From Hyphomicrobiaceae bacterium (GTDB lineage Bacteria; Pseudomonadota; Alphaproteobacteria; Rhizobiales; Hyphomicrobiaceae), in the NCBI GenBank assembly GCA_046154645.1, contig JBJXDZ010000047.1:3269-67268 (forward strand): a stretch of 64,000 nucleotides of DNA. The letters run 5' to 3'. A model generated the notes under the pieces. That model was not told the DNA's origin. It was given only the letters and a program-made list of their open reading frames with translations, and did not search any database. Shown here piece after piece: positions 1 through 64,000 of this stretch. Each line of letters begins with the position of its first letter. The first letter of the stretch is position 1. Made by a program: the position numbers and the translations under genes.

Positions 1-247
1 CCGTGACGACCACCCAGAGTACGGCCGAGGCAGCTGCCTGCGACCACATGCGGTTTCGGATTGCAGCAAAGAAGAAAAACGGCACCAACGCCTTGAAGCA
101 GTCCGCAGCTGCACTGGCAGCTCCATAGATCTGCCCGTCCAGCTCGGTTTTCCCGAGACTGAAGCCAAAGCGCCAGTTCATCGCAGCGGAAACGGCTAAC
201 AGCACGCCCGCAGCGAGAACGCCTAGCACGCCTAGTACGTGTCTCAT
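1..247 (-). CDS. hypothetical membrane protein, N-terminal part (gene runs off the left edge)
   Basis: ATG at 247-245 (minus) opens a frame with no stop down to position 1: MRHVLGVLGVLAAGVLLAVSAAMNWRFGFSLGKTELDGQIYGAASAAADCFKALVPFFFFAAIRNRMW... It has two hydrophobic segments. It uses several codons that are rare for a high-GC genome (gta, cta, tta). It is absent from the ORF track because it is truncated. Confidence 0.45.
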   Translation of the reverse strand, partial: MRHVLGVLGVLAAGVLLAVSAAMNWRFGFSLGKTELDGQIYGAASAAADCFKALVPFFFFAAIRNRMWSQAAASAVLWVVVT

Positions 248-1133
248 TCGTAGAGGCCCCCTACCCCTGCAGTACATCGGCCTACGCAATTGCATGTGGC
301 GGATGCGGGAAACGCGCACTCGTCTTGGCCTGCGCCACTCTGCCTGGCGCATACCGAAGATTGTCGGTCGGCGATACTGCGTCCGTTGAGCCCCTCTTGC
401 TTCCAGCGGAAGTGAGGTCGGGCAGTTGAACCAGGCCGGCTGTCGGCCACGTCCGAAGGAGCATGAAGTTATGCACAAGATGCTGCTGCCGCTCAGCTTC
501 AGCTTGTGCACAGCACGCCAGTCTTCGGCGTACGCGATGCAACAGAATTACAACACTATTCGACCAACCGGACACTAATCGATTCGTTAAGGAAAGTCAG
601 GCGGATAGTTGATGTCTCGCGGCCGAGGTCGGGCAGACTGACGGCGCGACGTGGCTGGTTCGCCGCACATTCATGCTGCTGACACTGCTGCGCTGTATCC
701 ACACGTCACCCACAGGCCAAGGCCGATATCCACAGCCCCAGGGGTGGCCTACTAGATCTAGGCTGCAAGGACACGAGGAAGACGAAATCTTGATTCTGCC
801 CATCGCGACGTGCAACCGGCGCGCGAGTTGCGTGCCCCGCAACGGCTCAACTCGACATGACCACAAGGATGGCCATTTGCGCCGTGACGGCTAAAGTGCA
901 AGTCCGAAACAAGCGAACTTGCCGGTTGAAAAAGGCAGCAAGCTGAGAAATAGTGAAGAACCAATTAAGCCTATGCCAAAGCACCGGTCGCAGCCCACGT
1001 CGGCGGGCCTATTGGGGCTATACCAACCCTCGACGGTGCGACGCGCATTGGTGCCTTGCGGGATAGGCAGCACCTGCCAGCGGTTTCGGCTGGTGTCGTA
1101 CAGAGTTGACCAGGAATCGGTCGGAGTTGCGTC

Positions 1134-2825
1134 ATGAGCAAGCTGCTGGGTGTTGCCTGTGCTGTGGTTGGAGTCGGATTGGCCGGGTATGCGTGGCTGC
1201 CGGGCAGCGGCGACACCGAGGCCAGCGAGCGGCTGGCCAGCATGGTCCGCATCGCAACGGATGTCGCCCCCCGCGAGCAACGAGTGGTGCAGGTCGCTGC
1301 ACCCCGCGATGACACCGGTGGCCCCCAGATCGAGACTCCGGCCCCACGCCCCGGCACGGAGCGGACGCGCACCGGAGTTGAGAACGATGTGCCGTCGGTG
1401 GCCCGGCGCCAAGTCGCGGAGCGTGATGGGCCGCGGCCCACGGAGCCCGCCGGTCGGGACACGGGTGCCCGCGGTGTTGCACCGGAAACGCGGCGGATTA
1501 CGTCCGTGAAGCCCGCTGATGAGGCCTCGCGGCGCTCCCTGACCCGATCCATTCAGGCGGAACTGAAGCGTGTCGGTTGCTTCGAAGGCGAGGCGGACGG
1601 CACATGGTCGCCCGCCACTCAGCGCGCCATGAAGACATTCACCGAGCGGGTGAACGCCAGCCTGCCGGTGGAGGAGCCCGACTATATCCTCCTTACCCTG
1701 CTGCAAGGCCAAACGGCCCGTGCCTGCGGCAAGGGTTGCCCGGCTGGACAGGTGGCCGTCGCCGATGGCCGCTGCGAGCCCCGCGCCATCCTGGCCCAGC
1801 AGACCGAGCGCCAGACCAAGCAGCAGCAGGAGCTGGAAGCGCGGCGCGCCAAACAGGAAGCGCAACGTGTTGCCCAAGCGGAGGCAGAGCAGCGCACCAA
1901 GCAGGAGGCCGAGCAACGCCGCCGCGATGATCTTGCCAAGCAGGAAGCACAGCGCATCGCCAAGGCGGAGGCCGACCTGCTGGCCAAGCAAGCAGCCGAT
2001 CAACGCCGGCGCGATGAGTTGGCCCGGCAGGAAGCGCAGCGTATCGCCAAGACGGAGGCGGATCTGCGCGCCAAGCAGCAAGCTGAGCAACGCCGCCGCG
2101 ATGAGCTGGCCCGGCAGGAAGCGCAGCGCGTCGCCAAGGCCGAAGCTGACCTCAAGGCCAAGCAAGCCGCCGACCTGCGCCGCCGCGAAGACCTCGCCAA
2201 GCAAGAGGCGCAACGCGTGGCTAGGCTGGAGGCCGAACAGCGCGCGAAGCAGGAAGCCGACCAGCGCCGGCAGGCCGTTGCGGCCGTCATTCCGCCCTTG
2301 GCCGCCCCGCCGCCAAGCGGCCTCGGCATGACCCCGCCGCCCGCCACCGCAACGACGCAACTGCCACCCGTGATCATTGCCCCGCTGCCGCCTGAGCGGA
2401 CCGCCACTCAGCCAGCCGACCGGCCTGCGTCTCCGGCGGTCGATGCCCTGCCCGGCGCAACGGCACCGCCAGTCATCCTGGCGACGCCACCACTGCCATC
2501 GACTGACACTATCCCGCCGCCGCCCAAGAAGAAAGTTGCTGCTCCCAAGAGTCAGACCGAGCCGGAGCGCGAGCCACCACAACGCGAGCAGCAAGCGCGT
2601 GAGCGTACTGCCCCAGTCCGCCAAGCCGAGCGCCGCCCGCCGCCGACACCGCGTCCGGCGCCCCAGCGGGTAGCACAACCGCGCTATGTGGGACAGTTCG
2701 TGCCGCCGCCCTCAGGCCTCGGTCGCGTCACCGTGCAAAGGGCCGCTCCGACCTATGTCGCACGTTCGCCGGGACCGAGCTTCCGCAGCTCGATCTTCTT
2801 CAATCTCGGTCGCAACGCCCCTTGA
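1134..2825 (+). CDS. membrane-anchored peptidoglycan-binding-like protein with coiled-coil repeats and a proline-rich C-terminal region
   Basis: 563-aa ORF with GGAG about 11 nt upstream. N-terminal hydrophobic anchor MSKLLGVACAVVGVGLAGYAWL. PG_binding_1-like segment IQAELKRVGCFEGEADGTWSPATQRAMKTFTE. Five 29-aa charged repeats (RRRDELARQEAQRIAKxEADLxAKQxAxQ), then a Pro-rich tail. Confidence 0.8.
   Translation: MSKLLGVACAVVGVGLAGYAWLPGSGDTEASERLASMVRIATDVAPREQRVVQVAAPRDDTGGPQIETPAPRPGTERTRTGVENDVPSVARRQVAERDGPRPTEPAGRDTGARGVAPETRRITSVKPADEASRRSLTRSIQAELKRVGCFEGEADGTWSPATQRAMKTFTERVNASLPVEEPDYILLTLLQGQTARACGKGCPAGQVAVADGRCEPRAILAQQTERQTKQQQELEARRAKQEAQRVAQAEAEQRTKQEAEQRRRDDLAKQEAQRIAKAEADLLAKQAADQRRRDELARQEAQRIAKTEADLRAKQQAEQRRRDELARQEAQRVAKAEADLKAKQAADLRRREDLAKQEAQRVARLEAEQRAKQEADQRRQAVAAVIPPLAAPPPSGLGMTPPPATATTQLPPVIIAPLPPERTATQPADRPASPAVDALPGATAPPVILATPPLPSTDTIPPPPKKKVAAPKSQTEPEREPPQREQQARERTAPVRQAERRPPPTPRPAPQRVAQPRYVGQFVPPPSGLGRVTVQRAAPTYVARSPGPSFRSSIFFNLGRNAP
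1830..2264 (+). repeat. five tandem in-frame 87-bp (29-codon) repeats inside the 1134..2825 CDS
   Basis: The CGCCGCCGCGA/CGCCGGCGCGA unit starts recur at 1917, 2004, 2091, 2178 and 2265, exactly 87 bp apart. A more degenerate first copy starts near 1830. Confidence 0.85.
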
Positions 2826-2829
2826 TGGC

Positions 2830-3777
2830 ATGAGGCAAGCACAACCGAGCCAGGTCGTCTCGATCGGCGAATGCATGGTCGAGTTGGCCCGCGGCAGCGA
2901 CGGCCGCTTCGGCTTGGCGTTCGGTGGCGACACCTTCAATACCGCGCTCTACATGGCCCGATCTGGCGCCAGGGTCGCTTATGCCACGCGGCTGGGCCTC
3001 GACCCCTACAGCTGCGCCATCGTCGCCCTGGCCGAGAGCGAGGGCATCGCCACCCACCTGATGCAACGCGCCGATGGGCGCATGCCCGGGCTCTATCTGA
3101 TCGAGACCACGGCCGGCGGCGAGCGCACATTCCACTACTGGCGGGACCGTTCTCCGGCGCGCGAGTTGTTCGATGGCCCCGAATCGGCGACCGTCGCCGA
3201 CGCGATGCGGGCAGCACAACTGGTCTATCTTTCCGGCATCACGTTGTCGCTCTACAGCGCGGCCGCCCTGGACCGCTTCGGTGCGGCGATAGAGGCGGCG
3301 CGTGCGGCCGGCGTCCGCATTGCCATGGATGGCAACTATCGCCCGCGTGGCTGGGGTGGCGACCTGCCGCGCGCGCAACGTGTCATGGCGCGGTTCTGGC
3401 GGCTTGCCGATGTGGCGCTGCCGACGTTCGATGATGAGGCCATGTTGTGGGGGGATGCAACGCCGGGCGAGACCATCGCGCGCCTTGCGGCCCTCGGACC
3501 CAAAGAAATCGTGGTCAAGCAGGGTGAGCAGGGGGCGATCGTGTTCGCTGGTCAGGTCCCGTGCCACGTGCCGATCCCGCAGCGCGTCGCCGCCATCGAT
3601 ACATCGGCGGCCGGCGACAGCTTCAACGGCGCCTACCTTGCAGCCCGTCTGGCCGGTATCGAGCCTGAGGTGGCCAGCCTCGACGGTCATCGCCTGGCCG
3701 GCGTCGTCGTGCAGCATCGCGGCGCCATCGCTCCGGCCGACGCCACAACCCCTGTGATCGTCAAACGCGGATCCTGA
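2830..3777 (+). CDS. kdgK: 2-dehydro-3-deoxygluconokinase (PfkB family sugar kinase)
   Basis: Internal ATG at 2830 of ORF 2686..3777, 5 nt after the upstream stop. Begins MRQAQPSQVVSIGECMVELA. Contains GGDTFNTALYMAR and the PfkB C-terminal signature DTSAAGDSFNGAYLAA. Confidence 0.88.
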   Translation: MRQAQPSQVVSIGECMVELARGSDGRFGLAFGGDTFNTALYMARSGARVAYATRLGLDPYSCAIVALAESEGIATHLMQRADGRMPGLYLIETTAGGERTFHYWRDRSPARELFDGPESATVADAMRAAQLVYLSGITLSLYSAAALDRFGAAIEAARAAGVRIAMDGNYRPRGWGGDLPRAQRVMARFWRLADVALPTFDDEAMLWGDATPGETIARLAALGPKEIVVKQGEQGAIVFAGQVPCHVPIPQRVAAIDTSAAGDSFNGAYLAARLAGIEPEVASLDGHRLAGVVVQHRGAIAPADATTPVIVKRGS

Positions 3778-4408
3778 GGGCGGCGGCCGCCCGTGCCAGC
3801 TGTTCGATCTCGTCCCACGCACCGCTGGCCAGCGCCTTGGCCGGCACCATCCACGAGCCCCCAACCGCGACGACGTTGGGCAGCGCCAGATACTGCTGTG
3901 CCTTGACGGCATCGATGCCGCCCGTCGGACAAAAGGTAATCCCCTGCAGCGGCGCCGCCAAGGCCTTGAGCGCCGCCATACCGCCAGAGGCCTCGGCCGG
4001 AAAGAACTTGAGCACGTTGAGGCCCAGATCGGACAGCGACATCGCCTCGCTCGCCGTCACCGCGCCGGGCAAGAACGGGACCGGCCACCCTTGCGCCGCC
4101 TCGATGAGACGGGGCGTCATGCCGGGCGAGACGATGAACCTTGCACCCGCAGCCATCGCCTGCTGCGCCTGCTCCGGCGTCAATACGGTTCCGGCCCCGA
4201 CCATCAGCCCCGGCACCTCGGCCCGAATGCGCCGGATGGCCTCCAGCGCGACCGACGTGCGCAGCGTCACCTCGACGACCTCGAGACCACCGGCCGCCAG
4301 GGCCTTGGCGAGCGGCATTGCCTGTTCGATCGCATCGATGGTCAACACTGGCACCACGGCAAGGCGGCGCAGGACATCGCCGAGCGCAGTATTGAGCTTC
4401 GATTGCAT
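3761..4408 (-). CDS. eda: 2-dehydro-3-deoxy-phosphogluconate (KDPG) aldolase
   Basis: Contains VVPVLTID, GLEVVEVTLRT, GAGTVLTPEQ, Schiff-base lysine context LKFFPAE and CPTGGI. ATG at 4408 has AGGA 6 nt upstream. The 3' end overlaps kdgK by 17 bp (convergent). Confidence 0.9.
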   Translation of the reverse strand: MQSKLNTALGDVLRRLAVVPVLTIDAIEQAMPLAKALAAGGLEVVEVTLRTSVALEAIRRIRAEVPGLMVGAGTVLTPEQAQQAMAAGARFIVSPGMTPRLIEAAQGWPVPFLPGAVTASEAMSLSDLGLNVLKFFPAEASGGMAALKALAAPLQGITFCPTGGIDAVKAQQYLALPNVVAVGGSWMVPAKALASGAWDEIEQLARAAAALRIRV

Positions 4409-4423
4409 GCGATATCCTGCCCT

Positions 4424-4465
4424 GTCCGTGGTCCGTGGTCCGTGGTCCGTAGTCCGTAGTCCGTG
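4424..4465. repeat. heptanucleotide microsatellite (GTCCGTG/A) x6
   Basis: Six contiguous 7-bp units read directly: gtccgtg gtccgtg gtccgtg gtccgta gtccgta gtccgtg. They lie between the panE-like stop (4480) and the eda ATG (4408). Confidence 0.95.
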
Positions 4466-4479
4466 CCGGCAACCCGCGC

Positions 4480-5544
4480 TCAATTCAGGCGCAAGTCCTC
4501 GATGTGCTTGGGATCGGCCTTGATCTCACCGCGCTCGACGCGTTTGACCAGTTCGGTCAGCTTGGCGTTGGCCGGGCAGGCCTTGCCGATCTTCTCGCCC
4601 TCGCGCACCACGTAGCCGTTGAGGAAGTCGATCTCGGTGCGGCGCCCCTTGGCCATGTCCTGCCCCATCGAGGGCTTCTGCTCGGCGGACACACGACCGG
4701 CGTCCTTGAAGCGCTGCTCCTCGTAGGCGCGCACCGACGCCATATCACCTTCGCCCGCCTTGGCGATGACCTCGGCATCCAGATGCAGGATTTCCTCGAG
4801 CTTGTAGCCATGTGCCTGACCGACGCGGATCGCCTCACTGCCAAGCCGCACCGCGAAACGTCGGATGGCCTCGTTCTGCAGCATGGCGCCGCCGCCGAGT
4901 CCGGTGCACGCCGAGAGGCCATTCTGCATCACGTTCGCCACCAGCTTCGACCAGCGCTCACCCCACAGATTGCTGGTGACCTTGGCGCTGTCGGCGGTGC
5001 CGACGAGGCGCACGATTTCTTCGGCACGCGGCGTAATCAGGCCATGCGGCTCGCCTGCGCGATAGACGGTGTGGGCCGCACCGCCCTTGCCGGCGCCGCG
5101 ATGGATGTGACCTGGGCCCGAGAGATTGACCGTGATGGACGAGGCGATGCAACCGAGCGTCTTGCCCCAGCCGACCACCGAGGCGATGGTCGCCTCGTTC
5201 ATGCAGTTCTGCAGCGACACGGCATAGCCGTCCGGCGCCAGGTATTGCTGGATCATCATCGTCGACCAAGCCGTGTCGTAGGACTTGACGCAGATGAAGG
5301 CGATGTCGAACGGCTTCTCCTTGGCGAACTGCTGCACTTGCGTCAGGTGCAACGCGCGCGCCGGCACCATGAACTCGGGCACATCCTTGGCGTGAGTGAC
5401 GCGCAGACCGTGCTTGTTGATGTGATCGACGTGCTCGGGCCACGCCTCGACGAAGGTCACGTCCTCGCCGGCCTTGATCATGTGGGCACCGGTGTAGCCG
5501 CCGACTGCGCCTGCGCTGACGATGACAATTCTGTTCTTGGCCAT
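4480..5544 (-). CDS. ketopantoate reductase (PanE/ApbA) family oxidoreductase
   Basis: Begins MAKNRIVIVSAGAVGGYTGAHM (GxGxxG Rossmann motif). Length about 354 aa with a PanE-like C-terminal helical domain. ATG at 5544 is chosen over the 5589 extension. Confidence 0.85.
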   Translation of the reverse strand: MAKNRIVIVSAGAVGGYTGAHMIKAGEDVTFVEAWPEHVDHINKHGLRVTHAKDVPEFMVPARALHLTQVQQFAKEKPFDIAFICVKSYDTAWSTMMIQQYLAPDGYAVSLQNCMNEATIASVVGWGKTLGCIASSITVNLSGPGHIHRGAGKGGAAHTVYRAGEPHGLITPRAEEIVRLVGTADSAKVTSNLWGERWSKLVANVMQNGLSACTGLGGGAMLQNEAIRRFAVRLGSEAIRVGQAHGYKLEEILHLDAEVIAKAGEGDMASVRAYEEQRFKDAGRVSAEQKPSMGQDMAKGRRTEIDFLNGYVVREGEKIGKACPANAKLTELVKRVERGEIKADPKHIEDLRLN

Positions 5545-5617
5545 GTTCGTTTCCTCTTCGCTTGTTGGTTCAGACTTACCGAGCAGCAAAGTATCGGCTG
5601 AAGCCCCCTCACCCCGA

Positions 5618-5689
5618 CCCTCTCCCCAAGGGGAGAGGGGGACGTGGAACTCGTCCGCTGGGTTCTAGCCTCTCCCCTCGGGGAGAGGC
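5618..5689. repeat. pair of REP-like GC-rich hairpins sharing the core CCTCTCCC-N4-GGGAGAGG
   Basis: Hairpin 1 pairs 5618-5626 with 5631-5639 (9 bp, loop CAAG). Hairpin 2 pairs 5668-5676 with 5681-5689 (9 bp, loop CTCG). Both are intergenic, between two minus-strand genes. Confidence 0.7.
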
Positions 5690-5777
5690 CGGCGCGCCTT
5701 CATTCCAATCTCTATCGCCGAAACAACCAGCGCGCCGGTTGAGGGGGCGCTCGCTGGGACAACACGTTCGCTCTAAG

Positions 5778-7340
5778 CTATTGCGATATCCGCAGCACGT
5801 CTTTCCAAAGGCCACGCCGTGCCCCGCCTTCGTCGTTCACCACACGGCACTCCTTATCGAGCACCAGCGTGGCGCGCTCCTTGAGCGTGTAGGCGGGCCA
5901 ATGTGGAATGGACGCGTTGTCGGGCTTGCCGGTGCGCGCAAACGCGGCCCAGGTTGTCGAGATGCAGCGCGCCAGGGCAAAGGTCTCCGGGCTGCGGTCG
6001 GTGGCGCCGACGACGTCCAGGTTGTCGAACACGAACGGTACATCGAGGGCGTGATAAGCCTTGAGCTTGCCGCCAAACACGGGCGTTTCCCAGTCGAATG
6101 AATAGGCCCAGACCGGCGCGCCGCCACGAGCTGCCAGGCGTTCGGTCTGCAGGTGCGTGCGAACGCGGAAGTTGGAGTCCGTCAACGTCGTGATCTGCCG
6201 CTCAGCGGCGTTGGCCTGCGGATGCAGCTGCTGGTAGTGGGCCATGACGCGCTCTGTCGCTTCGCCCGCAACCTTGGCCACCCGCTCGCGCAGCTCGGCC
6301 TCGGTCAGTGTTCGGTGCCAGACTTTGTCATCGGGCGCAAAGAAGATCGCGCTCTCGTCCTTGGTGTCGCCGATCATGACGGGGATGTCGCGGGAGATGT
6401 CCGGCGCCTTGGGATCGAACGGTTGCTCGGGCAGCACGTCACCATCGACGACGGGGCCGAAGTCGTAGCGATCGAGCAGCGGATAGTTGGTCGGACCGAT
6501 GCGTTTCTGCGCTGGCGCAATGGCCGCAATCAAGCGCTGGAAAGGCATCGTCTGCAGCTCATCCAGTTGCTTGCGGCCAAGACCCAGCTCGGCCAACACG
6601 GCATCCGCGAGTTTGGCCGCCCGCTCGCGCTCGATCAGCCGCACGACCGAGCCGCTCATGATGATGGCGCGGTGAAAGAGGCCCTTCGCCCGCGGCATGG
6701 CCAGTAGCGTCGAAACTTTGCCGCCGCCGCCGGAATGGCCGAAGATGGTGACGTTGCCCGCATTGCCCCCGAAGTTCGCAATGTTGTCACGCACCCACTG
6801 CAGCGCCGCGACCATGTCGAGTGTGCCGGCATTGCCCGAATGCGCGAAATCAACGCCACCGATGTCCGCCAGATGCAAATGCGCCAGGATATTGAGGCGC
6901 TGGTTGACCGTGACCACGACCACGTCCTGGCGCGCGGCGAGATGGCGGCCGTTGAGGCGCGCCGAATTCGCCGAGCCATAGGAGAAGGCGCCGCCGTGGA
7001 ACCAGACCATGACCGGCCGCTTGCCGTGGCCGACAGCCGGCGTCCACACGTTCAGCGTCAGGCAATTCTCGGTCTCCGCCGTCGTATCGGGCTCGCCGGA
7101 GAGGTTGGACAGCTCCGGCCGCTGCACCATCGACGGCGCTTGCGGCGCCCGCCCCTCATAGGCAAGTGCATCGCGCACGCCGGACCACTTCGCGGGCTTC
7201 TGCGGCGGCATGAACCGGTTGCGGCCCGCAGTCGATGCACCGTAAGGCACGCCCTTGAAAGCATCCACCCCCGCAGCCCGAGCGCCCCGAAGTTTGCCGG
7301 TTGTCGTCTCGACGATGGGTTCAGCAGAGATTTCGGCCAT
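5778..7340 (-). CDS. carboxylesterase/lipase family protein (type B, para-nitrobenzyl esterase-like)
   Basis: 520 aa. Contains VWFHGGAFSYGSA (oxyanion region) and the nucleophile elbow FGHSGGG. Confidence 0.9.
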   Translation of the reverse strand: MAEISAEPIVETTTGKLRGARAAGVDAFKGVPYGASTAGRNRFMPPQKPAKWSGVRDALAYEGRAPQAPSMVQRPELSNLSGEPDTTAETENCLTLNVWTPAVGHGKRPVMVWFHGGAFSYGSANSARLNGRHLAARQDVVVVTVNQRLNILAHLHLADIGGVDFAHSGNAGTLDMVAALQWVRDNIANFGGNAGNVTIFGHSGGGGKVSTLLAMPRAKGLFHRAIIMSGSVVRLIERERAAKLADAVLAELGLGRKQLDELQTMPFQRLIAAIAPAQKRIGPTNYPLLDRYDFGPVVDGDVLPEQPFDPKAPDISRDIPVMIGDTKDESAIFFAPDDKVWHRTLTEAELRERVAKVAGEATERVMAHYQQLHPQANAAERQITTLTDSNFRVRTHLQTERLAARGGAPVWAYSFDWETPVFGGKLKAYHALDVPFVFDNLDVVGATDRSPETFALARCISTTWAAFARTGKPDNASIPHWPAYTLKERATLVLDKECRVVNDEGGARRGLWKDVLRISQ

Positions 7341-7427
7341 GGCGCACCCCTGGATGTTCTGTGGCCGCGATCATAGGCCGATTGCCACGGCGGCGTCGAT
7401 GGCGGGGCTGCTATGCCGTGGCGCGCC

Positions 7428-8597
7428 TCAAGCCAGCTGGAAGGCCTCGAAGCGATCGAGTGCGTCCTCAATGCGCGCCTTGAGTTGCTTCGACGCCCGA
7501 CGTTCGATCCACGTCCACTGCTGGATCAAGAGTTGCCGCTGCGCGCGATCCGTCTTCAAGTCCAGCGCGGCAACGATCTGGTCGCCAACCAGCACCGGCA
7601 ACGCGAAATAGCCGAGCACGCGCTTCTCCTTGGGCACATAGGCCTCGAAGCGATGCTCGTAGCCAAATACCTGCAGCAGGCGCTTGCGCTGAATAATGAG
7701 AGGATCGAAAGGGGACAGAATGTGCACCAGGTCGGCTGTCGGAGCGGGCGGCATATCGAGGGCGGCTGATTCTATCCAGTGCTCGATCCCGTCGCAGCCT
7801 TCCAGTTGTACGGGCCGGAGCTGCTTGCGCCGCACCTGCGCGTCGATCTCGGCGCGCACGGCGGCTTTCCGCTTGGCGTCGAGATAACAGATCGAGTCGA
7901 GGCTCACGACACCTTGGGCCTTCAGCGCGCGTCCCAGCACATACGCCGCGATGTCCCGCGGTGACGCTGGCGCCGGCCGCTTCTCCCAGCCGAAGTGGCG
8001 CCCCATCAATTCGTAGCTTTTCAGCATGCCCGTGCGCGCGCTCACCGTCACGTCACCGGAATAGAACGCCAATTGCAGTGCGCGCTTGGACGGCTTGCGA
8101 CTGGCCCAGGGATGATCCTTCTCCACCAGCTCGTCGTCGTCGATGTCGCGGATTGTGAGCGGCCCGTCGGTGCGGATACGGGTGAGCACCTTGCGACGGT
8201 CCTGCGGCTTCACGGTTGCAAAATGCGAGCGCGGCTCGCGCGCATGTCGGCGCATCTCCGGGAGGTAGTACCGCAACGCACTGGTCGGCACATAGGACAG
8301 CGCGTGCGTCCAGTACTCGAACACGGACTTGTCGAGGCTCTGTGCCTGCTGCAGATGCGCGCGTTGATAAGCCGGAATGCGCGAGAACAGGATGTGGTGA
8401 TGACAGCGCTCGATGACGTTGATGGTGTCGATCTGCACATAGCCCAGGTGCTCGACGGCACGGCGCGTCGCGTCGGGACCATCGCCGAAGGGTGTCGCGG
8501 TGTCGAGCCGCTGCGCGCGCAGCCAGATGCGCCGCGCCTCAGCGGTGGTCAATGTCAGCGGTGACGTGGCGTTGGGTGGCATGGTGCGCGGCAACAT
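7428..8597 (-). CDS. winged-helix DNA glycosylase, YcaQ/AlkZ (DUF1006) family
   Basis: Contains AEARRIWLRAQRLD and LGYVQIDTINVIERCHHHILFSR. The Q-I-D triplet matches the Q-phi-D motif I recall for E. coli YcaQ. The start is ambiguous (ATG at 8597 or 8582). Confidence 0.78.
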   Translation of the reverse strand: MLPRTMPPNATSPLTLTTAEARRIWLRAQRLDTATPFGDGPDATRRAVEHLGYVQIDTINVIERCHHHILFSRIPAYQRAHLQQAQSLDKSVFEYWTHALSYVPTSALRYYLPEMRRHAREPRSHFATVKPQDRRKVLTRIRTDGPLTIRDIDDDELVEKDHPWASRKPSKRALQLAFYSGDVTVSARTGMLKSYELMGRHFGWEKRPAPASPRDIAAYVLGRALKAQGVVSLDSICYLDAKRKAAVRAEIDAQVRRKQLRPVQLEGCDGIEHWIESAALDMPPAPTADLVHILSPFDPLIIQRKRLLQVFGYEHRFEAYVPKEKRVLGYFALPVLVGDQIVAALDLKTDRAQRQLLIQQWTWIERRASKQLKARIEDALDRFEAFQLA

Positions 8598-8710
8598 GCC
8601 AAGGCCCGCCGGGTCAGGCAAGCCCTGGCATGACGGCTGGCGGTGGTCCCCTCGCCATGGCACAGTCGGGGCCATGCTCTCCGCTCAGACTGCGTGAAAG
8701 GTTCGTCCTC

Positions 8711-9553
8711 ATGGCCATCATCGATTCCCAAGTGCATGCCTACGAGCGCAATCATCCAGGCCGCCCCTGGGTCGGCGTCCTCCACGGCCCGCCCGAGGTG
8801 ACCGGCGACGACATGGTGGCGGCGATGGATGCTGTCGGCGTCGATGGCGCCCTGCTGGTCTCGCCCTATGCCATGTACCGCTTCGACGGCAGCTACGCGG
8901 TGGAGGTACACAAGAAGCATCCCGGCCGCTTCGGCCTGATCAAGCCGGTCGACACCACCAATCCGGCCGTGGCCGAGGTGATCGCCGACTGGGCCGCCAC
9001 CGACGGCGTCGTCGGCGTGCGCATCATGATGAACCGCGACCTCTCGACCGACCCGGCGGATCCCGGCATCAATCGCGTCATGGTCGAGGCGGCCAAGCAC
9101 GGCCTGCCGGTCAACGTGCTGGCCTGGGGCCGGCTGGAGCAGGCAGCGGCTGTCGCCGCGCGCAACCCGAACACCTCGATCGTGATCGATCATTGCGGCC
9201 TGCAACAACCGTTCGAGCCGCCCGCCCCGGCACAGCCCTTCGCCGATCTGGCCAAGGTGGTCGCGCTGGCCAAGCTGCCCAACGTCGCCATCAAGATCAG
9301 CGGCGCCTGCACGCTGTCGCACGAGGCCTATCCCTACAACGACATCTGGGAACCCGTGGGCCGCCTCACCGATGCGTTCGGCCTCGACCGCTGCCTCTGG
9401 GGCACCGACTGGACCCGGGCCGTCGCCTTGCTCACGTACGCTCAAGGCGTCGATGCGTTCCGCGTCACCAAGCGCTATTCCGACAGCGACCGTGCCAAGC
9501 TGATGGGGGGATCGCTGGCGCGCATCTACGATTGGTCGCCGTCGAAAGATTGA
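8711..9553 (+). CDS. amidohydrolase family protein (PF04909-like metal-dependent hydrolase)
   Basis: Internal ATG at 8711. Begins MAIIDSQVHAYE and ends with CLWGTDW. Confidence 0.85.
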   Translation: MAIIDSQVHAYERNHPGRPWVGVLHGPPEVTGDDMVAAMDAVGVDGALLVSPYAMYRFDGSYAVEVHKKHPGRFGLIKPVDTTNPAVAEVIADWAATDGVVGVRIMMNRDLSTDPADPGINRVMVEAAKHGLPVNVLAWGRLEQAAAVAARNPNTSIVIDHCGLQQPFEPPAPAQPFADLAKVVALAKLPNVAIKISGACTLSHEAYPYNDIWEPVGRLTDAFGLDRCLWGTDWTRAVALLTYAQGVDAFRVTKRYSDSDRAKLMGGSLARIYDWSPSKD

Positions 9554-9561
9554 GCCGCACC

Positions 9562-9608
9562 AAAAAATGGCAAAGAGCCCCGCAATACATCGCCTGGGGC
9601 TCTTTGTC
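9562..9608 (-). terminator. Rho-independent terminator of the minus-strand ABC operon
   Basis: A 13-bp stem pairs 9569-9581 with 9596-9608 (one G-U pair, 14-nt loop). On the minus strand it is followed by A+TTTTTT (A-run 9562-9567 on plus). It lies 23 nt after the permease stop. Confidence 0.65.
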
Positions 9609-9630
9609 TTCGCTGCTCGTCGTCCGCAGC

Positions 9631-10524
9631 TTAGGTCTGCATGCCCCACTTGCGCACGGTGCGGCCCTCGATGAAGCGGAACACCACGTTCTCGATGAAG
9701 AGACCGATCAGGATCACCGCGAAGAGACCGGCAAACACAGCGGGGATCTCGAGCTGGTTCTTGGCTTCGTAAATGAACCAGCCGAGGCCACCTTTACCTG
9801 ACGCCGCGCCATAGACCAGCTCCGCCGCAATCAGCGTGCGCCAGGCGAAGGCCCAGCCGATCTTGAGGCCGGTGAGGATCGACGGGAACGCCGCCGGGAT
9901 CAGCACCTTGAACACCAGCCGCAAGCCGCCGAGACCATAATTGCGGCCAACCATGCGCATGGTATTCGACACCGAGCGGAAGCCGGAGTGCGTATTCAGC
10001 GCCACGGCCCACAGCACGGAGTGCACGACAACGAAGATGATGCTGTTGTCACCGAGGCCGAACCAGATCAGCGCCAGGGGCAGCAGCGCGATCGCCGGCA
10101 GGGGATTGAACATCGAGGTCAGAAGCTCGAGCAGATCGTTGCCGATCCGGGTGGTGATGGCGAGGGTCGTGAAAACGAAGGCCAGCAACAATCCCGTGCC
10201 ATAGCCTTGCAGTAGCAGGCGCACGGAAGTGGCGACGCGGCCCGGCAATTCACCGGCGGCGATCGCCTCCCAGAATGCCTGCAGAGTGGCGCTGAGCGTC
10301 GGCACCAGCAGCGGATTGTTGAGGCGCTGCGCATACACCTCCCAGATGGCGCCGATGATCAGGAGAATGCCGAGTTTGCGCAGGAAGCCATTGTTGTAGA
10401 GCCGCTCAAAAATCGTCAGCGGCTGTTCGACGACACCGAAATCCTTGGTCAGCTCGCCTTCCAGAACGAACTCGGGACGATGATTGTGGACAGTGGCAGT
10501 CTTCACGACGGGCGTGTCGGTCAT
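9631..10524 (-). CDS. ABC transporter permease (nitrate/sulfonate/bicarbonate, SsuC/TauC-type)
   Basis: 297 aa with multiple TM helices and a BPD_transp_1-like core. The ATG overlaps the ATPase stop (ATGA). Confidence 0.9.
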   Translation of the reverse strand: MTDTPVVKTATVHNHRPEFVLEGELTKDFGVVEQPLTIFERLYNNGFLRKLGILLIIGAIWEVYAQRLNNPLLVPTLSATLQAFWEAIAAGELPGRVATSVRLLLQGYGTGLLLAFVFTTLAITTRIGNDLLELLTSMFNPLPAIALLPLALIWFGLGDNSIIFVVVHSVLWAVALNTHSGFRSVSNTMRMVGRNYGLGGLRLVFKVLIPAAFPSILTGLKIGWAFAWRTLIAAELVYGAASGKGGLGWFIYEAKNQLEIPAVFAGLFAVILIGLFIENVVFRFIEGRTVRKWGMQT

Positions 10525-11393
10525 GACATCGGCCCTCCTGTCACAGGTGGCGCAATTTTGGCGGCCACTGCGGCGGTTGCCGCAGCTTTGACTTTGGCGG
10601 GAGTGCCCGGCGCGGCCATTTCCTCGACCTGATCGGCGAACAGCATGTTGTGAATGCTATCGGAAAGCTTCAAGCCTTTGGCGTCGACAGGATCGGTGCC
10701 GTCGCTGTTCAGCTCCGCCTTCACTTGCCCCGGATGCGGCGACAGCATCAAGATGCGATTGCCGATCAGCACCGCCTCGGGAATCGAGTGCGTCACGAAC
10801 AACATCGTGAACTTGGTGTCGTCCCACAGCTGCAAGAGCTCGTCCTGCATCTTGCGCCGCGTCAGCGCATCGAGCGCCGCGAACGGCTCGTCCATCAGCA
10901 GGATGTCGGGCTCCATGGCCATGGCGCGGGCGATGGCGACGCGCTGCTTCATGCCGCCCGACAGCGTATGCGGGTAGGCGTCGGCGAACTTGGCCAGGTT
11001 CACCTTCTCGATGTACTGCATGGCCCGCTCCTCGGCGGCCTTGCCGCGCAGCGTGCCCGAGGCTTCCAGCCCGAACATGACGTTCTTCTTCACCGTCTTC
11101 CAGGGCAGCAGCTGGTCGAACTCCTGGAACACCATGCAGCGGTCGGGACCGGGTTTGCGGATCACCTGGCCCTTCAGTTTCAGCGTGCCTTCCGTCGGCG
11201 CCATATAGCCGCCTACCGCCTTGAGTAGCGTGGACTTGCCGCAACCCGATGGCCCCAGCAGCACGAAGCGGTCGGACGGGAGCACGTCGAAGCTGACGCG
11301 ATAGGTGGCGGTGACCAGATGCTCCCTGGTCTTGTACTGCAGGGTGACGCCCTTCACCTCCAGCAGCGGCGCCGTCATCGGCATCGAGTTCAC
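10521..11393 (-). CDS. ABC transporter ATP-binding protein (SsuB/TauB-type)
   Basis: Walker A GPSGCGKST, signature LSGGMKQR and Walker B LLMDEPF. GTG at 11393 has GGAG 8 nt upstream. Alternative ATGs are at 11384 and 11378. Confidence 0.9.
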   Translation of the reverse strand: MNSMPMTAPLLEVKGVTLQYKTREHLVTATYRVSFDVLPSDRFVLLGPSGCGKSTLLKAVGGYMAPTEGTLKLKGQVIRKPGPDRCMVFQEFDQLLPWKTVKKNVMFGLEASGTLRGKAAEERAMQYIEKVNLAKFADAYPHTLSGGMKQRVAIARAMAMEPDILLMDEPFAALDALTRRKMQDELLQLWDDTKFTMLFVTHSIPEAVLIGNRILMLSPHPGQVKAELNSDGTDPVDAKGLKLSDSIHNMLFADQVEEMAAPGTPAKVKAAATAAVAAKIAPPVTGGPMS

Positions 11394-11490
11394 GGGGCTC
11401 ACTCCATCGGCTGTAGGATCGGGGTGCACCGAGACTCGGCTGTGTTCGAGGGTGCACCCCATCTGACCCTGACCTGTAACGACTTCGGCT

Positions 11491-12504
11491 TCAGCTGCCA
11501 GCCAGCCCATGTGCCTCGGGGAAGAACATGTCCTTCCAGGTGTCCGGCTTGGTCTTGACCACGCCGACCGAGTGCATGAATTCCATCACCTTGTAGACCT
11601 GCTTCGGCACCTTGGTGAATTCCAGGTCCTTGGAGCTGACCAGCGCCGTCACCTCGTCCTCGCTGAGGCGCTTCTCCTTCGACATCTCAATGAAGAGCTT
11701 GGCCGTGCGCCGCTTGTCGGCATCAATCCAGGCGAACGCCTCGTCGAAAGCCTTGTTGACGGCGGCGAAAACCTGCGGGTTCTCCTTGCGGAACTTCTCG
11801 TTGCTGGTGAACGTGAGGCCGCAGAAGGGGCCGCCCATGATGTCGAAGGCGGTGATCACGGTCTTCAGGCCGGCCTTCATCTCACCCTCGTGGAACGGCG
11901 AGGTGGCGAAGTGCGTGGTGATCTCGTGGTTCGGGCTGGTGACCGCGGCCAAGGCCTCGGGGTGCGGCAAGGCGACGATGATATGATCGAGCTTGGTGTG
12001 CTGGCCTTTGCCCCAGACCTGCTCGCAGGCCATGTGCATCATCAGGGCCTGAGTGGACACCTTCAGCGAGGGAATCGCGATCCGGTCCTTCTCGGTGAAA
12101 TCCTTCAGCGACTTGACGTTGGGGTTCTTGGTGTTGAGCCAGATGTTGTTGTTGGCGACCGAGCCCAACGCCTTGACGCCGATGTTGCTGCGTGTGCGGT
12201 CCCAGATCACGGCCATGGACGGCACGCCCTGGCAGGCAAAGTGCAGGCTGCCGGAGATCATGGCGTCGTTGAGGGCGGCCGGACCACCGAGCTTGGCCCA
12301 CTTGACCTTGGTGTCCTTGAGGCCGGCAGCGGCGAGATGCTTCTCAACCAGCTTCTCGGCTTCCATGACCATGGCCGGAATGTAGACGGCGCCGAACTGC
12401 TGGCCGAGCACCACCTCGGCCACCTCGGCCCGCGCTGGACCGGCGACGGCGGCCATGGCCACGCCGGTGGCGCCTGTGACTACCGTGCGTCGTGATAACG
12501 TCAT
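11491..12504 (-). CDS. ABC transporter substrate-binding protein (NMT1/THI5, SsuA-like)
   Basis: Signal peptide MTLSRRTVVTGATGVAMAAVAGPARA. NMT1-like body. Paralogous to the next gene. Confidence 0.85.
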   Translation of the reverse strand: MTLSRRTVVTGATGVAMAAVAGPARAEVAEVVLGQQFGAVYIPAMVMEAEKLVEKHLAAAGLKDTKVKWAKLGGPAALNDAMISGSLHFACQGVPSMAVIWDRTRSNIGVKALGSVANNNIWLNTKNPNVKSLKDFTEKDRIAIPSLKVSTQALMMHMACEQVWGKGQHTKLDHIIVALPHPEALAAVTSPNHEITTHFATSPFHEGEMKAGLKTVITAFDIMGGPFCGLTFTSNEKFRKENPQVFAAVNKAFDEAFAWIDADKRRTAKLFIEMSKEKRLSEDEVTALVSSKDLEFTKVPKQVYKVMEFMHSVGVVKTKPDTWKDMFFPEAHGLAGS

Positions 12505-12648
12505 CTGAATGTCTCCCTTTGGCTGTGATTTTTGGCGTCCCGGCTCAGGTGGCCGTGGTTGTGGTGGTTTCCCGGAGAGGGCAACACGCCTCGTCCAGAG
12601 TCACGCGGCTGATAGCACGCAAGCGAGCGAAAATCGAGGCGCGGGCCG

Positions 12649-13659
12649 TCAGCTGCCCTCGCGGTCATGCAGCAGAGGGAAGAAATAGTCTTTCCAGCTC
12701 TTGGGATGCGGCTTGATGAAACCGGCCTTGGCCATATAGTCCGCATAAACCATGGTGCGCACCGGTGCGGCCTGGAAGATGGCGCCGGGCTGCGTGAGCA
12801 ACTGCACCACATCCTCCGCGGTCGCCTTCTCCTTGACCAACTGCAGATAGGTCACTGCCACCGTCTTCGGATCGTTCTTGATCATGGCGACGGCTTCATC
12901 GTAGGCGGCCAGGAAGGCGCGCACCGTCTTTGGGTTCTCGTCGTAGAACCTGGTAATGGCGTAGGCCAACGCCACGTGAGCGTCGCCGCCGAGGGCATCC
13001 TTGGATTCAAGTACGGTGCGGATCGCCGGATCCTTGAGGGCGATCTCCTGGAAGGGCGACGCCGCAAAATGACTGGTCACCTCGTGACCCGGATTCATGA
13101 GGGCAGCGAGTGCATCGGGATGTCCCATCTGCACCTGATTGGCCAGCAGCTTCTCGTTGGCCTTGTCATCGCCGTAGACCTTTTGCAGCGCAATACCGAG
13201 CGTGATCGCCTGCATCGACATGCGCACCGTCGGCAACGCAATGCGGTCCTTAGCGGTGTAGTCCTTGATAGTCTTGATGTTCGGATTACGCGTGATCAGC
13301 TTGAACGGCAGCCCGCTGATGCCCTGGAAGGCTTTGACGTTGCCATTGGTCTTGCCCCAGAGCAGCAGCATGTTGGAGACGCCGCTGGTGACCACCTGCA
13401 CGTTGCCCGAGAGCAGCGCGTCATTGGCGGCGCCCCCCGACAGCAGAGTGACCCACTCCACCTTGACGTCGAGACCCGCCGCCTTGGCGTGCTTCTCGAC
13501 GAGCTTATGATGCTCCATCAGCAGCGTGGGGGTGAACAGCAACCCCGGCTGCTTGGTGATTTTCAGCTCGGCCACCTCGGCCAGCGCCGGGCACGTCGCC
13601 AGCACGGCGGTGGCGAAGGCTGCCAGCGCGTGCTTCCAAGCCACTTTGAACCCTGACAT
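12649..13659 (-). CDS. ABC transporter substrate-binding protein (NMT1/THI5, SsuA-like), second copy
   Basis: Signal peptide MSGFKVAWKHALAAFATAVLATCPALA. GGGAGA lies 7 nt upstream of the ATG at 13659. Colinear similarity to 11491..12504, for example HKLVEKH/EKLVEKH and IALPT/IAIPS. Confidence 0.85.
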   Translation of the reverse strand: MSGFKVAWKHALAAFATAVLATCPALAEVAELKITKQPGLLFTPTLLMEHHKLVEKHAKAAGLDVKVEWVTLLSGGAANDALLSGNVQVVTSGVSNMLLLWGKTNGNVKAFQGISGLPFKLITRNPNIKTIKDYTAKDRIALPTVRMSMQAITLGIALQKVYGDDKANEKLLANQVQMGHPDALAALMNPGHEVTSHFAASPFQEIALKDPAIRTVLESKDALGGDAHVALAYAITRFYDENPKTVRAFLAAYDEAVAMIKNDPKTVAVTYLQLVKEKATAEDVVQLLTQPGAIFQAAPVRTMVYADYMAKAGFIKPHPKSWKDYFFPLLHDREGS

Positions 13660-13856
13660 TGCGTGTCTCCCGACAGAATACATTGGCTGCACCGTGTGAC
13701 CCGGCGCTTGTATCTGCTCGGCAGAATGGACTTCCTCGGCGACCGATGCAAGACGGCTCCGAACGCCACGGCAGCTCGGACACGGCGGTCCCGACTGGTC
13801 CTCGCCGCGAGGCTTGGCGCTGGAATTGGGCCGCGACGCCCAACGGAACGCCGACG

Positions 13857-14579
13857 TCAGGACTTTTTCGATGCCTCGTAGCGCGCCTTCGTCTCCGCGT
13901 TCATCGGGTACAATCCCGGCAAGGCCACGCCTTTCTCAACTTCGTTCATGATCCAGGCTTCCTGCCGCTCCTGCTCGGGCGCGGCGGCGACCACCTCGTC
14001 GACCAGCTTCTGCGGGATCAGGACGGCGCCGTCGTCGTCGACGACGATGACGTCATCGGGGAACACGGCAACGCCGCCACAAGCGATCGGCTGCTGCCAA
14101 CCAGTAAACGTGAGGGCGGCGACCGAAGGTGGCGCTGCGCCGCCGCGGCACCACACCGGCAGCTTGGTGCCAAGCACACCGGCCAGATCCCGCACCACGC
14201 CGTCCGTGACCAGTCCCGCGACGCCACGCTTTTTCATACGGGCGCAGAGGATATCGCCGAAGATACCGGCATCGGTGACGTTCATGGCGTCGGCCACGGC
14301 GATGCATCCGGCCGGCATGGCCTCGATGGCGGCCCGGGTCGAGATCGGCGAGGCCCACGATTCAGGCGTCGCCAGATCCTCGCGTGCCGGCACGAACCGC
14401 AAGGTGAAGGCACGGCCGACGAGGCGCGGCTGGCCTTTTGCAAGGGGCACCGTGCCGCGCATCCACACATTACGCAGCCCCTTCTTCAACAGGATCGTGG
14501 TGATCGTCGCCGTGGTGATCACTTCGAGCGTCTTGACGATTTTGTTGTCGAGCGGGATCGGCGTGTGGACTGCGGTCAT
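13857..14579 (-). CDS. RraA family protein (HMG/CHA aldolase-like)
   Basis: Internal ATG at 14579 (MTAVHTPIPL...). RraA-like core TTILLKKGLRNVWMRG ... DVIVVDDDGAVLIP. Confidence 0.82.
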   Translation of the reverse strand: MTAVHTPIPLDNKIVKTLEVITTATITTILLKKGLRNVWMRGTVPLAKGQPRLVGRAFTLRFVPAREDLATPESWASPISTRAAIEAMPAGCIAVADAMNVTDAGIFGDILCARMKKRGVAGLVTDGVVRDLAGVLGTKLPVWCRGGAAPPSVAALTFTGWQQPIACGGVAVFPDDVIVVDDDGAVLIPQKLVDEVVAAAPEQERQEAWIMNEVEKGVALPGLYPMNAETKARYEASKKS

Positions 14580-14682
14580 GGTGGCGTTCCTGCGGGCTGG
14601 CACGGTTTCGGATCGGGTCGGGAGCCCTTTAAGCAGAGTTACATCGGCCCGCCAACTCTCAGGCGTGCGTCCGCACCGTCGC

Positions 14683-15039
14683 TCAGCGCCCGAGTACCGA
14701 CTTGACGAGGCGTGGATTGCGGACTTTCAGCTCCGCCAAAATGTGGGCACGCAGCCGCTGCCGCAGTTCAGGGTCCTTCTCGTCATTGACGTCGCCAGCC
14801 CGGATATCGGCGGCCAGCCGCTTCAGCGTGCCATCGCCATCGTCGTAGATGGTATCGAGCAGGGCGAACTGCGCTTCCTCGGCTTCCCCCGTGATGTCGC
14901 GCCGCGCAATTTCCAGCGCGTTGACCATCATGGCTGCGAGATAGCGCTTGTCGGCCGGCAGAGCCGGTGCGATCTCCCCTTTCAGCGCCTCCGTGACAAG
15001 ATCGAGCAACGCGTCGGCCCCAAGCGTCTGGCGTGCCAT
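14683..15039 (-). CDS. small conserved protein (DUF6285-like), partner of the upstream phosphotransferase
   Basis: 118 aa, MARQTLGADALLDLVTEALKGEIAPALPADKRYLAAMMVNALEIARRDI... The ATG overlaps the kinase stop by 1 nt (TGATG). Confidence 0.65.
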   Translation of the reverse strand: MARQTLGADALLDLVTEALKGEIAPALPADKRYLAAMMVNALEIARRDITGEAEEAQFALLDTIYDDGDGTLKRLAADIRAGDVNDEKDPELRQRLRAHILAELKVRNPRLVKSVLGR

Positions 15040-16098
15040 CAGCGTCCTCCCTTGCTCTCGATACGGGCTATGAGATCGAGCGCGTCCAACTCCATTTCCG
15101 GCGGCATCAAGCCCGTCAGTGCCAGTTCCAGCGAGCGCTCACCGCCTTTGACGAAACGGTCACCCTGCGCCAGCGCAATCGTCGCCCACCGTGCCGCCGC
15201 CTGCACCTCGAAGTACTGCAATTCCGGTGCGGTGATCTTCACTGGCGAATGCTCGTTGTAGCCCTCGAGCAGAAACGCCAGCTTGGCGATGCCGCCCGCC
15301 ACCTTGGCGTCGTTGCCAAAGCGCCAGCAGCGCGCAATGAACCAGCCGAGATCCTCGCGCGGATCACCCCAATGGCAGAACTCCCAGTCCAGAATGGCGG
15401 TAAGCCTGCCGCCATCGATCATATAGTTGCCGGTACGCAGATCGCCGTGCACCAGCGTGGTGAGTTTGGGCTCCGGCGCGGTCTTGTCCAGCCAGGCCAG
15501 CACATACTCCAGCGCGGGCCGCGGCGCACTGGCCTTGTCCAGCACCGCCCGGCATTCCCCGACGATGCGCCGCGACGGATTGCCGAGCGGGCGCGGCAGG
15601 AACGGCAGCACGCCGTCTTTCGGCAGCACGGAATGCAGCTTTGCCATCTCGGCGCCGATGTCGCGGGCAAGCGTATCCCCGAACGTCGCCAACTCCGGAT
15701 CGCGCACGATGCGCCGGCCCTGCGCCATGCCGGTGACGAACTGCTGCACGGCGAACGGCGCGCCAATGAGGCCAGCATCGTCACACACCGCGATTGGTTC
15801 GGCCACTTTGACGCCGGCAGCATGCGCTGCAGCGATACAGCGGAACTCAGCCATGCGGTCCAAGCTGACGGAGAGCACCGCCGCCGCATTCGTGCGCAAG
15901 ACCCAGCTGTGGGCACCTGCCCGTTTGCCGCCGTCGACCGTCACTTCGAGTCGCCAGTTCTGCTGCACCGCGCCACCCGTCAGCAGCGATGCGGCCGTCA
16001 CAGTCACACGCGACGCGCCAAGCTCCCGCGCCAGCCACGCGCCGAGCGCCACGCGCCGCGTTTCGTCGTCCAGCGCGCGTTTCGGTGTCTCGGTCATC
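15039..16098 (-). CDS. phosphotransferase family protein (APH/choline-kinase fold)
   Basis: ATG at 16098 (MTETPKRALDD...), 8 nt after the SDR stop. Contains the catalytic loop HGDLRTGNYMID and ILDWEF. Confidence 0.85.
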
Positions 16099-16105
16099 CT
16101 GTCCC

Positions 16106-16876
16106 TTACTCCGTCGGCAACAGGTGGCCGCCATCGACCACGATCGTGCTGCCCGTCATGAAAGAGCCAGCCTTCGAGGCCAGCAGCAGCAGTGGCCCAT
16201 CCAACTCGTTGACCTGTCCGAGACGGCGCATCGGCACGTGCGCGATCATGCGCTTGCCCGCTTCGGTATCCCAGAAGCTGTCGTTGAGTTCGGTCGCAAT
16301 GTAGCCCGGCGCCAGCGCGTTGACGCGCACCTTGTCGCGCGCCAACTCCAAGGCCATGGTCCGCGTCAAGGCGAGCACGGCCGCTTTCGAGGCCGCATAG
16401 GCGCCGAGCGTCTTGATGGCGCCAAGCCCGACGATCGACGCGATGTTGACGATCGAGCCGCCTTTGCCGCCCGTCACCATGCGCCGGGCTGCCTCTTGTC
16501 CGACCCGGAACACGCCATCGAGATTGACGTCCATGACCGAGCGCCACTGCTGCTCGCTCATACGCGTGATGAAGGCTGGATCGGTGATGCCGGCATTGTT
16601 GACCACGATGCCAAGCGGTCCCAGCGCCGCCTCCGCCGCGTCGAAACAGGCCTTCACCGACGCCGGTTGCGTTACATCCAGCGCCACGGCATGCGCCGTG
16701 CCGCCATTGGCCTTGATGCGGGCCGCCAGCGCCTCCAGCCGGTCGACGCGCCGTGCCGCAATCGCCACCTTGGCACCGGCCTTGGCCAGCACCAACGCAA
16801 AGTGTTCGCCGAGACCCGACGAGGCACCGGTCACCAGCGCCGTTTCACCCGCGAGAGAGAATGTATCTGTGGTCAT
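16106..16876 (-). CDS. SDR family oxidoreductase
   Basis: Contains TGASSGLG, NNAG and YAASKAA. Confidence 0.9.
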   Translation of the reverse strand: MTTDTFSLAGETALVTGASSGLGEHFALVLAKAGAKVAIAARRVDRLEALAARIKANGGTAHAVALDVTQPASVKACFDAAEAALGPLGIVVNNAGITDPAFITRMSEQQWRSVMDVNLDGVFRVGQEAARRMVTGGKGGSIVNIASIVGLGAIKTLGAYAASKAAVLALTRTMALELARDKVRVNALAPGYIATELNDSFWDTEAGKRMIAHVPMRRLGQVNELDGPLLLLASKAGSFMTGSTIVVDGGHLLPTE

Positions 16877-16970
16877 GTCATGCTGCTTTCCACTTTCCCC
16901 TGTTCTTTACGGGGAGAGCGATGGCGTGGAGGGTGGCAGACAGCGGTAGCCCTCCACTGTCTTCCCGGAA

Positions 16971-17031
16971 GTCGTACGCGCGCTGTCTGTGGCGCCGATG
17001 GTTGCCAAGTGGCAATCAGCGCGCGTACGAC
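16971..17031. repeat. perfect 15-bp inverted repeat enclosing a second 6-bp palindrome
   Basis: GTCGTACGCGCGCTG (16971-16985) pairs with CAGCGCGCGTACGAC (17017-17031). The 31-nt loop contains TTGCCA-AG-TGGCAA (17002-17015). Confidence 0.85.
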
Positions 17032-17253
17032 TATCTGGGATCTCGCCGTCTCGGACAAGGCTCAGAGATCCGCCCCAAAAACCGCTCTTGCCCCTGGTCC
17101 GCGCATCATCGGTCGGCTTGTCCTGACCGGCAAGATCCCGGCTCTTTGTCGCGCCACGCGACGGTGGCGCAGCCTCGGCCGGGAAGACAAGCGGAGCGGT
17201 GGCAAGCGTGATGAAGAGGCGGGCTGACGGGGGCCGATCTCACGTGACGTGTC

Positions 17254-17766
17254 TCAGAACTTACCGACGTAGTCGCCTTTGCCGACCTCGACGCCATTGT
17301 GGCGCAGGATGTTGTAGGCCGTGGTGATGTGGAAATAAAAGTGCGGATAGGCGTGCGTCATCAAGTATTGATGACCCTTCAGGGTTTTCGGCTGGCCACC
17401 GATGGTCAGCGCGATGTCCTTCATCTCGGAACCGTCGATCTGCGCCGGCTTGAATGAACCGACATAGTCGATCGACTTCTGCAGGCGCGCACGCAGTTCG
17501 GGAAGCGTCTTCTCGTTGTCCTCCCACTTCGGCGCATCCTTGTCGACGCCGGCGAGGCGCGCCGCCGCCATCTTCGCCATATCGGACGCGATCTGCACCT
17601 GCCGCTTCAGCGGGAACATATCGGGAGCCAGGCGATCGTTGGCCAGCACTTCGGGATCGATCTTTTTCGCCGCGCAGTGCGCTTCGGCCTTCTCGATGAT
17701 GCCAATCAGGTTCTTCATCAGGCGCTGCATGACAGGAACAGACGTCTGGTACATGGACACGGACAT
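17254..17766 (-). CDS. DUF1993 domain-containing protein
   Basis: MSVSMYQTSVPVMQRLMKNLIGIIEKAEAHCAAKKIDPEVLANDRLAPDMFPLKRQVQIASD..., the typical DUF1993 N-terminus. ATG at 17766. Confidence 0.8.
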   Translation of the reverse strand: MSVSMYQTSVPVMQRLMKNLIGIIEKAEAHCAAKKIDPEVLANDRLAPDMFPLKRQVQIASDMAKMAAARLAGVDKDAPKWEDNEKTLPELRARLQKSIDYVGSFKPAQIDGSEMKDIALTIGGQPKTLKGHQYLMTHAYPHFYFHITTAYNILRHNGVEVGKGDYVGKF

Positions 17767-17968
17767 GGGGTGGCCTCGCAATTGTGAATACGGCCCGCGA
17801 GCAGCGGGTCGGCCGGCATATAAGCGGCTTTGGGCCCATGGCGCAAACCCCACTGCCGGAGAGCAAGCCTCGACACCGCAAGGCCTGCCTATTCAAGGTT
17901 GCTGGCAAGCGGCGTTCTGCTGGATACTTGGAGTACCGCGAGACTGCCCCCAACGATCCGGACGTGCC

Positions 17969-19294
17969 ATGACCAAGCTGATGCATCTCAACCTGTTCAT
18001 TCAAAGTCGCGGCCATCACGAGGCATCCTGGCGGCATCCAGGCGCGTCAAAACTGCCGCTGACCGACATCGACTACACCGTGCAGATGGCGCGCAAGGCC
18101 GAGGCGGGACTCTTCGACTCGATCTTTCTCGCCGACGTGCTGGGCCTGTGGAACGACGTCCGCGCCACCCCCTTCAACTGGCTCGAGCCCATCACCACGC
18201 TCGCCGCCGTGGCCATGGCGACGCAACGCATCGGCCTCATCGCCACTACCTCGACGACCTATACGGAGCCCTACAACCTGGCCCGCCAGTTCGCCTCGCT
18301 GGATCACATCAGTCGTGGCCGGGTGGGGTGGAACATTGTCACCACGTGGTCGCATCAAGCCGGCGCCAACTATGGCGGCCTGCAGGTCAGCCATGCCGAC
18401 CGCTACGAGCGCGCCGAGGAATACATGGCCGTGGTCAATGGCCTCTGGGACAGCTGGTCCGATGATGCCGTCATCGACGACCACGCCGGCGGCCTCTATG
18501 CCGAGCCGAGCCGCGTGCGCGCCATCGACCACAAGGGCCCCCATTACGAGGTCAAGGGCCCGCTCAATCTGCCACGCTCGCCGCAGGGACGGCCCGTGTT
18601 CGTGCAGGCGGGATCATCCGACACAGGCAAGCGCTTCGCCGCGCGCCACGCCGAGGCTGTCTTCACGGCCCATATGGAGCAGTCGACGGCCAAGGCCTTC
18701 TACACCGATCTCAAGGAGCTGGTCGCCGAAGAGGGCCGCGATCCCGCCGGCGTGCTCATCCTGCCGGGCTTCAGTCCCATCATCGCCTCGACCGAGGCGG
18801 AGGCCGGGCGCTACGCCGACGAGCTCAACGCCATGGCCGACGTCGAAATTGGCCGCTCGCGCATGTCCGGCCGTTTCGGTGGCTTCGATTTCTCCAAGAT
18901 CCCCTTGGACAAAGTACTGAGCCCCGACGATTTCCCACCGCCCGATACGGTCGAAGCCTCGCGCAGCCGCACCGAGGTGATCGTCAATTTCGTGCGCAAT
19001 GAGCGGCCGACCCTGCGCCAGCTGCTGGCCAAGCTTGCCGGTGCGCGCGGCCACTTCATGTATACGGGAACGCCGGAGGGCTGCGCCGACCTGATGCAGG
19101 AATGGATCAGCAACGGTGTCTCGGACGGCTTCAACCTGATGCCTCCGGTGCTGCCCGAGATGCTCGATGTGTTCATCGCCGAGGTGGTGCCGATCCTGCA
19201 GAAGCGGGGCCTGTTTCGCAAGGCCTATGCGGCCGAAACCCTGCGCGGCCACTTCGGCCTCACGCGGCCCGCCGTTCGTTTCGGCGCGACGTGA
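17969..19294 (+). CDS. LLM-class flavin-dependent monooxygenase (NtaA/SnaA/DszA family)
   Basis: ATG at 17969. Begins MTKLMHLNLFIQSRGHHEASWRHP. About 441 aa, with the characteristic FDSIFLADV. Confidence 0.9.
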   Translation: MTKLMHLNLFIQSRGHHEASWRHPGASKLPLTDIDYTVQMARKAEAGLFDSIFLADVLGLWNDVRATPFNWLEPITTLAAVAMATQRIGLIATTSTTYTEPYNLARQFASLDHISRGRVGWNIVTTWSHQAGANYGGLQVSHADRYERAEEYMAVVNGLWDSWSDDAVIDDHAGGLYAEPSRVRAIDHKGPHYEVKGPLNLPRSPQGRPVFVQAGSSDTGKRFAARHAEAVFTAHMEQSTAKAFYTDLKELVAEEGRDPAGVLILPGFSPIIASTEAEAGRYADELNAMADVEIGRSRMSGRFGGFDFSKIPLDKVLSPDDFPPPDTVEASRSRTEVIVNFVRNERPTLRQLLAKLAGARGHFMYTGTPEGCADLMQEWISNGVSDGFNLMPPVLPEMLDVFIAEVVPILQKRGLFRKAYAAETLRGHFGLTRPAVRFGAT

Positions 19295-19322
19295 GCGGGC
19301 TTGGCAAGGCTCTTAGCAAGGC

Positions 19323-20603
19323 TCACCCCTTGGCTTTGGCTGCGGCTCCCGTCGCGCGATCGCCGGCCAATTCCTGCGGCCGGATCCAGGTGAAGACGCC
19401 CAATGCCAGCACCATGAGCGCAGCCACACTCGCGAACGCCGCCGTCCACCCGGCCGGTGACATGCCGCCGGAGAGATCGAGCGCCCAGCCGACAATGAGC
19501 GGGCCGACGAACCCGCCCGCATAGCCAAGCATGGAATGCACGGCCAACGTGGCACCGCGGCGCGAGGGCTCAGCCGTGCCAGCCGCGCCGGCCGTCAGCG
19601 ACGAACTGTCGAGCCACACGATGATGCTGTACACAAGCAGCAGCCCCACCGCGAGCGGATACGAATACGAGCCCGCATATCCGAGCACCGCCGCCAAACC
19701 GATCGAGGCCAACATGGCCAGCGAAATCAAACGGCGGCGGCCATAGCGGATCGCCGCCTCGTTGCCGGCGACACTCGCCAACGTGCCGACCAGCCCGAGC
19801 GTCGTTGCCACCACCGCCGGCGACACTGCCGATCCGAGATAGCCCGTCCGCGCCGCCACATAGCCGAGGAAGGCCACGGCCCAGCCGCGCAACGCGCTCA
19901 TCTCCAAGGTGTGAACGCAGTAGGCCGTGGCATAGGCCATCGCCGAGCGATTGCGGAACACGGGGCGGAAGTCGAAGGTGCCTTGCCCGTCGTCGGCGGG
20001 CTTTGCCGCCTTCTTCGCCTGTGCCGGCACCAGCAGCGCCACCAGCAGCCAGGCTACCGCGGCACTGATCCCCGCCGCATAGAACGCCGTCTGCCAGCCG
20101 CCGGAGCGCGCCAGCAGATCACCTGTCGCAAACGACAGCGCGCCTGAAATGCCGATCGAGGCGGCGTGCCCCGTCACCGCCCGCGACATGAGTTTGGCAT
20201 CGACCCGGTCGGCCAACAGTTTGAGGCCGGTCATGTAGGTGCCAGCCCAGCCGAGCCCCGTCAGGCTGCGAAACACCAAGGCCGACCAGAAGCCCTCGGC
20301 GTAGAGCGCGAACAGGAGGTGGCCCACGACCGTGGCGCCGACGCCGAACAGGTAGATGCGCTTTGGATCGATACGGTCGGTCAGTGTCACCAGGACGGGC
20401 ACCGACACCATGTAAGCACCATAGAATGCCGCCGTTATCCACCCCGCCTGGCTGTTCGACAGGCTCCAACGAGGGATCATCTCCGGCAACAGCGCCGGCC
20501 AGAAGAAGGCACCGATCTGCACCAGAACCTGCGCCGCGCACACAAAAGCGACCAGCCGCGCCGGCGTGATCAATTTGGCCGACTGCGTGCCCGGTTCTGA
20601 CAT
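19323..20603 (-). CDS. MFS transporter
   Basis: 426 aa with about 12 hydrophobic segments. Convergent with the monooxygenase. Confidence 0.85.
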   Translation of the reverse strand: MSEPGTQSAKLITPARLVAFVCAAQVLVQIGAFFWPALLPEMIPRWSLSNSQAGWITAAFYGAYMVSVPVLVTLTDRIDPKRIYLFGVGATVVGHLLFALYAEGFWSALVFRSLTGLGWAGTYMTGLKLLADRVDAKLMSRAVTGHAASIGISGALSFATGDLLARSGGWQTAFYAAGISAAVAWLLVALLVPAQAKKAAKPADDGQGTFDFRPVFRNRSAMAYATAYCVHTLEMSALRGWAVAFLGYVAARTGYLGSAVSPAVVATTLGLVGTLASVAGNEAAIRYGRRRLISLAMLASIGLAAVLGYAGSYSYPLAVGLLLVYSIIVWLDSSSLTAGAAGTAEPSRRGATLAVHSMLGYAGGFVGPLIVGWALDLSGGMSPAGWTAAFASVAALMVLALGVFTWIRPQELAGDRATGAAAKAKG

Positions 20604-20613
20604 CCTGCCTCCA

Positions 20614-21036
20614 TCAGCGCCGGTAAGGGTAGCAGCGGGCCGGATCGAGCGTCATCTTGAAGTGCGCGCCCAGCAGTTTGATGGCATCGCCATAGGCCGG
20701 ATAGGGATCGCCATTGGCCTCGCCCACCACGATCGGCCGGAAGGTCTTGTCTTCCTTGGCCCCCGGCGGCAGCATGGCCGTCACCAGCGGCTGCCCGTCG
20801 CGATTGCGCAGCGTGATGAACAGCGGCATGGCGCGCTGGATGTGCGCCTTGAGCCCGATATTCCGCTCGATGTAGAGGCCTGACGGCGGCGGCACATAGC
20901 TTTTCGCAGCCAGTTCCCGTGCCTGCCGGAAATACTTGTCGACGGCATGCTTCATGGCCGTGGCCTCGACCTGCGCCTCGCCCTCGGTTTCCAGGCGAAA
21001 CCAGGTGTTGGGCGGCGCGTCGCATACGAACTGCAT
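20614..21036 (-). CDS. hypothetical protein
   Basis: 140-aa ORF with GC3-rich codon usage and no motif I recognise (MQFVCDAPPNTWFRLETEGE...). Confidence 0.6.
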   Translation of the reverse strand: MQFVCDAPPNTWFRLETEGEAQVEATAMKHAVDKYFRQARELAAKSYVPPPSGLYIERNIGLKAHIQRAMPLFITLRNRDGQPLVTAMLPPGAKEDKTFRPIVVGEANGDPYPAYGDAIKLLGAHFKMTLDPARCYPYRR

Positions 21037-21283
21037 CGTCGACTCCCGAAGGAACGCTACGAGGCGGAAAGCTTACGGCTCCTCATCGGACAGTTCAACC
21101 CACTGCCGAAGCGCAGCATACTATTCCGGCAACGCTGTGATCCTGTGGCACAGTCGACGGCCGCGCCAGTCGGACGGGTGTTGTGGCGGCAGTTGCGTTG
21201 GCACCCACCCACCATTGCCCTCGTGCCCCGCGCCAACCTCCTGTAGGTTGACCACCCGACCACCGATCGAGGCCACCGCCTTC

Positions 21284-22579
21284 ATGTCCCGTGACCAGTA
21301 TCCCCGCTTCGACACATTGGCGCTTCACGCCGGCCAACAGCCCGACGCCGCGACCGGCGCGCGGGCCGTGCCGATCTACCAGACCACCTCGTTCGTCTTC
21401 GACGACACTGAGCACGCCGCAGCGCTGTTCAACCTGGAACGCGCCGGCCACATCTACTCGCGCATCTCGAACCCAACCGTCGCCGTGTTCGAAGAGCGCA
21501 TGGCGGCGCTCGAAGGCGGCGTCGGTGCCGTTGCGACCGCCAGTGGCCAGGCAGCCCTGCATCTCGCCATCGCCACCTTGATGGGGGCCGGCGCGCACAT
21601 CGTCGCCTCGACCCGCATCTACGGCGGCTCGCACAACATGTTCATGCACACGCTGCCGCGTTTCGGCATCACGACGACGCTGGTCGATCCGCGCAATCCC
21701 GCCGAATTCGCCAAGGCCATCCGGCCCGAGACGCGCCTCGTCTACGCCGAGACACTCGGTAATCCCGGCCTCGAGGTGCTCGACATCAAGGCCACGGCCG
21801 ATGTTGCCCACGCGCACGGGCTGCCGCTGATGATCGACTCTACTTTTTCCACGCCCTATCTCAACCGGCCGTTCGAGTGGGGCGCCGACATCGTCATGCA
21901 CTCCGCCACCAAATTCATCGGCGGTCATGGCGTGGCCATTGGCGGCGTCGTTGTCGATGGTGGCCGTTTCGATTGGAGCGCCTCAAAAAAGTTTCCGACA
22001 CTTACCGAGCCCTACGCCGGCTATCATGGCCTGACCTTCGCCGAGGAGTTTGGTCCCTCCGCCTTCGTCATGCGCGCGCGCACCGAGGGCCTCAGAGATT
22101 TCGGCGCCTGCATGAGCCCGCAAACGGCATTCTACCTGCTGCAAGGGCTCGAAACGCTGCACGTCCGTATGGGCCGCCACGTCGTCAACGCAGAGGCCGT
22201 TGCCAAGTTTCTCGCTGGTCACCCAGCCGTCGCCTGGGTCAAGTATCCAGGCCTCGAATCCCACGCCGACCATGCGCTGGCCAGAAAGCAGTTTCCCAAA
22301 GGTTCGGGCGCCATGCTGAGCTTCGGCATCAAGGGGGGACGCAAGGCCGGCCGCATCCTGATCGAGCGCCTGAAGGTGTTCTCGCACTTGGCGAACGTTG
22401 GCGATGCAAAGTCACTGGTCATCCATCCCGGCTCCACCACGCATCAGCAGATGAGCGCCGAGGAGTTGTCGCGCGCCGGCATCGGCGAGGAACTGGTCCG
22501 CCTGTCGATCGGTCTCGAGGATGTGAGCGACCTCACCGAAGATCTCGATCAGGCCCTCAAAGCCGCGCAGAAATCCTGA
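21284..22579 (+). CDS. metY: O-acetylhomoserine aminocarboxypropyltransferase (sulfhydrylase), PLP-dependent
   Basis: ATG at 21284. Begins MSRDQYPRFDTLALHAGQQPDAATGARAVPIYQTTSFVFD, with HSATKFIGGHG (PLP lysine). Confidence 0.9.
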   Translation: MSRDQYPRFDTLALHAGQQPDAATGARAVPIYQTTSFVFDDTEHAAALFNLERAGHIYSRISNPTVAVFEERMAALEGGVGAVATASGQAALHLAIATLMGAGAHIVASTRIYGGSHNMFMHTLPRFGITTTLVDPRNPAEFAKAIRPETRLVYAETLGNPGLEVLDIKATADVAHAHGLPLMIDSTFSTPYLNRPFEWGADIVMHSATKFIGGHGVAIGGVVVDGGRFDWSASKKFPTLTEPYAGYHGLTFAEEFGPSAFVMRARTEGLRDFGACMSPQTAFYLLQGLETLHVRMGRHVVNAEAVAKFLAGHPAVAWVKYPGLESHADHALARKQFPKGSGAMLSFGIKGGRKAGRILIERLKVFSHLANVGDAKSLVIHPGSTTHQQMSAEELSRAGIGEELVRLSIGLEDVSDLTEDLDQALKAAQKS

Positions 22580-22599
22580 TCAGCGAGCAGCAATCAAAG

Positions 22600-23397
22600 A
22601 TGAAACTTTCAGTCCTCGGCCACGACGTCTATGCCGCGACTGGCGGCCAGACCTTCGACGCCTCCAAGCCCACGATCGTCTTCATTCATGGCGCCGGCCT
22701 CGATCACACCTGCTGGGGACTGCAGAGCCGCTGGTTCGCCTGGCATGGCTGGTCGGTGCTGGCGATCGATCTGCCGAGCCATGGCCGCTCGGGTGGTGCG
22801 CCACTCGCGTCGATCCCGGCCATGTGTGATTGGGTGCTGGCGCTGCTCAAGGCCGCAGGCGTTGCGAAGGCCGCTCTCGCCGGCCATTCCATGGGCGCGG
22901 TGATCGCTTTGGAAACGGCGGCCAAAGCGCCGGAGTGCGTGACGCATCTGGCCCTGCTCGGCATCGCCGCCGCCATGCCCGTACATCCCAACCTGCTCGC
23001 CGCTGCCCGCGAGACGCCGGCCAAAGCCTACGACATGATGACCGGCTGGTGCTTCGCCAATGCCGCCAAGATCGGTGGCAACACGGCGCCGGGGCTGTCG
23101 ATGACCGGCGGCGCGCGGGCCCTCTTCGACCGCAACGCACCGGGCGTGCTGGCCGCCGATCTCGCCGCCTGCAGCGCCTGGACTTCCGGCCTCGATAGCG
23201 CGCGCAAAATCACGCTGCCGACGCTGCTCGTGCTCGGCGCGCAGGATGTCATGACGCCTGCCAGGAAGGGCCAGGAACTGGCGGCCGCCATCGACGGCGC
23301 CAAGGCAGTGGTGCTGCCCGCCTCAGGCCATATGATGATGCAGGAGGCCCCCGACGCCACGCTCGACGCGCTCATCACTCATCTCGGTCACCGCTGA
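22600..23397 (+). CDS. alpha/beta hydrolase
   Basis: ATG at 22600. Contains IVFIHGAG and the nucleophile elbow GHSMGA. It starts 20 nt after the metY stop. Confidence 0.85.
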   Translation: MKLSVLGHDVYAATGGQTFDASKPTIVFIHGAGLDHTCWGLQSRWFAWHGWSVLAIDLPSHGRSGGAPLASIPAMCDWVLALLKAAGVAKAALAGHSMGAVIALETAAKAPECVTHLALLGIAAAMPVHPNLLAAARETPAKAYDMMTGWCFANAAKIGGNTAPGLSMTGGARALFDRNAPGVLAADLAACSAWTSGLDSARKITLPTLLVLGAQDVMTPARKGQELAAAIDGAKAVVLPASGHMMMQEAPDATLDALITHLGHR

Positions 23398-23411
23398 CAG
23401 GAAACCGCCAC

Positions 23412-24668
23412 ATGGCTCGCCTCGAAGACTTCGACGACATCAATCGTGCGCACCTCGAGCACATGGAGATGCCGCGGTTTGCCACGACACCGTGGACCAA
23501 GACCAAGCCGCCGTCACAACTGCGCGTGGCCCTGATCTCGACGGCTGGCCTGCAGCGGCGCGGCGACCGACCCTTCGGTCGCGGCTCTGGTGACTACCGG
23601 TTGCTGCCGGGCGATCTGGCGGCCAGCGATCTGGTCATGAGCCACATCTCGACCAACTTCGACCGCACCGGCTTTCAAGAAGACCACAACGTCGTCTATC
23701 CGATCGATCGCTTGCGCGAGTTGGCGGACGCCGGCGTCATCGGCTCGGTCGCCGCCATGCATTACGCCTTCATGGGCGCCACACCACCCGCCGCCATCGA
23801 GAAGTCAGCGCGGCAGCTGGCTGCCCTGCTGCGCAAGGATCAGGTTGACGCCGTGCTCCTCGTGCCGGTTTGACCCGCCTGCACGCGTGCCGTCGGCGCG
23901 CTCGCCCACTATCTCGAAAGCGAAGGCCTGGCCACCGCGGGGATCAGTCTCATTCGCCTGCACAGCGAGAAGATCCGCCCGCCGCGCGCGTTGTGGGTAC
24001 CTTATGAGCTTGGCCGCCCGCTTGGCGCACCCAACGACAAGACCCGGCAAACCAGCGTCCTGCGGGCCTTGATTGCGCTGTTCGAGGCGCCGTCGGGTCC
24101 GGTGCTCGAAGATTTCCCCGACGATGGCAAGACGGCCGCTGCGCCAGAGGACCTCTCGGGGATGGCCTGTCCGATTACCTTCAAGCGAGGCGCCGACGAC
24201 ACGTCGCTCGCGGCCGAAGTGCGCGGTGAGATTGCGCAACTGCAGCCCTGGTACGACCTCGCCCGCGAACGGCGCGGCCGCACCACCTTCGGCGCCGCCG
24301 GACTTGAGATCGAAGATCTGGTCGAACTGCTGATCGCCTGGGCCGACGGAACACCGCCCACGTCACCTGCAGCAAGCTTAGCACCGGAGAACCAGCTCAA
24401 GCTGGCCGTCGAGGATCTGAAGGCCTTCTACCTGGAGGCCGCGAACGCGCAGCCGACACCCGGCGCATCACCGCTGAGCAGTGCCGAGCTTGGCGACTGG
24501 CTGTGGCGCGAGACGGCTGGGGGACGTTTGCTGGTGGCAGTGCACCGGGCCTGCATCGCCTCGGCGCATCCGGCCTGGCGTGTGGTCGGCGCCAACTTCA
24601 TCGTGCCACGGTCGCAGTGGACCCGGCTCGGCATCGATGCCAGTGCTTGGCTCGACGAAAAGAAGTGA
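23412..24668 (+). CDS. PrdB/GrdB-family (selenoprotein B-like) reductase with one in-frame TGA at 23871-23873, candidate selenocysteine codon
   Basis: Track ORFs 23412..23873 and 23991..24668 share a frame. The 39 codons between them contain no stop and are GC3-rich. The read-through gives ...DQVDAVLLVPV-U-PACTRAVGALAHYLESEGLATAG... The family blocks YPIDRLRELADAG and HYAFMG lie upstream. Confidence 0.62.
23885..23901 (+). promoter_or_regulatory. candidate bacterial SECIS upper stem-loop
   Basis: GCGUGCC-GUC-GGCGCGC forms a 7-bp stem (one G-U pair) starting 11 nt after the UGA. GU sits in the apical loop. Confidence 0.4.
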
Positions 24669-24747
24669 GGCGCTTCGCGGCGACATGGAACCGCCGCGCC
24701 GTGACGGCGTCCGGAGCAGGCCCTGGACAGGCCCGCTCCGGTTCAGC

Positions 24748-25098
24748 TCAGGCCTTGACCGCCACGACGGCGATCTCGACCAGGATCAACGGATCGGCGA
24801 GCTTGGCCTCGATGCAGGCGCGGCCGGGCAGGTTCTGGCCACCCGTCCACTCGTTCCAGGCCACGTTCATCTTGTCGCGCAGGCGGATGTCGGGAACCCA
24901 GATGGTGGCGGAGATGACTTTCGACTTGTCGGTGCCGGCGAGTTTCAGCAGCCGATCGATTTCTTTGAGCACCTGCCGCGTCTGGTCGGTGACATCCGTC
25001 GCCGTATTGTCGGGCGTGATGCCGGCTGTGTAGACGAAGCCGTTGGCCTCGACACACTTGGAGAGAATACCTTTGGATTCGTGCCGCTTCAGCGTCAT
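24748..25098 (-). CDS. RidA family protein (YjgF/Endoribonuclease L-PSP)
   Basis: ATG at 25098. Begins MTLKRHESKGILSKCVEANGFVYTAGI and ends with VEIAVVAVKA. Confidence 0.88.
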   Translation of the reverse strand: MTLKRHESKGILSKCVEANGFVYTAGITPDNTATDVTDQTRQVLKEIDRLLKLAGTDKSKVISATIWVPDIRLRDKMNVAWNEWTGGQNLPGRACIEAKLADPLILVEIAVVAVKA

Positions 25099-25289
25099 GG
25101 GGGGCCTCCTACACAATCGTTGCATGGCTGTGATAGCGGCCAAGTTCTAGCATGCTGGCGGCGCGACGCCAGGGGTTGCGGCTGTGCTCCGCGATGCCAG
25201 ATGCTGGCGCCTCGGCTGGCGTGCTATCCAATGGCCACCCCATTGCCTCCCTGAACGGATAAGCCCCCACAACCAGGAAAGACGCGTTC

Positions 25290-26174
25290 ATGCCCCAACC
25301 CGTGATCGGTTTCATTGGCCTTGGCCTGATGGGCGTGGGCTTCACCAGGCGGCTCACGGCGCAAGGCTATGGCGTTGTCGGCTGCGACGTCGTCGCGGAG
25401 AAGGCAGCAGCGGCCATGGCCTGGGGCGTCACGCGCTGCGCCTCGCCGGCCAGGATCGCGGAGGCGGCCGATATCGTCCTCATTGCGGTGACGACACCGG
25501 CCGATCTCGTGTCCATCGTCGAGGGACCCGACGGCATTCTGTCCGCCGTGATGCCGCGCGCTGCGATCATCGTCGATCACTCGACCACCGATATCGCGAC
25601 CACCCGCCGCCTCGCCGACATGCTGCAGAAGCAGGCTGGCATGGGGTTCATCGATGCGCCGGTCTCTGGCGGACCGGCCGCCGCCGAAAGCGGTACGCTC
25701 GCCATCATGGCTGGCGGCCATGACAGCGCCATCGCCGCCGTCCGCCCAGTGATGGAGCGCCTTGGCCGCTTCACGCATATGGGCGCTATCGGTGCCGGGC
25801 AGGCAACGAAGCTGGTCAACCAGGCACTGGTGCTGACCAACTACTGCGTCATCGCCGAGGCGCTCCGTCTGGCCGAAGCCTATGGCATCGATGCCGCGAA
25901 GGTGCCCGAGGCGCTGGCCACCGGGCATGCCGGCTCGAACCTGTTGCCGGTGCTGTTCCCGCGCATGCTCGAGCGGGATTTTGCCGCGCGCGGCTTTGCC
26001 CGCCAAGTGTTGAAGGATTTGGAGCTGCTGAACGACGCCGCCCACGAAAAGCGGTTGGCACTGCCCATGGCCGGCCAGGCGCTGACGCTCTACCGCCTGC
26101 TCAACGCTGCCGGCAAAGGGGAGCTGGACGGGTCTGCCATCCTGACGTTGTGGCCCGATCCCGCAACCGGCTGA
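25290..26174 (+). CDS. NAD(P)-dependent oxidoreductase, 3-hydroxyisobutyrate dehydrogenase family
   Basis: Contains GFIGLGLMG, DAPVSGG and GAGQATKLVNQ. Confidence 0.9.
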   Translation: MPQPVIGFIGLGLMGVGFTRRLTAQGYGVVGCDVVAEKAAAAMAWGVTRCASPARIAEAADIVLIAVTTPADLVSIVEGPDGILSAVMPRAAIIVDHSTTDIATTRRLADMLQKQAGMGFIDAPVSGGPAAAESGTLAIMAGGHDSAIAAVRPVMERLGRFTHMGAIGAGQATKLVNQALVLTNYCVIAEALRLAEAYGIDAAKVPEALATGHAGSNLLPVLFPRMLERDFAARGFARQVLKDLELLNDAAHEKRLALPMAGQALTLYRLLNAAGKGELDGSAILTLWPDPATG

Positions 26175-26276
26175 GCGGTTGCCCCCCGTCGTTTCGAAAA
26201 ATATCTGCTGTCAATCAATTCGTTACGCCTTGTCCCTAAAGTTCAGTCTCGGTTTGGGTCAAATTGGAGTGGGGAC

Positions 26277-26840
26277 ATGCAGAACCTCTTGCGTCGTGAC
26301 CTTGGACATCTGGGATTGTGCCTCGACGAGATGATCGCCGAGGTCGAGGCTCAACTGGAAACTTTGGAAGCTGTGCAGGCCCTGGCGCAACTCGAAACGC
26401 GCGAGGCCCTGGGCGAAACGCTGACGGCGGTGTGCGGGCCATCCCTGCGCGCCAGCCTCAAGCGGCAGATCGCCTCCCACCCGTTGACGACAGCCCGTCG
26501 CAAGCTCGCGGAGTTGCAGCTCATCCTGTCGCCACTCGAGGTGGTGAGCACGCCGCAGGACGACACCGCAACCGTTGCTACCGTGACCGACCTTGCCGCC
26601 TATCGGGCGGAGCGGGCTGAGCCCGTCGCGGCGGCCGTGGTCGCCATTCCGGCCAGTCCACCTGCAGCCCCGCGGCGACTGGGCCGCACGCTGGCGATGC
26701 TGGCCCTGTTGGCCGCAACCGGCCTCGGTTCCCTGTCCGTGGCCAGCCAATTGGGCCGCATACCTGGCTTCGACATTTCGGTAACCGCCATCCCGACGCC
26801 CAGCGCGGCGGCCCGCGTTGATCTCGTGCACGGTTACTGA
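26277..26840 (+). CDS. hypothetical protein with C-terminal transmembrane segment
   Basis: 187 aa, GC3-rich. GGAG lies upstream and the region before it is AT-rich. Contains LAMLALLAATGLGSLSVA. The overlapping minus ORF is Arg-rich and looks non-coding. Confidence 0.55.
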   Translation: MQNLLRRDLGHLGLCLDEMIAEVEAQLETLEAVQALAQLETREALGETLTAVCGPSLRASLKRQIASHPLTTARRKLAELQLILSPLEVVSTPQDDTATVATVTDLAAYRAERAEPVAAAVVAIPASPPAAPRRLGRTLAMLALLAATGLGSLSVASQLGRIPGFDISVTAIPTPSAAARVDLVHGY

Positions 26841-26998
26841 ACGCCGCGTCACGTCTGTCTGAAGGAGCCCGACCAATTGGCCGTGCCGTCTCCGTCGCAC
26901 CCATAACTGCCAGCTGACACATCGTGTCCGCTTGCCCCGCACGCCAGCCTGTGGCACCCCTTTGTCCGGACACCTTTGGACAATGGCGGGGACGCCTC

Positions 26999-28636
26999 GT
27001 GGACACTTTCGATTATGTGATTGTTGGTGCCGGCTCGGCCGGCAGCGTACTGGCCAATCGACTGTCGGCCAACGGGCGGCACATGGTGTGCGTGCTCGAG
27101 GCAGGCCCCAGCGACTGGCTGCCGTGGATCCATATCCCAGCCGGCTTCATCAAGACATTCTACCACCCCAAGGTGAACTGGCTCTACGCCATGGAACCGA
27201 CTGAGTGGACGGGCGGGCGTAGCATCCACGCGCCCCGCGGCAAGACGCTGGGTGGCTCATCGTCCATCAACGGCAACGTCTACAACCGTGGCCAGCGGCT
27301 GGATTTCGACACCTGGTCGCAATTCGGCAATCGCGGCTGGGGCTACGCCGACGTGCTGCCCTATTTCCGGCGCCTGGAGAACCGCCTCGGCGAGGGTGAC
27401 CCGACGTTCCGCGGCAAGGATGGCGCCCTCACCGTCTCCGACTGCGATTGGATTCATCCCCTGTGCGAGGCCTTCATTGCCGGCGCCGTTGAATCCGGCA
27501 TCCCGCGCAATCCCGATTACAACGGCACCACCCAGGAGGGCGTTGCCTATGCCCAGCGCACCATCCAGAACGGCCGCCGTATGAGCGCGGCGCGGGCCTT
27601 TCTCCATCCCGCCAAGAGCCGCAAGAACCTGACCATCCGCACCCACGCGCACGCCACTCGCATCCTGCTCGAAGGCAAGCGTGCCGTTGGCGTGCGCTAT
27701 GCCCGTGGCGGCCGCGGCGGCAGTGAGATCGAGGTGCGCGCCACCAAGGACGTGATCCTCTCCGGCGGCGCCTATAACTCGCCGCAGCTCATGCTGCTGT
27801 CGGGCATCGGGCCGGGCGAGCAATTGCGCCAGCATGGCATCGCGATGCAGCATGGGTTGGCCGGCGTTGGCGAGAATCTGCGGGACCACTACGCGCCCCG
27901 CTTCGTCGCCCGCGTCAAGAACATCGAGACCATCAACGAGCGCGTGCGTGGGCTCAATCTGGTCGGCGAGGTGGCGAAGTGGGCGCTCACGCGCAAGGGC
28001 GTTCTGTCGCTGTCGCCGACGCTGGTCTACGCCTTCTGGCGCTCGCACCCGGACGTTGCTAACTCCGACATCCAGCTCACGTTCACGCCGGCGAGCTACC
28101 GCGAGGGTGTGCAGGGCGAGCTCGAGAGGGAGCCTGGCATGACGGTCGCCTCCTGGCAGCAGCGCCCCGATAGTAAGGGTTACGTGCGCCTACGCTCGGC
28201 CGACCCCTTCGCCAAGCCGGTGATCAATCCCAATTACCTGGCGGAGGCCTCCGACCGCCGCGTGCTGCTGGCTGCCATGAAGCTCGCCCGCAGCCTGCTC
28301 AAGACCAAGCCGCTCGAGCCTTACTATGCGCACGAGGATTTCCCTGGCCCCAAGGTGCAGTCGGACGACGAGCTGCTTGGCGCTGCCAAGGAGCGGGGCA
28401 CCACTACCTTTCATCCCGCCGGCACCTGCCGCATGGGCCCGGCCACCGATCCCCTCGCCGTCGTCGATGACCAGTTGCGTGTGCACGGCCTCGACGGCTT
28501 GCGCGTCATCGACGCCTCGATCATGCCAACGATGCTGTCGGCCAACCTCAACGCCGCCACCATGATGATCGCCGACAAGGCCTCAGACCTCATCCTCGGC
28601 AAGGCGCCACCCGACCCGATCCTGCTGGCGGGCTGA
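26999..28636 (+). CDS. GMC family oxidoreductase (choline dehydrogenase-like)
   Basis: Contains FDYVIVGAGSAGSVLANRLS and the C-terminal HPAGTCRMG. GTG at 26999 places the FAD motif at residue 4. An ATG at 26924 is the longer alternative. Confidence 0.88.
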   Translation: MDTFDYVIVGAGSAGSVLANRLSANGRHMVCVLEAGPSDWLPWIHIPAGFIKTFYHPKVNWLYAMEPTEWTGGRSIHAPRGKTLGGSSSINGNVYNRGQRLDFDTWSQFGNRGWGYADVLPYFRRLENRLGEGDPTFRGKDGALTVSDCDWIHPLCEAFIAGAVESGIPRNPDYNGTTQEGVAYAQRTIQNGRRMSAARAFLHPAKSRKNLTIRTHAHATRILLEGKRAVGVRYARGGRGGSEIEVRATKDVILSGGAYNSPQLMLLSGIGPGEQLRQHGIAMQHGLAGVGENLRDHYAPRFVARVKNIETINERVRGLNLVGEVAKWALTRKGVLSLSPTLVYAFWRSHPDVANSDIQLTFTPASYREGVQGELEREPGMTVASWQQRPDSKGYVRLRSADPFAKPVINPNYLAEASDRRVLLAAMKLARSLLKTKPLEPYYAHEDFPGPKVQSDDELLGAAKERGTTTFHPAGTCRMGPATDPLAVVDDQLRVHGLDGLRVIDASIMPTMLSANLNAATMMIADKASDLILGKAPPDPILLAG

Positions 28637-28646
28637 AAGAACACCA

Positions 28647-29012
28647 ATGGCGCACCAGTTGCTGTGGATCGAGGTGATCGTCAAACTGGCGGGCGGTCTG
28701 CTGCTGCTGCTCGCGCCCCGACTATTGGCCCGTGCGCTCGGCCTGCCGCCGGCCGAAAGTCCATTCTGGCCGCGCCTGCTGGGCGGCGTGCTGATCGGCA
28801 TCGCCGCCGCCGCCTTTGTCGAGGTCAAGCTCAAGACCGGCAGCGGGCTCGGCCTCGGCGGGGCCATCGCCATCAACCTGGCCGGTGTTGCGTGCCTTGG
28901 CGCCCTGCTCATTCTGGGACAAGGCGGCCCATTGCGCCGTGGCCGCGCCGTGCTCTGGCTGGTAGCGGGCGTCTTCGCCACCCTGGCCCTGGTCGAGATC
29001 GCCTGGCTGTGA
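28647..29012 (+). CDS. small integral membrane protein
   Basis: 121 aa with 4 hydrophobic segments. It starts 10 nt after the GMC oxidoreductase stop. Confidence 0.6.
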   Translation: MAHQLLWIEVIVKLAGGLLLLLAPRLLARALGLPPAESPFWPRLLGGVLIGIAAAAFVEVKLKTGSGLGLGGAIAINLAGVACLGALLILGQGGPLRRGRAVLWLVAGVFATLALVEIAWL

Positions 29013-29129
29013 GCCCGCCCAAGGCCGCGTCCAGGCCACCGCGCACGGGGGCGCGCCCATACCCCGGTCACGAAATCGTTATGGCATAGCTTTTGCTCCC
29101 TCGCTTCCCGAGCCCGCCTGTTCCCGGAA

Positions 29130-30398
29130 GTGAGACGACGCATGGCCAACGCCTTATTTCAGCGCCTCGACAATCCCCTTGCATCGCCCGCGCCGGATCT
29201 GGCTCTCAGCTTGAGCACCGGCGACACGGCCCAAGCGGCGCCCATGCGCCTCGACATGACCCTGATCGACACGATGGCAGGCTTCGAGGCCCTCGAAGCC
29301 GAATGGACCAGCCTGCTGGCGCGCAGCCTGCAGCCGCACCAGGTGTTCCAGACCTTCAACTGGCATTGGCACTGGTGCCAGCACTACGCGGCCCGCCCTG
29401 GCATCCGTGGCGCCACCCTCGCCATCGTCACAGGCCGCCGCGCAGGCCGCCTGGAGCTGATCCTGCCCCTGGCCATGACGCGTATCGCGGGCCTGCGCCA
29501 GCTCTCCTGGATGGGTGAGCCGGTGTCGCAATATGGCGACGCCATCGCGGCGCCCGAGGCTGCCGACCTCGCCACGCTGGCTGCAGCCTTCGATTTCGCG
29601 GTCAAGGCCACCGGCGCCGACGTCGCTAACCTGCGCAAGGTGCGCGCCGACGCCCAGATCGCGCCGCTGCTCGTGGCCCGCCATGCCGACATCATCGACA
29701 GCGAGGAGGCACCCTACATGAGCCTCGCCAATGCACCTGACTACGAGGCTTACGAGAGCCGGGCTCCGTCCAAGCGGCGCAAGAACCGCCGTCGTCACAT
29801 GCGCCGGCTGGAAGAGCGCGGCAGCGTCGTCTTCGAGCAACTGAGCGGCACCGACTTGGCAGCCCACCTCGCCGACTATGCGATCCGCCTGAAGCGGGCA
29901 CAGCTGAAAGGCAAGGGCGGCGTTGCCCCCACGCTCGCCGATCCTCGCTTCGCCGCCTTCTTCGCTGACGCCGCCCACAGCCGCGGCCGACCGGTCGGTT
30001 GCCAGGTCATGGCGCTGCGCAGCGGCAACGAAATCGCCGCCATGCAGATCGTGCTCGACCACGGCACGCACCGCTTCCTGCATGTCGCCGTGTTCGCCGG
30101 CAAGTTCGAGAAATGCGGCGTCGGCGGCCTGCTGCTCGAGCATGCCATCGCCAACTGTTTCGCGAGCGGCATCACCACCTTCGACCTGCTGGCGCCGAAG
30201 CACGAATACAAGATGGATTTCGCCGACGGCACCGTGCTCGTCAACGATCATGCCGTTGGACTTACATTCGCTGGCCGCGTTTACGTGCGTGGCATCCTTG
30301 GCATGCGCGCCAACGTCAAGACCGCCATCGAAAGCCTCCCCGCCCCCGCGCGCCGCGTCGTCGGTGATGCGATCGCCCGCGTGCGCCGCCGAGCCTGA
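29130..30398 (+). CDS. GNAT/FemAB-like acetyltransferase (CelD / BioF2-like Acetyltransf_6 domain)
   Basis: 422 aa. Contains FEALEAEWTSLLARS..FQTFNWHWHW, typical of CelD-like proteins. The start is uncertain (29130, 29142 or 29247). Confidence 0.7.
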   Translation: MRRRMANALFQRLDNPLASPAPDLALSLSTGDTAQAAPMRLDMTLIDTMAGFEALEAEWTSLLARSLQPHQVFQTFNWHWHWCQHYAARPGIRGATLAIVTGRRAGRLELILPLAMTRIAGLRQLSWMGEPVSQYGDAIAAPEAADLATLAAAFDFAVKATGADVANLRKVRADAQIAPLLVARHADIIDSEEAPYMSLANAPDYEAYESRAPSKRRKNRRRHMRRLEERGSVVFEQLSGTDLAAHLADYAIRLKRAQLKGKGGVAPTLADPRFAAFFADAAHSRGRPVGCQVMALRSGNEIAAMQIVLDHGTHRFLHVAVFAGKFEKCGVGGLLLEHAIANCFASGITTFDLLAPKHEYKMDFADGTVLVNDHAVGLTFAGRVYVRGILGMRANVKTAIESLPAPARRVVGDAIARVRRRA

Positions 30399-30483
30399 GC
30401 CGTGCAGGCCGCCGACGCGAACAGTATCTCCAACAACTGGCGCTTCGACGGGGTGTGGCTGGAGCCTTAGGCCCAGCCTGGCC

Positions 30484-30852
30484 TCATCTCCGGCGCAGCC
30501 GGCTGCAGTATCGCCGGAACTCGACAGGCGTGAGCCGCGTTGCCTTCGACCAGCCTTTGTCGCAGGTCTCGGCCGTTACCTGCACCGGCCGCGCATTGGG
30601 ATAGATCACCGCCGGTTCCCGAGGCTTCAGGGGCGCAATAGGCGGTGGTGACGGAATGGCACCGCGCGGCCAGATCGGCGTGCCGGTCGCCTCCCCGGGC
30701 CGCCCCGAATACTGCGGAATAGGCCGGGCATAGGGATCGGCCGGCACGCCCATGGGCGAGGGCACGTACCGGCCTTCGCGGTCGTACTGTGCCTTGGCCG
30801 GCGTCAGCGAGGCGACGCAGACCAGCGCTGCAATGAGGACCCGCATGGACAT
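30484..30852 (-). CDS. small secreted proline-rich protein
   Basis: Signal peptide MSMRVLIAALVCVASLTPAKA, followed by a Pro-rich mature part with 2 Cys near the C-terminus. Confidence 0.55.
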   Translation of the reverse strand: MSMRVLIAALVCVASLTPAKAQYDREGRYVPSPMGVPADPYARPIPQYSGRPGEATGTPIWPRGAIPSPPPIAPLKPREPAVIYPNARPVQVTAETCDKGWSKATRLTPVEFRRYCSRLRRR

Positions 30853-30980
30853 TTCAATAGTCATGTCCGTTATATTGGGCGTCGCTTCGTTCCTGCCAAG
30901 CGCTGAGACGGCGCGCGGACAACCGCAAATGGCGTGTCCCACCCCAAGGCCGGGCCGAACGGGCGAGATCAGGCCTGCGG

Positions 30981-31355
30981 CTACTTCTTGGCAGGTGGCG
31001 CTGCCGGAGGCGTCCCGGCCGGCGGCGTGGCGCCGGGAGGTGTCTCAGCCGGCGGTTCGGGGGTATCGTAGTAGAGGTAGCCTTCCTCGATCGATACCGC
31101 CTCGTTGCCTTCCAGCTCGTACTCGTCCTCCTCGCTGTCGTTGAGGCGGATGACGCAGCCCTTGGCGCACAAGTTCTCGAGCACCTGGTTGGCCTTGAGG
31201 ACATGGTCCGACTTCTTCGCCCCATCCTCTTCGATGATGGTGAGCTTGTGGTCTTTGTCGTCACGGTTGGTGATGGTCACCGCACAGGCCGACTGGACGC
31301 TCAAGCACAGCGTCAGAAGCATTGCCGCAGTCGCGGCCGAGGCGCGAAACGTCAT
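30981..31355 (-). CDS. small secreted protein with acidic core and Pro/Thr/Ala-rich tail
   Basis: Signal peptide MTFRASAATAAMLLTLCLSVQSACA. Tail PEPPAETPPGATPPAGTPPAAPPAKK. GGAG lies 10 nt upstream. Confidence 0.6.
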   Translation of the reverse strand: MTFRASAATAAMLLTLCLSVQSACAVTITNRDDKDHKLTIIEEDGAKKSDHVLKANQVLENLCAKGCVIRLNDSEEDEYELEGNEAVSIEEGYLYYDTPEPPAETPPGATPPAGTPPAAPPAKK

Positions 31356-31493
31356 GGCAGGGAACTCCGCTTCCCGAATCATTGCTGCAACGTTGTAATG
31401 CCTCTTTTGGGCATTGCTACGCCTTAGTCCAGCCGAATTGCCGCAGCCGAGGGTCGCATCGCCGGCCCATCACCTGTGCCATCACCAAACATC

Positions 31494-31793
31494 CTATCTC
31501 GTTGGCCGGACAGTGAAACCGGGAACCTCCAGAGGCGCCTCATTGAACTCCTTGACCATGGCCACGGACGCAGAAACCGGCCCGCTGTGACATTTTTGGA
31601 TCATGGCAGCGACCTTGTCCTGCGGCCCCGCAATGACGGCCTCGACACCACCATCGCGCCGGTTGGCAACCCAGCCGTCGAGCCCCAGCGCCCCGGCCGT
31701 CGCCACCACCCAGGCGCGAAAGCCCACGCCCTGCACGTGGCCTTCGATGCGCAGGCGCACGGTGCGGCGGTCGGCGTCGGCCATGGCAGCCAC
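31494..31793 (-). CDS. acyP: acylphosphatase
   Basis: Contains VRLRIEGHVQGVGFRAWV and WVANRRDGGVEAV. Confidence 0.9.
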   Translation of the reverse strand: MAAMADADRRTVRLRIEGHVQGVGFRAWVVATAGALGLDGWVANRRDGGVEAVIAGPQDKVAAMIQKCHSGPVSASVAMVKEFNEAPLEVPGFTVRPTR

Positions 31794-31794
31794 C

Positions 31795-33384
31795 TCAATA
31801 CCCGAGCGCCATGCCGTCCTTGCGCGGGTCGGAGGCGCCGACCAGGGTGCCGTTGGCGCGGTCGAACATGACGATCTGGCCGCCGCCCCAGGGCTCCGGC
31901 CGGCGCTCGACCGGATGACCCATGGCCTTCAGCGCGTTGGCGACGTCGGCTGGCACCGAGTCTTCGACCCACAGCTTGCCGCCTTCGAAGAACACGCGCG
32001 GATTGTCAAGCGCCTCCTGCGGGTCCATCCCGTAGTCCAGCATGTTGCTCATGACATAGACGTGCCCCATGGGCTGAAAATTGGCGCCCATGACGCCGAA
32101 CGACAGCCACGGCTTGCCGTCTCGATAGGCCATGGCCGGCACCAGCGTATGCATGGGCCGTTTGCCCGGGGCGATACAATTGCGATGCTTGGGATCGAGC
32201 ACGAAGCCCTGCGCCCGGTTGTGGAACACGACGCCGGTCTTCTGCGTCGCGAGCCCCGAGCCGAAACCCGAGAAAATCGAGTTGATGAACGACACCGCCA
32301 TGCCGTCCCCGTCGACCACCGTCATGTAGATGGTGTCGGTACCTTTGGGCTCGGGGATGGGACCCAGATCCGCCTTGCGGACCTTGCGATCGATGCGCTT
32401 GGCAAGCTCGTCGGCGAAGGCGTCGGATAGCATATGCGCCACCGGCACGTCGGCGCGCTCGGGATCAGCGACGAATTGGTCGCGCATGGCGAAGGTCAGC
32501 CGGACCGCTTCCATCAGCACGTGATAGCGCTCGGTGCTGGCGGGGCCGTCGCCGAGCTTGCCGCCGATGCGATCAAGGATTTTCAGCATCACCAGCGCCA
32601 CGATGCCGTGCAGGTTGGGCGGCAGCTCGTAGAGCGTCGTGCCCTTGTAGTCGACCGAGATCGGATCGACGTAGGAGCAGCGCTGGCCGGCGAAATCCTC
32701 GAGCGTATGCAGGCCACCGAGCCCCTTCAGCTCCGCCACCATGTCCGCCGCCACCTCGCCGGTGTAGAAGCCGTCGCGGCCCTGCTCGGCGATGCGACGC
32801 AGCGTCTTGCCCAGCGCCGGGAACTTCATGATCTCGCCGACGCGCGGAATGCGGCCATCCTTCAGCAGGTGCTTGGTGGCGCCGACATTGCCTTTGATCT
32901 TGGTCTCCAGCGTGGCCCAGTCATGCGCCACACGGGCATGCACCGGAAAGCCCTTCTCGGCGTACTCGATGGCCGGTGCCAGCACATCAGCGAAGGTCTT
33001 GCGGCCGTGGTCCTTCAGGAGGGTCGCCCAGGCATCAATGGAGCACGGGATCGACACCGCATGCGGCGTCTGCGTCTCGATCTGCTTGATGCCGGCCTTC
33101 TGGTACCACTCTACGGTCGCAGCCTTCGGCGCCCGGCCTGAGCCATTCAGCGCAATCGGCTTCTGTCCCGGCTTGGCGATCAACGCGAAGCAATCGCCGC
33201 CAATGCCCGTCATGGCCGGCTCGACCACGCACATGACCGCCGTTGCCGTGATCGCCGCGTCGACCGCGTTGCCGCCTTGCTTCAGCATGTCGATGGCCGC
33301 CACGCTGGCCAGCGGATGCGACGTCGCGCACATGGCCTTGGTGCCGATGACGGGTGACCGTCCGGGGAAATGGAAATTGCGCAT
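31795..33384 (-). CDS. ggt: gamma-glutamyltransferase
   Basis: ATG at 33384. Begins MRNFHFPGRSPVIGTKAMCATSHPLAS, with GTDTIYMTVVD (autoprocessing Thr region). Confidence 0.9.
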   Translation of the reverse strand: MRNFHFPGRSPVIGTKAMCATSHPLASVAAIDMLKQGGNAVDAAITATAVMCVVEPAMTGIGGDCFALIAKPGQKPIALNGSGRAPKAATVEWYQKAGIKQIETQTPHAVSIPCSIDAWATLLKDHGRKTFADVLAPAIEYAEKGFPVHARVAHDWATLETKIKGNVGATKHLLKDGRIPRVGEIMKFPALGKTLRRIAEQGRDGFYTGEVAADMVAELKGLGGLHTLEDFAGQRCSYVDPISVDYKGTTLYELPPNLHGIVALVMLKILDRIGGKLGDGPASTERYHVLMEAVRLTFAMRDQFVADPERADVPVAHMLSDAFADELAKRIDRKVRKADLGPIPEPKGTDTIYMTVVDGDGMAVSFINSIFSGFGSGLATQKTGVVFHNRAQGFVLDPKHRNCIAPGKRPMHTLVPAMAYRDGKPWLSFGVMGANFQPMGHVYVMSNMLDYGMDPQEALDNPRVFFEGGKLWVEDSVPADVANALKAMGHPVERRPEPWGGGQIVMFDRANGTLVGASDPRKDGMALGY

Positions 33385-33427
33385 CAGACGGGTCTCCTTG
33401 GCCCAGACCGGCGCGCCGACTCTGTCG

Positions 33428-34048
33428 TCAGGCGCCTTTGGTCTGAGGGAAATACTGCGGTGCCTCGCCGCGAGCAAACATCCCGTAGTCCCGGGACACC
33501 AGAACCAGATGCGCTGCACTGACGCATGGGTCCTGGTCAGCCATGGCCATCAGACCTTCTCCGACCTCACGCCCAGCGACGTCGGCGACGAAGGCATAGG
33601 CCTTATCGTTGTAGACGCTGCGCCAGCCCTCGCCAGCGATGCCATCGGGATGGAACAACGCCCCTTCACTGCGCACCACGATCATCCAGCGTTCAGGCGT
33701 CCGCGCGGTATCGTTGTAGGTGAGCCCCGGCTCCAGCTTGGCAACCAGCCGCCCCGCCATGTCCGCCGCAACCGCGCCAACGCGCAGCCGGTAGTCTTCG
33801 AACACCTCACGGCGGCCCGCCGTCTGCGCCCCATAATGGCGCCCGTTGGCTCGCCAGCGCGCCAAGCTGGCCTCGTCTGCCCACAGTTGATGCGAGAGCA
33901 TGGTGCGGGGCCGGCTGAGGCTGCGGAAACGGTCCAGATAGGCGACGCCGCCGGATGCCTCGAGCTCGGGCTTCAAGCCGCCGGCAATCTCCAGGTAGCG
34001 ATCGTCCTGGCCGGGCCGTGGTGTCACTTCGAAGAACAGCGCGATCAT
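33428..34048 (-). CDS. antibiotic biosynthesis monooxygenase (ABM) domain protein
   Basis: ATG at 34048. Begins MIALFFEVTPRPGQDDRYLEIA, with SHQLWADEASLARWR. 206 aa. Confidence 0.7.
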   Translation of the reverse strand: MIALFFEVTPRPGQDDRYLEIAGGLKPELEASGGVAYLDRFRSLSRPRTMLSHQLWADEASLARWRANGRHYGAQTAGRREVFEDYRLRVGAVAADMAGRLVAKLEPGLTYNDTARTPERWMIVVRSEGALFHPDGIAGEGWRSVYNDKAYAFVADVAGREVGEGLMAMADQDPCVSAAHLVLVSRDYGMFARGEAPQYFPQTKGA

Positions 34049-34110
34049 GGGTTCCGCTCCCTGGTTGCCGAGCCATGCCAGTGTGCCGGTCCAGCGCCGT
34101 CGTGACCAGC

Positions 34111-34142
34111 GCCAACACGCCATCGGGCCAACACGCCATCGG
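34111..34142. repeat. 16-bp tandem duplication (GCCAACACGCCATCGG x2)
   Basis: Two identical adjacent units at 34111-34126 and 34127-34142, in a 326-bp non-coding spacer. Confidence 0.9.
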
Positions 34143-34373
34143 TCGGTCCGGCCTCCTGGGTCGCGTCGGGTCGCGCCTGCGCTTCGCTCCGGCTTGACGC
34201 CGACCTCCGCACGCCAAGGCAACCCGCGTTCGGTCGGGTCAAGACCTGCTCTTTCGCGACCCGACACCAAGTCCACCAACATCAATGCGATCAGCGCAAC
34301 GCTTGCGATCGCGGCTGTCGGGCGGCGACCCGACAACCGCTTGCGCCGTGGGTGCCGCCGCTGAACCACAGGC

Positions 34374-35024
34374 TCAGTTGGTCGCCTTCTTGCCCCAGAG
34401 CTGCTCCGTCCGGGCATCACGACCACAACCGGCACGATACGAATAATACCGGCCCGGGCTCTTCTTGTAGAAGTCCTGGTGGTAGTCCTCAGCGGCGGTA
34501 AACTCGCTCGCAGCGAGGACGCGTGTCGCGAGCGGCTTCTTCAAGGGACCGTTCTTGTCGAGATCAGCTTTGATGCGCTCGGCAATAGCGCGCTGTGCGT
34601 CGCTGTGCGCGAACACGGCGGTGCGGTATGGCTGGCCGCGATCGCAGAACTGGCCACCATCGTCATAGGGGTCAATGGTACGGAAGAACTGCATGACCAG
34701 CTTCTGATAGCTGATCTTCTTCGGGTCGAAGCTCACCTGCACCACCTCGAGATGTCCGGTGTCACCCGCCACTACCCTCTGATAGCTGGGGTTCTTGACG
34801 GTACCGCCCATGAAGCCCGAGATCGTAGTGACCACGCCCTCCATCTTGTCGAAATCGACCTCGACGCACCAGAAGCAGCCGCCCGCAAAGGTCGCGACTT
34901 CAAGACCTTCAGCGGGTTTGGCCGGCGGTGGTGGTGCGGCCGTCTGCGCGAATGGTCCCCCCAATGAGAGGCCAAATCCGAGGGCAGCCAGCAGCAGTGC
35001 CAGCATCGTCAAGCGGCGAGTCAT
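34374..35024 (-). CDS. msrA: peptide-methionine (S)-S-oxide reductase, exported
   Basis: Contains GGCFWCVE. Signal peptide MTRRLTMLALLLAALGFGLSLGGPFAQ. GGAGG lies 7 nt upstream of the ATG at 35024. Confidence 0.9.
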   Translation of the reverse strand: MTRRLTMLALLLAALGFGLSLGGPFAQTAAPPPPAKPAEGLEVATFAGGCFWCVEVDFDKMEGVVTTISGFMGGTVKNPSYQRVVAGDTGHLEVVQVSFDPKKISYQKLVMQFFRTIDPYDDGGQFCDRGQPYRTAVFAHSDAQRAIAERIKADLDKNGPLKKPLATRVLAASEFTAAEDYHQDFYKKSPGRYYSYRAGCGRDARTEQLWGKKATN

Positions 35025-35151
35025 AGGCATTCCTCCAAGGCAGGGCCCGCTGCGGCGTGGAGCAACGCAGGGGCAATGGTGACGGGGACACGTGGCATCG
35101 GTCCGCGCCGGGGCTTCGGCGAACATGCCCGGCGCAAACGTGGGGTCCGGT

Positions 35152-35691
35152 TCAGGACTTCTTGTCGACCACGGCTGCCGGCTCGGTGCTGGGGATGAAT
35201 TTCATCGCCACGCCGTTCATGCAGTAGCGCAGGCCCGTCGGTTGCGGACCATCGTCGAAGACGTGGCCCAGATGACCGCCGCAGGTGGCGCAATGCACTT
35301 CCGTGCGGACCATGAAGAAATTGCGATCCGTCTTGGTGCCGACGGCTTTATCGAGCGGCTTCCAGAAGCTCGGCCAGCCGGTGCGGCTGTCGAACTTGGT
35401 GTCCGACATGAACAGCGGCGTATCGCAGCCGGCACAGTTGTACTGGCCAGGCCCATACTGCTTGTCGAGAGGGCTGGTGAAGGCACGCTCGGTGCCATGG
35501 TCGCGCAGGACGTAATACTGCTCCTTGGTGAGGATCTTCTTCCACTCCTCGGGCGTGCGGGTCACGGGGAAAGCTCCGTTGGCAGGGGGGTTGGCCTTGA
35601 TCGGGTCGGCAGCACGAGCGGATGTGCCGAGAACGAGCAGGCTGGCCGCGGAGGCCAGGCCGGCTGAGCTGAACGTGCGTCTGGAAAACAT
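35152..35691 (-). CDS. msrB: peptide-methionine (R)-S-oxide reductase with twin-arginine signal
   Basis: Begins MFSRRTFSSAGLASAASLLVLGTSARA (S-R-R-x-F Tat motif). Zinc CxxC pairs CAGCD and CATCG. Contains GHVFDDGP and RYCMN. Confidence 0.9.
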   Translation of the reverse strand: MFSRRTFSSAGLASAASLLVLGTSARAADPIKANPPANGAFPVTRTPEEWKKILTKEQYYVLRDHGTERAFTSPLDKQYGPGQYNCAGCDTPLFMSDTKFDSRTGWPSFWKPLDKAVGTKTDRNFFMVRTEVHCATCGGHLGHVFDDGPQPTGLRYCMNGVAMKFIPSTEPAAVVDKKS

Positions 35692-35820
35692 AGGAGGTAT
35701 CACCTCTTGGCGCCAGGAGGACGAGGGCTTGTTGCGACCCCGGGATCGACGCACCCGGACGACGGCGATTCTGGCCGTTGATGGATATACGAGCCAGCCG
35801 GCGGAATTACGAAATCACGT

Positions 35821-37698
35821 CTACTCAAATTTCGGGGAGCGGCGGTAGGCCCGCGCAATCGGGTTCTGCAGTCCGGCGCGCGCCCGGGCAAAGGCGGCAT
35901 GCGGGCTCTGGCGCTGGCGAATGAGTTCAGCACCCGCCCACAGATGGGTGGCGTGTGTCAATTCGGAATGACGTTCCCAGTCGAGGATGCTCATGTCGTC
36001 GGGCAACGGCGGCACCAACAGCAGATCGTCTGCCCGCATATGCCGCTCGAACTCCTGCCGGTTGGCCATCAGGCTGCGCAGCAGCACGGAACCGAGGCCC
36101 GGCGCCTCAGGCAGCGGTGCCGACCGAAACGGTGTCAGCAGGCGGCGGACCAGCTGCCCCCGCGACGGTAAAGCGTCGTAATCGACCGAAAAGCGCTCAA
36201 GCTCTGGCACCTCGAAGGCGATCACCACGTTCGGGCCCTGCTTGAGTTCATGCATGACGCGGACCGGCACGTTGTCGAGCAGGCAGCCGTCGACCAGCAT
36301 CTGGCCATCCTCGGTGTAGGTCGGTGGCAGCAGTGCAGGGATCGAGCCGGATGCGCGGACGGCCTGCCACAAGTCGCCCGACGTGTGGCGATGCAACGAA
36401 TAGCGCGACAGGTTGGTCGAGACGGCGAAGAAGGGAATCCACAGGTCCTCGATGTCGATGCCGCTGTAGTAGGGCGCCACCTGGCGATCGAAGTGGGTGT
36501 GATCGAAGATCGAGTAGATCGGCCACGTGTAGCGGCGCAGCGCCCGGTTGGTAACGAAGATGTCATGCGTGACCCGGTCGATATCGTCGGGTGACAAGCC
36601 CATGGCAAAGGCCGCCGTCATGGCACTGCCGCCTGAGGTGCCGCCCATGATGTCGAAGCCCATGCCGGCTTCCAGCATGGCCTTGTAGATGCCGATGTGG
36701 GCGGCACAGAACGCGCCGCCGCCGCAGGCGACGAGGCCTAGCGCCTCCCCCCTGACGAAACGCACCAGCCGGTCGACATCAATCCGGTCGCTCAGCGCCA
36801 CATGATGATGCAGATGCACCTGCCGTCCCGCGAGCCAGTGCCGCGTGCCCTGCGGCGAGCGGCGGCGCTCATGCACCAGCACCAGCCGCTGCGCCCTCTG
36901 GCTGAGCAGGGACGACGCCAGCCGCTCATGGGCGTTTTCCGCCACGGGCTCACGCGTGATGGTCTCAGCATGGCCAACCCGGAGCACCAGATCGGCTTGG
37001 CGGATTGCCTTCTCGGACCAGGGCGTCAGCGTTGCATCCGCAATGAACAGCACCGCGTCGTTGCGCCCCTCCAGCGCGTTGAGGGCAACCGTTGCAGCCC
37101 CGCTTGCGAGATCGACGCCGCGGCCGACCACGTCCTCGAACGTGTCGCGGTCGACGACCACCGTTCGCCCGACGGCTTGAAAGGCCGACGCCAGGAGCTG
37201 GACAAAGCGAGCTGGAATCGGCCGCGCTCCGGCCGGAATGACGGCAATCGTGCGCGGTGGCGGTTCCAGTTGCGTCCGCCGGCCGGCCGTCTGCTCAGCC
37301 AACCGATTGGCCAGCGTCGCCGTCAGGGTGCGCCAGATGCCGGGCAGGCGCTGGCAGAGCCGGTCGAAATCAGCCCGTCCGAGCCGCAGAACCAAACTGT
37401 CACGGGAAGCCACCACCGTCGCGGTGCGCGTGCCGCCGGCCAGGAACGCCATCTCACCGATGGGCGAGCCTGGACCGATCTCCGCCACCACGCCATCGCG
37501 GCCGGCGAGGCGCACCTCGAAGCGGCCGGTCACGACGATATAGAGGTCGTCGGCTTCCTCGCCCTGTCGCACCAGCACGTCGCCACGCCGCAACGCCAGC
37601 TTCTCGAACTCGGCCTCCATGGCCGCCCGGTCCACCGCCGACAGATCGCGGAAGATGCCAATGCTCGAAAGACCCTGTGCCGTATCGCCCGACGCCAT
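35821..37698 (-). CDS. cyclic nucleotide-binding domain / patatin-like phospholipase fusion protein
   Basis: N-terminal cNMP-binding domain (GDVLVRQGEEADDLYIVVTGRFEV ... GEMAFL ... RTATVVA). Patatin motifs GGGAFCAAHIG, GTSGG (GxSxG) and DGCLLDNVPV. Confidence 0.85.
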   Translation of the reverse strand: MASGDTAQGLSSIGIFRDLSAVDRAAMEAEFEKLALRRGDVLVRQGEEADDLYIVVTGRFEVRLAGRDGVVAEIGPGSPIGEMAFLAGGTRTATVVASRDSLVLRLGRADFDRLCQRLPGIWRTLTATLANRLAEQTAGRRTQLEPPPRTIAVIPAGARPIPARFVQLLASAFQAVGRTVVVDRDTFEDVVGRGVDLASGAATVALNALEGRNDAVLFIADATLTPWSEKAIRQADLVLRVGHAETITREPVAENAHERLASSLLSQRAQRLVLVHERRRSPQGTRHWLAGRQVHLHHHVALSDRIDVDRLVRFVRGEALGLVACGGGAFCAAHIGIYKAMLEAGMGFDIMGGTSGGSAMTAAFAMGLSPDDIDRVTHDIFVTNRALRRYTWPIYSIFDHTHFDRQVAPYYSGIDIEDLWIPFFAVSTNLSRYSLHRHTSGDLWQAVRASGSIPALLPPTYTEDGQMLVDGCLLDNVPVRVMHELKQGPNVVIAFEVPELERFSVDYDALPSRGQLVRRLLTPFRSAPLPEAPGLGSVLLRSLMANRQEFERHMRADDLLLVPPLPDDMSILDWERHSELTHATHLWAGAELIRQRQSPHAAFARARAGLQNPIARAYRRSPKFE

Positions 37699-37993
37699 GT
37701 CTGTTGCCACACTCGACCAGCCGTTCGGCGCCAGACACGGCGCCAGCAAACCATCAAAGCAGGCTGGAGCCGGTCGCGCGATGGCAATCCGGTTCCTGCG
37801 TTAGCGTGCGCGCACCACCTGGATCGGCATCCTGCCATTAACGCCTGGTTAACGCTTCGCCGCCTACGCCGTCCGATACCCACTCGGCGGTCCGAACAAA
37901 GTGAACGCAGAGGCTTAACACGAGTTTTAAGCCTTACCGTTACGCTGCCAGCGAGGGCACAGCCATGCGCGCCCGCCGGAGACGCTGTACCCG

Positions 37994-38998
37994 ATGGCCA
38001 CTGTCAAGCCACCCACCCTGTCGATCCTGATCGTGAGCTACAACACGCGCGCCATGACAGTGGCGTGTCTCGATTCCATCGCGAGCGAGGCGCAGCACGT
38101 CAGTTATGAACTCATTGTCATCGACAATGCTTCGACGGACGGCTCGCCTCAGGCCGTCGCAGCCCATGCCTCCAAGCCGACACTGATCCCGCTGACGCAG
38201 AACATCGGTTTTGCCCGCGCCAACAACGTCGCCGCCCGGGCAGCGCGAGGCGAATACATTCTCCTGCTCAACCCCGATACCGAGATCCGCCACGGCGCCA
38301 TCGACAAGCTGGTCGGATTCGCGCGCCGACGTCGCCAATCGCGCATCTGGGGCGGCCGCACCATCTTCGCTGACGGCCGTCTCAATCCAGCCTCGGCCTG
38401 GGCCCGGCAGACGCCGTGGCGCCTCTTTTGCCGCGCGGCCGGTCTCACCGGCCTCGCCCCCAAGACCTCCGTGTTCAATGGCGAAGCTTACGGTGGCTGG
38501 CAACGGGACGGCGAGCGCAACGTCGATATCGTGTCCGGTTGCTTCCTGCTCATCGAGCACGAGTTGTGGCGCGAACTCGGCGGTTTTGATCCCCTCTATT
38601 TCATGTACGGCGAGGATGCCGACCTTTGTCTCCGAGCCAAAACACGCGGCGCCAAGCCGCGCACCACCGATCTCGCCACCATCGTGCACCATGGCGGCGC
38701 CTCGGAACCGGCCCGCGCGGACAAGATGGTGCGATTGCTCACCGCCAAGGCGACATTGATCCAGCGCCACTTCCAGGCGCCATTGGTACCGCTCGGCCTG
38801 GCGCTGCAGGCGGCGTGGCCGCTGTCGCGGGCTATTGCCTACGGGCTCGCAGCCATTGTGCTGCCGACCTCGCAGCAGGCGGCGACAGCCCGGGAATGGG
38901 CCGAAATCTGGCGCCGGCGCGATGAATGGTATGCGGGCTACGAGGCATCGCCACATGCCAACGTGCCGTCGGCGACAAAGCGGGCCACCGCCACTTGA
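37994..38998 (+). CDS. glycosyltransferase family 2
   Basis: Contains LSILIVSYN, VIDNASTDGS, LLLNPD and FMYGEDADLCLR. Confidence 0.85.
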   Translation: MATVKPPTLSILIVSYNTRAMTVACLDSIASEAQHVSYELIVIDNASTDGSPQAVAAHASKPTLIPLTQNIGFARANNVAARAARGEYILLLNPDTEIRHGAIDKLVGFARRRRQSRIWGGRTIFADGRLNPASAWARQTPWRLFCRAAGLTGLAPKTSVFNGEAYGGWQRDGERNVDIVSGCFLLIEHELWRELGGFDPLYFMYGEDADLCLRAKTRGAKPRTTDLATIVHHGGASEPARADKMVRLLTAKATLIQRHFQAPLVPLGLALQAAWPLSRAIAYGLAAIVLPTSQQAATAREWAEIWRRRDEWYAGYEASPHANVPSATKRATAT

Positions 38999-39063
38999 AG
39001 CCGCCGCTGCCTCGCAGCTTACAGCCTTTTGCCCCAAAGCTCCGCACGGATCGCGCCAGCGCC

Positions 39064-39876
39064 ATGATCTCCACCCCACAATCCAGCGACGTTGCCACCC
39101 GGCCCGTCTACACGATCGCGACGCTGGTCAACGATCCGGCCCAACATGCCGCCATGTGCGCGAGTTTCCGCACCAACGGCTTCAGCGAGCCCCAGTGCGA
39201 ATTCGTCGCCACAGCCAACCCCCGCTCCGCCTACGCGGCCCTGAACGACATGCTGGCTGCTGCCCACGGCCGCTATGTCATTCTCTGCCACCAGGATGTC
39301 CGGTTGCTCGGGGACGATCGCGCCGTCCTCGATAGCCGTCTCGCCGCCCTCGAGGCGCTTGACCCCGCCTGGGCGGTCGCCGGCAACGCTGGTGGCGTCG
39401 GGCCCGGCCGCCTGGCCATGCGCATCTCCGATCCGCATGGCGACAACCAGCATGTCGGCCCACTGCCGGCACGCGTGCAGAGCCTCGATGAGAACTTTCT
39501 GGTGGTGAAGGCGCAGGCGCGCGTCGGCTTTTCGCGCAACCTCACCGGCTTCCATCTTTACGGCGCCGACATCTGCCTCGCCGCCGATATCATGGGCTAT
39601 ACGGCCTACGTTATCGATTTTCATCTCCGCCATCTCAGTCCCGGCCGCAAGGACCAGAGCTTCCGCCACGCCGAGGCCGACTTCCGCGCCAAGTGGGCGG
39701 CGGCTTTGCGACCACGCTGGCTACAGACCACCTGCACGCTGCTCCGCCTTGGCGCACCCGCGCCGGAGCGTTGGCTCGGCCGCACCCTCGAGCGCCCCTA
39801 CAGCAGTCTGCTGCGTCGCACCCGCTGGTCGCACCCGGCGTCTGCCGCGAAACGACCGGGGCAAAACCAACGATGA
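39064..39876 (+). CDS. GT-A-like glycosyltransferase-related protein (function uncertain)
   Basis: ATG at 39064. Contains YTIATLVND, VILCHQDV and LDENFLVV, resembling GT2 acceptor-loop motifs. The stop overlaps the flippase ATG (ATGA). Confidence 0.6.
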   Translation: MISTPQSSDVATRPVYTIATLVNDPAQHAAMCASFRTNGFSEPQCEFVATANPRSAYAALNDMLAAAHGRYVILCHQDVRLLGDDRAVLDSRLAALEALDPAWAVAGNAGGVGPGRLAMRISDPHGDNQHVGPLPARVQSLDENFLVVKAQARVGFSRNLTGFHLYGADICLAADIMGYTAYVIDFHLRHLSPGRKDQSFRHAEADFRAKWAAALRPRWLQTTCTLLRLGAPAPERWLGRTLERPYSSLLRRTRWSHPASAAKRPGQNQR

Positions 39877-41351
39877 CGCTGAAGGCACAACGTCGCCGCA
39901 AGCTGCTGGCCTTCCGCATCGCGGGCCAGGGCGCCATGCTGTTTACCGGCTTCGCGCTGGCGCAAGCTTGTTCGTTCGCGCGCAACGCGGCGCTCGGCTA
40001 CATCCTCTCTCGCGGTGATTTCGGCATTGCGGCGGCCCTCACCGTCACCTTGCAGTTGATCGAGACACTGTCCGACATCGGCGCCGATCGGTTGCTGGTC
40101 CAGGCCGAGGATGGCGAGCAGGCGGGCATGCTGGCGACGGCGCACACGTTGCTGATTGCCCGCGGCTTGGTAACGGCCGTCATCCTCTATCTGGCGGCGC
40201 GGCCGACGACGGCTTTCTTCCGGCTTGAGCAGCATCTCGGCCTGTTCGAGGCCCTCGCGCTGGTGCCCCTGATCCGCGGCTTCGTCCATCTCGACCAGCG
40301 CCGCCGCCAGCGTCAGCTCGACAACTCATCTTATCTTGCCACCGAGGTTGGCTCGCAAGCCCTGGCGCTCGCGATGTTGCCGTTCCTGCTATGGCTCTCG
40401 CCTGGCCCGCATGTGGTGATCTGGACCGCACTGGTGCAGGCGGTGGGCGCGGTGAAACTGTCGCACGCGCTGGCCCAGGTCTCCTGGCGGATCGATTTCA
40501 ACCGCGAGCGAATCAAGCGCTTCCTGGCCTTCGGCTGGCCGATCTGGCTCAGCGCTTTCCCACTTATGATCGTCTATCAGGCCGATCGCTTTCTCGTCGG
40601 CCGCGCCTACGGCATGGAGACGCTTGCCGCCTACTCTGCCGCCTTCATGGTCACGATGGTGCCGGGTCTTGTCGCCGCCAAGGTCGGCCATGCCCTGATG
40701 CTGCCGCTGCTCTCCGACCGACGCGACAATCTCGAGGCCTTCACCGACCGCTACCGTCTCATGTACGAGGCCACGGTGCTGCTGGCTGCCGCCTATCTCA
40801 TGCTGTTCATGCTGATCGGCGGCACCGCGCTGGCGATTGCCTTCGGACCCAATTATCGCGGCCTCGATACCGTGGTCGCGTGGCTCGCGGTGATGTGGGC
40901 GGTGCGTATGATCCAGGCCCCGCCTGGCATGGCGCTAATGGCCGCCGGGACTACCAAACCGCTGCTCTGGGCGGGCCTCATTCGCGCCTCGGCGCTGCCT
41001 TTGTCGGTGGCGGCAGCCCTCCTCGGCTGGGGCGTCGAAGGCATTGCCGCTGCCGGTGTGGCGGGCGAAGTGGCATCGCTGATTTATGTCGCCATCGCCT
41101 TGCGCCAGATCCGGCCTGAATTGTTCGGCATCACGCTCGGGCGCGGCCTGGTGCTGATCCCGGTGGGCGCGGCGGGCCTGCTGCTGCTCGCTCATTCGCC
41201 GCCCGATCGGATGACGCTGGCAGCCATCCTGCAATGCTTCGGCGCCTTGGCAGCTATCGCCGTCGTCGGGCTGCTGGTGATGCCGGAGTTGCGCCGGGCC
41301 GCGCGCCGGCGCACACGACCGGCCCGCGCCGAGGTCATGCCCGCCACCTGA
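39873..41351 (+). CDS. oligosaccharide flippase (MOP/Wzx-type polysaccharide biosynthesis protein)
   Basis: 492 aa with at least 12 hydrophobic helices. Translationally coupled to the upstream gene. Confidence 0.8.
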   Translation: MTLKAQRRRKLLAFRIAGQGAMLFTGFALAQACSFARNAALGYILSRGDFGIAAALTVTLQLIETLSDIGADRLLVQAEDGEQAGMLATAHTLLIARGLVTAVILYLAARPTTAFFRLEQHLGLFEALALVPLIRGFVHLDQRRRQRQLDNSSYLATEVGSQALALAMLPFLLWLSPGPHVVIWTALVQAVGAVKLSHALAQVSWRIDFNRERIKRFLAFGWPIWLSAFPLMIVYQADRFLVGRAYGMETLAAYSAAFMVTMVPGLVAAKVGHALMLPLLSDRRDNLEAFTDRYRLMYEATVLLAAAYLMLFMLIGGTALAIAFGPNYRGLDTVVAWLAVMWAVRMIQAPPGMALMAAGTTKPLLWAGLIRASALPLSVAAALLGWGVEGIAAAGVAGEVASLIYVAIALRQIRPELFGITLGRGLVLIPVGAAGLLLLAHSPPDRMTLAAILQCFGALAAIAVVGLLVMPELRRAARRRTRPARAEVMPAT

Positions 41352-41369
41352 GCCGTGCGGTGCCGCGGA

Positions 41370-42257
41370 TCAGGACGTCTTCTTGGTCATGCCGCGACGA
41401 ATGACGGGCGTGTAGCGATCGCCATCGCCGCGCTTGACGGCCTCCTCGAACAGCTCCGCGACCAGATCAGCGCCGCGCGCGCTGACGCCCTGCTCCTTGG
41501 CCAGTTCCCGCGCATAAGCCAGGTCCTTTTGCCCGTAACGCACCGAAAACGCCTCAGTCGGATAATCCTGTGGCACCAGATGTTTCATGCCGTGATTGCG
41601 CAGCACGAAACTATCAGCCGAGCCCTTGGCCATGGTCTCATAGAGCAGCTTGCCATCGACACCAGCGGCTTCGGCGATCGAGATGGCCTCGGCAATGGCC
41701 ATGGTGGTCTCGAACACCACCATGTTGTTCATGAGCTTGACGACCTGACCGGCACCCACGTCACCGCAGTGCGTGACCTCGGTGCCCATGGTGGCGAGGA
41801 TGGGTTTTAGTCGCTCGAAATCACCAGCCGTGCTGCCAACCATGATCGACAGCGTACCATCGACGGCGGCGCGACGCGTGCGGGCCACGGGCGCATCGGC
41901 GAAGGCCACGCCTTTGGCCGCAAACTCCTTGGCCAGTTCCTTCATGAGGCGCGGCGGCGCCGTCGACATGTCAACGACGGTCTGGCCCTTGCGCACGAGG
42001 CCCATGAGGCCACCATTCCCGCGCGCGACAGCCTCCACCTCTTTGCCGCCGGGCAGGCACATGAGAATGACGTCGGCAGCCTTCACGGCGTCGGCCAGCG
42101 ACGCTGCGGCAATCATGCCGTCGGCCTTGAGGCGGGAGACTGGATCGGGCTTCGTGTCGAAGCCGACAACCTGCCATTTGCCCTTCTTGATGATGTTCCG
42201 GCACATCGCCTCGCCCATCACGCCGAGGCCGACGAAAGCAACAGTCTTGATGTCCAT
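41370..42257 (-). CDS. NAD(P)-dependent oxidoreductase, 3-hydroxyisobutyrate dehydrogenase family
   Basis: Contains VAFVGLGVMGEAM, DAPVAR and GAGQVVKLMNN. GGAGA lies 6 nt upstream of the ATG at 42257. Confidence 0.9.
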   Translation of the reverse strand: MDIKTVAFVGLGVMGEAMCRNIIKKGKWQVVGFDTKPDPVSRLKADGMIAAASLADAVKAADVILMCLPGGKEVEAVARGNGGLMGLVRKGQTVVDMSTAPPRLMKELAKEFAAKGVAFADAPVARTRRAAVDGTLSIMVGSTAGDFERLKPILATMGTEVTHCGDVGAGQVVKLMNNMVVFETTMAIAEAISIAEAAGVDGKLLYETMAKGSADSFVLRNHGMKHLVPQDYPTEAFSVRYGQKDLAYARELAKEQGVSARGADLVAELFEEAVKRGDGDRYTPVIRRGMTKKTS

Positions 42258-42335
42258 GGCAGTCTCCATTGCTGTCGCGGCGCCAATGACGCGCGGTGTG
42301 AGATCGACGGGCTGATTGATGCGAGGACGGCTAGA

Positions 42336-43091
42336 TCAGCCGCGCCCTTCGTAGGGCATGTTCGTCGCTTTGATGGTCATCTCGAACACGTTGGTGTCGA
42401 GCGGCAGTGACGCCATGTAGCGGATCGCGGAGCCGCAGTGCTCCACGTCGAACACCGGCTCCGGCATGATGTCGCCGCGGGGCTGCGGCACGCCGGCCTT
42501 CATGCGCCCACCCATGTTGGTGTCGGCGTTGCCGATGTCGAGCTGACCGCAAGCGATGTTAAAGGGCCGCCCATCCAGCGCAATGCACTTGGTGAGGCCG
42601 GTGATGGCGTGCTTGGTGGCGGTATAGGCCACTGACATCGGCCGCGGCGTGTGCGCCGAGATCGAGCCGTTGTTGACGATGCGCCCGCCCTGCGGCTTCT
42701 GCTCCTTGAACATGCGGATCGCTTCCTGCGCGCACATGAAGCAGGCGGTGAGATTGAGATCGACCACGCCCTTCCACTTCTCGAGCGGAATGTCCTCCAT
42801 GGGACCGGCGGGCAGGCCCATGCCGGCATTGTTGAACAGGAAGTCGAGGCGGCCGAACGCCGTCTTGGTCTCAGAGAACAGGCGCTTGACCTGCTCCTGG
42901 CTGGTCACGTCCGTCGCCACGCCGAGCATTTTGCCGCCGCCCGCCTTGGCCATACCGACCGTCTTGTCGAGCTCGTCCTTGCGACGGCCTGCCACGACGA
43001 CGTTCCAGCCGTCCGCCTGCAGATGCAGCGCTGCCGCCCGTCCGATACCGGTGCCGCCGCCGGTGATGATCGCGACCTTGTTGGCTGCCAT
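42336..43091 (-). CDS. SDR family oxidoreductase
   Basis: Contains [12 protein letters not shown] and YTATKHA. Confidence 0.9.
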
Positions 43092-43294
43092 GGCTGACAC
43101 GTCCTTTGCTGGGATATCGATTGAACTTGCAGCGGCACCCCGGATGGGAGCCCGCATTCAGGCTGCAATCGATCACGAAACCGTAGCTGCGATCAAGGCC
43201 GGTGTGCAGCGGTCGTCATCGCACGGGGACAAGCGGCAGTCTTCTGCGTTAGGTTCCTCCCCCACCATGTACGCTTGCAGCGCGGGTTCCTGCC

Positions 43295-44344
43295 ATGGCC
43301 AAATCGCTCATACATCCAGCTGTCCCAGCGCTGATCGGCCTCGATTGGGGATCGAGCACACTGCGCGCCTATCTCTTCGCCGGCGACGGCAGCATTCTGC
43401 ACCTGCGGTCGGCACCGCTCGGCGTGCTGAATGTTCCTGATCGGAATTTTGCCGCCGCCCTGGCGCAGACGGTCGGCGATTGGCGGACGGCCCACGGCGG
43501 TTTGCCGCTCATCGTGTCCGGCATGATCGGCAGCACCATCGGCTGGCGTGAGGTGCCCTATCTCGCCTGTCCGGCCGGCCTCGACACGCTGGTGCAGGGA
43601 TTGCGCGATCAACAGCGCAGCGCCCATGCCGACGGCCTGCTCATTGTGCCGGGCCTCAGAACGGCGGGCCAAGGGCCAGCGGGCGCCGCGCCAGACGTCA
43701 TGCGTGGCGAGGAGACACAGATCTTCGGCGCCTTGGCTCGCCACCCCGAGTTTGCACGCGGTTGCCGCCTGATCCTGCCGGGCACGCATTGCAAGTGGGT
43801 TGCGATCGCGGACGGTCGCATCGCCAGCTTCCAGACCTACATGACCGGCGAACTGTTCGCCGTGCTGCGCGATCACTCGATTCTCGGCCGACCGGCCCAA
43901 GCCGCGACCATCCACACCGGCGACACGGCTGGCCCGCGCGACATCGCCGGAGCAGCCTTCGAGCACGGCGTGCGGGCCGCCTGCAGCAGCCAGACCGCCG
44001 AACTCGCACCTTTGCTGTTTTCCGTCCGCACCCGCGTGCTGATGGGCGAAGTCACGCCCGCAGACAGCCTCGACTACATGTCCGGCCTGCTGATCGGCAA
44101 CGAGGTCCGCTCGGCGCTGGCTGGTCCGCCGACCACAGCATCACCCCCCATGGCTCTGATCGGCGATGCGGCCATCTGTGCGCTCTATCAGCGCGCGCTG
44201 GCACTCGTCGGCCATCCAGGCGTCGCTGTCCTCGATGCCGCTGCCAGCAGCGGTTTATGGCATCTGGCCGTGGCCAGTGGGTTCGTGGCAGGCAGATCCG
44301 CGCCCGTCGGCCTCACTGTCTCTCACAAGGACCCTCGCCCATGA
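43295..44344 (+). CDS. dgoK: 2-dehydro-3-deoxygalactonokinase
   Basis: N-terminal IGLDWGSSTLRAY, typical of DgoK. Coupled by an ATGA overlap to a DgoA-like aldolase. Confidence 0.82.
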   Translation: MAKSLIHPAVPALIGLDWGSSTLRAYLFAGDGSILHLRSAPLGVLNVPDRNFAAALAQTVGDWRTAHGGLPLIVSGMIGSTIGWREVPYLACPAGLDTLVQGLRDQQRSAHADGLLIVPGLRTAGQGPAGAAPDVMRGEETQIFGALARHPEFARGCRLILPGTHCKWVAIADGRIASFQTYMTGELFAVLRDHSILGRPAQAATIHTGDTAGPRDIAGAAFEHGVRAACSSQTAELAPLLFSVRTRVLMGEVTPADSLDYMSGLLIGNEVRSALAGPPTTASPPMALIGDAAICALYQRALALVGHPGVAVLDAAASSGLWHLAVASGFVAGRSAPVGLTVSHKDPRP

Positions 44345-44967
44345 TCCGCGCCGCCCTGGCCAAGCTGCCCTTCATCGCCATCCTGCGTGGCATCACGCCG
44401 GACGAGGCCCTCCCGATCGGCCGCGTGCTGGTCGACGCCGGCTTCACCGTCATCGAGGTGCCGTTGAACTCGCCGCAACCCTTCGAGAGCATCGCGCGGC
44501 TAGCCGACGCGTTCGGCCAAAGCTGTCTGATTGGCGCTGGCACGGTGATGTCGCCCGACGATGTCAATCGTGTGCGCCTGGCCGGTGGCAAGTTGATCGT
44601 CATGCCGCATTCGGACAGCCTCGTCATCGGGACGGCGAAGGCTCAGCGCCTCATTTGCTTACCCGGCGTCGCGACCCCGACCGAGGCTTTCGCCGCGCTG
44701 GCCCTCGGCGCTGATGGCCTCAAGATGTTTCCCGGTGAGATGCTCGGGCCACCCGTGGTCAAGGCCTGGCGGGCGGTGCTGCCCAAGGACACGCTGCTCA
44801 TTCCCGTCGGTGGCGTCGCGGCGGCGAACATGGCGGCGTTTGCCGCTGCCGGCGCCAATGGATTTGGTATCGGTTCGGCACTCTATGCGCCCGGCATGTC
44901 GGCCGCCGATGTCGCCAGCAAAGCGGCAGCGCTGCTCGCCGCCCGCGCGACCTTCATGCTCGCCTGA
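44341..44967 (+). CDS. dgoA: 2-dehydro-3-deoxy-6-phosphogalactonate aldolase
   Basis: Contains LPFIAILRGITPDEA, IEVPLNSP, GAGTV and LKMFPG. Confidence 0.85.
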   Translation: MIRAALAKLPFIAILRGITPDEALPIGRVLVDAGFTVIEVPLNSPQPFESIARLADAFGQSCLIGAGTVMSPDDVNRVRLAGGKLIVMPHSDSLVIGTAKAQRLICLPGVATPTEAFAALALGADGLKMFPGEMLGPPVVKAWRAVLPKDTLLIPVGGVAAANMAAFAAAGANGFGIGSALYAPGMSAADVASKAAALLAARATFMLA

Positions 44968-44976
44968 CGCCAGCCC

Positions 44977-45903
44977 TTATCGCGCCAACGGCGGCGGGTC
45001 CTCGGCCATCACGCGTTCGGCGAGCGTATTGTCGACCGCCACCTCGAACGGCGTCCCCGTTGGCACGAAGCCCCCGGAGACGAGACTGTCGCGCAACCGG
45101 TCGTAGCCCACCCGCGGCAAGCGTGGATTGCGGCCCCAGATGCCGAGGCCCTTGTAGCGCTCGATGGCCCTTGTCAGGCGCGGCACCGGCACGGCCGGGA
45201 AGTACGGCGCGATGATGCCGGCGATCATTGCCGCCGGCGTGGCGTTGAACCACTTCTGCGTGCGGTAGATGGCGCGCACCAGCCGTGCGCAGTCGTCGCC
45301 GTGCGCCGCCAGAAACGGTGCTCGGGCATAGAATGTGGTGTAGCTGGTCGCCCCGCGCGTGGCGGCCGCGTACCAGATATGGCCAGCACCTGACTCGACC
45401 AGGTCCTCGACGAACGGCTCGAAAATCTGAATGACGTCGGCATCGCCACGGCGAAGTGCAGCGGCGTTGTCGGCCATGCTGCGGTCGGCGACCCGCGTGA
45501 GATTGGTGGGATCGACCCCGGCCAAGCGTAGATCGTGCTGCAGGCACATCCAGGGCGTCGGCACCTCGCTGACCGTGGCGACGCGCAAACCCAATAGATC
45601 CTGCGGCCGGTAGCCGGGATTTGGCGTGCGCCCGACGAGGAAGAAGGGATCCCGCGTCACCACTTCGCAGAAGCACCGGATGTCGCAATCGGGCTCGCGC
45701 GCATACGTCTGGTTGACGCGCATCGGGCCGCCCCAGGTGACATGTACCGTGCCATCGTTGAGACCGCGAGCGGCAACGTCAGGGCTCGCCGCGCTGACGA
45801 ACGACACTTCGATCCCCTCCTCGCGAAAGGCATCGAGCGCCAGCGCAGCATAGAATGGCGCATAGAAGACGGCACGCAAGGATTCCTGCAGCACAATGGC
45901 CAT
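44977..45903 (-). CDS. NMT1/THI5-like domain protein without signal peptide
   Basis: Begins MAIVLQESLRAVFYAPFYAALALDAFREEGIEVSF. SsuA/NMT1-like fold with no leader sequence. Confidence 0.7.
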   Translation of the reverse strand: MAIVLQESLRAVFYAPFYAALALDAFREEGIEVSFVSAASPDVAARGLNDGTVHVTWGGPMRVNQTYAREPDCDIRCFCEVVTRDPFFLVGRTPNPGYRPQDLLGLRVATVSEVPTPWMCLQHDLRLAGVDPTNLTRVADRSMADNAAALRRGDADVIQIFEPFVEDLVESGAGHIWYAAATRGATSYTTFYARAPFLAAHGDDCARLVRAIYRTQKWFNATPAAMIAGIIAPYFPAVPVPRLTRAIERYKGLGIWGRNPRLPRVGYDRLRDSLVSGGFVPTGTPFEVAVDNTLAERVMAEDPPPLAR

Positions 45904-45963
45904 GCACCGTCTCCTTCCCGGACAGGCAGCAGAGGCACATGATGATGGCGCCCCCGTCGTTGA

Positions 45964-48174
45964 TCAGGCTCTGAGCTTCTGGTTCTTCAATGGAAGTGCG
46001 CGCACCGGTCGTCCCGTCGCGGCGTGGATCGCGTTCATGACGGCTGGCGCCACGACGCAGATCGTCGGCTCGCCAACACCGCCCCAGAAGCCGCCGGAGG
46101 GCACCAGCACGGTTTCCACTTTCGGCATTTCAGCGAGCCGCAGCATTTCCTGCGTATCGAAGTTCTGCTCGACGATGCGACCATCCTTGACCGAGCTCTC
46201 GCCATAAAGCGTGGCGCCGAGACCAAATGCAACCGAGCCCTCGACCTGCGCCTCGACCTGATCCGGGTTGACCACGTGACCGCTGTCGAGCGCGAACACC
46301 AAGCGGTGCACCTTGAGCTTGCCGCGCTCACTGACCGAGACCTCGGCGACGGCGGCGGAATAGCTGCCATAACCCTTGAACTGCGCAATACCGCGATGCA
46401 CGCCGGCCGGCAGCGGCTTGCCCCAGCCGGCTTTCTCGGCCACCGCATTCAACACGGCCAGATGCTTCGGGTGCTTGCCCATGAGGACACGGCGGAACTC
46501 CAGCGGGTCCTTGCCCGCTGCCTTGGCCGCCTCATCGATGAAGCACTCGAGATAGACCGCGTTCTGGTTGGTGTTGACGCCGCGCCAAGGGCCGACCGGC
46601 ACGTGCGTGTTGCGCATGGCGTATTCGATGGCGAGGTTCGGCACGGTATAGCCGATGTAGGCATCGCTCGGCTGCGCGGTCAGTCCTTGCAGCTGGCGCG
46701 TGTCCTTGCCGTCCTTGATCACCGACGGGTTCGAGAACGCATTGATCGACTGTCCGGAAATGCGCATCGACAGCGCCGTCAGATTGCCCGCAGCATCGAG
46801 ACCGGCTTCCATCCGGCACTGGGAAATCGGCCGGTAGAAGTCCTGGCCCATGTCCTCTTCGCGGCTCCAGATCAGCTTGATCGGCACACCGGGGATCTGT
46901 TTGGCGATGCTGGTCGCCTGGCGCACGTAATCCTGGGTGCCGCCACGCCGGCCGAAGCCGCCGCCGAGATCGTGCTTGTAGACCTCGCACTTCTCGAGCG
47001 GGAGACCGGCAACCTCGGCCAGGGCTGCCAGCGAGGCTTCACCGTTCTGCGTCGGCACCCACACCTCCGCCTTGTCGGCGGTGACGCGGGCGACACAGTT
47101 CATCGGCTCCATGCAGATATGCGCCAGGAACGGCGTCGCATAGACGGCCTCGACCTTCTTCGCCGCCCCCGCGAGCGCTGCCGCCACATCGCCGTTCTTG
47201 TTGCTGGCATAGTCGCCCGGTGCGGTCAGGCCTTCGGCGAGAAAGGCCGCGATGGTGGCGCTTGACGCTTTCGCGTGCGGGCCCTCGTCCCACACGATCG
47301 GCAGCGCATCGAGCGCTTTCTTGGCCTGCCACCAGGTATCGGCGACCACGGCGAGCGTGCGCTCGTTGACCTTCACCACGTGCCGCACGCCGGGCATGCC
47401 CTTGATCTTCGTCTCGTCATAGCTGGTCAGCGTGCCACCAAACACCGGACAGGCGCGAATGGCGGCGTTGAGCAGGCCCGGCAACTTGACGTCGATGGCA
47501 TAGACCTTGCGGCCATCGAGCTTCTCGGCTGTGTCCAGGCGCTTCAGCGGCTTGCCCGCGATCTTCCAGGACTTGGGATCCTTGAGCTGAATGGTCTTGA
47601 GATCGGGCACCGGTAGCTTGGCTGCCGCCGCCGCGATCTTGCCGTAGGTGATCTGCCGCTTCGATGCCGCATGCCGGATGACACCCTTGTCCACGGTCAG
47701 CTCGGCTACCGGCACCTTCCACTCCGCGGCGGCGGCCTGCAGCAGCATGGTGCGTGCGGCGGCACCACCTTGGCGCACGTATTGCTCGGAGGTACGGATG
47801 CCGCGGCTGCCGCCGGTGCCGAACTCGCCCCAGACACGTTTGCGCGCCAGACTCTGGCCGGGTGTCGGCATCTCGGTGCGCACGTACTTCCAATCGCACT
47901 CGAGTTCCTCCGCAACCAGCTGGGCGAGCCCCGTGAGCGTGCCCTGCCCCATCTCGGAGCGCACCACGCGCACAATCACCTCCTCGTTGGGCATGATGAC
48001 CACCCAGGCGCCGATCTCGTCGGGCTTGGTTGCCAGCGCCTTTGCCGGCACAGCCTTCTGGGCCAAAGCCCGCGGCACATCGGTGAGCGGCACGCCGACG
48101 GCGAGACCGCTACCGGTCGCCGCCGCGCCGAGCAGAAGACGGCGGCGCGATACGGATTGTTTGCTGCTGGTCAT
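45964..48174 (-). CDS. molybdopterin-binding subunit of an aldehyde oxidase/xanthine dehydrogenase-family enzyme (IorB-like)
   Basis: Tat signal SRRRLLLGAAATGSGLAV. 736 aa. Sits directly downstream of a 2Fe-2S subunit gene. Confidence 0.9.
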   Translation of the reverse strand: MTSSKQSVSRRRLLLGAAATGSGLAVGVPLTDVPRALAQKAVPAKALATKPDEIGAWVVIMPNEEVIVRVVRSEMGQGTLTGLAQLVAEELECDWKYVRTEMPTPGQSLARKRVWGEFGTGGSRGIRTSEQYVRQGGAAARTMLLQAAAAEWKVPVAELTVDKGVIRHAASKRQITYGKIAAAAAKLPVPDLKTIQLKDPKSWKIAGKPLKRLDTAEKLDGRKVYAIDVKLPGLLNAAIRACPVFGGTLTSYDETKIKGMPGVRHVVKVNERTLAVVADTWWQAKKALDALPIVWDEGPHAKASSATIAAFLAEGLTAPGDYASNKNGDVAAALAGAAKKVEAVYATPFLAHICMEPMNCVARVTADKAEVWVPTQNGEASLAALAEVAGLPLEKCEVYKHDLGGGFGRRGGTQDYVRQATSIAKQIPGVPIKLIWSREEDMGQDFYRPISQCRMEAGLDAAGNLTALSMRISGQSINAFSNPSVIKDGKDTRQLQGLTAQPSDAYIGYTVPNLAIEYAMRNTHVPVGPWRGVNTNQNAVYLECFIDEAAKAAGKDPLEFRRVLMGKHPKHLAVLNAVAEKAGWGKPLPAGVHRGIAQFKGYGSYSAAVAEVSVSERGKLKVHRLVFALDSGHVVNPDQVEAQVEGSVAFGLGATLYGESSVKDGRIVEQNFDTQEMLRLAEMPKVETVLVPSGGFWGGVGEPTICVVAPAVMNAIHAATGRPVRALPLKNQKLRA

Positions 48175-48186
48175 GGCTGCCGCTCC

Positions 48187-48666
48187 TCAGGTCTTTTTCT
48201 TCGCACCGGTCCCGGCAATGTCGCCGGCGGCCATGTGGATGGCAGCGCGAATGCGCTGATAGGTGCCGCAGCGGCAGATGTTGGTCATGGCCTCGTCGAT
48301 ATCGGCATCCGTCGGTTTTGGCTTCTTCTTGAGCAGAGCTGCCGCCGCCATCAACTGGCCCGACTGGCAATAACCACATTGGGGAACGTCGAGAGCAGCC
48401 CAGGCCTTCTGCACGGCGTGCGTGGCCTTCGGCGCGAGACCCTCGATGGTGACGATCTTGTCGGTCGGCTTGAGCGAGCCAACCGGAATCGAGCATGAGC
48501 GCTGCACTTCGCCATTGATGTGCACCGAGCAGGCGCCACATTGCGCGACACCACAGCCATACTTGGTGCCGGTGAGCCCGGCCTGTTCGCGTAGCGCCCA
48601 CAGCAAGGGCGTATCGGCATCGACCTTGAGATCGAGTGCCCGACCGTTGACGTTCAGCTTTGCCAT
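48187..48666 (-). CDS. (2Fe-2S)-binding subunit (IorA-like)
   Basis: Contains CGVAQCGACSV and QCGYCQSGQ. Confidence 0.9.
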   Translation of the reverse strand: MAKLNVNGRALDLKVDADTPLLWALREQAGLTGTKYGCGVAQCGACSVHINGEVQRSCSIPVGSLKPTDKIVTIEGLAPKATHAVQKAWAALDVPQCGYCQSGQLMAAAALLKKKPKPTDADIDEAMTNICRCGTYQRIRAAIHMAAGDIAGTGAKKKT

Positions 48667-48804
48667 GCGGCGCCTCCTCGAAATTGTCAGCTATGTGATC
48701 GCTTGGACCCGAGCATAGCCCGATTGCGAGCGAACTGCATACAGGCTCAGGGGAGCTTGCTGCGGGGACGGCAGTCGGTCGTCGTCAAGGCGCTCGCCGT
48801 AAGG

Positions 48805-49458
48805 TCAAGGCTTCCACTGCAGGAAATTGGCGATCAGTCCAAGGCCCAGTTTCTGGCTCTTCTCGGGATGGAACTGGGTGCCGGCGATGTTGTCGCGTCC
48901 GACCAGGGCCGTGACCGGCCCACCATGCTCGGTCTCGGCGATGATGTCGTCACGATCCTTCGCCGCCAGATGATAGGAATGCACGAAATACGCGTGCAGA
49001 CCTGCCGGACCGGTGGCGAGGTCCTTGAGCAAGGCATGCGGGCGCGCCACGGTCAGCGTGTTCCAGCCCATATGCGGAATCTTCAGCGCCGGGTCCGTCG
49101 GGGCGAGCACGCGCACCTCGCCGCCGATCCAGTCGAGGCCATCCGTCGTCACATGCTCGAGGCCGCGTGTGGCAAGCAATTGCATGCCAACGCAGATGCC
49201 GAGGAACGGGCGGCCCTGCTGGCGCACCGCCGTTTCGAGTGCCCCACGCATTCCGGGCACGGCATCGAGCCCCCGCTTGCAGTCGGCGAAGGCTCCGACG
49301 CCCGGCAGCACGATACGGTCGGCGGCAAGCACTTCGGTGGGGCTCGCCGTGACACTGATGGTCGCATTCGCCGCACACTCGCGCGCCGCCCGCTCGAAGG
49401 CTTTGGCGGCAGAGTGCAGATTGCCGGAGCCATAGTCGATGATGACGACGCGCTGCAT
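48805..49458 (-). CDS. hisH: imidazole glycerol phosphate synthase, glutamine amidotransferase subunit
   Basis: Contains [22 protein letters not shown] and FVHSY. Confidence 0.95.
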
Positions 49459-49572
49459 TCTCTCTGGCCCTTCAGTTGCCCAGTACCAACCGGGCGGCAT
49501 TCTCTGGTCCGTCTGTTGACTGTCGCTCTTTACGCCTTCGGATGCCCACTGCGCGTCCGGCGCGTGCGTGCG

Positions 49573-50091
49573 CTATCGCAACCCACCCAGAATGCGCGGC
49601 GTGCGCCAACCCTTCGGACGCTGCGCTTCGGGGCGCGTCATGGGGCCAGACGTGCCATCGCCAGCAATGGAACTGCCGCTCAGTGCGCTCGCCCGGATTG
49701 CCGGAATGCCGGGCAGCCAAGTCTCGAAGAACCGCCGCTCGCAATCCTCGGCGTTGCGGCCGTTGACCGAGCCGATCATGCTCCAGCCATGCCGTGCCAA
49801 CGTCCAGCGCTTGATGCTGTCGGCCTCGAAGCCGACGATCAGATGCAGCGCGCCCATCAGGATGGCAGCCGGTCGCTGGCCAAGGCCCAGGGCCCAGAAT
49901 GCCACCTCGATCAAGGCAAGGGCCGAGAGATAGAACACCAGCGCCAGCCACAACTTGTTGACCAGCATCCAGAACGGCGTGAACGCCGCGGCCCAGATCG
50001 AAAAGCCATCCTTGACGAAGGCCAAGCTGTCGGCCCGGTCGAGACGATCGGCGGGCGTATCGGGTGGCTCATGCACAGTGTAGGTGATCAT
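49573..50091 (-). CDS. DUF2628 domain-containing membrane protein
   Basis: Begins MITYTVHEPPDTPADRLDRADSLAFVKDGFSIWAAAFTPFWMLVNKLW. It occupies the usual slot between hisB and hisH. Confidence 0.8.
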   Translation of the reverse strand: MITYTVHEPPDTPADRLDRADSLAFVKDGFSIWAAAFTPFWMLVNKLWLALVFYLSALALIEVAFWALGLGQRPAAILMGALHLIVGFEADSIKRWTLARHGWSMIGSVNGRNAEDCERRFFETWLPGIPAIRASALSGSSIAGDGTSGPMTRPEAQRPKGWRTPRILGGLR

Positions 50092-50144
50092 GGTGACGTG
50101 CTCTCTTGCTTGCGTCTTCGGATGCCCATTACGCATCCGGCGCG

Positions 50145-50759
50145 TCAACCCGTCAAAGTCCCCTTGGTCGAGGGTACCCGGCCGGCTTGGCGTGGATCGG
50201 GCGTGATGGCTTGGCGCAGCGCCCGGGCCAGACCTTTGTAGCAGGTCTCGGCGATGTGGTGATTGTTCTCGCCGTAGAGATTAGCGACGTGCAGCGTGAT
50301 GCCGGCGTTCTGCGCGAAGGCCTGGAACCATTCGCGAAACAGTTCCGTATCCATCTCACCAAGCTTCGGTCGCGTGAACGTGACGTTCCAGATCAGATAC
50401 GGCCGCCCCGAAACATCGATCGCCACCCGGGTCAGGCATTCGTCCATCGGCAGCTCGACAGAGGCATAACGGGTGATCCCGACCCGGTCACCCAGCGCCT
50501 TCGCCACGGCTTGGCCCAGCACGATGCCGGCATCCTCGGCGGTGTGGTGGTAGTCGATATGCAGGTCACCCTTGGCTTCCAGCGTGATGTCGATCAGCGC
50601 ATGGCGGGCGAGTTGCTCCAGCATGTGGTCGAGAAAGCCGATGCCGGTCGAGATCTTGTAGGCGCCGCTGCCGTCGAGGTCGACGGTGGCCGTAATCGCC
50701 GTCTCCTTGGTCGTGCGCGCAATCGTTGCCGTGCGGGTCAAAGGGGCCTCACCTGCCAT
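50145..50759 (-). CDS. hisB: imidazoleglycerol-phosphate dehydratase
   Basis: Contains [26 protein letters not shown] and NNHHIAET. Confidence 0.95.
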
Positions 50760-50828
50760 GCTCTGCTGAGACCTGAGCCTCTAGCAGTTTGCTGGCTGCG
50801 GCGCCAGTTCCGGACGTCCCCCGCGCGC

Positions 50829-51443
50829 TCAGTTCCGTTTTGGTTGCGCGCCGGCCTTCTCGGCCAACAGCAGTTCTTGCCGGAAGCGCTCCCACGGAAA
50901 GAGCGGTCCCGGATCCTGCTTGCGGCGGGCCTGCTGCCCCCCACACGCGAACGTGGACTTGTCGACGTCCTCGTGGCCCTTGATCTCGGACAGCGGGATG
51001 CGCCACCGGCCCTGCACGCCGCGAATGACCTTGATCAGGGCTTCGATCTGCTCTCTCGTGTAGGGCTCACGGCCATCGCCGGCATTAATCAATTCGATGC
51101 CGATGGCCCGATCATTATGACCGACGGTGTGAATTGCCACCTCGTCCTCGGGTACGCTTTTGGCCACCTCGCCGTCCCGCCCGATGATGTAATGGATCGA
51201 CACCTGCCCGCTGGCTTCAAAGAACCGCTTCATGGTTGCGACAGTGCCGGCGGGCGAGAACACCACTTTGCCGCCCTTGCAGAACGGCCCGCCGGTGGCG
51301 TGCACGATGATCTCGGTCACCTTGTCTCGCTTGGCGCCACGCCCTCGGGCTTCGGCATCGGTGGCAATCGTTGCAGCGGCGACAAGACCAACAATGGTCA
51401 GGGCCGCCACACCCTGAGTTCTGAGCTTCGACATTGAACGCAT
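50829..51443 (-). CDS. N-acetylmuramoyl-L-alanine amidase (Amidase_2/PGRP fold), exported
   Basis: Signal-like MRSMSKLRTQGVAALTIVGLVAAATIATDAEA. Contains IIVHATGG, IHYIIGRDG and HNDRAIGIEL. Confidence 0.8.
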   Translation of the reverse strand: MRSMSKLRTQGVAALTIVGLVAAATIATDAEARGRGAKRDKVTEIIVHATGGPFCKGGKVVFSPAGTVATMKRFFEASGQVSIHYIIGRDGEVAKSVPEDEVAIHTVGHNDRAIGIELINAGDGREPYTREQIEALIKVIRGVQGRWRIPLSEIKGHEDVDKSTFACGGQQARRKQDPGPLFPWERFRQELLLAEKAGAQPKRN

Positions 51444-51539
51444 GACTCCCGGCGACAGCCCAAGGTCACGTCTAGCGTTGGATTTCGTCGCCAATGGGTG
51501 CCAATCAGGGAGAAACCGCGGCACACTGCGGCCTGCTCG

Positions 51540-51866
51540 TCACACGGGTTGTGCCGTTACCTCGCTGATCCAAGCGAGGAATTCGTTCGAACCGCCCGCC
51601 ACCGGCAGCACGACGAAGGCTGGATTGGTATAGGGGTGCAGCACTTTCGCCGCCGCAATGGCCGACGGGGCGAGCAGCGCTGTGGTTTTCAGGATCATCA
51701 CCGTTTCATGGTCCCGCGACAGCTTGCCCTCCCACACGTAGAGCGCCGTCATGCCCGGCAGAATGTTCGCGCAGGCAATCAGACGGCGCGCGAGGAGGTC
51801 ACCGGCAATGGCTTCGGCTACCGCAGGTGAAGGACAAGTTGCATAGATCACAACGACTTCGCTCAT
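51540..51866 (-). CDS. cutA: divalent-cation tolerance protein CutA
   Basis: Begins MSEVVVIYATCPSPAVAEAIAGDLLARRLIACANI, then ALYVWEGK. 108 aa. Confidence 0.85.
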   Translation of the reverse strand: MSEVVVIYATCPSPAVAEAIAGDLLARRLIACANILPGMTALYVWEGKLSRDHETVMILKTTALLAPSAIAAAKVLHPYTNPAFVVLPVAGGSNEFLAWISEVTAQPV

Positions 51867-51967
51867 GATGCCGTGAACTCCGGGCTTGCTGTTGCGCTGC
51901 ACATGGGCGAGCTTCCAAGCCGCCGCGCGGGATCCCCGGCGGCCCAACAGACCGGCGGACCGCAAGC

Positions 51968-52750
51968 ATGGCAAAAAAGCGCACCACGTTCGAGCGGATC
52001 GCCTTCGTCGGCAGCGACTCGATCGAGGCCCAGGCCGCCTTGACACGGCTTTCCGCCCTCTACGGCAATGCCGATCCCAAGACGGCCGACGCCATTGTGG
52101 CGCTCGGTGGCGACGGCCTGATGCTGCAGACCTTGCACCGCTTCATGCACGACCGCATCCCGATCTACGGCATGAACCGTGGCTCGATCGGCTTTCTGAT
52201 GAACGTTTATCGCGAGGATGATCTGGTCGGCCGCCTGGCCCGGGCGGAGACCACGCGCATTCATCCCCTGGCCATGACGGCGACCGACAAGACCGGTGCC
52301 CAGCATCAGGCCTTGGCCATCAACGAGGTATCCGTATTCCGCGAGACCTACCAGGCGGCCAAGCTGCGCATCACGGTCGACGGCCAGGAGCGACTCGACG
52401 AGATGATATGTGATGGCGTGCTGGTAGCGACGCCGGCTGGTTCGACAGCTTACAACCTGTCCGCGCACGGCCCCATCCTGCCGATCACGGCCCGGTTGCT
52501 GGCGCTGACGCCGATCAGCCCGTTTCGTCCCCGACGGTGGCGGGGTGCGCTGCTGCCCGACACGGCCACGATCAGCATCGAGGTGCGGGAATCCGACAAG
52601 CGGCCGGTCAGCGCCGTCGCCGACCATGCCGAAACGCGTTCGGTGACCCACGTCCAGATTGCTTCGGCCCGACATATCGAGCTCTTGATGATGTTCGATT
52701 CCGATCACGGCCTCGCCGAGCGCATCCTCTCGGAGCAATTCCGCTACTGA
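51968..52750 (+). CDS. nadK: NAD kinase
   Basis: Contains the GGDGLML motif and [13 protein letters not shown]. Confidence 0.9.
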
Positions 52751-52863
52751 GGCCCTCGTGCCACCATCCGGGACCTGCGACCTTGGCCGCGTTGCCAGGG
52801 CCAGAGCCGGGCGCTAAGAGCGAGCAGGCGGTGGATTCGGACGCCAGTGTCCCCTGGAGCGCC

Positions 52864-53730
52864 ATGACGAGCCCGGTCATCGACAACTACTTCGTGTGCA
52901 TCGGGGCACAGAAGTCCGGCACGACTTGGCTCGCCCGCATGCTGGCGACGCATCCCGATCTGTTCGTGACGCCGGTCAAGGAGATCCACTATTTCGACCA
53001 CGTCGCCGGCATCACGGAGCATCTGAGCCCCAAGAAGCGCCGCTCGCGCTATCGCAAGTACCACCAGCGTATGTGGACGCAATGGAACCAGTTCACCGAA
53101 CACCGCAGCCAGTGGGCCTGGTATCGCCACTATATGGGCAACCCCATCGACGACGCCTGGTATGCGGGGCTGTTCCATCATCGCGGCCCGAAGCGCTTTG
53201 CCGGCGAGATCACGCCTGAGTATGCCATTCTCGGCCGCAAGGGGCTCGCGCACATCAAGCGGCTCTCGCCGGATGCCCGCGTCATGTTCATCATGCGCAA
53301 TCCCGTGGAACGGACCTGGAGCCAGGTGTTGCACCAGTGCCGGGTGCGCGGCCTCGATGCCACTCGACAGTCGACGGACGCGCTCATGACCATGCTGGCC
53401 GAGCCGCGCTTCGGCGAGCTTGGCGACTATGCCATGACCCTCGACGACATGGCCGCCGTATTCCGGCCCGACCAGGTCCTGCCGTTGTTCTACGAGGAGA
53501 TGCACGAGGATCGGCTGAAATCACTGCAACAGGTGTGCAAGTTCATCGGGGCCGGTTTCAGCCCCGACTATTTTTCTGAGCTCGGCCGTCGCTTCAATCG
53601 CAGCCAGGAGGCCGCCCTCCCCGAGGCTGTGCGCGAGCAACTGCGCCAAGCCTACCGCCCGCAGGCCGAGGCTGTGCGCCAGCGTCTGGGCCGCCTGCCG
53701 GCCGCCTGGCGCAAGGAGTTCGGACTCTGA
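52864..53730 (+). CDS. sulfotransferase family protein
   Basis: ATG at 52864. PAPS 5'-phosphosulfate-binding loop IGAQKSGTTWL. Contains the RNPVERTWS (3'-PB-like) motif. Confidence 0.8.
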   Translation: MTSPVIDNYFVCIGAQKSGTTWLARMLATHPDLFVTPVKEIHYFDHVAGITEHLSPKKRRSRYRKYHQRMWTQWNQFTEHRSQWAWYRHYMGNPIDDAWYAGLFHHRGPKRFAGEITPEYAILGRKGLAHIKRLSPDARVMFIMRNPVERTWSQVLHQCRVRGLDATRQSTDALMTMLAEPRFGELGDYAMTLDDMAAVFRPDQVLPLFYEEMHEDRLKSLQQVCKFIGAGFSPDYFSELGRRFNRSQEAALPEAVREQLRQAYRPQAEAVRQRLGRLPAAWRKEFGL

Positions 53731-53737
53731 GCCGACC

Positions 53738-56700
53738 TCAGGCTGCGTCCGCAAGGCGGGCCAATTCCGCAACAAGCCCGCGAGCGCCTTTGAGGCGGGC
53801 GTTGGCGCTGTCCCATTCGGCGCGGAAGACCAGCTTCATGTCCGGCTGCACCTTCACCATGCCTTTCGAGGCCGCGATCATTTTCACCAGGCCATCGGGA
53901 TTGGTGAACTGCCCCTTGCGGAACACGATCGAGGCGCCGCGCGGCCCGGCATCCAGCGATGCCACGCTAGCTCGACGGCACAGCGCCTTGATCTCGACCA
54001 CGTCGAGCAGATGCTCGACCTCCGGCGGCAACATGCCGAAGCGATCGACCAACTCGGCGCCGAAATTGTCGATTTCCTCGCGCGTCTTGAGGTTCGACAA
54101 GCGGCGGTAAAGACCGAGCCGCACCTGCAAATCGGCAATATAGCTCTCGGGCAACAGCACGGGCGTGCCGAGCTGGATCTGCGGGCTCCACTGCTCGTTG
54201 GCAGCCTCGAGATCGCCGCCCTTGAGCGAAGCGATCGTCTCCTCCAGCATCGACTGGTACAGCTCGAAACCGACCTCGCGGATGTGCCCGGACTGCTCGT
54301 CGCCGAGCAGATTGCCGGCGCCGCGAATGTCGAGATCGTGGCTGGCCAGCGAGAACCCAGCGCCGAGGGTATCGAGGGATTGCAGCACCTTCAGGCGTTT
54401 TTCGGCGCCTTCCGTGAGCTTTTGGCCGACCGGCGTCGTAAAATAGGCATATGCACGAATCTTCGAGCGGCCAACGCGGCCACGCAGCTGATAGAGCTGT
54501 GCCAAGCCGAACATGTCGGCGCGGTGCACGATCAACGTGTTGGCGTTGGGAATGTCGAGGCCGGATTCGACGATCGCGGTCGACAGCAGCACATCATACT
54601 GGCCCTCATAGAAGGCGGTCATGACGTCCTCAAGTTCCGTCGGCGCCAGCTGGCCATGCGCGCGGGCAACCTTGAGTTCCGGCGTGTGCTCGGCCAGGAA
54701 CTCCCCGACATCGTCGAGATCGGCGATGCGGGGCACCACATAGAACGTTTGCCCGCCCCGATGGCGCTCGCGGCGCAAGGCTTCGCGCAGGATCACGGGA
54801 TCGAGGGGCGAAATGTAGGTGCGCACGGCGAGGCGATCGACGGGCGGCGTGGTGATCAGCGAGAGTTCGCGCACGCCACTCAGCGCCAACTGCAGCGTGC
54901 GCGGAATTGGCGTCGCCGTCAGCGTGAGGACGTGCACCTCTTCCTTCAGCTGCTTCAGGCGCTCCTTGTGACCGACGCCGAAATGCTGCTCCTCGTCGAT
55001 GATCAGCAGGCCGAGCCGGGCGAAATCAACCGTCTTGCTCAACAGCGCATGCGTGCCGACGACGATATCGATGGTGCCGTCCTTCATACCGGTCTTGACC
55101 TCAGCCAGCTCCTTCGTCGGCACCATGCGCGAGGCGCGACCCAAGCGCAGTGGCAAGCCCTGGAAGCGGGTCGAAAACGTCTTGTAATGCTGCCGCGCCA
55201 GCAAGGTGGTCGGCACGACGACTGCGACCTGCAAGCCTGCCATGGCGGCGATGAACGCGGCGCGCAACGCCACCTCGGTCTTGCCGAAACCGACGTCGCC
55301 GCAGACGAGACGGTCCATCGGGCGGCCTGAACCCAGATCCTCGATGACGGCATCGATGGAGCTGGCCTGATCCTCCGTTGCCTCATAGGGAAAGCGCGCC
55401 ACGAACTCGTCGAAAGCCCCAGCTGGTGGGGCAAGGATGGGCGCTTCACGCAACTGCCGCAGCGCCGCGATCTTGATCAACTCGCCCGCAATCTCGCGCA
55501 GGCGCTTCTTGAGGCGTGACTTGCGGCCCTGCCAGGCGAGGCTGCCCAGTCGATCCAACTCCGCAGTGGTCTCGTCCGAGCCATAGCGCGAGAGCAGATC
55601 GATATTCTCGACCGGAAGATAGAGCTTGTCGCCGCCGTGATAGTGCAGCTCCAGGCAATCGTGCGGTTCGCCGAGCGCCGTGATCGTTTGCAGGCCGACG
55701 AAGCGGCCGATACCGTGATCGGCGTGCACGACGAGATCGCCGACGGAGAGCGAGGTGGCCTCCGTAATGACATCGGCGGCGCGGCGCGATTTGCGGCGCG
55801 GGCGCACGAGCCGGTCGCCGAGAATGTCCTGCTCGCCGATGACGGCAAGATCCGGCGTTTCGAAACCTTCCTCGAGGCCCAGCACAGCCAGCATCGGTGT
55901 CGTCGCCGGAATGGTCAGTGCCTCGTCATAGCTCTCGATGCGCCGCAAATCAGCGAGGCCATGCTCGGTGAGCAATGTGGTCAAGCGTTCGCGCGCGCCA
56001 ATGGTCCAGGCGGCGACGATGACGCGTTTGCCTTGACCCATCAATTGCTTGATGCGGGCGACGACAGCGCCGAAGAGATCGCCGCCTTCAGCCGTGCGCT
56101 CCGTCGCGAAATTGCCGCCGCTGCGGCCGCGGAATGCCCGCACCGATGCGCCCGGTGAGGCATCATCACCCTGATCGAACGGCGTGAGTAACCGCCATTC
56201 GCGCGCGTTGAGCAGGCGTTGCCATTCGCCCTCCGAGATGTAGAGGCGCTCGGGCGGCAACGGCTTGTACGGCGGCGCACCGAACTTGGTCGCCTCCAGC
56301 GCATCGACGCGGGCCTCGTAATGCTCCTTGATCTGCATCAGGCGATCGGCGATGGCGCCACCGGCCATGTGATCGAGACTGACCGGCGCTTCGGGCAAAT
56401 AATCGAGCAGCGTCTCCATGCGGTCGTGGAACAATGGCAGCCAGTGCTCGACACCGGGATAGCGGTGCCCGGCGCTGACCGCCTCATAGAGGGGATCGCC
56501 CTCCTTGTTGGCGCCGAAAGCCGCAATGTAGGCCTGCCGGAAGCGGCTGGTGCCGTGCTCGCCGAAGGCCACCTCGCTCATTGGCGTCAGAAGCAGGCGC
56601 TGCACCACCTTGGCGGTGCGTTGCGTCTCGATGTCGAAGCTCTTGATGGCCTCGAGCGTATCGTCGAAGAAATCGAGGCGAACCGGGGTCTGCCGACCCG

Positions 56701-57241
56701 GCGGGAAGAGATCGATCAGGCTGCCGCGCACGGCATATTCGCCGGGCTCCATGACGGTGCCGGTGCGCACGAAGCCGGCACGCATAAGGCGGTCGATCAG
56801 CTCGGCGCGGTCGATGCGCTGTCCCGGTGCGATCTGCTTCAAGGCGCGCTTGATGAAGTCACGCGGCGGCAAGCGCTGCAATACCGCATTGACGGTGGTC
56901 AGAACCACCGTCGGCTCCTTGCGCGATCCGGCCGCCAGCATGGCCAGCGAGGTGATGCGCTTGGCCACGATCTCGGAGTTGGGCCCGATACGGTCATAAG
57001 GCACGGTGTCCCAGGCCGGCAGCGCGATGACCTTGGTCTTGGCCGAGAAGAAGGCGAGAGCCGCTTCGAGTTCACCCAGGCGTCGATCATCACGGGCAAT
57101 ATGCAGGATGGCCTGCGGCGAGCCGAGCCGCGCCGAGGTCTCCGCCGCCAGTTGCGCCAGCACAAAGCCGTCGTAGCCCTCAGGCACGCCGGTGAGCACC
57201 TCTGGGCCAGCTGCCGGCCTGGATTTTGCCGCCGCTGTCAC
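53738..57241 (-). CDS. mfd: transcription-repair coupling factor
   Basis: 1167 aa. Helicase motif I GDVGFGKTEVA, plus DEEQHFGV and a TRG-type C-terminal region. Confidence 0.97.
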   Translation of the reverse strand: MTAAAKSRPAAGPEVLTGVPEGYDGFVLAQLAAETSARLGSPQAILHIARDDRRLGELEAALAFFSAKTKVIALPAWDTVPYDRIGPNSEIVAKRITSLAMLAAGSRKEPTVVLTTVNAVLQRLPPRDFIKRALKQIAPGQRIDRAELIDRLMRAGFVRTGTVMEPGEYAVRGSLIDLFPPGRQTPVRLDFFDDTLEAIKSFDIETQRTAKVVQRLLLTPMSEVAFGEHGTSRFRQAYIAAFGANKEGDPLYEAVSAGHRYPGVEHWLPLFHDRMETLLDYLPEAPVSLDHMAGGAIADRLMQIKEHYEARVDALEATKFGAPPYKPLPPERLYISEGEWQRLLNAREWRLLTPFDQGDDASPGASVRAFRGRSGGNFATERTAEGGDLFGAVVARIKQLMGQGKRVIVAAWTIGARERLTTLLTEHGLADLRRIESYDEALTIPATTPMLAVLGLEEGFETPDLAVIGEQDILGDRLVRPRRKSRRAADVITEATSLSVGDLVVHADHGIGRFVGLQTITALGEPHDCLELHYHGGDKLYLPVENIDLLSRYGSDETTAELDRLGSLAWQGRKSRLKKRLREIAGELIKIAALRQLREAPILAPPAGAFDEFVARFPYEATEDQASSIDAVIEDLGSGRPMDRLVCGDVGFGKTEVALRAAFIAAMAGLQVAVVVPTTLLARQHYKTFSTRFQGLPLRLGRASRMVPTKELAEVKTGMKDGTIDIVVGTHALLSKTVDFARLGLLIIDEEQHFGVGHKERLKQLKEEVHVLTLTATPIPRTLQLALSGVRELSLITTPPVDRLAVRTYISPLDPVILREALRRERHRGGQTFYVVPRIADLDDVGEFLAEHTPELKVARAHGQLAPTELEDVMTAFYEGQYDVLLSTAIVESGLDIPNANTLIVHRADMFGLAQLYQLRGRVGRSKIRAYAYFTTPVGQKLTEGAEKRLKVLQSLDTLGAGFSLASHDLDIRGAGNLLGDEQSGHIREVGFELYQSMLEETIASLKGGDLEAANEQWSPQIQLGTPVLLPESYIADLQVRLGLYRRLSNLKTREEIDNFGAELVDRFGMLPPEVEHLLDVVEIKALCRRASVASLDAGPRGASIVFRKGQFTNPDGLVKMIAASKGMVKVQPDMKLVFRAEWDSANARLKGARGLVAELARLADAA

Positions 57242-57528
57242 GCTGCGCCAACCTTTTCGGCGAGGCCGTGGAAGGCGCGGATGCGCGCAATCAGCGGCGT
57301 GAAGGCACTGCGGTCAAACCCCTCGCCGGTCATGAGCCACACCTGCAACGAGGGATCGGGCAGCGCCAGAAACTGCTCGAACTCGTCCATTTCAGGTTCG
57401 TCCATGGCCGCAAGCCGCGCCTCGGCATAGCGGCCCAGCAGAAAATCCATTTCCTTGGTGCCACGATGCTTGGCCCGGTACAGGGCGCGACGGCGGCGCT
57501 CCTCGAGCGGCTTTGGCGGCTCAGTCAT
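57238..57528 (-). CDS. sdhE: succinate dehydrogenase assembly factor 2 (SdhE/DUF339)
   Basis: Contains the RGTKEMD (RGxxE) motif. 96 aa. The stop overlaps the mfd ATG (ATGA). Confidence 0.85.
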   Translation of the reverse strand: MTEPPKPLEERRRRALYRAKHRGTKEMDFLLGRYAEARLAAMDEPEMDEFEQFLALPDPSLQVWLMTGEGFDRSAFTPLIARIRAFHGLAEKVGAA

Positions 57529-57704
57529 GTCGCGGATTCCCTGGGTTGGTGGACCTATCCACAGCAACGCGGCAAGGCGGCCCCGTGGTTCACACGGCCC
57601 GCCTGTCATCTGTCCCGTGGCGCGTGGTATAGCGCTGGACTTGGGGCCAGGGAAGGCCCCGTTTGGACCCGTCCCGAACCTGTTGCCCCGAACCCTCGAG
57701 TCAC

Positions 57705-59819
57705 ATGCGGCCAGCCTCGTACAATCCGCTGTTTGCTTCCGCCGAAAGCCTGACCGGCATCGGCCCGCGGCTCATTGTGCTGCTGCGCAAGGCGCTGCGG
57801 CTGCCCCCGGGCATCAGCGAGCCAAGGGTGGTCGATCTGCTCTGGCATTTGCCGACCGGCGTCGTCGATCGCCGCGCCGAGCCGACCATCGCCGGCGCCA
57901 CGCCAGGGACCATTGCGACGCTGAAGGTGCGTGTCCTCAAGCACCGGGCACCACCGCGCGGCAATACCAAGGCGCCCTACAAGATCGCCTGCGAGGACGA
58001 CACGGGGCGGCTGGATCTGGTGTTTTTCCATGCCGAGCATCGCTTCATCGAGCGGCAATTGCCGGTCGGCGAGATCCGCTACGTCTCGGGACGCGTCGAA
58101 CGCTACAATGACATTCTGCAGATGTCGCATCCCGACTACATCGTGCCGCCCGAGCGCCGCGATGACCTGCCGCTGATCGAGCCGGTGTATCCACTGACCG
58201 CCGGGCTCTCGGGAAAAGTCCTGGGCAAAGCCATTCGCCAGATCGTCGACCTCATTCCGACGGTGCCGGAGTGGCAGGAACCGCAATGGCTGGCTGAGCG
58301 CGGCTGGCCATCGCTCAGCGAGGCGATCCGACGTCTGCACACGCCGAAGGACGCCAGCGACGTGTCGCCGGGGGCCGCGCCCTGGCTGCGCCTCGCCTAC
58401 GACGAATTGCTGGCCGGGCAGCTGGCGCTGGGCCTTGTGCGCGAAAGCAACAAATCGCGACCCGGCCGCAGCACGATCGGTGACGGCCGCATCCGCGCAC
58501 GCCTCGCCGACGCCCTGCCGTTCTCGCTCACCAATTCCCAGCGCACCGCCATGACCGAGATTGCCGCCGACATGGCGGCGCCAACGCGCATGCTGCGCCT
58601 GCTGCAAGGCGACGTCGGCTCGGGCAAGACCATGGTGGCACTCATGGCGATGGCCATCGCCGTCGAATCCGGCGGGCAAGCCGTTCTGATGGCGCCAACC
58701 GAAGTGCTGGCGCGCCAACATGCGGAGACCATTGCGCCGCTCGCCGAGAAAGCAGGCCTCACGATCGGCTTGCTGACAGGACGCGAGAAAGGCAAGCCGC
58801 GACGCATTCTGCTGGAGAAGCTCGCCGCCGGCGAGGTCGATATTCTCATTGGCACGCATGCCGTCTTCCAACCCGACGTGACGTTCCGTGATCTCGCCTT
58901 TGTGGTCATTGACGAGCAGCATCGCTTCGGCGTGCATCAACGCTTGGCGCTGCAGGCCAAAGGCGGCGCTGAGGGCGTCAACGTGCTGGTGATGACCGCG
59001 ACGCCCATTCCGCGCACGCTGCTCATGACGCACTACGGCGATCTCGATGTCTCACGCCTCACCGAGAAACCGGCGGGCCGCAAGCCCGTGACCACGACAC
59101 TGGTCTCGACCGAGCGCATCGAGGATGTCGTGGAGGGCTTGAAACGCGCCGTGGCGCAAGGCGCGCAGGTCTATTGGGTGTGCCCGCTGATCGAGACCAG
59201 CGAGGTGTCGGAGCTGGCAGCAGCCGAAGCCCGGCACGCGCATCTGGCGCAGCATTTCGGCGATAAGGTGGGCATCCTGCACGGCGCCATGAGCGGCGCG
59301 GCGAAGGATCAGGTCATGGCCGAGTTCTCGTCGGGCAAGCTGTCGCTGCTGGTTGCCACCACGGTCATCGAGGTTGGCGTCAACGTGCCCAATGCTTCGG
59401 TGATGGTGATCGAGCACGCCGAGCGCTTCGGGCTCGCCCAGTTGCATCAGCTGCGCGGTCGCGTCGGGCGTGGCTCCCGGCAAAGCTATTGCATGCTGGC
59501 GTGGAAGCCACCGCTCGGCGAAACCGCGCGGAAGCGGCTCGAAATGATGCGCGAGACCGAGGACGGCTTTCTGATAGCGGAAAAGGACCTCGAATTGCGC
59601 GGTGGCGGTGAAGTGCTGGGCGCTCGCCAATCGGGCATGCCCGAGTTTCGCGTTGCCGACGTGCCGGGCTTTGCCGAGTTGCTGGCTACCGCCCGCGATG
59701 ACGCGCAGATGATCCTGGCCAAGGATCCGGGGCTCACCTCACCCCGCGGCGAGGCGCTGCGCATGCTGCTTTATCTTTTCGAGTGCGACGAGGCGGTGCG
59801 CCTGTTCCGAGCGGCGTAA
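57705..59819 (+). CDS. recG: ATP-dependent DNA helicase RecG
   Basis: Contains RLLQGDVGSGKT, VIDEQHRFGV and QLHQLRGRVGRG. ATG at 57705. Confidence 0.95.
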   Translation: MRPASYNPLFASAESLTGIGPRLIVLLRKALRLPPGISEPRVVDLLWHLPTGVVDRRAEPTIAGATPGTIATLKVRVLKHRAPPRGNTKAPYKIACEDDTGRLDLVFFHAEHRFIERQLPVGEIRYVSGRVERYNDILQMSHPDYIVPPERRDDLPLIEPVYPLTAGLSGKVLGKAIRQIVDLIPTVPEWQEPQWLAERGWPSLSEAIRRLHTPKDASDVSPGAAPWLRLAYDELLAGQLALGLVRESNKSRPGRSTIGDGRIRARLADALPFSLTNSQRTAMTEIAADMAAPTRMLRLLQGDVGSGKTMVALMAMAIAVESGGQAVLMAPTEVLARQHAETIAPLAEKAGLTIGLLTGREKGKPRRILLEKLAAGEVDILIGTHAVFQPDVTFRDLAFVVIDEQHRFGVHQRLALQAKGGAEGVNVLVMTATPIPRTLLMTHYGDLDVSRLTEKPAGRKPVTTTLVSTERIEDVVEGLKRAVAQGAQVYWVCPLIETSEVSELAAAEARHAHLAQHFGDKVGILHGAMSGAAKDQVMAEFSSGKLSLLVATTVIEVGVNVPNASVMVIEHAERFGLAQLHQLRGRVGRGSRQSYCMLAWKPPLGETARKRLEMMRETEDGFLIAEKDLELRGGGEVLGARQSGMPEFRVADVPGFAELLATARDDAQMILAKDPGLTSPRGEALRMLLYLFECDEAVRLFRAA

Positions 59820-59826
59820 GAGGTGT

Positions 59827-59860
59827 CACGAGTGGGCGCGGGACGTCCACGCGCCTCGTG
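59827..59860. terminator. GC-rich hairpin between convergent genes (possible bidirectional terminator, no U-tract)
   Basis: CACGAG (59827-32) pairs with CTCGTG (59855-60). GCGCG (59836-40) pairs with CGCGC (59850-54). The loop contains the GGACGTCC palindrome. Confidence 0.4.
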
Positions 59861-59898
59861 AAGGCTGCCGCAAACCACCCCTCGCGCCCGCCTCTCCC

Positions 59899-61506
59899 TC
59901 ACTGCAGTCCGGCCAGACCCATGGCTTTGCCATAGCGGCGGCTCGATTCGAGGAAGTCGCCATACTTGCGATGCACGGCGGTGTGCTGCACGCAAGCCAG
60001 CAGCAGTCGATCACGGTCGAAGGCGCGGTTCTTGGCGTAGTCCTCGAGCAGCAACTGGCCAAGTTCCTGGTTGTGCGGATCGTTGCCAATGCGCGAGGCA
60101 CACAGCGCCAACTGCTGGGTCAACGGCACCGTGTCGCCACCGGCTGCAAGATAAGCCCGCGTCCAGGCAATCGCCTGCGGGCCATCGAGGGCCACGGTCG
60201 CCGCCACGATGTGCTCGAGCATGGCGGCCGGGTTCTTCGATGACGCGCCGGCGGGTAGCTCGGCCCTGATCTCGCGATAGTCGTTGGTTTGGCGACCGTG
60301 CCACGCGTTGCGGTTGAGATAGGACGTGGCGACATAGAGCAGCTTCAGGCGCTGCGCATGCTCGAAGGTGTCGTAGAACCAGCCGAGCGTGTTGAGATAC
60401 TCGTAGCAGTGCTGGGGAATCGAGAAATTCAGCGTGTCCTGCGTCGCCAGAAGTACCTGTGCGCCGCCGATCTGGAGCACGTCGAGAATCTGGCGCGGCC
60501 CCTTACCGGCGAGCAGCAGTGCACTCAACGCCTCCTGGAATGCGGGTTCATGGCCATTGAGAACCACGTCCAGGAAGGCTTCCGCCTCGTCTTTCGACAG
60601 CGGCTTGGTCTGGCGCAGGATCTCGGCTTCCTTGGATGTCGCGCCGCCATAGGGAATAGCCGAGATCTTTTGCTTCTCGATGTAATGCGTGATGCAATTG
60701 CACGCCATCTCGTAGGTCGAATACCAGCGCGGGCCAACGGCGATGTCGAGCGCGCCGGCGTAAAGCACGTGGTGTGCGTTGTCCCAGCCGACGAAATTGC
60801 CAAGCTCCACCGTGGCGCGGGCGCGGAAGGCTTTGTGGCCCGTGGTGTATGAGCGGTTGAGATAAACGCGGTCCTGCAGATCGATCAGACCGGCGAAACA
60901 CATCTGCGCCAGCGCTGCCTTGCGATGCGCGGGCTCCTGCATGATGCCGAGGAAGACGCGATAGGCCTCCAGCACATGGCCGCGATGGACGAGGTCCAGC
61001 CAGCGGTCCAGCTTGTCGTCGATCGAGCCTTCGATGTGCTCGGCCGTTTGATCCGGCCAATGCACCACGGGGGTTACCGGCTTGCCTTCGATTGGCTTGC
61101 CGCTGCGCGCGTAGTGGCCCGGCGCCTTGTTGATCTTCTGGTTCCAGATGTCGAGGCCGGTCGGGATGTACCAGACAGTTTGGGCCATCGGCAGGCCGGC
61201 CAGCTGGGCCGGCAGCAGCTTGGTCAGGTGCGTGGTGGCACGTGCCGACAGCAGGCAATGGTCATTATTGACGAAGTTCACGAAACCCTGGTCGATGCGC
61301 TCGTGATAGGGCACGTGCGTTAGCGGCGCGTGGATGCGGACGCCTTCGTTGACGATCTCCGGCAACGGCCGCCCCAGCTTCACCAGTCCGTAGTAGGCCT
61401 CGCTGGCGCCGACCTGATCACGCGCGAGGATCCGATCCTCCATTTTCTCGTAGAGGGCGCGGGCACCCGTGTCAGCAACGGGCGTGTAAGGCGTGTCCTG
61501 CGGCAT
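59899..61506 (-). CDS. large conserved-looking hypothetical protein, no recognised domain
   Basis: 535 aa from the ATG at 61506, with GAGGGA 7 nt upstream. GC3-rich throughout, soluble, with no TM segment or signal peptide. Confidence 0.7.
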   Translation of the reverse strand: MPQDTPYTPVADTGARALYEKMEDRILARDQVGASEAYYGLVKLGRPLPEIVNEGVRIHAPLTHVPYHERIDQGFVNFVNNDHCLLSARATTHLTKLLPAQLAGLPMAQTVWYIPTGLDIWNQKINKAPGHYARSGKPIEGKPVTPVVHWPDQTAEHIEGSIDDKLDRWLDLVHRGHVLEAYRVFLGIMQEPAHRKAALAQMCFAGLIDLQDRVYLNRSYTTGHKAFRARATVELGNFVGWDNAHHVLYAGALDIAVGPRWYSTYEMACNCITHYIEKQKISAIPYGGATSKEAEILRQTKPLSKDEAEAFLDVVLNGHEPAFQEALSALLLAGKGPRQILDVLQIGGAQVLLATQDTLNFSIPQHCYEYLNTLGWFYDTFEHAQRLKLLYVATSYLNRNAWHGRQTNDYREIRAELPAGASSKNPAAMLEHIVAATVALDGPQAIAWTRAYLAAGGDTVPLTQQLALCASRIGNDPHNQELGQLLLEDYAKNRAFDRDRLLLACVQHTAVHRKYGDFLESSRRYGKAMGLAGLQ

Positions 61507-61810
61507 GTGGCATCCCTCGCTTGACGGAGCGTGATCACTGCGCGAGCCGCCCCGGCTTGGACTCGAGAGGCGGTCCGTGAATGGCAACGACGGAGCGAAA
61601 GTATGGCACGCGTTTTCGCGAGCGGGTAGCGGCAAACGTGTGCCGCGGGCGCGTCACCCATATGCGATTTCAGAATGCGGTTTACGGTCGGCCCGGCGCG
61701 CGACGGCGCTCAGCTTGACCCGCTCATGCTGCAGTGCACACGCCCGACCGGTCCGCATGTCGGTGCCATCATGCCTGCTGGGACCCGACCCTCGCTTCGC
61801 TGGCGCAACA

Positions 61811-61840
61811 TTGACACGCGCGCCAGCCCTCAAGGATACT
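61811..61840 (+). promoter_or_regulatory. sigma70-like promoter candidate for the peptide ABC operon
   Basis: TTGACA (61811-61816), an 18-nt spacer, then GATACT (61835-61840). It sits 57 nt upstream of the ATG at 61897. Confidence 0.3.
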
Positions 61841-61896
61841 TTCCCCGCTCAGACACAACGAGCGGTGGGATTTCGCATTCGGGGAGTTCACTCGTC

Positions 61897-63549
61897 ATGC
61901 TGTGGCGTAAATGCAAAGCGGGTGTCGCGACGACACTCTTCACGTTCGCCCTGGCTGCCACGGCGTTGGCGCAGTCGCCGCCGGCCCAGAAGGGCACGCT
62001 CATTTTCGCCGTCGAATCGCTGGCCGCCCAAACCCTCGACCCGATCCTCGAGGGGCGCCCCGGCAATGCGGTCTACCAAGCGGCCATGTTCGACAGTCTG
62101 GTTGGTTTCAACCTGGAGAAGGGCGGCGTCGGTCCCGGCGTTGCCGAACGCTGGGAGATGTCAGCCGATGGCCTCGCCTGGACGTTCTACCTGCGCCCAG
62201 GCCAGAAGTTCCACAATGGCGATCCGCTGACCGCCCACGACGTCAAGTTCAGCCTCGAGCGGCAGATGTCGCCGAAATCGCTGGCTGCCGCGGCCGGCTC
62301 CATGCGTCGCTCAATCAAGAGCATCGACGTGGTCGACGAACTTACCGTGCGCATCAATACGACAAGCCCACAGATCGGCTTGCCGCCGTCCCTCAGTCGC
62401 GCCGTGGCCCCTGAGGGCGCCATCATGCCGAAGGCCTATTTCGAGAAAGTCGGGGAGGAGGAATTCCGCAAGAAACCGATCGGCAGCGGTCCCTGGAAGT
62501 TCCTGCGCAACGTGCCCGGCGATCGCATCGAATTCGAAGCCGTGGATTATGCCCACTGGCGCGGCCGGCCGCATTTCAAGCAGTTGCACATGCTGCAGAT
62601 CCCTGAAGAAAGCACCCGCGTCGCCATGGTTCGCACGGGCGAGGCCGCGATCGCATCGATCAGCCCTGAGACCGTGCTCGGGGCCGGCCGTGGCGGTCTG
62701 GAAGTGCTCACCGTGCCCGCCACTATGCAGGCGATCTTCCAGTTCTATGGGGTGTGGCGGCCGTCGGTGAAAGACGATCCCATCACCAAGGTGCGCGTGC
62801 GGCAGGCCTTGTCACTGGCCATCGATCGCGCCCAGGTGATCGAGCACGTGATGGCCGGCAAAGCCGACGTGCCGCGCCCCTTCTCCACCTTCGCTTACAC
62901 CGACAGCCTGAGCATCGACCGTTGGAAAAAATGGTCTGATGAGAACTACCGCTATGATCCGGCGCTGGCCAAGAAGATCTTGGCCGAAGAGGGCTATCCG
63001 AACGGCTTCGAGCTGAAGTTTGCCAATACCGCGCTGCCGGGGACGCAATTCATGGTCAACATCGGCACCGTGATCGCGGACATGTGGACCAAGATCGGCG
63101 TCAAGGTCACCGTCAAGCACTACGAGTGGGGCGCCTTTCCGCCGCTGCAGAAGGGCGACCAGCCGAACCTGACGGGCTGGGCCTCGATGTACCGGACGGC
63201 CGGCCGGCCAGATGCACCCTGGCGCTACTACTCGGCGTTTGCCCCCGACAGCAGCGAGCGCATGCTCGGTGACAAGGACAACTGCCCGGAGCTGTGCAAG
63301 AAATTCAACGACATCTACAAGGACGTGATCAACGAACGCGATCCCGCCAAACGTACGGCCTTGAACGACCAGATGGTGCAGCTCATCGCCGACCAGTGGA
63401 TCGTGATCCCGATCATCGAGGGCATGGGCTATTACGCCATCAACACCAAGAAGGTCGGCGAATTTGCCGCCATTCCTGGCCGGCACGAGCTTGGCGATGT
63501 GTTCGAGCGTGTGCCGCACCCGGACCAGAAGCCGTGGAAGAAGAAGTGA
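61897..63549 (+). CDS. ABC transporter substrate-binding protein, family 5 (peptide/nickel, DppA-like)
   Basis: ATG at 61897. Signal peptide MLWRKCKAGVATTLFTFALAATALAQ. SBP_bac_5-like body. Confidence 0.9.
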   Translation: MLWRKCKAGVATTLFTFALAATALAQSPPAQKGTLIFAVESLAAQTLDPILEGRPGNAVYQAAMFDSLVGFNLEKGGVGPGVAERWEMSADGLAWTFYLRPGQKFHNGDPLTAHDVKFSLERQMSPKSLAAAAGSMRRSIKSIDVVDELTVRINTTSPQIGLPPSLSRAVAPEGAIMPKAYFEKVGEEEFRKKPIGSGPWKFLRNVPGDRIEFEAVDYAHWRGRPHFKQLHMLQIPEESTRVAMVRTGEAAIASISPETVLGAGRGGLEVLTVPATMQAIFQFYGVWRPSVKDDPITKVRVRQALSLAIDRAQVIEHVMAGKADVPRPFSTFAYTDSLSIDRWKKWSDENYRYDPALAKKILAEEGYPNGFELKFANTALPGTQFMVNIGTVIADMWTKIGVKVTVKHYEWGAFPPLQKGDQPNLTGWASMYRTAGRPDAPWRYYSAFAPDSSERMLGDKDNCPELCKKFNDIYKDVINERDPAKRTALNDQMVQLIADQWIVIPIIEGMGYYAINTKKVGEFAAIPGRHELGDVFERVPHPDQKPWKKK

Positions 63550-63614
63550 CCGGGATCCGGACGTCGCCGCCACTGTGAATGGTGTGAGAATGTGGGCTTC
63601 GAGGATACCTGCGC

Positions 63615-64000
63615 ATGAGCCGCTTCATCGTTCGCAGGTTGTTGCAAGGCCTTGTGCTGCTGGTGCTGGTGTCGACGGTGGTGTTCTTTCTCGGGCGGCT
63701 GACGGGCAACCCCGTGGACATGATGCTGCCGGAGGATGCCACCGCTGAGGATCGCGAGCGCTTGATCCGAACACTGGGCCTCGATGGCTCGCTGTTCACG
63801 CAATACGTTGCGTTTATCGGCAGCGCCCTGCAAGGCGATCTCGGCACCTCGATTCGCATGCGCCAGCCGGCCGTCGAGGTTTTCTTCTCGCGCCTCCCCA
63901 ACACACTCGCCATCATCCCCTGGGCACTCATCCTGGCCATGGTGGTGGGCATCCCGCTCGGCGTTGTGGCAGCGCTCAATCGCGGCCGCTTTCTCGACCG
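63615..64000 (+). CDS. ABC transporter permease (DppB-like), 5' part; runs off the right edge
   Basis: MSRFIVRRLLQGLVLLVLVSTVVFFLGRLTGNPVDMMLPEDAT..., the canonical DppB/OppB N-terminus. Confidence 0.9.
   Translation, partial: MSRFIVRRLLQGLVLLVLVSTVVFFLGRLTGNPVDMMLPEDATAEDRERLIRTLGLDGSLFTQYVAFIGSALQGDLGTSIRMRQPAVEVFFSRLPNTLAIIPWALILAMVVGIPLGVVAALNRGRFLD

Follow-up and report, generated by a model that had tools for sequence, protein, structure and literature searches.

Two open reading frames (ORFs), 23412..23873 (ATG start, 153 amino acids [aa]) and 23991..24668, lie in one common frame in the 64,000-nucleotide stretch of DNA analyzed here (the window). Are they two genes, or one gene whose internal TGA encodes selenocysteine (Sec)? 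If they are one gene, is the product the PrdB subunit of a D-proline reductase? We found that the TGA at 23871-23873 is the sole in-frame stop from 23412 up to the terminal TGA at 24666-24668 (+ strand). The remaining two frames of the same span have 7 and 5 stops. From the TGA to the first codon at which translation could restart, a TTG at 23991, there are 39 codons with a GC3 of 0.85, compared with 0.82 and 0.77 in the flanking coding parts. Their GC1/GC2/GC3 pattern is coding-like, and the shifted frames have no such pattern. Read-through gives a product of 418 aa with the TGA at codon 154, and both YPIDRL and HYAFMG are located upstream of that codon. Translation over the TGA reads ...LLVPV-*-PACTRAVGALAHYLESEGL..., and with Sec it reads ...LLVPV-U-PACTRAVG... 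at codons 149-163. A first-pass annotation of this DNA had described two same-frame ORFs with a single TGA between them, 39 open and mostly G/C-ending intervening codons, a TGA at codon 154 after the two motifs, and a 418-aa product. All of these points were reproduced.

The features of the locus are collected in Table 1. Two genes precede it in the window, one for a Cys/Met-metabolism PLP enzyme (20936-22579) and one for an alpha/beta hydrolase (22600-23397); 20 nt separate these two genes from each other, and 14 nt separate the second from the ATG. The hydrolase stop codon (23395-23397) lies just before the AGGAA and the ATG, so co-transcription with the hydrolase gene is likely. We found no sigma-70-like promoter or intrinsic terminator in 22400-25400. 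On the 3' side are a convergent RidA gene, a 3-hydroxyisobutyrate-dehydrogenase-like gene, and a GMC oxidoreductase gene.

Table 1. Positions of the gene and of its predicted elements in the window
Feature	Position	Strand	Basis
Shine-Dalgarno-like AGGAA, 8 nt 5' of the ATG	23399..23403	+	Read from the sequence
Predicted complete selenoprotein gene, 418 codons + stop, Sec codon 154	23412..24668	+	Frame analysis; homologues align over residues 1 to ~413
N-terminal GRDB/PrdB-like alpha/beta domain, residues 1 to ~237	23412..24122	+	PF07355, TIGR04483, PrdB identity, AF2 model of P0001
UGA predicted to be read as selenocysteine (U154)	23871..23873	+	89/89 TGA, Cys in distant homologues, PrdB Sec151 column
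Cys157 codon, U-P-x-C partner of U154; also 5' side of the lower SECIS stem	23880..23882	+	Invariant in 86/86
Candidate bSECIS core: 5' arm 23885-23891 GCGUGCC, loop 23892-23894 GUC, 3' arm 23895-23901 GGCGCGC	23885..23901	+	Fold and comparison
Linker, residues ~238-264, near-invariant C253-P254	24123..24203	+	Conservation; lower-confidence non-regular AF2 segment
All-helical family-specific C-terminal domain, residues ~265-418	24204..24665	+	phmmer; AF2 helices with pLDDT >90

We compared the codon at this column in 89 related genes, which came from 80 reference-genome loci, one further locus (L003), and the window, with tandem paralogues in five loci counted. All 89 genes have TGA at the U154 column, and none has a Cys codon there. 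Their hosts are Alphaproteobacteria, Desulfobacterota, Dehalococcoidia, Beta- and Gammaproteobacteria, and others, and orthologues occur in complete genomes as well (OZ244119.1, CP070694.1, OZ219856.1, and OZ245851.1). The base after the UGA is C in 86/86 sequences, and U154, P155, C157, and T158 are invariant among these 86 Sec-type sequences. More distant full-length homologues (P0001, P0004-9, P0021, P0027, P0028, and P0095) have Cys at the TGA column, in the form PVCPxC, and Cys codons TGT/TGC were seen in the DNA of L084-L089. The window TGA also aligns column-for-column with the Sec-TGA, codon 151, of two curated prdB genes, from Peptoclostridium acidaminophilum and Terrisporobacter. The first-pass annotation had named the residue that homologues carry at this column as a check on its Sec reading, and it had placed the Sec of a PrdB motif near residue 150. 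The comparison bears out the reading and this placement, as P. acidaminophilum PrdB reads ...DAAVFTAG*GTCHRS... around its TGA.

Purifying selection at the protein level is maintained 3' of the TGA. Residues T175, P190-R192, G201-P203, and W280 are invariant there, and synonymous sites are free. Across the family, the position at which an in-frame start first occurs after the TGA varies from +2 to +67; in the window it is codon +40. A restart at this codon would lose the invariant T175 and P190-R192.

The RNA directly after the UGA is predicted to form a bacterial Sec insertion sequence (bSECIS) hairpin. Its stem is GC-rich and 7 bp long, its GUC loop starts 18 nt after the UGA, and its minimum free energy is -13.5 kcal/mol. 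The stem is extended at its base by two or three pairs that take in the Cys157 codon, among them 23881-82 with 23904-05. The window hairpin has all four of the features published as criteria for bacterial SECIS elements (PMC13188914). However, a single-sequence fold of 23865-23935 was no better than shuffled sequence (z = +1.07). Support for the hairpin therefore comes from the comparison across genomes and not from thermodynamics alone. An Rfam search of the 64-kb window at gathering thresholds gave no match.

In that comparison, the RNA after the UGA is near-invariant across phyla, as UGACC-N4-UGY-ACG-CGC-GCC-GUN-GGC-GSG-CU. Standard pairs occupy 89.5% of the stem cells in 86 distinct sequences, and sliding the 3' partner by 1 to 3 nt drops pairing to 29-59% in the same 86. 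The loop is GUN in every one of them (86/86), and the lower-stem positions 11-35 and 12-34 are paired in 65/86 and 73/86. Pair 16-30 shows a double change from C-G to U-A in three sequences, and pair 17-29 is a G-G mismatch in about half of the family. Because the T-R-A-V-G peptide encoded here is itself conserved, the synonymous sites are the informative test. Third-position entropy in the stem arms is 0.25 bits at Thr+4, 0.33 at Arg+5, 0.71 at Ala+6, and 0.35 at Gly+8, compared with 1.65 bits at Val+7 in the loop and a range of 1.0-2.0 bits at some 75 further four-fold sites of equal conservation in these genes. The wobble positions of the arms are thus nearly frozen, a pattern that shows selection on the RNA of the hairpin and not on the protein alone. 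Five Cys-type genes served as a control. In the two closest, 6/7 pairs survive as a fossil hairpin, whereas in the three that are more distant codons have changed and 4-5/7 pairs are left. With only five genes, this control on the wobble constraint is suggestive, not decisive.

Does the organism have the machinery to use such a hairpin? ARAGORN found no tRNA genes in the 64-kb window, and tblastn with SelA, SelB, and SelD queries from related loci found no match there. The absence of sel genes from 64 kb of a several-Mb genome is uninformative. The relatives, in which we searched the flanks, are more telling. A tRNA-Sec gene lies within 10 kb of the gene in 7 related loci, and these make up 7/14 of all tRNA genes found in the flanks. 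By neighbor-ORF clustering and Pfam, 7 loci have selD beside the gene, 5 have selB, and 4 have selA. One locus (L054) has the order selA-selB-tRNA-Sec-gene; in another (L008), selD ends 16 nt before the start codon; and in a third (L016), selA-selB-selC lies 3' of the gene. By a rough estimate, well below one locus in 82 would be expected to show such linkage by chance. From these relatives, we infer that the source organism is probably Sec competent.

Several other readings of the TGA have to be weighed against Sec. It could be a genuine stop, leaving a pseudogene or a protein that naturally ends after 153 aa, perhaps alongside a second polypeptide translated on its own from the downstream part. 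This is how gene callers annotate the locus in hundreds of records, and UGA is a normal stop codon in the source genome. However, a disabling mutation would not sit at the same codon and column in all 89 genes from several phyla. In addition, the protein is conserved between the TGA and any restart while its synonymous sites are free, the restart codon varies in position, and the restart available in the window would drop invariant residues. We therefore regard a genuine stop as highly improbable, and a pseudogene is ruled out by the conserved TGA codon together with the conserved downstream protein. Read-through of UGA-154 without Sec, by near-cognate Trp or Cys suppression or by local recoding with a hairpin that merely stimulates it, would be compatible with a window that holds no Sec machinery. 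It would also be compatible with the C after the UGA, since UGA-C is a leaky termination context. Yet the gene is embedded among selA, selB, selC, and selD in several relatives, and the hairpin, whose G-U loop lies at the proper distance, fits the bSECIS consensus of the SelB type. Moreover, homologues that lack the UGA have Cys in this column, and experimentally characterized PrdB has Sec there (Kabisch et al. 1999, cited in PMC1088965). Non-Sec read-through is a shade less probable than a genuine stop. The existence of Cys-type homologues might suggest that a TGC/TGT Cys codon was misread in sequencing or assembly, but the identical TGA and protein are present in two independent Logan assemblies (SRR28962028 and SRR28962016; L001 and L002), and all 80 of the closest reference-genome loci have TGA. 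An error of this kind has a negligible probability, the lowest of the three.

Global reassignment of UGA was considered separately and is ruled out, as all nine Pfam-supported genes around the locus, the window gene among them, end in TGA.

The reading that we adopt is that 23412-24668 is very probably one selenoprotein gene of 418 residues, with TGA-154 encoding Sec. This is also the interpretation that the first-pass annotation had offered, and the uniform TGA, the Cys/Sec column, the conserved hairpin, and the sel linkage in relatives all speak for it. During translation, the hairpin at 23885-23901 would be read as a bacterial SECIS. SelB-GTP carrying Sec-tRNA(Sec) would bind it and bring selenocysteine to UGA-154, and this delivery would replace termination by release factor 2. 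The predicted product has three parts: a PrdB/GrdB-like alpha/beta domain is followed by a linker that carries Cys253-Pro254, and a helical domain unique to the family closes the protein. Its U154-P-A-C157 motif would lie at a helix N terminus, directly after a beta-strand of the alpha/beta domain. By analogy with PrdB and GrdB, Sec154 may act as the nucleophile in catalysis, joining Cys157 in a selenenyl-sulfide that a thiol or an NAD(P)H-dependent system would then reduce again. The data show the structure of the gene, the Sec/Cys column, the conserved hairpin with selection on its RNA, the sel linkage in relatives, the two-domain architecture, and the lack of PrdA in cis; actual Sec insertion in this organism, the selenenyl-sulfide chemistry, and the substrate are matters that we infer.

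The structural side of this proposal draws on an AlphaFold2 (AF2) model of P0001, which is the closest full-length Cys-form and is 53% identical to the window protein. The model was made with a 66-sequence alignment and reached a pLDDT of 92 and a pTM of 0.90. In it, a linker of less regular structure joins the alpha/beta domain to a C-terminal domain made up only of helices, and strand/helix alternation continues to the equivalent of residue ~234. The Cys equivalent to U154 lies directly after a beta-strand, at the N terminus of a helix. CxxC and UxxC redox motifs are usually found at such a place, at a helix N terminus after a beta-strand. In the linker, C253 is conserved in 85/86 and P254 in 84/86 Sec-type sequences. 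PF07355 matches the read-through product with 36.9 bits and the N-terminal ORF with 40.6 bits, compared with a cutoff of 22. The C-terminal region has no Pfam match. A phmmer search with that region against 1.84 billion representatives gave 584 matches. Among the 150 of these that were listed, nearly all were post-TGA fragments or full-length family proteins of ~370-415 aa, and none had another domain architecture. The first-pass annotation had noted a C-terminal extension absent from PrdB, and this extension is indeed present, at ~180 aa, since PrdB reaches only to about window residue 237. Searching PDB sequences with the family profile produced nothing above noise (E > 0.2), and a Foldseek comparison of the P0001 model with PDB structures found no match at E <= 1e-3. 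Apparently, no structure of the GRDB family has been solved.

How close is this protein to PrdB and to GrdB? The NCBIfam model of PrdB, TIGR04483, aligns to residues 28-221, across the TGA, with an E value of 6e-28. Clostridial PrdB and the window protein share a homologous alpha/beta domain over nearly the whole length of PrdB, a U-x-x-C motif with the Sec-TGA in the identical column, and the motifs SH..DR/DN, FP[IL]DRL, H..FMG, PR, and G.P. However, the two curated PrdB proteins are only 237 and 241 aa long and end where the linker of the window protein starts. The window protein has the extra helical ~180 aa and a third conserved Cys, C253. GrdB, GrdF, and GrdH belong to the same Pfam family, PF07355, and the window protein matches the C-terminal half (~208-424) of their ~431-position profiles, the Sec region included. 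In contrast to these proteins, it is without the GrdB N-terminal half, and its motif is UxxC, whereas that of GrdB is UxxCxxC (PMC13188914). It also scores under all of the NCBIfam cutoffs of GrdB-type models: 45.5 bits vs 65.45 for TIGR01918, and 37.8 vs 602, 58.7 vs 800, and 55.5 vs 775 for the other models (TIGR01917 and NF040794/5). Family loci have no grdA, grdE, grdC, or grdD neighbors.

These comparisons bear on whether the window gene encodes a true PrdB subunit fused to an extra domain, with the pyruvoyl subunit PrdA encoded elsewhere in the genome. TIGR04483 is its best NCBIfam match, the Sec column and the UxxC motif are those of PrdB, and both the databases and the selenoproteome literature call these proteins proline reductase. 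However, the TIGR04483 score of 97.8 bits is far under the 300 bits of the equivalog cutoff, and just 27-33% of residues are identical to those of real PrdB over the whole PrdB length. Clostridial prdB is preceded by prdA, the source of the pyruvoyl subunit. In the Terrisporobacter operon the order is prdA, a small ORF, and then prdB, and the gene directly upstream of P. acidaminophilum prdB encodes a PrdA homologue. By tblastn (E <= 1), PrdA had no match in the window or in any family locus (±10 kb, 80+ loci), whereas both of these clostridial controls were positive. Further, no neighbor gene is conserved, and the names of many of the metagenome-assembled genomes suggest aerobic marine, lake, or soil hosts, in which Stickland fermentation would be unexpected. 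We consider a fused PrdB subunit unlikely, although it is a stronger contender than any of the alternative readings of the TGA, and the window protein probably does not belong to a canonical PrdA/PrdB D-proline reductase as a subunit. Of the first-pass assignment to a PrdB/GrdB-family gene, then, membership in the GRDB/PrdB superfamily (PF07355) stands, and orthology to D-proline reductase PrdB does not, given the sub-cutoff score and the missing PrdA.

The neighborhood gives no positive lead. The most recurrent neighbor gene is present in 10/82 loci. Recurrent neighbors include sel genes, a histidine kinase, a MEDS-HTH regulator, a pyridine-nucleotide disulfide oxidoreductase, an amidase, and transporters, and none of the 20 recurrent Pfam-annotated neighbor clusters is a Prd or Grd component. 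Because there is no conserved partner, guilt by association yields no function. Still, the lack of PrdA, the extra family-specific domain, the third conserved Cys, and the position in a sel cluster in some relatives argue that the function differs from that of proline reductase. On balance, we lean toward the view that the ~410-aa "PrdB-like" selenoproteins form a distinct family of stand-alone enzymes, which are not proline reductases and have no pyruvoyl partner.

The family itself has a history. Among the selenoprotein families of the Sargasso Sea, the UxxC proteins labeled "proline reductase (PrdB)" ranked third in abundance, with 42 sequences (PMC1088965), and the Global Ocean Sampling (GOS) data held 235 Sec forms and 110 Cys forms of PrdB, pfam07355 (PMC2398784). 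PrdB selenoproteins were also listed for Anaeromyxobacter and Geobacter uraniumreducens (PMC1794560) and for the Olavius delta-1 symbiont (PMC1976440). The loci that we collected include the Olavius delta-1 symbiont (L045) and Geobacteraceae (L033 and L069). Therefore, the family of the window gene is almost certainly this catalogued "PrdB" family. The likeness is one of descriptors and hosts: pfam07355, a UxxC motif with Sec first, non-clostridial hosts, and more Sec forms than Cys forms. The window gene is thus one more member of a selenoprotein family catalogued since 2005. The account given here differs from the earlier ones in that those papers, in the text available, treat the family as proline reductase and make no mention of the C-terminal domain, the absence of PrdA, or the position in sel clusters. 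Reviews of 2022 and 2026 still place the family under D-proline reductase. A literature search on the name "PrdB-like" gave no match.

The current annotation of these genes reflects their TGA. When we searched 5.8 billion proteins with the read-through product, the matches were mostly ~250-aa proteins that cover only its C-terminal 60%, and a minority were full-length proteins of ~400 aa. With the N-terminal domain as the query, more than 100 of the proteins found were exactly 153 aa long, and these are named "D-proline reductase PrdB" (JGI) or "selenoprotein B family protein" (NCBI). The first-pass annotation had warned that gene callers split such genes, and the more than 100 entries of 153 aa and more than 100 C-terminal fragments of ~250 aa are just what it foresaw.

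The window gene and hundreds of its orthologues are therefore stored as two fragments, a 153-aa "PrdB" or "selenoprotein B family" protein and a ~250-aa "hypothetical protein." The near-invariant signature TGACC-N4-TGY-ACGCGCGCCGTNGGCG could allow such split entries to be repaired automatically. The family is among the more abundant selenoproteins of ocean metagenomes (surveys of 2005 and 2008), and its "proline reductase" label rests only on distant homology. If these proteins are indeed a distinct family of stand-alone enzymes, the gene, which in some Alphaproteobacteria lies in or beside selA-selB-selC-selD, may be a principal reason for which these bacteria keep their Sec machinery.

A long antisense ORF overlaps the TGA region of the selenoprotein gene, and it was found again across this region in 32 loci, where it forms ORF cluster 2. 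Part of it was even annotated by the gene caller in L001, an assembly that carries the identical TGA and protein. The coding sequence here is conserved and high in GC, and the ORF appears to be an artefact of this that could be a further source of misannotation.

Features in the window and in loci with related genes
Feature	Locus	Position	Strand	Remark
Antisense ORF over TGA region	window	23805-24239	(-)	long
Annotated part of antisense ORF	L001	2451-2609	(-)	
Cys/Met-metabolism PLP enzyme (Cys_Met_Meta_PP)	window	20936-22579		same strand as selenoprotein gene
Alpha/beta hydrolase	window	22600-23397		same strand as selenoprotein gene
Tandem paralogues	L051	10460 and 11689		
Closest Cys-type homologue	L084	8001-9215		
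Closest Cys-type homologue	L085	6030-7139		
Class-I pyridine-nucleotide disulfide oxidoreductase	L048	3116-4546		example
PrdA homologue	L090	5705-6973		P. acidaminophilum; directly upstream of prdB
Third Cys-type protein (N-C-P-V-C), 302 aa	L091	4899-5807		'selenoprotein B family protein'; Roseomonas haemaphysalidis plasmid p546-2

The two closest Cys-type homologues, L084 and L085, keep a SECIS-like hairpin after their TGT/TGC codon, with 6 of 7 pairs (ACG CGC GCC GTG ...). This hairpin is consistent with a fossil SECIS left by a recent Sec-to-Cys conversion. The shorter Cys-type protein of Roseomonas haemaphysalidis, a cultured alphaproteobacterium, has a C-terminal extension that is both different and shorter. 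Its gene and one for a SelO protein adenylyltransferase point towards each other.

Two tandem copies of the selenoprotein gene occur in five loci (L030, L051, L065, L068 and L076). In every pair, both copies contain an in-frame TGA with a hairpin. These pairs may be a sign of a hetero-oligomer.

In Terrisporobacter, prdB is carried on small plasmids of about 21 kb. These are the 21.7-kb pTPHSE2 of Terrisporobacter petrolearius (L092) and seven others like it. In pTPHSE2, the sole plasmid of the group inspected, prdB, prdA and selD share one replicon. It is thus a mobile replicon uniting proline reductase with a selenium-activation gene. The PrdA homologue of P. acidaminophilum has 47% identity to Terrisporobacter PrdA and is possibly truncated, because the match covers only residues 165 to 581. 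It is missing from the PLSDB feature table, in which gaps do not prove gene absence.

A class-I pyridine-nucleotide disulfide oxidoreductase lies near the selenoprotein gene in seven loci, mostly Desulfobacterota (L017, L019, L044, L048, L049, L061 and L066), at a median distance of about 5 kb. Its C-terminal end reads ...SCCAE, and the enzyme is a candidate reductant of the proposed selenenyl-sulfide. In nine loci, a MEDS+HTH regulator is found just 3' of the selenoprotein gene.

Upstream in the window, the PLP enzyme is followed after 20 nt by the alpha/beta hydrolase, and the hydrolase after 14 nt by the selenoprotein gene. Because these gaps are so short and all three genes are on the same strand, they probably form one operon. 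A PLP-enzyme homologue is also located directly upstream of the selenoprotein gene in L017. In L013, L038 and L045, such a homologue is 4 to 6 kb upstream and lies on the other strand. Through this neighbour, the selenoprotein gene is possibly tied to sulfur or selenium amino-acid metabolism.
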